This document shows positions 1 to 64,000 of a DNA stretch of 64,000 bases, in pieces. A program made the position numbers and the translations under genes. Location: positions 147,374,001 through 147,438,000 of the forward strand of contig OZ024743.1 in assembly GCA_964016885.1 (NCBI GenBank), given 5' to 3'. This DNA is from Eledone cirrhosa (lineage: Eukaryota). The notes beneath the pieces were generated by a model. That model saw nothing but the letters and a program-made list of their open reading frames with translations, was not told the origin of the DNA and ran no database searches. How positions within the stretch are numbered: position 1 is the stretch's first letter; every line of letters starts with the position of its first letter.

Positions 1-962
1 ATCCAGAGCCAACTCTTACACGGGAGGACGCTGTCCGTGCAATTTATGCTCGGAGGAAACTTTACAAACGCTGTTTTCGACGGACCAACTCCTAAACAAG
101 AAATATGAACTGGTTACTGCATGTAAACATAGATTGCGTAGGACTTACCTCGCCCTCAAACCCCATAATGACCCGGGTGGGGGGTGGGATGGGGGGTAGA
201 CTAGGGCTATAACACCCCACTTGCCGATTTTGTATTGGGTAACCCCTGCTTGCCAAGGGAGACGTAAGATCTTTTTATTCCTTTATCGCTTCCTCTATAC
301 TTCCTTCTTCCCCCATCCCTCCCTATTCCTTCTACCCCAGTTCTTTTTCTTTGTCGGCGTATTTTTCTCGCCCACCCGAGGCAGCCCTTTGGCCCCTTGT
401 AGCCTCAGTACCCCCACCCCTCCCCTAGTCTATAGATTTAGCGGACTCCGCTTTTTATAGCAGTTGTGTTAGACCTCGGATACTTGCCCCCTTATCCGAC
501 CGCTCCCCCTTTTTTCCGTCCCTTCTATATTTCTTAGTGGCACCTCTGCCTTAATTTCTCGTTTCAGTATTTCTTTCTTCTCTTTTCTTTTGGGCGGGGT
601 GGATTCTGAATTTATTTTTCCGTATTCTACTTTTACCTCGTACGAACTTTCATGTAGCTTGTATAAGAACTTTTGTAGCGTGGCGGTACCATTAGAGTTA
701 GCATTAGTATATTTTTTTCGGGACTCAGAATTATTATCTCGTACTAGTCTACTTTTCTGCACTGGGTGGTTGCTGGCCTTGTGCGTGGGGTAGAAACCTT
801 TATTAATTATTTCGTGGTAGTTTCTTTAGTATCTTGGCCCCTTTGTTGACGCGTCACCGTATGATATACGTACTTATACCTCTTAAAAGGGTCCTTTCCT
901 ATTCCGTCCCACCTAGTTTATTTACTTATTTTTTTATTTTTTTATTTCTTTATTACCTTATT

Positions 963-1006
<44 letters not shown>

Positions 1007-1560
1007 TATTTATTTATTTATCTAGCCTAGCAATAGCTAGAGACTTAGGTCGTAGAAATTACTTATATATTTTTTTCTTTACATTTATTCGCTTTTTATC
1101 ACTCTCAGTATTTTTTTTTTTCAAATATATATTTTTACCCTTCATTGTTCCACTTACCGTTTCGACTTCCTCTCCCTCCCCCTCCCTAGTATCTTCTTTG
1201 ACCTCATGCCCAGCTGTAGCCGGCACTACCAACGCATGATTGGGTCTACTCCACCCCTCTCCTTTTTTCCTACTGGCAGGTCTAGCCACCCTCTCCCCCA
1301 CTAATTTGCCATCACAGAATTACTACTAACTTGTGACCAATCCTTGTGTCAATCACTTTGACCATATATGGAATTACCCCTTGAGAAGCTCGGCTATTTA
1401 TATACCAGGATACATTTTCATTTAATCCAGAATAAGTCGTCGAAACGGCTTGCGCTCAGCCGTCGGGGTCTTACTGGTTCCTATTATCCACTCTACTACT
1501 CTAAGTATTGAGTACTTTGGTGTGTTATGGTCCACCTGGTTCCTTACCACATTTCCTTCG

Positions 1561-1561
<1 letters not shown>
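1..1561 (+). mobile_element. Penelope-like retroelement (Naiad-type), end of GIY-YIG domain plus long 3' UTR with hammerhead; truncated by the window start
   Basis: Nearly identical to 45733-47309 (codes SRANSYTG...CNLCSEE...ELVTACKH, then the same T-rich UTR); ends in (TA)n. Confidence 0.9.
1376..1469 (+). ncRNA. Type I hammerhead ribozyme, U3-A8 core variant
   Basis: Stem I ACCCC/GGGGT; core TTGAGAA; long stem II; GAAA; stem III CGGCT/AGCCG; GTC cleavage triplet (cut after 1464). Confidence 0.8.
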
Positions 1562-1598
<37 letters not shown>

Positions 1599-2816
1599 AT
1601 ATATATAATAAATTTGAAGACTAAAATCCAAAGAGGGCTCGATAAGGATAAATATATATCACATATATAAGAACCGTAGAGCAAATATTTATTAAAATAA
1701 CAGATTAAAGTTTAAGCAAAGAATCTCTGCTTTCACCCTTAACGGGATCTTCTGAAACTAAAAAAATAAAACTGTGAACGCAGGAGTAAATATTTAGAAA
1801 AACGTTGCAACCGAAGGAAGACAGAAAGACGATACTTTGGTTCGTGGAGACGTTCCCTGGCAACGAACGAAAAAAACGAAGGTAATACGTCATTACGTGG
1901 TGCGGTGTGAACAATTACACGCAAAGACAAAACCACGTTTATGGTATAACTGAAGATGTAGACTAAAATTCTATTTAGGAAACCGAATGATTCTCAGCTT
2001 CAGAGTTAAGAATAATGTAAATAAATTACAGAGGTTATTGAAATCAACAATAATTAAATATATACATGCACGCATCCATATACGTACATACACATATATA
2101 CGCGTAAACACCCGCCATGGGTATGCAAATACAGGCACGTACACAAAAACACGCGCACACATACAAAAACCCACGCAACGCCTGTACCCGCACACATACG
2201 AACGTATACACCCAATACACATAAAACATATATAAAAAAATATATATACATGTGTGTGTGTGTGTGTATCCCGGGTTCAATCGGGAGTAACCACAGTAAG
2301 TAAGGTACTCAATACATAGCAGAGTATAAATATTTAATATAAATGGCTTCATTCGGTAGAAATCATCTCCCGAATGAAACAGTTCTAGTCCTGTAGAAGC
2401 CATTTCTCTCTCTCTCTTTCTATATATATATATATATATATAATTCTCGCCTTTTTAATGAAACCTCGGTTTTGAAAACCCTCTCTCTCACTCTCAAACA
2501 CCCCATGCCCTCTCTCTAACACTCATTCCACTCCCCCTATCTCCATCTAATTAAAATGTTATCCTAATTTTAGCCTGTGTCATTTAATATGTAGAACTAT
2601 ACAGATGAGAATTGAATGCAATTATTGTTTAAGGTTCATTTGGTTGTATAGATACGTTGCTTTACCCCAAATTCACATTTATGTTCTGTTTCAAGACGGT
2701 ACTTCTGATGACTTACGTTTGGAGGTGTAAGTGGGGACTATCAGAAAAGTTCTGTATTACTTTCTAATTTTTCCACTCCTACGTTATGTCCACTCATTAT
2801 TATATAATTGTACAAA

Positions 2817-3010
2817 GGCGGTGGATTGGCAGTATTGGTAGAGTGTCGGATGCCATGCTTTGGCGCAGAGAGTTACGGCCCTTGCCATTCTGAGCTCAAA
2901 TCTCGCCGAGGTTAACTTTGCCTTTCATCCTTACGGGGTCGATAAAATAGAGTACCAGTAATACACTGGGTAATTGCTGGCCTTGTGCCTAACGTAGAAA
3001 CAATTATTAT
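2817..3010 (+). mobile_element. tRNA-derived SINE, full length
   Basis: A-box-like TGGCAGTATTGG, B-box-like GCTCAAATC, core GCCTTTCATCCTTACGGGGTCGATAAAAT, tail GGCCTTGTGCC..GTAGAAACAATTATT; TSD ATTATTATATAATTGTACAAAG on both sides. Confidence 0.9.
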
Positions 3011-3595
3011 ATAATTGTACAAAGTGGTCACTTTATAATTTCTATAATTTCTTGTTTAAAAGGAACATTACGGAAACTGGAAAATTATTATAATTCTCTT
3101 CTTAATTGTAAAGGATTTATACTTATTTTGATTGTGGAAGAGAAGTTCTTAAGGTATCCTCTCATTGTCCTCATTCCGGTTGGTATCAGTGCCAAATTCT
3201 GTAGCGGCCCTATAGGTGATTCTAAATATGGCTTTATACATATGTGTATTCTATGCTATGGCATATTTTAGATAAACAGATGTTCATGTATTTTAAATAA
3301 ACAGATGTTTATTTTTAAATAGTTGTACATTTATAATTTAACATTTATATTAGTTTGCTTTACATCGATTTATTAAATTTGAAATTTGTATAACATTGAA
3401 AAATAGTGATTAATAACGGAATGCATAACCTTACATATAACTCATTAAGAACACTGTAGAATTTTACATGCACCCCTTTCTTATAAAACATAAATTGCCC
3501 ATTTGCCATTTTCTAATATTCGGGTGCTTCAGAAAAGGCTTACACTGATTCTTTGAGCAGGAAAATCATTGAGAATGTATTTCTCATGGGCCAAC

Positions 3596-3662
<67 letters not shown>

Positions 3663-3965
3663 TATATATATTCGTATATATATAACAATTCGGCGTAAGG
3701 AGGCTGTTAAAATAGCAAAATGCCGTCGAAACGGGCTTGGGTAAAACATTACCTCGACGGATAGAAATCAGCGGCTAAAAGTGAGTTCTCTCGAAGAATT
3801 GATAGGAAAGAAGAAATCGAATGGATGAGAGATCACAAACATTTAAATACACTCACCAACTTTCAGACTACCTGCAGTTTCAACGATAAGACAGGAAGGA
3901 CTGCGAAGGAGGGGCGGCTCGAAATAAATATCTTCGTTGGTATAATGTTTGTGTTAGAACAGGTC

Positions 3966-4092
3966 AGAGAGAGAGAGAGAGAGAGAGGGGAGAGAGGGGG
4001 AGAAAGAGAGAGAGAGAGGGAGAGAGAGAGGGAGAGAGAGAGGGAGAGAGAGAGAGAGAATGTGTGTGTATGTGTGTGTGAGAGAGAGAGAG
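3966..4092. repeat. (GA)n/(GT)n compound microsatellite
   Basis: Direct reading. Confidence 0.9.
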
Positions 4093-4397
4093 ATATACAT
4101 AACTCGTTCTGGTACTTGTTTTGCAAGTTCTTGTCTTGAATTTATGTAGGTTTTCATTATTAGGAAGGTATTTAACCCATTCATCAGTTGGTTTAGTGAC
4201 CGAGTCGTTATTTAATTAAAGAAACTCTTTCGTTACACATTCGCTATTGTGGATCTCTATATTGTATCATATATTCGTTTTTGCTCCAGCTACAAAAAGA
4301 AACTCAATCGCAATGGATCTATTTTTCTTTCTTTCCTCTTTATCTGTTGCTTTGCAGCGGCTCTATAAAACCAAATCATTATCTATCTGGCTATCAT

Positions 4398-4419
4398 ACA
4401 CACATGCACGCACGCACGA

Positions 4420-4494
<75 letters not shown>

Positions 4495-4572
4495 CACGGA
4501 CGCACGCACACACGCACGCACGCACGCACGCACGCACGCGCGCGCGCCCATGCATCCACACACACACACACA
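4398..4572. repeat. (CA)n/(CACG)n microsatellite
   Basis: Direct reading. Confidence 0.9.
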
Positions 4573-5199
4573 CGTATATATGTATATATGTATGTCAGGT
4601 CACCAGTTGGTGCTATTGGTAACATGTATCCCAGTACAACCTGTCTCATGGTCGGGTCGTTGGCGACTAAACTGGCAACCCCACCAAGGTTTCTTGGTGA
4701 GGAGGGTGGCTTTGGACATCCTGCAGGACTAAAAACAAAACCTGTCAAAGGGCAAAGGGGCTCTTAAGAGTCAATAGCCATCCAAAATCACCGGGAGAGA
4801 TGACCCCTTAGCCTTTGTCAAGGCAGAATTCTAGGAGAAGGAAAACTCTGATATAACACCTGCAACCCTGATGGTATCCAATGATGTTGAATTGTTCTTC
4901 TTTTTGGTAAATATCATCTTGGTTAAGAGAGTGGGACTGGCTTTGTGCAGTGCCTTTGCTCACTATAAAAGTTTCACAGCACAGGCATTGCTTTATATCT
5001 GGAGATCTCTCTGCACTTGTCGTCATATGGTACCATGGGCCCAGCACTATGTGTCAATAATTGTCACAAGTGTAGTGTTTGTACCAGAGTTTTCAAGTCG
5101 CTGGCTGGACTAAAAAGTCACACTCGTTCAGCGCATTGGTAGGGGTTCTCCTACATGGATATAAAGTAGTGGCCGTACTCGAAAACGAGTTGGCAGCCA

Positions 5200-6552
<1,353 letters not shown>

Positions 6553-7254
6553 TACCTAACTGTACCAAGGATTACACACATTTTCCAATATATATATATA
6601 TATACACATACATACATGCATATATACATACATATTTTAATAGATTCAGAGGATCATGCTGAACGATAAAGACATACATCGCTATATATGTATCTCTCTC
6701 CCGCTCACTCTCTCTCTCTCTCTCCCTCGCTATCTCTCTCTTTCTCTTTCTCTCTCTCTCAATGTATATATATATATATATATATAAATGAAGTATTTCC
6801 GTCGGAAAGGTACACGAAAAAAAGGTGCTCTATGTAGGCTACAGAGCTTATTAGTTATGTAATAAACAACATAAGATAATTATTTCATTTACCAGTGGTT
6901 TCTTTTTTATTTATTTTTTCATTTGACTTATAATCCCTCCCCCCTACTTTCTACCATACCTTTAACACATACACACCCACCACCTTCATCCTTTACCCAG
7001 ATCACTTTTTAACTATATACCCTTATCCAGATCTCATCACAAACACTCACTCTCTACTACAACTTTTACACCCCTTTTCTCCCTTACCTCTTCTTAATAA
7101 TTGTTTTTATTATTTTATTTCAGTTTTACTCCCCCTTGTCCTTACTTACTCACTAGGTTTTTAAGTGTACTCACATAAGGTTGTATGTGGGCGCATATGT
7201 ATACAGGCTTATGTGTACATATATATATATACGTGTTTTTATTATTTATATGTA

Positions 7255-7372
7255 TGAGTTCAAATCCCGCCAAGGTTAACTTTGCTTTTCATCCTTACGG
7301 GGTCGATAAAATAAAGTACCAGTAATACACTGGTTAATTGCTGGCCTTGTGCCAAAAGTAGAAACAATTATT
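7255..7372 (+). mobile_element. 5'-truncated SINE
   Basis: B-box GAGTTCAAATCC through tail; flanked by ATTATTTATATGTATG duplication. Confidence 0.85.
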
Positions 7373-7405
7373 TATATGTATGTGTGTGTCTGTATATATA
7401 TGTGA

Positions 7406-7479
<74 letters not shown>

Positions 7480-7481
<2 letters not shown>

Positions 7482-7715
7482 CGAAGGAGTTGTGGTAAGG
7501 AACCAGATGGACCATAACGCACCAGAGTACTCAATACTTAGGGTAGTAGAGTGGGTAATAGGAACATGTATGACCCCGACGGCAGAGCTCAAGCCGTTTC
7601 GACAGCTATTTATGGACTAAATTAGAATTTACCAGGCTAAAGATTCTAATTTAGTCCAGAAATAGCCGTCGAAATGGCTTGAGCTCTGCCGTCAGGGTCA
7701 TACATTTTCCTATAT
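7480..7715 (-). mobile_element. Naiad-family 3' end fragment with fold-back inverted duplication
   Basis: 7480-7630 is a diverged reverse complement of ~47165-47309; 7640-7713 inverts 7558-7630. Confidence 0.8.
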
Positions 7716-8034
7716 ATATGTATGTGTATATATGTGTGTGTCTGTATATATATATATATATATATATGTTTGTGTATGTGTACGCGAATCTATAAGCATA
7801 GGGATATTTATTTTGTCGGTTATTCAACAAAAATATATAATTTTAACTGATTGGAAGCACTCGACAGATTTCTAGAGTATAAACCACCCTTTTTTTCATT
7901 TTGTCATTGTTTGCTACCTCACTTATACTCCCACCTGCGAACGTGTGTGTATTTATAGTTTGTCTGCCTATATGTTTATGTACACACACACGCACGTGTA
8001 TGTGTGTGTATATTTATGTATGTGGGTGTAAGTA

Positions 8035-8075
<41 letters not shown>

Positions 8076-8110
8076 TTTTACGCATACATCTGTGTGTGTG
8101 TATATATATA

Positions 8111-8186
<76 letters not shown>

Positions 8187-8469
8187 TATATATATATATG
8201 TGTGTGTGTATGTGTTTGTATATATGTTTTTGTATATATGTGTATATGTGTATATATGTGTGTATGGATTTACGTATATGTATATTTGTATGCGTGTGTT
8301 GATTTTTTTTATTGCGTGCGTATGTGCGTGCACGTATGTACGTGGGTTATGTACCTTTGAGATTAATCTATCTAATTTATTGTAGGTTGTTTTGTATGTG
8401 TACGTATGTGGATATGTGTGTATATGTATGTATGTTTGTGTATATATATATGTGTGTATGTGTGTGTAC

Positions 8470-8501
<32 letters not shown>

Positions 8502-8776
8502 GTATGCATATCTATATATATATATGTACGTATATTTATTTTATATATAAATACACATATGTGCATGTGTTTGTATGTGTGTATATATGCATGTATATGT
8601 GTATATATGTATATATATGTTTATATATATATATATATGTATATGCATATCGTGTGTATTTGTTTATTTTTAAATTGTTTTTATTTATTTCCCTCACTTT
8701 CTACACACTCACACCTTTCGTGGTCAACAGGTCCCCTTTTTGACTTTGTTTTGTTTTTGATTTTGATGTTTACTTT

Positions 8777-8844
<68 letters not shown>

Positions 8845-8851
8845 AGCTGAT

Positions 8852-8894
8852 TACGAGCTGAGGATCCGCTAAGGTGAAACAATTGCTCTCGGTA
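8852..8894 (+). ncRNA. Degenerate minimal hammerhead in a ~145 nt insert between (TA)n tracts
   Basis: CGAG-CTGAGGA-TCC gctaa GGT-GAAA-CAATTG-CT-CTCG; U16.1 replaced by C. Confidence 0.5.
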
Positions 8895-9002
8895 TGGTGA
8901 ACTAACTGTTGTGTAACCACTTCTAACTAACTCGTCCCGTGGACTGAATGCTCTACCAGTATGGATAATACCTTCCAGTGTTCTACCACTATATATATAT
9001 AT

Positions 9003-9609
9003 ATAAATGTTCGGTAAACCGATACGTACATATATATGTATGTATATATATACATACTACTGTACGTCTGTATACATATGTGTGTACGTATACATACATG
9101 CATACTTACATTTAAGTAGCTGCCGTACTAAGAGTGAGAAATGAAATTTCGTTTCATTCTATTCCATTTATCGTTTTCGGTGCGCCCGGCCGACTAAACT
9201 CACTCGATATCCAAATTAGGCTGCTCAGCCGTTAATATGCATAAGGAAAGTATAGACTTTCAGACGTTCAACCATCTGGCAGGAAGGTATACGATGCTGA
9301 CGATAGCTAATTAGCTTGAAACTAGTACATCGTTCCTGTGACAGTGTTGAACAAAAAGGTGACGTGGTTGCCTAAACACTGTACGGCGTAATTCGGGCTG
9401 TTTGTTTGTTTACAAACAAACCGAGCATTATAATAAATGTTCGGTAAACCGATACGGGCATATACATGTGTGTTCATGTATGTATATATATATACATACT
9501 ACTGTACGTCTGTATACATATATGTATGTACGTATACATACATGCATACTTACATTTCATTAACTGCCGTACTAGGAGTGAGAAATGAAATTTCGTTTCA
9601 TTCTTTTCC

Positions 9610-9615
<6 letters not shown>
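9003..9615 (+). mobile_element. Non-coding hammerhead element, 430-nt unit in ~1.4 tandem copies (retrozyme-like)
   Basis: Direct repeat 9003-~9170 / 9433-~9615 around an intact HHR; (TA)n on both sides; no ORF. Confidence 0.65.
9291..9333 (+). ncRNA. Intact-core minimal type I hammerhead ribozyme
   Basis: ACGATG-CTGACGA-TAGCTAATTAGCTT-GAAA-CTAG-TA^CATCGT: 6-bp stem I, palindromic CTAG in stem III. Confidence 0.85.
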
Positions 9616-9654
<39 letters not shown>

Positions 9655-9657
<3 letters not shown>

Positions 9658-10100
9658 GGTCATGTTGCCAATAAGAAACACACGCACCAGTTGCTATCAC
9701 TCCAATTTATTATCAATTAAATGATAAATTTAAGACATTTATAAATTTCTGGTTGGTTGGTTCCACAACCGGACGGTTGTTCATATATTGTGAAAGTTCT
9801 TTCGTCACACATTCTGTGACCTCATCAGTTACCGGGGATTCTTTTCTTTGTTTTATGCTTCCCCTTTTTTCTGTCCTACGCCATCTTGTTTGTGTGTGTG
9901 TTGTGTGCTTAGTTTGCGCATGTGTTACATCCGGATGTCTGTGTGTGTTTTTATTTGTTTATTTATTTGTTTATTTGTTTATTTATTTACATGTTACTAG
10001 TTGGTTGTTTGTTCTATGTGTGTGTATGTTTTCATTTTGTCCTTGATTGTAAGTTGTGATGTTACTATTCCATTCATGTTTTCTATTTAATTCTGGATAA
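9655..10100 (-). mobile_element. PLE-type terminal repeat with hammerhead at 9790-9832
   Basis: Minus strand CTGATGA-G-GTCACA/TGTGAC-GAAA-GAAC-TT; AATAAA before the terminal (TA)n; related to 10372-10760. Confidence 0.55.
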
Positions 10101-10166
10101 CTTGAACCGTTAAGTTATTGGTTATTTCAGTCCTTAGTTATTTCAAAATTTATAAAACACACTTCG

Positions 10167-10228
10167 TATTTTATCTGATGATAGCGTACCAAAATTTTTG
10201 GTACCCTTGAAATATAAATAATAGAATA
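10167..10228 (+). ncRNA. Hammerhead ribozyme (family shared with 19.6, 21.2 and 51.0 kb)
   Basis: TATTTTAT-CTGATGA-...GTACCAAA/TTTGGTAC...-GAAA-TATAAA-TA^ATAGAATA, followed by a conserved ~140 nt 3' segment. Confidence 0.7.
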
Positions 10229-10371
10229 AATATGGTTTTATAAATATAGTTTCCATTTATTTAATATCATTGTATATTATACTCCAGTAAAACTGTTGAG
10301 TGCTCTGAATCAGTTATAAACATTTATATTTGTTGAATTACCAACAAATTGAATATCCCTTATGCTTATAT

Positions 10372-10895
10372 ATATATTGTTATACTTGGGGAGGGTCATA
10401 TTTGTGTAATAATATTGCCAGAATTAATAATAGAATACACTCACTGTTTGGTTGGTTTTCGCTCTGTGTCTTTTATATCGGTCAATTTAATTTATTCGGT
10501 CCTCAATGTTACCATTTTCTGACCAACGGTAAAAAATACAGATATAATATAGACACAAACACATATATATAGTCTAACAAAGTTCTTTCGTTGCACATCT
10601 GCAACATCGTCAGTGGTGCTATTATGTTTCCTCCTGTTGTATTGTATGCCTACGCCATCTTTATTTAGTCTGTTTATTTATTTATTTATTTATTTTTGTC
10701 TTCTCTGCGCATGCGTTTGCGTGTGTGTATAGTGTTTGATGTGTGTTCGTGTTTGGGTATCATTGAGGACCGAATAAATTAAATTGACCGATATAAAAGA
10801 GACAGAAGCGAAAACCAACCAAACAGTGAGTGTGTTCTGTTATTAATTCTGGCAATATTATTACACAAATATGACCCTCCCCAAGTATAACAATA
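10372..10895 (-). mobile_element. PLE-type terminal repeat with hammerhead (10576-10617) and inverted terminal duplication
   Basis: Minus strand CTGACGA-T-GTTGCA/TGCAAC-GAAA-GAAC-TT; 10372-10515 is inverted at 10755-10895. Confidence 0.6.
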
Positions 10896-10970
10896 TTTTT
10901 TTCGACACACGATTTCATATTAAAAACCTCGCAAAACTAATTCATCGGCGTTATATATAACGTTATATAA

Positions 10971-11292
10971 GGGCGGTAGATTGGCAGTATCGGTAGAGGG
11001 TCGGACGCCATGCTTTGCAGCAAAGTTACGACCCTTTACGATCTGAGTTCAAATCCCGCCGAGGTTGACTTTGCCTTTCATCCTTACGGGGTCGATAAAA
11101 TAAAGTACCAGTAATGCACTGGGTAATTGCTGGCCTTGTGCCTAAAGTAGAAACAGTTATATATAACGTTATATATAAGTTCAAATCCCGCCGAGGTTGA
11201 CTTTGCCTTTCATCCTTACGGGGTCGATAAAATAAAGTACCAGTAATGCCCTGGGTAATTGCTGGCCTTGTGCCTAAAGTAGAAACAGTTAT
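10971..11292 (+). mobile_element. Full-length SINE plus tandem duplication of its 3' half
   Basis: SINE 10971-11160; TSD-like GTTATATATAACGTTATATATAAG; 3' half repeated at 11178-11292. Confidence 0.9.
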
Positions 11293-12730
11293 ATATATAT
11301 ATATACAAGATTTTAAGAGGAGGATTTTTGATAAAAAATATCCTACTGATAACATTATCCGTGTCCTCTCTATATAAACACTGATAACATCAGACCCCAA
11401 AGATACCAGACATCCGTTTTTAATGTACTTTTAATTATCGTTTGAACCATTTAACTTAATTCACTTTTCTTATCTTTCACTCATTGATAAAATTGACAGT
11501 TCTTATTGGAAATATTTTCTTTAAATTCTTTTTCAAATTTGGAGACGTATATTTTCAGGTAGTACTTCACCGTTACTTATTCATTCGATCCCTGAAGGAT
11601 GACATGTCATGTTGATCCTGATGGGTTTGGATCGCAGAACCTTATTAGCTGTAACTAAATTGCCAAATGTATTTCGTTTGACGATCTACCATGTTTAGTA
11701 TTAACTTTAGTTTATATAAGCTAACAGAGAAGCAGCTCAAGCGAGCGAAGAGCTGCTAGAAATAACATCAAATACATCTGAAACCAAACTCTACCGTTTT
11801 GCACAAAAGTAAATATATTGGACGGGGTATGCCCTGATATAAAAAAGACAGAATGATCACACCTTTGCCCACAAGGTCTACTCAATCAGCACAGACCTGT
11901 GGATAAACAACAACAACTTATATTTATGTATTCCAACGTGTATAAATCATATTTAAGATACGAAATTTCTTCTCTTCAATGGCAGGTAACTGGTAGATAT
12001 TTTCTTTTCAACTTAAATATGATGTACACAGCCCTCAAAATCGACAATTTAATGGACAATATTGTTTTCATTTTTACACAATTACGCATTTTAATTCTTA
12101 CACCATTTAAAATTATTGAATTTCACGCTGTCTGAAAAAGAGCAATACTCATTTATTTCAATAAATAAATTATTAATACCAATGTAGGATTTGTAATCAA
12201 ATATCCACACAAATATTAATTACATCTAACCTCGCAATGTAGAATTGAAAATGTATAAAAATAGATGGTTCTGTTTTATGAACTGAGGAACAATATATTC
12301 TTCTTAATCAGAATGATCAGAAAACATGAAAGAAATAGAACAAAAACTCAAGGTTAGTAACTTATAGTTTATTAAATGATATAAAATTGCATGAATAATG
12401 ACTCAATTTGGATTTTATGAATATTGTAGATACACATAGACAAAATAATCTCTCTCTGTCTCCCTCCCTCTCTCTCTCTATATATATATATATACATACA
12501 CGTGATATATATATATATATACATATACGTGATGGATGTACCTCGATTTCATGAGTTGCCACCTCCTGACCCCTCCTCACATGGGTGGCAGGAACATGAC
12601 TCTTTAGTCCTGCCACGTATATACATATGTCGAAACGGCCGGAGCTCAGCAGCCGGGGTCCTCAATCTTTTCATATATATATATTGTTATACTTGGGGAG
12701 GGTCATATTTGTGAAATATTGTCAGAATTA

Positions 12731-12846
12731 ATAACTGTTTCTACTTTAGGCACTAGGCCAGCAATTACCCAGTGCATTACTGGTACTTTATTTTATCGAC
12801 CCGTAAGGATGAAAGGCAAAGTCAACCTCAGCGGGATTTGAACTTT
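12731..12846 (-). mobile_element. SINE 3' half, inverted, within a mosaic insert
   Basis: Reverse complement of the SINE 3' halves at 11046-11160/11178-11292, including the AAACAGTTAT end variant. Confidence 0.85.
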
Positions 12847-12968
12847 GCCAGAATTAATAACAGAACACACTCACTGTTTGGTTGGTTTTCGCTTCTGTGT
12901 CTTTTATATCTGTGTGTCTTTTATATATTTGTTTCGACACACGATTTCATATCAAAAACCTCGCAAAA

Positions 12969-13052
<84 letters not shown>

Positions 13053-13054
<2 letters not shown>

Positions 13055-44671: not shown

Positions 44672-45952
44672 ATAAAAAGAGCTCCCGACTCACCCTTCGA
44701 CGTCAGCATGGGCGCTACGGATTCGGCTGAGGTCACAGATCTTATAGGATTATTCCTAATAGCCAAACTCACCGATATGTTTCCTGCATTCGGTGGTGGA
44801 TTGTACCGTGATGATGGGCTCCTTACCCTTAAAGGGTACAACCCCAGTAGTACAGATCGGGTCCGGAAACAATTAATCAGCTTCTTCCGCGACTGGGGAT
44901 TTAAAATAATCCTACAAACGTCCCTGACCCGAGTAAACTTCCTGGACGTTACCCTGGACCTCGAAAACGACCTGTACTACCCATACAGGAAACCTAATGA
45001 CAACCTGCACTACATCCACCGCCGATCAAACCATCCTAGGAACATCACCAACAAACTGGTCAAAAACATCGCCCTCCGCATATCCTGTTTGTCAGCTAAT
45101 GAGCGGATATTCGATGAACATGTGCCTTATTACAACCAGGCCCTCAGGCGGAGTGGTTTCCGGGAGGAAATATCCTACTGTCCTGCTCCCATTAACGGAA
45201 CCAGCAGGCGACACCGCCGCTCACGCAATGCAACATGGTTTAATCCTCCCCACAACGCATAGGTGACAACTCCCATCGGGACAATATTCTTTAGGCTCAT
45301 TGAAAAACTCTTCCCAATACAACACCGCTACCACAACATAATTAACAAAAATACCATCAAACTCTCTTACAGCACTACACCAAACTTCGCACAAAATATA
45401 GTCTCCTCTAACAACAAAAAACTCAACCCCGATGGAAGAAATAACCTAAATAGCAGTGAAGAGCCGACCAGGAGGTGCAACTGTCCTGATAGATCCATTT
45501 GCCCCCTCGACAACAGATGCAGAGACCATAATGTGATCTACCAGTGCAACGTGAGGATGGACACCTCCAACAAAGCTTATATAGGACTAACCGCATGTGA
45601 CTTCAAGACCCGTCTATACCAACATAGACTTACCTTCCGAAACCCGGCCCGGCGTCACGCCACTACACTTTCAGGCCACATATGGGACCTCAAGGACAAC
45701 AACATCACCTATTATCTCACTTGGAGATTACTGTCCAGAGCCAACTCTTACACGGGAGGACGCCGTCCGTGCAATTTATGCTCGGAGGAAACTTTACAAA
45801 CGCTGTTTTCGACGGACCAACTCCTAAACAAGAAAGATGAACTGGTTACTGCATGTAAACATAGATTGCGTAGGACTTACCTCGCCCTCAAACCCCATAA
45901 TGACCCGGGTGGGGGGTGGGATGGGGGGGGGGGGGGTAGACTAGGGCTATAA
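44672..45952 (+). pseudogene. PLE polyprotein C-terminal half (RT palm/thumb, Cys linker, GIY-YIG endonuclease) with a single TAG at 45260-45262
   Basis: FDVSMGATDSAEV, GLYRDDGL, VNFLDVT, SNHP, WFNPP, CNCx5CPx4C, VIYQC..YIGLT, CNLC..E, CKH. Confidence 0.9.
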
Positions 45953-46705
45953 CACCCCACTTGCCGATTTTGTATTGGGTAACCCCTGCTTGCCAAGGGA
46001 GACGTAAGATCTTCTTTTTATTCCTTTATCGCTTCCTCTATATTTCCTTCTTCCCCATCCCTCCCTAGTCCTTCTACCCCAGTTCTTTTTCTTTGTCGGC
46101 GTATTTTTCTCGCCCACCCGAGGCAGCCCTTTGGCCCCTTGTAGCCTCAGTACCCCCACCCCTCCCCTAGTCTATAGATTTGGCGGACTCCGCTTTTTAT
46201 AGCAGTTGTGTTAGACCTCGGATACTTGCCCCCTTATCCGACCGCTCCCCCTTTTTTCCGTGCCTTCTATATTTCTTAGTGGCACCTCTGCCTTAATTTC
46301 TCGTTTCAGTATTTCTTTCTTCTCTTTTCTTTTGGGCGGGGTGGATTCTGAATTTATTTTTCCGTATTCTACTTTTACCTCGTACGAACTTTCATGTATC
46401 TTGTATAAGAACTTTTGTAGCGTGGCGGTACCATTAGAGTTAGCATTAGTATATTTTTTTCGGGACTCAGAATTATTATCTCGTACTAGTCTACTTTTCT
46501 GCACTGGGTGGTTGCTGGCCTTGTGCCTGGGGTAGAAACCTTTATTAATTATTTCGTGGTAGTTTCTTTAGTATCTTGGCCCCTTTGTTGACGCGTCACC
46601 GTATGATATACGTACTTATACACCTCTTAAAAGGGTCCTTTCCTATTCCGTCCCACCTAGTTTATTTACTTATTTTTTATTTCTTTATTTCTTTATTACC
46701 TTATT

Positions 46706-46741
<36 letters not shown>

Positions 46742-47123
46742 TATTTATTTATTTATTTATTTATTTATCTAGCCTAGCAATAGCTAGAGACTTAGGTCGT
46801 AGAAATTACTTATATATTTTTTTCTTTACATTTATTCGCTTTTTATCACTCTCAGTATTTTTTCTTTTCAAATATATATTTTTACCCTTCATTGTTCTAC
46901 TTACCGTTTCGACTTCCTCCCCCTCCCCCTCCCTAGTATCTTCTTTGACCTCATGCCCAGCTGTAGCCGGCACTACCAACGCATGATTGGGTCCACTCCA
47001 CCCCCTCCCCTTTTTTCCTACTGGCAGGTCTAGCCACCCTCTCCCCCACTAATTTGCCATCACAGAATTACTACTAACTTGTGACCAATCCTTGTGTCAA
47101 TCACTTTGACCATATATGGAATT

Positions 47124-47217
47124 ACCCCTTGAGAAGCTCGGCTATTTATATACCAGGATAAATTTTCATTTAGTCCAGAATAAGCCGTCGAAACGGCTTG
47201 AGCTCAGCCGTCGGGGT
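47124..47217 (+). ncRNA. Type I hammerhead ribozyme, U3-A8 core variant
   Basis: ACCCC-TTGAGAA-G..CGGCT...AGCCG.C-GAAA-CGGCT tgagctc AGCCG-TC^GGGGT (cut after 47212). Confidence 0.82.
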
Positions 47218-47308
47218 CTTACTGGTTCCTATTACCCACTCTACTACTCTAAGTATTGAGTACTTTGGTGCGTTATGGTCCACCTGGTTCCTTACCACAT
47301 TTCCTTCG

Positions 47309-47387
<79 letters not shown>

Positions 47388-48282
47388 GTATATATATAAT
47401 AAATTTGAAGACTAAAATCCAAAGAGGGCTCGATAAGGATAAATATATATAACTGAGAAAAATATATTGTTTTACATAGAGAGGTTGAAAAACCGTTGGA
47501 AGATAATATATAAATTAAAAGAATTTGAAAATTAACGAAGAGAAAAAATAATGTTAAGTTAAGGTTTGTATATTGAAGGGTTTAATAATATGTGCGATGA
47601 AAAGAAATTGTTAATATGTATTAAGAATAATATTTAAGGGTTTAATATGTGCGATGGAAAGAAAATGTTGATATGTATTATTTAAAAATGTAAAAATATA
47701 GCAATAGTAATGTAAGTAAGGATATATTGTGAAAGAAGTAGAAGATAGGATGAATAACTTAGATGAGCATGAAAGGGAGAAAAAATAATGAATTGAGGAT
47801 GAATAATCTAACGTCAAAACAAATGTTTATGTTTACGAAGGATTTTTTGAAGGTGATATAAAGTAAGAATATATTGTACTGTGTAATAATTGTTTCTATG
47901 TTAGGCACAATGAGAAAAGGTACAGATTAGGGGTTAGAAATTAAAAGAGAAAGAAAAGAAAAGGAAAAGGAAGAAAGGGAAGTGATAAATAGGAGTGATA
48001 TAGAATGAGTAACTAGTATTATATAATGTATAATACATAACTTTGAAATAAGGTAGAAAGATGGGTATATTTTTAAAGAAGTATATATATATATATATGT
48101 GCCTTTGAGAAAAGGATTTTAAATTGATAAAGTATTAGATATTAGCTGTATACTTTATGGAATGTTCTGTGGAATTTATGCAAGCAGAGAGAAAACAAGT
48201 TAGTGCGTCTATCCGATATCTGCATTGCTTTATTGTAATACAATAAAACTCACCTCCTACATTATATATATATATATACCCC

Positions 48283-48341
<59 letters not shown>

Positions 48342-48378
48342 TCATTCTTTGATGTACTCATTGAATCTTGTTTAACTC

Positions 48379-48444
<66 letters not shown>

Positions 48445-48448
<4 letters not shown>

Positions 48449-49567
48449 TATATTATATTTAGAGTTTAAACTCAAAGTCATTTACAATTAATCAGCTCAA
48501 AGAAAGAAGCATTTCCGAGCAGTGAAATACAAGTTAAAATATATTAATATATTATAAACACATACGTGTTTGTATTGTAAGAGACAAAGTTAGCTACAAT
48601 GAAATAAACTAATTAAAATGAATACAATTTGTCCGTCTCGTTATAAGTCAATAAAGACAAGCTTATATTGGCAAAAGCCGTGATTCCTGGACAAATTTAA
48701 ATTTCAAAATCCAAACCTGCTCCGTAGATGAATTTGAACTTCGAAACCTAAATATGTTTCGCAACGATGGTATAAAAATTGAAATATAAAAGAATTGAAA
48801 TATAAAAAGTGAAATATTCAAATCTTCTGTGCTTATCAACAGGAATCCAGTAAAATTAGTACATTTCACCTCCAAAAATTTTGCAGGACTGATTTACACG
48901 TGGTATAATCAGCTATACTAGCCATCCCATACTCCCAGTGCTAGAAATAACAGCCGTTTATATGGGATTAAAATTTGCTCTACAGTTAAGGAGCAATAAT
49001 ATTATATTATATTTAGAGTTTAAACTCAAAGTCATTTACAATTAATCAGCTCAAAGAAAGAAGCATTTCCGAGCAGTGAAATACAAGTTAATATATATTA
49101 ATATATGATAAACACATACGTGTTTGTATTGTAAGAGACAAAGTTAGCTAGAATGAAATATTGGGAGTATGGGATGGCTAGTATAGCTGATTATACCACG
49201 TATAAATCAGTCCTGCAAAATTTTTGGAGGTGAAATGTACTAATTTTACTGGATTCCTGTTGATAAGCACAGAAGATTTGGATATTTCACTTTTTATATT
49301 TCAATTTTTTTTATATTTCAATTTTTATACCATCGTTGCGAAACATATTTAGGTTTCGAAGTTCAAATTCATCTACGGAGCAGGTTTGGATTTTGAAATT
49401 TAAATTTGTCCAGGAATCGCGGCTTTTGCCAATATAAGCTTGTCTTTATTGACTTATATCGAGACAGACAAATTGTATTCATTTTAATTATTTCATTCTA
49501 GCTAACTTTGTCTCTTACAATACAAACACGTATGTGTTTATCATATATTAATATATATTAACTTGTA
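48445..49567. mobile_element. Non-coding 554-nt unit in partial tandem plus inverted copy, flanked by (TA)n
   Basis: 48445-48605 repeated at 49000-49160; 49161-49567 inverts ~48526-48938; end segment recurs at 53155-53245. Confidence 0.75.
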
Positions 49568-49872
49568 TATATATATATATATATATATATATACCATAAA
49601 ACATGTCTATAGAATCACCAGATAAAATATATACCTTTTCCTCTCCCAATTAGCATAATTAACCATATAAAAAAAGTCAATTAGACCAAGCTATAAGAAT
49701 AAAGGCTCCTATGAAGAAATCTCCGACAAATAACCGAAAGCAGCCCCTTCGCGGCGGTTACGACCGGTGATTTATCGAATATTTCTACAGCATGTATAAA
49801 TCGACCAGATATACAGTCAACTAAACAGAATTAGGTGTAAAATAAACTAGAAGAAATGTGTACACATTTAAT

Positions 49873-49952
49873 TACCTCTACCATGGTTTCGTCCGCATTT
49901 TAAGACATCCGATAACATTGGATATCTAGAGCTTCGGATTCTTCAGGAGTTA
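49873..49952 (-). ncRNA. Type I hammerhead ribozyme
   Basis: Reverse complement reads CTC-CTGAAGA-ATCCG...CGGAC-GAAA-CCATGG-TA^GAG. Confidence 0.75.
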
Positions 49953-50563
49953 GCTCAAATTTAGACAATTCATTTTCCAAAGTGATCGCGCCAAGAATAC
50001 ATTCAAAAATGGCTAAGAATCGTGACGTGGCAGCAGTCAAGTTAGAAAGGATGTAATTAGTTGCTTACGGCTGGTAGGCTTTTTGCTAGAAAGCGCAGCC
50101 CAATACAGCCAAAATTGTATCTCAACCTAACGGGAGATTATTACATAGGTTTACATATATATATATAGTCATAGATATATATGTGTTTTGCAACGGGTCA
50201 CTTTGTGGCTCAATGTGTTCACTTTTCTTCTAGTTTATTTTACACCTAATTCTGTTTAGTTGACTGTATATCTGGTCGATTTATACATGCTGTCGAAATA
50301 TTCGATAAATGAACCGCCGTAACCGCCGCGAAGGGGCTGCTTTCGGTTATTTGTCGGAGATTTCTTCATAGGAGCCTTTATTCTTATAGCTTGGTCTAAT
50401 TGATTTTTTATATGGTTAATTATGCTAATTGGGAGAGGAAATGGTATATATTTTATCTGGTGATTCTATAGACATGTTTTATGATATATAGCTCTGATTA
50501 TTTAATTTATTAATTCTTCATTGAGCCATAAAGTGACCCGTTGCAAAACACATATATATCTAT

Positions 50564-50613
<50 letters not shown>

Positions 50614-50813
50614 CTTTATATGTAATAATCTCCCGTTAGATTGAGATACAATTTTGGCTGTATTGGGCTGCGCTTTCTAGCAAAAATCCTACCAGTCGTA
50701 AGCAACTAATCACATCATTTCTAACTTGACTGCTGCCACCTCACGATTCTTAGCCATTTTTGAATGTATTCTTGGCGCGATCACTTTGGAAAATGAATTG
50801 TCTAAATTTGAGC

Positions 50814-50893
50814 TAACTCCTGAAGAATCCGAAGCTCTAGGTATCCAATGTTATCGGATGTCTTAAAATGCGGATGAAACCATGGTAGAGGTA
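50814..50893 (+). ncRNA. Type I hammerhead ribozyme with extended stem II
   Basis: TAACTC-CTGAAGA-ATCCG[...TATCC/GGATG...]CGGAT-GAAA-CCATGG-TA^GAGGTA (cut after 50887). Confidence 0.8.
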
Positions 50894-51024
50894 ATTAAAT
50901 GCGTACACTTTTCTTCTAGTTTATTTTATACCTAATTCTGTTTAGTTGACTGTATTTCCAGTGAATTTCCAACCGATAAGGTATGATTTTCATGAGTATG
51001 TCTCTATTTATAAAAAAAACTTTG

Positions 51025-51087
51025 TATTTTATCTGATGAAAGCGTACCAATATGTCTTGGTACCCTTGAAATATATATAATAAAATA
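51025..51087 (+). ncRNA. Hammerhead ribozyme, intact core
   Basis: TATTTTAT-CTGATGA-AAG c GTACCAA/TTGGTAC c CTT-GAAA-TATATA-TA^ATAAAATA. Confidence 0.8.
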
Positions 51088-51210
51088 AATATGGTTTTAT
51101 AAATATAGTTTCCATTTATTTAATATCATTGAATATTTACTCCAGTAAACTGTTGAGTGCTCTAAACATTTATATTCGTTGGACTTCCAACAAATTAAAT
51201 ACCCCTTCTA

Positions 51211-51271
<61 letters not shown>

Positions 51272-51895
51272 ATGAGTGTGTGTGTGTCTTTGATGTCCCT
51301 CATTCCACCGAGGAGTATACCATAATATTCATTGCATAAACATATCGGTCTAGATCTGTAAATTAGTATTCCTATTTATCCAATACTTAACAAACAGTTG
51401 ATAATACACGTGTGTGTATTAAGCGTCTACTGACAAACTTTTCAACAATGCGAATTTTAATTTTAATTTTTCATTCACTACACAAGTATTGTTGAATAAT
51501 TCGATTTTCTTTTCTGCCTATATCAATAGTGTTTAGAGTTCCTTATATCGTCTGTGTTGCCTTTATTCATAATTTTGCTTTTGGAAATAATAGTGTCATT
51601 GATTATAAGTTAATTTCAATGGCCACTAGCTTGTTCATTGCATTATAGCTTATCCTCTCATCGCATCATATGACGTTGTGGTCACATGCTATGTCTTTAA
51701 GTATGGGTTATGTGCGTGTATGTGTCTTCAGTCTTTAGTACGAGGTTTAACAAGATATAAAACTTTTTAAAGAACACTCTAAATGTACTTGTTCACTTTA
51801 AGCTATTCAATAAAATGCTCGTTTGGAAAATTCTTCGATAAACTTGGAGCAATTATGCGTCATGCTTTCATCATTTTGTACGTAAAAACAGCTGT

Positions 51896-52076
<181 letters not shown>

Positions 52077-53000
52077 TGCAGATACACATATATCCTTCTG
52101 GCTTTCTTGAAGTTTATTTACAAAATTTTGTGTTGAACTTTCTAAAACTGTTAGAATTTTCTTATAATTTTATTATAAATGTAACATTTTTACTGCAAGA
52201 CAAGATTCTAAATACTGCCTTTACAATGATAAAAACTGCTCGTCTACACTACATATGAAAAAAATTATTTTATACGTATGTAATTTGTATGTATCTGTGT
52301 GTAAAGGGGCTATATGTGTGTGTACTGGTATGTGTATGTGCGTGTGCCTGAGTATGTATGTGCGTGTAAGTGCATGTATCATACGTTTGTGTGCAGGAAT
52401 ATCTGACTTTGAACAAAATAATGCAAACTTCGTAATGATAACTTTAGGTTAAGCCCCGAACTCGAAAATCCATCGATTGAAAAATAAAATATAATACATT
52501 ATTGGTTTAGCTATAAAAAAATGTTTGTTAGTTAAGAAGAACAAATCGAGAAATATGGTTTATACGTAAATATGATAATAACGATACCTTGCAGATTATT
52601 CTTTTGAATCATATACCTCTTTGAAATGGAATATAATTTGGCACCGAACATATTCACTATATTTAAAGACTACAAAAAAGTACTTACATATGTCTTTAAG
52701 ACATGTAATATATATGCCAAACTTGCACATATATTACATCGCCTTTATAATTTGTTATGCTGACCTGTTGTGTTACATGGTCAGGCTTTTTTTCTGTGAA
52801 TCTTTGAACAAATCAAAACATTCTAAAACGCTATATATTGATGAAAATACATTTCTGTACAGGCTTTTCTTAACGCATGTGCAATAACATGCAAAAGCAC
52901 TTCGGAACCAGATTTTGCGCAGGTGCAATACATGGTATTTCACTAACTCAGTTCTAGGTAAAGTGTATAAGTGAGAAGAGAGAATGTGAATAAAGACAGA

Positions 53001-53085
<85 letters not shown>

Positions 53086-53121
53086 TACGTTATTCCGGGT
53101 TGAATAGTCCTGTAGAATCCC

Positions 53122-53155
<34 letters not shown>

Positions 53156-53257
53156 TATATTATATTTTGAGATAAAACTCTCAGTCGTTTACAATAAATC
53201 AGCTCCAAGAAAGGGGCATTTCCGAGCAGTTAAATACATTAATATATATATGATAGA

Positions 53258-53830
53258 GTGAGACAAAGAAATATCATTCTCCACGCCAGGAAGACAGTCC
53301 TACTTTTCGACAACTCTAAGTGGATAAAGAGAGCTCCCGACTCCCCCTTCGATGTCAGTATGAGCGCGACGAATTCGGCCGAGGTCACAGATCTTATAGG
53401 ATTATTCCTACTATTTAAACTGACCGAAATGTTTCCTGCATTCGGCGGTGGATTGTACCAGGATGATGGGCTCCTCACCATCAAAGGGTACAACCCCAGT
53501 AGTACTGACCGGGTCCGTAAACAACTAATCAACTTCTTCCGGGACTGGGGATTTAAAATCACCCTACAAACGTCCCTAACCCAAGTCAATTTCCTGGACG
53601 TTACCCTTAACCTTGAAAATGATATGTACTACCCATACAGGAAACCAAACGACAACCTGCATTACATCCACCGCCGCTCTAACCATCCTAGAAACATCAC
53701 CAATAACCTGGTTAAAAACATCTCCCTCCGCATATCTCGTTTGTCCGCTAATGAGCAGATATTCGACGAACACGCGCCTCATTACAACCAGGTCCTCAAG
53801 CGGAGTGGCTTCCGGGAGGAAATATCCTTT
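53258..53830 (+). mobile_element. Naiad-type PLE internal RT fragment
   Basis: IILHARKTVLLF..WIKR...FDVSMS...GLYQDDGL...SNHP...RSGFREEI. Confidence 0.9.
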
Positions 53831-55033
53831 TATATATACGCTCTTCTTCTTCCTCCTAATAAGAATTTGTGTTTTTGCATCTCTCTGTTTGTCTTGTCAT
53901 TTCTTGCACTATATATATATATATTATATATGACACTTGTAATAGACTAAACAGGAAAGGGGTAAAGCACTAAAAGAATTAAAGACCATAAAAGCATTAA
54001 AGTGACGATGGATACAATCTTTGAACTATGAGGCTATGGATATGTTAGGTTGGGATGAATTGAATTTGAAATATAACAGAAGTGGTTCAGATAGTTGTGG
54101 ACTGGCATTAAATGAAATCTAATGTTTGCTTAAGTGCTGAATGGCAGACTCGTTACAACACCGGATAGAATGCTTTGCGGTATTCGTCCCGGCCCTCTGC
54201 TCTCTGAGTTGAAACCCTGCCGAAGGCAACTTTGTCTTTAATCCATTCGAGTTCGATTAAAAAAGTACCAATCATGTACTGGGGCCAATTCTTCTTCTAT
54301 ATCTCTTTTTCACTTCCATTCTCTCACTCTATTCTGTACTCAAGCTTAAAACTTGCTATAGAAACTAAATCTTCCTTTAATTACATCCTACTGTCTTACT
54401 ATAAGAATAATTTTGTCTGAGTTTGCGCCTAAGCAGTTTGAATTGAAATTAAACACCAATAACTGCATTGTATGTTTTCGTTGAGATTACTAATGTATAT
54501 ATTTGCAGAATCATTTGCAGAATCATTAAAATAGTATTTGTTCAAATCGTGATGTGGTCATCTTTACTCTTCATCATTTTCAGGTTGATAAATGAAATAC
54601 CATTCAAGCAGTGCTGTCGATTCTTCTTCAATCGCTTCTCGGATACGTTGCTCTGCCGGAAGACTAGAGGCATGTTATTTACAGCGCTCCTTTCTCTACA
54701 CATGAAGAGGGATTGATTAAATAGCTAAGAAGGTCTTCTCATAAACGAAACCGAGAATGAACTGATGTGCAGCCGAGCATGGCGTGAAAATGAGGATTGA
54801 GATTAGTAGTCCGCAAATCTCAAACTATTCCGTAACGATATGTGTGTCTCAATGTGTCGACACTCTCGGGCTTTTTTAATAGGATGTAAAACTATGATAA
54901 ACTATACTTTTTAATAATTTAACATGGATGTAATCATAAAGGTATACTTTCATAATTTAATACGGAAGATATTAGTTTTTACCACTTAGATTTTGAAGGA
55001 AAAGCAGCTTCCGCGAACAATTAATATTTTTCT

Positions 55034-55064
<31 letters not shown>

Positions 55065-56770
55065 GTCTCTAAATGCTTTTAATTGAATGAACTCAGCTAA
55101 ATTCTCCTGAAGACCAGGTTAGTATTTTTTAAACCAGTTTACAGATTAAGATAACCATCTACGGATCAAATGCCACAAAGCATCTCATGTTACGCTCTAA
55201 CAATACTACAAATCCACTGCTTTCGGGTGGTACTTTAGTTTATCGATAATGAACGAACAAATGGCAAGGTTTATCTTAGCGGGGTTTGAACTTCATACGC
55301 AGAAATCCAGAACTATTTATGCAAGCTTTTCACTTCAATGACACTATTAGTTTGGCACCTTAGCCAATTCACAGAGTTATTTCTAGGAAGCTTCCCTTGC
55401 TACGTTCGATGGTAGTAGAGTTGGTAGAGATGCAGTTCAGTTCGTAGTGGTAATATTAATGTTGAGGTGGGATCTAACAGGAAATGGTAATTAATGATTT
55501 TAAAATTTGTATTCATGAGGATGTTGCGGTGGGAGTGGTGGTTAGCTAATGGTCGGGGATAGTCGGTTTATGAATTGTGGTCTGGCTGCTATTATGTTGA
55601 TGTGTGCTTACTGGTGGTATTGGTATTGAAAGTAATGGTGATAGTGATTGTTTTATACAGAAGAGATGCTATTAGTAGTGATAGTGATTAAGATGATGGT
55701 TATGTTTCAAGGAGGGGAGATATTTAGAAAACGAAATGAAATGCGAGGAACAGAGTTGTTTGTTGTTGTTATTGTAGTTGTTTTTGTTGTTGTTAGGAGG
55801 GAAAATTGGCTACATCTTTGTTGGTTGTGTATTCAAATATTGCCGAATACATGGTGAGAGTTGTGGTGTTAGAACTGCTGGTGACAGTCTTGTTATTGTT
55901 CGTGGTGGTTATAGGTATGGTGGAGGTTGTAATGTTGATGATATCTGTAGTGGGCTGAGGGCTAGTGAGGGAAAGTGGAGGGTGTAATTGAGTTGGGATA
56001 GTTGTAAAGTTGTTGTTGGCGGTGTATGTTTTATATGAGCAATGATTTCATTTAGGATAAGTAGAAAACGACAGAGAGACAGATATATAGTGAGACAGAG
56101 AAAAGTGGAAGTAAGAGAAAGTGTGAGAGAAAGACTGAGACTGAGAGAAAACGAGATATAGTGTATGAGAAAGGAAGAGGCTGGAACGAGACGATGTATG
56201 TTAAGGAGGGTGGGGAGAGATGAAAAGTTAACAGATATTTAACTGTTAACTAATCAGCATCCATTGTGTCCATCTGGGTAGGTGTGCGATTGTATGGTTC
56301 TGTGTGGGGGATGACGGGGCGAGAATCGAGGGAAGGATGGAGGGTAAGTGTTGGCGTGGCTCTGTGGTTGTTATATAAACGAGATGGGAGGTATGGTTTT
56401 GGTGAGGGTTTTCAAGACGGGGTTCTTCTATTCAACTAAAAGATTCGTGAAATGAAAGACATAATTAGCATGACGGTTTAAAGAATTGTTTTCAAAAAAG
56501 ACTGTTCCTATCTCTTTATCTATTGGTCTTTCTTGTTAACTTTCTGTATTTTTGTATATATGTATGTATGTATATATGTATGTAGTGTATCTGTCTTTAT
56601 GTATGTAAGTATACATGCATTCTGTATGTAATCACACATGTATCTATGAAATATATGTATGTATATATGTATGTGTATATGTGTGCATGTTTGTATTTAT
56701 GCATGCATTTACAACTTCTCTCTCCTCTCCTCTATCTTTATCTATACCTCTTATTCTCTACACACCTTAG

Positions 56771-56954
56771 TTCTTCTTCTTCTTCTTCTTCTTCTTCTTC
56801 TTCTTCTTCTTCTTCTTCTTCTTCTTCTTCTTCTTCTTCTTCTTCTTTTTCTTTTTCTTTTTCTTCTTCTTCTTCTTCTTCTTCTTCTTCTTTTTCTTCT
56901 TCTTCTTCTTCTTCTACTTCTTCTTCTTCTTCTTTTTCTTCTTCTTCTTCTCTC

Positions 56955-57040
<86 letters not shown>
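56771..57040. repeat. (TTC)n followed by (CT)n microsatellite
   Basis: Direct reading. Confidence 0.95.
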
Positions 57041-57043
<3 letters not shown>

Positions 57044-58993
57044 CCTCTTTCTGCATCTTCTCACGCATCAACTCTGCTTATCTAACACTTTTCCTCTTGC
57101 TTACTAGTTATACTTACCTTATTATCTCTGTCTCTATTCAACTATACACACTATCGTTGTTTTAACAGGTAACTGCGTCTCGCTCAACTGGAATACCCAT
57201 CTTTCTCTTACTTTTCTAACTTTTCATCTCTTCAATATTTCTAATAGTCTCTCTCTCACAATTTTTCTGCCCTATTTATATATCCTTCTAATATTTCGTT
57301 CTTTCATCACACCTTTCTTTCTTCCTTTCTTTGTTTCTTTGCTTCTTTCTTTCTTTTTTCTTTGTTTCTTTGTTTCTTTTTCTCTTACTTTCTTTCTTTC
57401 AAGATATCTCTATCTTCCTTCTCAACCTTGTTTTCTCTCTCTGTCTTACACCCCCACACCAATACTATCCCTCTTTCTCTACATTATTTTCAAATTTTCT
57501 CTAGAGTTTTCTAGCTCATTCTCACTGCCCAGCTCAATCTGAATTCCCTGAGTTTTTTTTTCTTTTGATTTTTCCTCTTCTCTACAATCTCCACACTTTT
57601 TCTGTAAGCACTCTTCCTACCCTTTCTTTCTCACTAAATTTCTTCCTCATAATTTCTTCCTTCTTTCCTCTTTGGCTATCAATCTTTTTTTTTCTTCCTG
57701 GATTTCGTAATTTTTGAAAAAATCTCTTTTTGTTGTTCATTCCATTTGCTTTATTTTCCCAATTTGTTATTATTTTTTGTTTTCAAAACATTTCTTTTCA
57801 AACTATGTATTTTTCTTTCAAACCGCCCTCTTACTACTTGTTTTTACCTTTATCAAACCTTATCCACATTTCATTCCATTTTTATTTGTTTTCTTAGCCT
57901 TACATTTTACCTCCAACTTCTAACCGTCATTGTGAAAATATTATTAGTATTCATCCAACCATAGATAGTCCAATGATATTCTATAATGTCTTAATATAAA
58001 CCGTTTTTGTTATAAACATCATTGATTAGAAACTTGAGATAAGAAAAAGGCAGAGTGGAAAAGGGCATATTTATGAAAAGAGTCGTATATTGTCTGTTTA
58101 TGAAAAGACTGGTCTGTATATATACGTACGTATATAACTATCAATACACCTTCACAGTATATACTGACGTAAATTTATATATACATACAAAAGAAAGTGG
58201 ATCTGCCGTTGGTTACAATGAGTGATTCCAGTTATTTGAATAACTAAACTGTTGTCAGCTTACTGACGTATGATATACTGAGTATAACAAAAATAATTTT
58301 ACTCTATATAAATGGCAAGCAGAAACAGTGTGATACAATGTGCGATAACAATTCATCCGATGTGCTTTCCACTGTTTTCTACTCAATTTCAGTCTCAAGC
58401 CTTGGGTTAATCTGAGCCGATGGAAAAAGATATCCATTCAGAATAGTTCGTGGTGCTGTAAAACGTGGGAACTCATGAACGCGAATCAAAGCTTTTAACC
58501 AATCGGATATACATCTACCCAAAATATACAGATACATGTAGAAACATAGAAACATATGTATATATAGACATAGCAACACACGTAAACCGAATAGCGAATG
58601 CACAGTGATCTTCAGAAAGTTGTTTGTGGCAGTAATAGAAAACAATTATGAACATTTAAAGGGGTCAGCTGTCCTATATCAAAGTGAAAGAAAATATTCT
58701 AAAACAACTGTATCGAATTCAACTGTTATCTCTCCAGATTGTATTTGTACCGATCATTATCGGTGGACTTGATTATGTGACTAAATGTAAAAGTAGTAAC
58801 TTCGGAAATCTGGGGTATTGAAGCAATAAAATCGCCAGCAGTTGGAAAATGTTAATTAAGCAGAGAATAAAGACATAGAAGACATTTATAAAATTGTATA
58901 TGGGGGCCTTTACCGACGATGGGACTTTAAACCTGCACTTTGATTGAAATAATTCAAATTGTAATACTAAAACAAATAACATCACACACACAC

Positions 58994-59049
<56 letters not shown>

Positions 59050-59052
59050 CTT

Positions 59053-59090
<38 letters not shown>

Positions 59091-59630
59091 CTATATATGT
59101 GAGCCTGTGTGTGTATGACGAAATTTCGCTCAGTTTCCTTCGAAGAAATGCCACAACCCAAAGTTTCAGTTAAAGTTACTTACACAAGATTCCTCGCAGT
59201 CGGAACGAGCCAGGAATCACGTCGACAAGGTGAGAACACCAGGGGGAACAGATCTTGTAATGAATGGGCGAACTGTTGTAGCATTAATTCTGAGAGATGT
59301 GAGAGACATAACAGAAGGGATGCACTTGGTGAGGCAATTACATTAGTTGGGCTTGTGTGTGAGGGTGATAAAGCTATCTATTTCACTAGTATAGAAACCA
59401 TTCTAATAGTGATAGACGGGCCATATCATGTCAGAGAATTAGGGATTTTAGTGTGTTGTTTAGTGAACCAATATTGATTAATATGATAAACAAGTCATTT
59501 TCCAGAATACATATTTTTAAGCAAATGATTTCTATTATTATCAATTGGCAGAATCGGTAGATCGTCGGATCAAAAGCTTCACGACATAGAAATATGGCCC
59601 ATTACGTTCTGATTTCAGAGGCTCAAATCC

Positions 59631-62600
59631 AAAAGGCCTTGGGGTGCGTCTGGGCGCGCAAAACCCACACCACACGAAGCAAAATGTACGCCACAGTAGA
59701 TGTACTTTTCGCCACCCCCAAGAGGCGAAGTCTCACGCTTTGGAAACCCTAAAGAGAGAGGAGATATTCTTGGTGCCCTCCTACTGCGGGCAGAAAATTG
59801 TGAGGCTCAAAGTGACACAGGTCCCGTCCGACGTGCACATAGCTTGGCTGGTCGCGTCTGTATTTGCTGGAATCGAGGAGAAAACCACCATACTGCAAAT
59901 ACAGAGAATGGGATGAGAGAACTGGTCAGGAATAGGCATGCAAATGCTAATACAAACTGACCAGGAGTGCATCGAGGCCATCCCAGACATCATAGACCTC
60001 GAGGAAGGACTCCAACTCCCTATAAGCGTGGAAGGAAGCCGCCCAAAGTGCTATCTCTGTGGGCAGAAGGGTAACCTCAGGGCCTTCTTCCCGCAGAAGA
60101 CAGCCAAGAAGAGGGCCCCTCCTTCCGACGCCTGATCCGCTGCTACCAAGAGAAGGGAAGGCAACAGAAGCAGAAAACCCTTCCATGGTGAGTAGGAGGG
60201 AAACGTCCGTGGCACCCATACAAAGGCCACGGACAACTAAAACAGCGGCACCAGTGGCGGCAATACCAACAGTCGTAGTAGCTACACCGGCGGCAAAATC
60301 ACCGGTGCGGGCTCCACTACCATCACCAACAGCAGTGGAGCTCATACCCCTCCTAAACGCCACGGAATCCGACGTGGAGTATGAGGTGGGAGGAGAGTGG
60401 CAAACGGTCTGCCGCAAAAACAGAAAAGAAAAAAACCCTTAGCTTCACCCTCCAAAAGCGAAGGCAAACAAAGAGGTGTAAAGGCTGCAAGGAGACTTGC
60501 AGCAACACCAGCACCACCATCACCATCACCACTACAAGCATCACCACCAACAACAACCATACCACCACCACCAGCATCATCAAAAACACCAACATCGCAA
60601 ACACAACAAAACACACACACCCAACAGCAACAAAATACCCCTCCCCCCAAAAAGTACACAGCCGTAAACATAAGTTGTCCACAATTTAAAATAGACGACT
60701 ACACAGACCACAAATTTGTGATCTGTGAGATCGACATAGACAGACTTCATAGACAAGGACCCAGTTACTGGAAGCTGAACGCGTCTTTCCCGGCGCGCAA
60801 AGCCTACAGAGACCGGATTAACGTCTTAGTTAAGCGGTCGTTGACGGGAGCGGTCGTCAACAACAGGTGGTGGTTTGCCCTAGAGTCGATTAGGTTTAGC
60901 AAAGGACTAGTGATAGAGGAAAAGAGAGTAGAGGGAGAGCTAGTCAGATAGCTAGAAGAGGCGTTTAGGACACGCAACCGACGTGCTTGCAGCGAGATTG
61001 GCACTCGACCAATTCTTCAACGCGAAGGCAGTGTTGCGAAAAGCCAATAACAGCCGGTGAAATACGGAAAGCGATGACAAACTGCACAAGGGGTAAATCG
61101 CCAGGTTTGGATGGTCAGCCCTACGAGCTTTATGCATTTATGCCAGACTTTTTCGGTGACCTCTTGGCAAACGTCTACTGCAACTGGCAGCAGAACGGGA
61201 GCATTCTCAATTTTGTGAGACAGGGAGCGGTGGCGCTGCTGAGAAAAGACCCGAACAAGGGGGACGTTATAGACAACTTCAAGCCCATAACTCTGCTAAA
61301 CGCAGAGTTTAAGATTTTGGCCAATGTTAGCAAAGAGATTGGCGCTTGTCGTCGGTGATCTGGTGGGTGAGTCGCAGACATGCGCCATCCCGGACAGATC
61401 CATCTACGACAACCTCCATCTCATGCGATAGATCATAGAGAGGGTGGTTAAGGAACCTGGCACGGGTGGGGCCCTGATCAACTTGGATCAATCTAAAGTA
61501 TTTGATAGGGCCGACCATCGGTACCTGGCTGCGGTCATCGAGGCGGCCGGCTTCGGGCCCGTTTTTAGGGGCTGGATCGCTGCGATACACAGCGACATCT
61601 GCTCGAATGTGAGGGTGAATGGTCACCTGTCGCAGCCTTTCAGAATCAAGCGCTCGGTCCGCCAGGGTTGCCCCTCTCATCCCTCTTGTACGTACTGGCC
61701 CTAGAACCTTTACTACACTAATTGGAGACGATGAGGGGGGAGGGGGGTCCCAGGCGAACTGGGGTGCGGGAGGTCCGTGTCAACGTACGCCGACGACGTC
61801 ACTGTGGTGGTGTCGAGCACCAAACACGTCCAGATGCTCGGCACCGTTCTCAAGGAATACAAAGCGGTGACAGGAGCAAAGATAAACCAGGAAAAGTCAG
61901 TGGGCTTGCAACTCGGCACCTGGAGAGGCAAGTCCATGCCGTCCGACAGCGTCGTGAGGCGCTGGACGGAAGGACCGGTTAAATTGCTCGGGGTCTGGTT
62001 CGGTTCGGACCTCCAGATGGAGAAGAACTTGAGTGAGGTAACGAGCAGGGTGGCCTCTCTCACCCAGAAATGGGCCGAGAGGAGGCTGTCTCTGTAAGGT
62101 CGGGCGGAGGTGGCGAATGCGTACATAGCGTCCGTCATCTGCTACCGCCTGACATTCGTACCTTGCCCCCGCCCAACTCTGACCAAAATGGAGCGGCTTC
62201 TCTTCCGCTTTTTGTGGAAGGGACGTGCTCCCATGGTCAGACTATCCATTTGCCGTCAACACCCGTTGCGTGAAGAACTAGGCATGCCGTGGCTGATGAT
62301 GCGCAAACATGCGCTGAGGCTGCGACATCTCTGGTGCTTCCTTGACGGTGAACAGGTGTGGTCGCCTTTTGCCAGACACGCAGAGCGAGCCAGTCCGAGA
62401 TGCGCGCAGACCGACGAAACCGTCCTGCACGCACTCGTTCATTGTCCGAGCATTGCTGACTTGTGGATCTATGTCGAACAGTTGCTATCGCGTGTAGGAC
62501 TGATCCGGTTATCGACTGAGTCCATTGTGCAGATGGTCTCACCGTCTTCCTTCGAGGAGGACGGGCAGGCGGTTTTCATCTGCCTGGTGGCAATGGCGAA

Positions 62601-63118
62601 AGAGATTGTGAGGTGGACAAGCTTGAAAGGGTTAAAGACAGATACTTTCCTCTTCGGCGAATCCCTAATTAACTTTTTCAAGTTTCACTTGAAGAGCAAA
62701 ATCAGGGTGGAGATGCATGCTGACTTCTAGCAAGTTTGTTGAAAGGTGGCTGAATGTAGCGAGAATGGTCGGAGTGAACGGAACTGTTCTGAATATACGC
62801 CTGTAGTTAGAGAGATGGAAAAATTGAGAGCGGGCGCTTGCCCTGGTGGTCAGGGTGGCCGTGGTCTTTTGTGTGGTTTTCGCCACAAGTAACCCTCGGA
62901 GGCCCCCTCCCCCTATTGGGTAATTTTTCATTGTTTCAATTTTCATTTTTATTGTTTATATATATATGTTTCTATGTCCTTTTTTTTCTTTTCTTATATA
63001 AATAATAAAAATCTTTACACGCACAAAACCCACATCGTACCGTCCTGTACCGTCCTGTACCGTCCTGTGCCGTCTGTAATGTTTTTCTTGATGTCAGTCC
63101 TTGTGGCCAATAAAGAAA

Positions 63119-63120
<2 letters not shown>
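59631..63120 (+). mobile_element. L1/Tx1-clade LINE, internally deleted and frameshifted
   Basis: ORF1 knuckle CYLCGQKG; DHK..GPSYWKLN; KSPGLDG, PITLLNAEFKILA, LDQSKVFDR, VRQGCP, YADDV; C-terminal RCAQTDETVLHALVHC; ends AATAAAGAAATC(ATT)n. Confidence 0.9.

Positions 63121-63159
<39 letters not shown>
63121..63159. repeat. (ATT)n tract shared by two tail-to-tail LINEs
   Basis: Direct reading. Confidence 0.9.
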
Positions 63160-63160
<1 letters not shown>

Positions 63161-64000
63161 CTTGAATCTCAGTCATTGATGTTAGTTAATTGGAAAGTCC
63201 GTTGGAATGAATATCAAGCCACTACCTGCAGCCTCAGATATTCAGGATGTATCGGAGGGTTCTTGCTGTTCCCAGCAAGCATGCCTTTTGAAGCGTTCCA
63301 AAAAGCGCGAAGGGGCCGATTTTCTTTAACCATCCCTGGAAACTTTTGGAGATAGTCCCCAGTGCGCCTATGACAATCGGGATCACTTTGACTTCATGGC
63401 AGTTCCAAATCCTTTTTACCTCCCACTTTAAGTCCTGGTATCGGTTAATTTTCTCCCTCTCATTCTCTTGCACTCTCGTGTCGAATGGGCAGGCCACATC
63501 CACAATCAGACACTTTTTTCTTTGTCCACAACCACCAGGTCAGGTCTATTGTGTTCCAGTTTCTTGTCTGTCTGTATCCTAAAATCCCACAGCAACTTCA
63601 CCTGATCGTTCTCCAGCACCGCCTCTGGCTTATGCTCATACCATTTCTCAGAATGTGGTAAATTGTTTACTTTGCACAGGTGCCAGTGGTCACCCTGCCC
63701 ATCACATCATGTCTCCAGCCCTTATAGTGGGTCTGGGCTAGGTGTTTACACTCGGATACAATGTGAGCCACAGTCTCTTCTCTCCCTCCACAGATCCTGC
63801 ACAGTGGGCTAGCCTCCTCCTTGTAAATATGGTGTTTCAACCACTTCGTTTTGAGGGCCTGCTCCTGCGCAGCCATTAACATTCCTTCTGTAGCCTTTTT
63901 GAGGTCTCCTCTTCTCAACCAGTTCCATGTCTGTGGATCTCTAAATTCAGTTTTCTCAAAGAAGGTACTATGAAGGGATTTTCCCTGAAGGGTGCTCTTT
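63160..64000 (-). mobile_element. R4/Dong-like RLE LINE 3' part, runs off the window
   Basis: TEGMLMAAQEQAL, CRICGGREETVAHIVSEC, RHD, NRPD...DVACP, EKINRYQDL, IPIVIGALG; ends in (TAA)n. Confidence 0.88.

What the first reader, a model, noticed from the sequence alone, without database searches (positions are those of the whole stretch)
49590..50955. Permuted, terminally redundant ~680-nt non-coding hammerhead element: candidate large animal retrozyme or circRNA retroelement
Seen: three copies of one ORF-less unit (43725-44429 +, 49590-50214 -, 50212-50955 +). They begin at different points of the unit. Two overshoot a full turn (30 nt and ~58 nt redundancy; unit lengths 675 and 686 nt). Each carries a type I HHR, and the plus copy starts ~10 nt after the predicted cleavage site. 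Known: metazoan non-LTR retrozymes are HHR-bearing tandem units, usually under ~400 nt, that form circRNAs and are thought to use PLE machinery. Inference: this is an unusually large retrozyme-like family reverse-transcribed from a circular or multimeric RNA and mobilised by the neighbouring Penelope RT/GIY-YIG at (TA)n sites.
Basis: partly seen in the sequence, partly recalled or inferred. Interest (0 to 1): 0.85.

Follow-up and report, generated by a model that had tools for sequence, protein, structure and literature searches.

The report
Penelope-spread hammerhead retrozyme, 660-nt unit
This is a non-coding jumping element with thousands of copies in this animal genome; it carries a predicted self-cutting RNA motif, and the ends of its copies suggest that a Penelope-type reverse transcriptase copied it from ribozyme-cut and probably circular RNA, a route already proposed for animal retrozymes.

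Summary
The unit is real: ORF-less, 657-684 nt, 4,259 exact hits of one 21-nt motif in the genome. Corrections: the copies at 49590-50215 and 50212-50955 are two arms of one inverted insertion, and the 43725 copy has a mutated ribozyme core. Copies are not freely permuted. Their 3' ends fall at two fixed (TA)n-joined sites about 108 nt apart (113 of 118 arms), and inverted pairs mostly use one of each (39 of 53). That is the Penelope 'tail' footprint. The type I hammerhead covaries across subfamilies. In one subfamily 7 of 91 arms start exactly at the predicted cut (background about 0.2), which points to cleavage in vivo. Most arms read across the cut without a scar, and 34 of 113 exceed one turn (longest 3.0). 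A circular template is likely but not shown; uncut multimers remain possible, and no RNA data were available. The size is not unusual (51-972 bp reported). The neighbouring Hydra-type PLE shares target and architecture but no sequence. The scan reported the same class (310-478-nt units) elsewhere in this genome. Verdict: new member of the non-LTR retrozymes.

The parts
43725..44429 (+). Insertion 1: single arm of subfamily A, about 1.05 units, 30-nt exact terminal repeat, 3' end at fixed site S1 joined to (TA)n 44430-44490
44051..44130 (+). Degenerate type I hammerhead of insertion 1 (core and cleavage triplet mutated relative to other A copies; predicted inactive)
49590..50215 (-). Insertion 2, left arm (subfamily C): unit position 29 to S1, 3' end joined to (TA)n at about 49566-49593
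49873..49951 (-). Type I hammerhead of the left arm; predicted cut between 49879 and 49878
50212..50215 (.). 4-nt overlap joining the 5' ends of the two arms
50212..50955 (+). Insertion 2, right arm: starts 10 nt 3' of the cut position, runs 1.09 turns, non-standard (probably truncated) 3' end
50484..50490 (+). S1, first fixed 3'-end site of the family (read through inside this arm)
50609..50622 (+). S2, second fixed 3'-end site of the family, about 108 nt after S1 in typical copies (read through here)
50815..50892 (+). Type I hammerhead of the right arm, short palindromic stem III; predicted cut after 50887
44577..47290 (+). Neighbouring 5'-truncated coding PLE (RT part, in-frame stop at 45260-45262, CxCX5C linker, GIY-YIG part, own pLTR). 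Candidate helper class only; no sequence shared with the unit

Best explanation
The unit is a non-coding repeat of about 660-680 nt with thousands of genomic copies, two fixed (TA)n-joined 3' ends and a conserved type I hammerhead motif, and it is likely a non-autonomous non-LTR retrozyme copied in trans by a Penelope-like reverse transcriptase/endonuclease from ribozyme-processed, probably circular RNA. Likely cycle: (1) loci holding two hammerheads, or RNA dimers paired through the palindromic stem III, are transcribed and self-cleave (inferred from 5' ends that pile up exactly at the cut); (2) part of the monomers are ligated to circles (inferred, by analogy with coral, mussel and axolotl retrozymes); (3) a PLE protein cuts a (TA)n tract and starts cDNA at internal site S1 or S2, often from both DNA ends at once, S1 on one side and S2 on the other (sites shown; enzyme inferred); (4) cDNA stops at a variable point, at the cut end if the template is linear, or runs past one turn if it is continuous; (5) cDNA ends join the target or each other over 1-7-nt overlaps, giving single arms or 5'-to-5' inverted pairs (shown).
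For: Copy number: 4,259 exact motif hits, reversed control 0. Fixed 3' ends: 59 S1 + 54 S2 of 118 non-edge arms in 79 loci taken in genome order. Inverted pairs: 30 in those 79 loci; S1+S2 in 39 of 53 pairs with standard ends (25.6 expected, p=1.5e-4; unbiased subset 18 of 26, p=0.02). This matches the PLE inverted 5'-truncated copy with a tail at one end (PMC8557442) and the two internal RT start sites that define the tail (PMC11167929). Hammerhead: 94% of cells paired, 7 of 13 pairs with two-sided changes in 24 variants. Cleavage footprint: 7 of 91 subfamily-A arms begin exactly at the first base after the cut against 0.0014-0.004 stops per nt in the first turn upstream; 15 of 366 genome-wide hits are true truncations at that base against 0 at a control 3 nt upstream. 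Continuity: 70 of 74 arms pass the cut; 75 of 80 read-through arms keep the two bases before it and the other 5 differ by one letter; 34 of 113 arms exceed one turn, longest 3.02. One source per insertion: rare variants shared by sister stretches, A direct 40 of 178 (2.9 expected), A inverted 22 of 89 (1.3), C inverted 19 of 75 (1.0). Stop rate rises from about 0.002 to about 0.0055 per nt after one turn, as expected if the enzyme must displace its own cDNA.
Against: No RNA evidence at all (no RNA holder; see Tried and rejected). A control 12 nt downstream of the cut also gave 12 true truncations (about 530 copies estimated), not significantly fewer than at the cut (p=0.16), so ends are spread over the 14 nt after the cut and part of that may reflect AT-rich microhomology. 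In subfamily C direct repeats shared only 1 of 49 rare variants (0.7 expected). Shared variants can also come from gene conversion or tandem source loci. In subfamily A, 5 of 6 arms that approach a second cut site stop at or just after it (two may be one duplicated locus), which a covalent circle does not predict; in the mixed unbiased set 7 arms passed a second cut and none stopped there. The higher stop rate after one turn is equally explained by linear transcripts of short source loci. In the one PLE tested in vitro, uncut RNA was the dominant substrate (PMC11167929). No long arrays were seen. Rfam does not score the motif. The helper PLE is not identified.
Confidence: 0.58

Rival explanations
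1. Same non-autonomous PLE-mobilised element, but with no covalent circle. Templates are linear read-through transcripts of 1.1-3-unit loci, cut at some hammerheads and uncut at others, and length is regenerated by strand transfer between terminal redundancies, as for ordinary PLE pseudo-LTRs.
For: Uncut RNA is the main substrate of the anole Poseidon PLE. 17 of 34 arms longer than one turn stop within about 85 nt beyond S1, as if templates end there. Second-pass stops at the cut in subfamily A. Only 1 of 113 unbiased arms reaches a third unit.
Against: Copies are on average shorter than their sources, so length must be regenerated. Repeated stretches within a locus differ by a median 3% against 11% from typical family members in subfamilies up to about 22% apart, so there is no fixed tandem master. 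All three animal retrozymes tested form circles (PMC7229834).
Confidence: 0.27
2. The template is the cut linear monomer whose two ends are held together by hammerhead stem I (a nicked circle); RT usually jumps the nick once, displaces its own cDNA and ends at the cut on the second approach.
For: Explains together the exact stops at the cut, the higher stop rate after one turn and the second-pass stops at the cut in subfamily A.
Against: Read-through junctions show no added or lost bases beyond background, whereas template jumps usually leave scars (recalled for R2-type RTs). Arms of 1.6-3.0 units exist. Small numbers.
Confidence: 0.1
3. The unit is the ordinary pLTR of a coding PLE not yet found, and the copies are 5'-truncated insertions of that element.
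For: PLE pLTRs carry type I hammerheads, and Xenopus retrozymes are homologous to pLTRs. The search for a parent was limited to fetched loci and one protein query pair.
Against: Long arms wrap into the unit itself, up to 3 turns, not into an ORF. Of 116 5' flanks, the 15 pairs that share sequence up to the junction join at different unit positions, and the 11 flanks read out are other TA-ending repeats. PLE coding matches occur in 20 of 202 loci, in either orientation and at no fixed unit position.
Confidence: 0.05

Closest known systems
Metazoan non-LTR retrozymes (Cervera and de la Pena 2020, PMC7229834; Li, Clavereau and Pollet 2026, bioRxiv 10.64898/2026.07.22.740005)
   Same: Non-coding repeat unit with one type I hammerhead, thousands of copies, monomers plus some dimers and trimers, co-occurring with PLEs; length within the reported 51-972 bp.
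   Different: Mostly dispersed 0.1-1.5-unit arms rather than tandem arrays; longer than the 170-400-nt RNAs tested experimentally. Fixed two-site 3' ends, two-armed inverted insertions and 5' ends at the cut are not described in the parts of those papers I read. Circular RNA not tested here.
Penelope-like elements with pLTR hammerheads, especially the Hydra clade (Craig et al. 2021, PMC8557442) and anole Poseidon PAc (Frangieh et al. 2024, PMC11167929)
   Same: 5' truncation, partial tandems, inverted 5'-truncated arm, optional tail at one end from two internal RT start sites, (TA)n targets (Hydra clade).
   Different: No ORF; tail about 108 nt rather than 30-40; no coding parent found; 5' ends at the hammerhead cut are seen here, whereas PAc RNA-seq showed no reads starting or ending at its cut.
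Plant LTR retrozymes (PMC4918200, PMC5680766; search listing and abstracts only)
   Same: 600-1000-nt non-coding circular RNAs with hammerheads.
   Different: Those have LTRs, type III hammerheads, 4-bp TSDs and Gypsy helpers; none applies here.

Membership tests
Non-LTR retrozyme | Type I hammerhead in each unit | tested here: met
   Core, three stems and covariation across subfamilies; rows for one search were picked with a core descriptor, so core invariance there is not independent; no Rfam hit
Non-LTR retrozyme | No protein-coding capacity | tested here: met
   Longest ATG-ORF 37 (C) and 46 (A) codons, both strands, circularised
Non-LTR retrozyme | Head-to-tail copies with at least two hammerheads at some loci | tested here: met
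   L173 3.02 units, L160 2.33, L080 2.07, L006 1.85; 6 of 113 unbiased arms span two complete motifs
Non-LTR retrozyme | Self-cleavage | tested here: inconclusive
   No assay possible; genomic footprint only: 7 of 91 arms start exactly at the cut
Non-LTR retrozyme | Expression as linear and circular monomer RNA | not testable with these tools
   No RNA run holds the unit
PLE-mobilised element | 5' truncation with fixed 3' ends at two sites (optional tail) | tested here: met
   113 of 118 arms
PLE-mobilised element | Inverted 5'-truncated arm, tail at one end only | tested here: met
   39 of 53 pairs S1+S2
PLE-mobilised element | Sequence homology to the pLTR of a coding PLE | tested here: inconclusive
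   None to the neighbouring PLE (best E 0.025, AT-rich); other PLE families of the genome were not compared
Autonomous PLE (unit as attached pLTR) | RT + GIY-YIG ORF continuous with the unit | tested here: not met
   No fixed junction to coding sequence in 202 loci
Plant-type LTR retrozyme | LTRs with type III hammerhead | tested here: not met
   Type I topology, no LTR-internal-LTR layout

The most novel reading that the evidence does not exclude
The genome keeps a countable record of the whole retrozyme cycle: hammerhead-cut linear RNA (copies starting exactly at the cut) and ligated circles (seamless multi-turn copies) of one 660-nt RNA are both reverse-transcribed by a dimeric PLE enzyme that primes two internal sites from the two sides of one (TA)n break. 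This would be genomic evidence that a PLE-associated hammerhead cuts in the germline and that circles are transposition templates.
Probability: 0.45. Interest if true: 0.68.

Novelty: new member of a known kind. Interest (0 to 1): 0.45.

Why it matters
PLE mobilisation of animal retrozymes through circular RNA is proposed, not shown, in the papers read (PMC7229834 Discussion; bioRxiv 2026), and the role of the PLE hammerhead is open (dispensable in vitro in PMC11167929). This family gives countable footprints: two RT start sites, one-of-each use in inverted pairs, and exact starts at the cut. It names a template and sites for a direct test. It is not a new class: size and make-up fall within known retrozymes, and the scan has noted younger families with more turns in the same genome, which are better test cases for circularity.

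Tried and rejected
Expression: no RNA holder listed; the four runs laid are contigs; X1 and X2 cover only the TA-rich bit, X5 and X8 hold the family but are of unrecorded kind. No evidence either way. Rfam: 0 hits at gathering, only TA-repeat noise at E<=10. Pfam: no family for the two neighbouring PLE pieces; the Hydra assignment rests on the CxCX5C, CxxC and CxH motifs compared with the text of PMC8557442; the DKT and RWK motifs lie in the missing part. RNA-editing scars (lead from e1-8803865): no sense A>G excess over T>C, ratios 1.16 (p=0.16) and 0.95. Cut-site profile for subfamily C: one search gave 0 matches (poor anchor); one search gave only 2 loci, both 3' of the cut. My first reading that S2 lies at unit position 77 was wrong; it is about 128 in window numbering. 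Random permutation rejected (fixed 3' ends). Three independent insertions rejected. Shared 5' flanks as a parent element rejected. Circular fold of two natural units is more stable than 20 shuffles each (z -3.5, -2.9), but the hammerhead hairpins alone could give that, so it is not used as evidence for a circle. Promoter: a conserved octamer-like word followed by a TATA-like tract lies about 40-65 nt before S1; the likeness to the newt satellite-2 promoter is recalled, one search listed no paper I read on it, untested. Look-up of earlier findings by sequence returned nothing. output was swamped by TA hits and redone.

Full report
Observation. A self-comparison of the window confirms three homologous stretches. 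The 43725-44429 copy (subfamily A) has an exact 30-nt terminal repeat and period 675. The copies at 49590-50215 (-) and 50212-50955 (+) (subfamily C) are 96% alike outside the TA tract and meet 5'-to-5' over a 4-nt overlap; they are one insertion. A and C units are 78% identical over aligned columns. Neither has an ATG-ORF over 46 codons. I number the unit from u1 = window 50491; the predicted cut lies between u397 and u398 (after 50887).

Family. The window lies in a 3.0-Gb assembly. A 21-nt motif shared by A and C has 4,259 exact matches, reversed control 0, a lower bound on arms. I took the first 100 listed matches (all on contig C1, 12-69 Mb), merged them into 79 loci (four overlapping duplicates dropped) and mapped 120 arms. 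Identities to the two references run from about 70 to 99%, so there are several subfamilies. Periods measured between motif copies are mostly 657-663 or 680-684 nt.

Ends. Of 118 arms not cut by a locus edge, 59 end at S1 (u about 680) and 54 at S2, nearly all joined to (TA)n; 5 end elsewhere. S2 lies a median 108 nt after S1 (83-151, 148 matches including overlapping loci); 30 of 54 S2 arms showed the S2 word in the 100-nt view, the rest were hidden by long TA runs or ended a little earlier. 5' ends vary. Thirty inverted 5'-to-5' pairs occur in the 79 loci, usually with 1-7-nt overlaps. Over all loci then held, 39 of 53 pairs with standard ends have one S1 and one S2 end (25.6 expected, p=1.5e-4), 12 S2+S2, 2 S1+S1; unbiased subset 18 of 26 (p=0.02). 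Craig et al. describe this for PLEs: 5' truncation, partial tandems, an inverted 5'-truncated copy and a tail at one end (PMC8557442, passages and section 11). Frangieh et al. show that the tail is the stretch between two internal RT start sites (PMC11167929, parts 1-2 of 4).

Hammerhead. Intact A copies have a perfect 5-bp stem I, a G-C-closed stem II and a self-complementary stem III; C copies have the same core with different stems. On 24 variants chosen across subfamilies with a core descriptor, 94% of cells pair and 7 of 13 pairs change on both sides; 0 of 500 shuffles reach this, and slid controls give 28-47% (relatedness inflates such counts, and 6 of 24 rows are unpaired at the first pair of stem II). 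Co-folding two copies gives an intermolecular stem III, the double-hammerhead form (prediction). The window's A copy is mutated in the core. Rfam scores none of them.

Is it cut in vivo? In the unbiased set 74 arms reach the cut; 4 stop at u395-399 and 70 read on. For subfamily A, 366 places match the 19 nt after the cut exactly; 15 have both preceding bases changed and all 15 are true truncations at u398, while the same filter 3 nt upstream gave one match, a point mutant. A control at u410 gave 12 true truncations among about 530 estimated copies, not significantly lower (p=0.16). Among TA-joined junctions listed for contigs C1-C2 (100 of 314 rows shown; 23 loci, one duplicate dropped, classed by eye) 8 lie at u396-399, 14 at u401-411 and none at u381-395. 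The cleanest test used 89 loci from the first 93 of the 100 listed matches (one failed to map): 7 of 91 arms begin exactly at u398, none 1-5 nt upstream, against 0.0014-0.004 stops per nt per arm over the rest of the first turn. The spike needs no microhomology. I infer that some templates were linear RNAs with the 5' end made by the ribozyme; the window's plus arm (u408) fits the class that stops just short of that end.

Is the template circular? 34 of 113 arms pass one full turn; only one reaches a third unit; the longest seen anywhere are 3.02, 2.33 and 2.07 units. Read-through is seamless: 75 of 80 arms keep both bases before the cut, 5 differ by one letter. Repeated stretches within a locus differ by a median 3-4% against 11-13% for typical family members, and share rare variants far above chance in three of four classes (A direct 40 of 178, A inverted 22 of 89, C inverted 19 of 75; C direct 1 of 49). 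The stop rate triples after one turn, and 17 of 34 long arms stop at u600-670, partly at TA-like tracts. These facts need a template, or a strand transfer, that regenerates length from one source. A circle does so most simply, and animal retrozymes tested so far form circles (PMC7229834, passages and part 4 of 6). Against it: second-pass stops at the cut in subfamily A (5 of 6, though not in the mixed set), and uncut RNA as the main substrate of PAc. I put a covalent circle at about even odds. No RNA data were available.

Helper. The PLE at 44577-47290 has RT motifs, a CxCX5C linker and CxxC/CxH motifs as described for the Hydra clade, which targets (TA)n. It is 5'-truncated with an in-frame stop. 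Its own pLTR fragments are very abundant, also show two 3' ends about 60 nt apart and inverted pairs, and often sit in the same TA runs as the unit, in both orientations. The unit shares no sequence with it. Coding matches appear in 20 of 202 loci with no fixed junction. A Hydra-type PLE is the likeliest helper class; this copy or family is not shown to be the helper.

Comparison and novelty. Li et al. (bioRxiv 10.64898/2026.07.22.740005, parts 1-3 of 5; supplements closed and may list similar families) report retrozyme units of 51-972 bp, monomer fractions from 0 to 1, and homology to pLTRs in Xenopus, so neither size nor PLE link is new. In searches I saw no listing that maps retrozyme ends to two RT start sites or to the cut; I read only the four papers named, in the parts named. 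Earlier notes of this scan report 310-, 422-, 467- and 478-nt families with the same two-armed layout in this genome (unchecked, seen after my result); no note matched this sequence. Verdict: a real, older, larger member of the non-LTR retrozymes with useful mechanistic footprints; interest 0.45.

Noticed in passing
window 42559-46242 versus L174 (G000:C4:147366000-147374500) and window 2-1662: Insertion 1, its upstream flank and the neighbouring PLE are duplicated about 46 kb upstream (96-98% identical); the upstream copy keeps a 780-nt inverted PLE arm that the window copy has mostly lost.
   Followed up: partly
window 44490-44583 (-): A short fragment with a different type I hammerhead-like motif sits between insertion 1's TA run and the PLE; related pieces in L116, L177, L198. 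Probably another HHR family.
   Followed up: no
window 47110-47290; also 1359-1607, 7393-7723, 14588-14726, 35458-35550: pLTR/3' end of the Hydra-like PLE with a hammerhead-like motif and palindromic stem III; short inverted fragments of it occur in dozens of the fetched loci, with two 3' ends about 60 nt apart.
   Followed up: partly
window 48445-49568: Another inverted-arm element (48527-48937 versus 49568-49162, 96%; 162-nt direct repeat) ending in (TA)n; insertion 2 sits in its TA run. Related to 53152-53249, just upstream of a PLE RT fragment.
   Followed up: no
L027, L037, L067, L097, L023, L113, L135, L145: Several unrelated type I hammerhead-like motifs with other palindromic stem III sequences lie within 1.5 kb of unit copies, suggesting many HHR families sharing (TA)n targets.
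   Followed up: no
window 50421-50455 (u617-650): The most conserved word between subfamilies includes an octamer-like motif followed by a TATA-like tract shortly before S1; possible internal promoter (likeness to newt satellite 2 is recalled).
   Followed up: no
L063 and other subfamily-A copies, about 12-90 nt after the cut: A GT...AG stretch with a pyrimidine tract follows the cut in subfamily A, reminiscent of the short retained intron of Penelope (recalled); acceptor not kept in C.
   Followed up: no
window 59950-62950 (+) and 63237-64000 (-): Decayed LINE with RT motifs and zinc-finger-like C-terminus; a second non-LTR element with a restriction-like endonuclease end.
   Followed up: no
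window 28111-29956: Large low-complexity palindromic region with a 204-nt 90% inverted repeat at 29753-29956.
   Followed up: no
window 2800-3010, 10960-11165, 18065-18280, 23000-23190, 27090-27480, 37280-37665, 38207-38395, 43200-43353: About 190-nt SINE-like repeat in at least a dozen copies.
   Followed up: no
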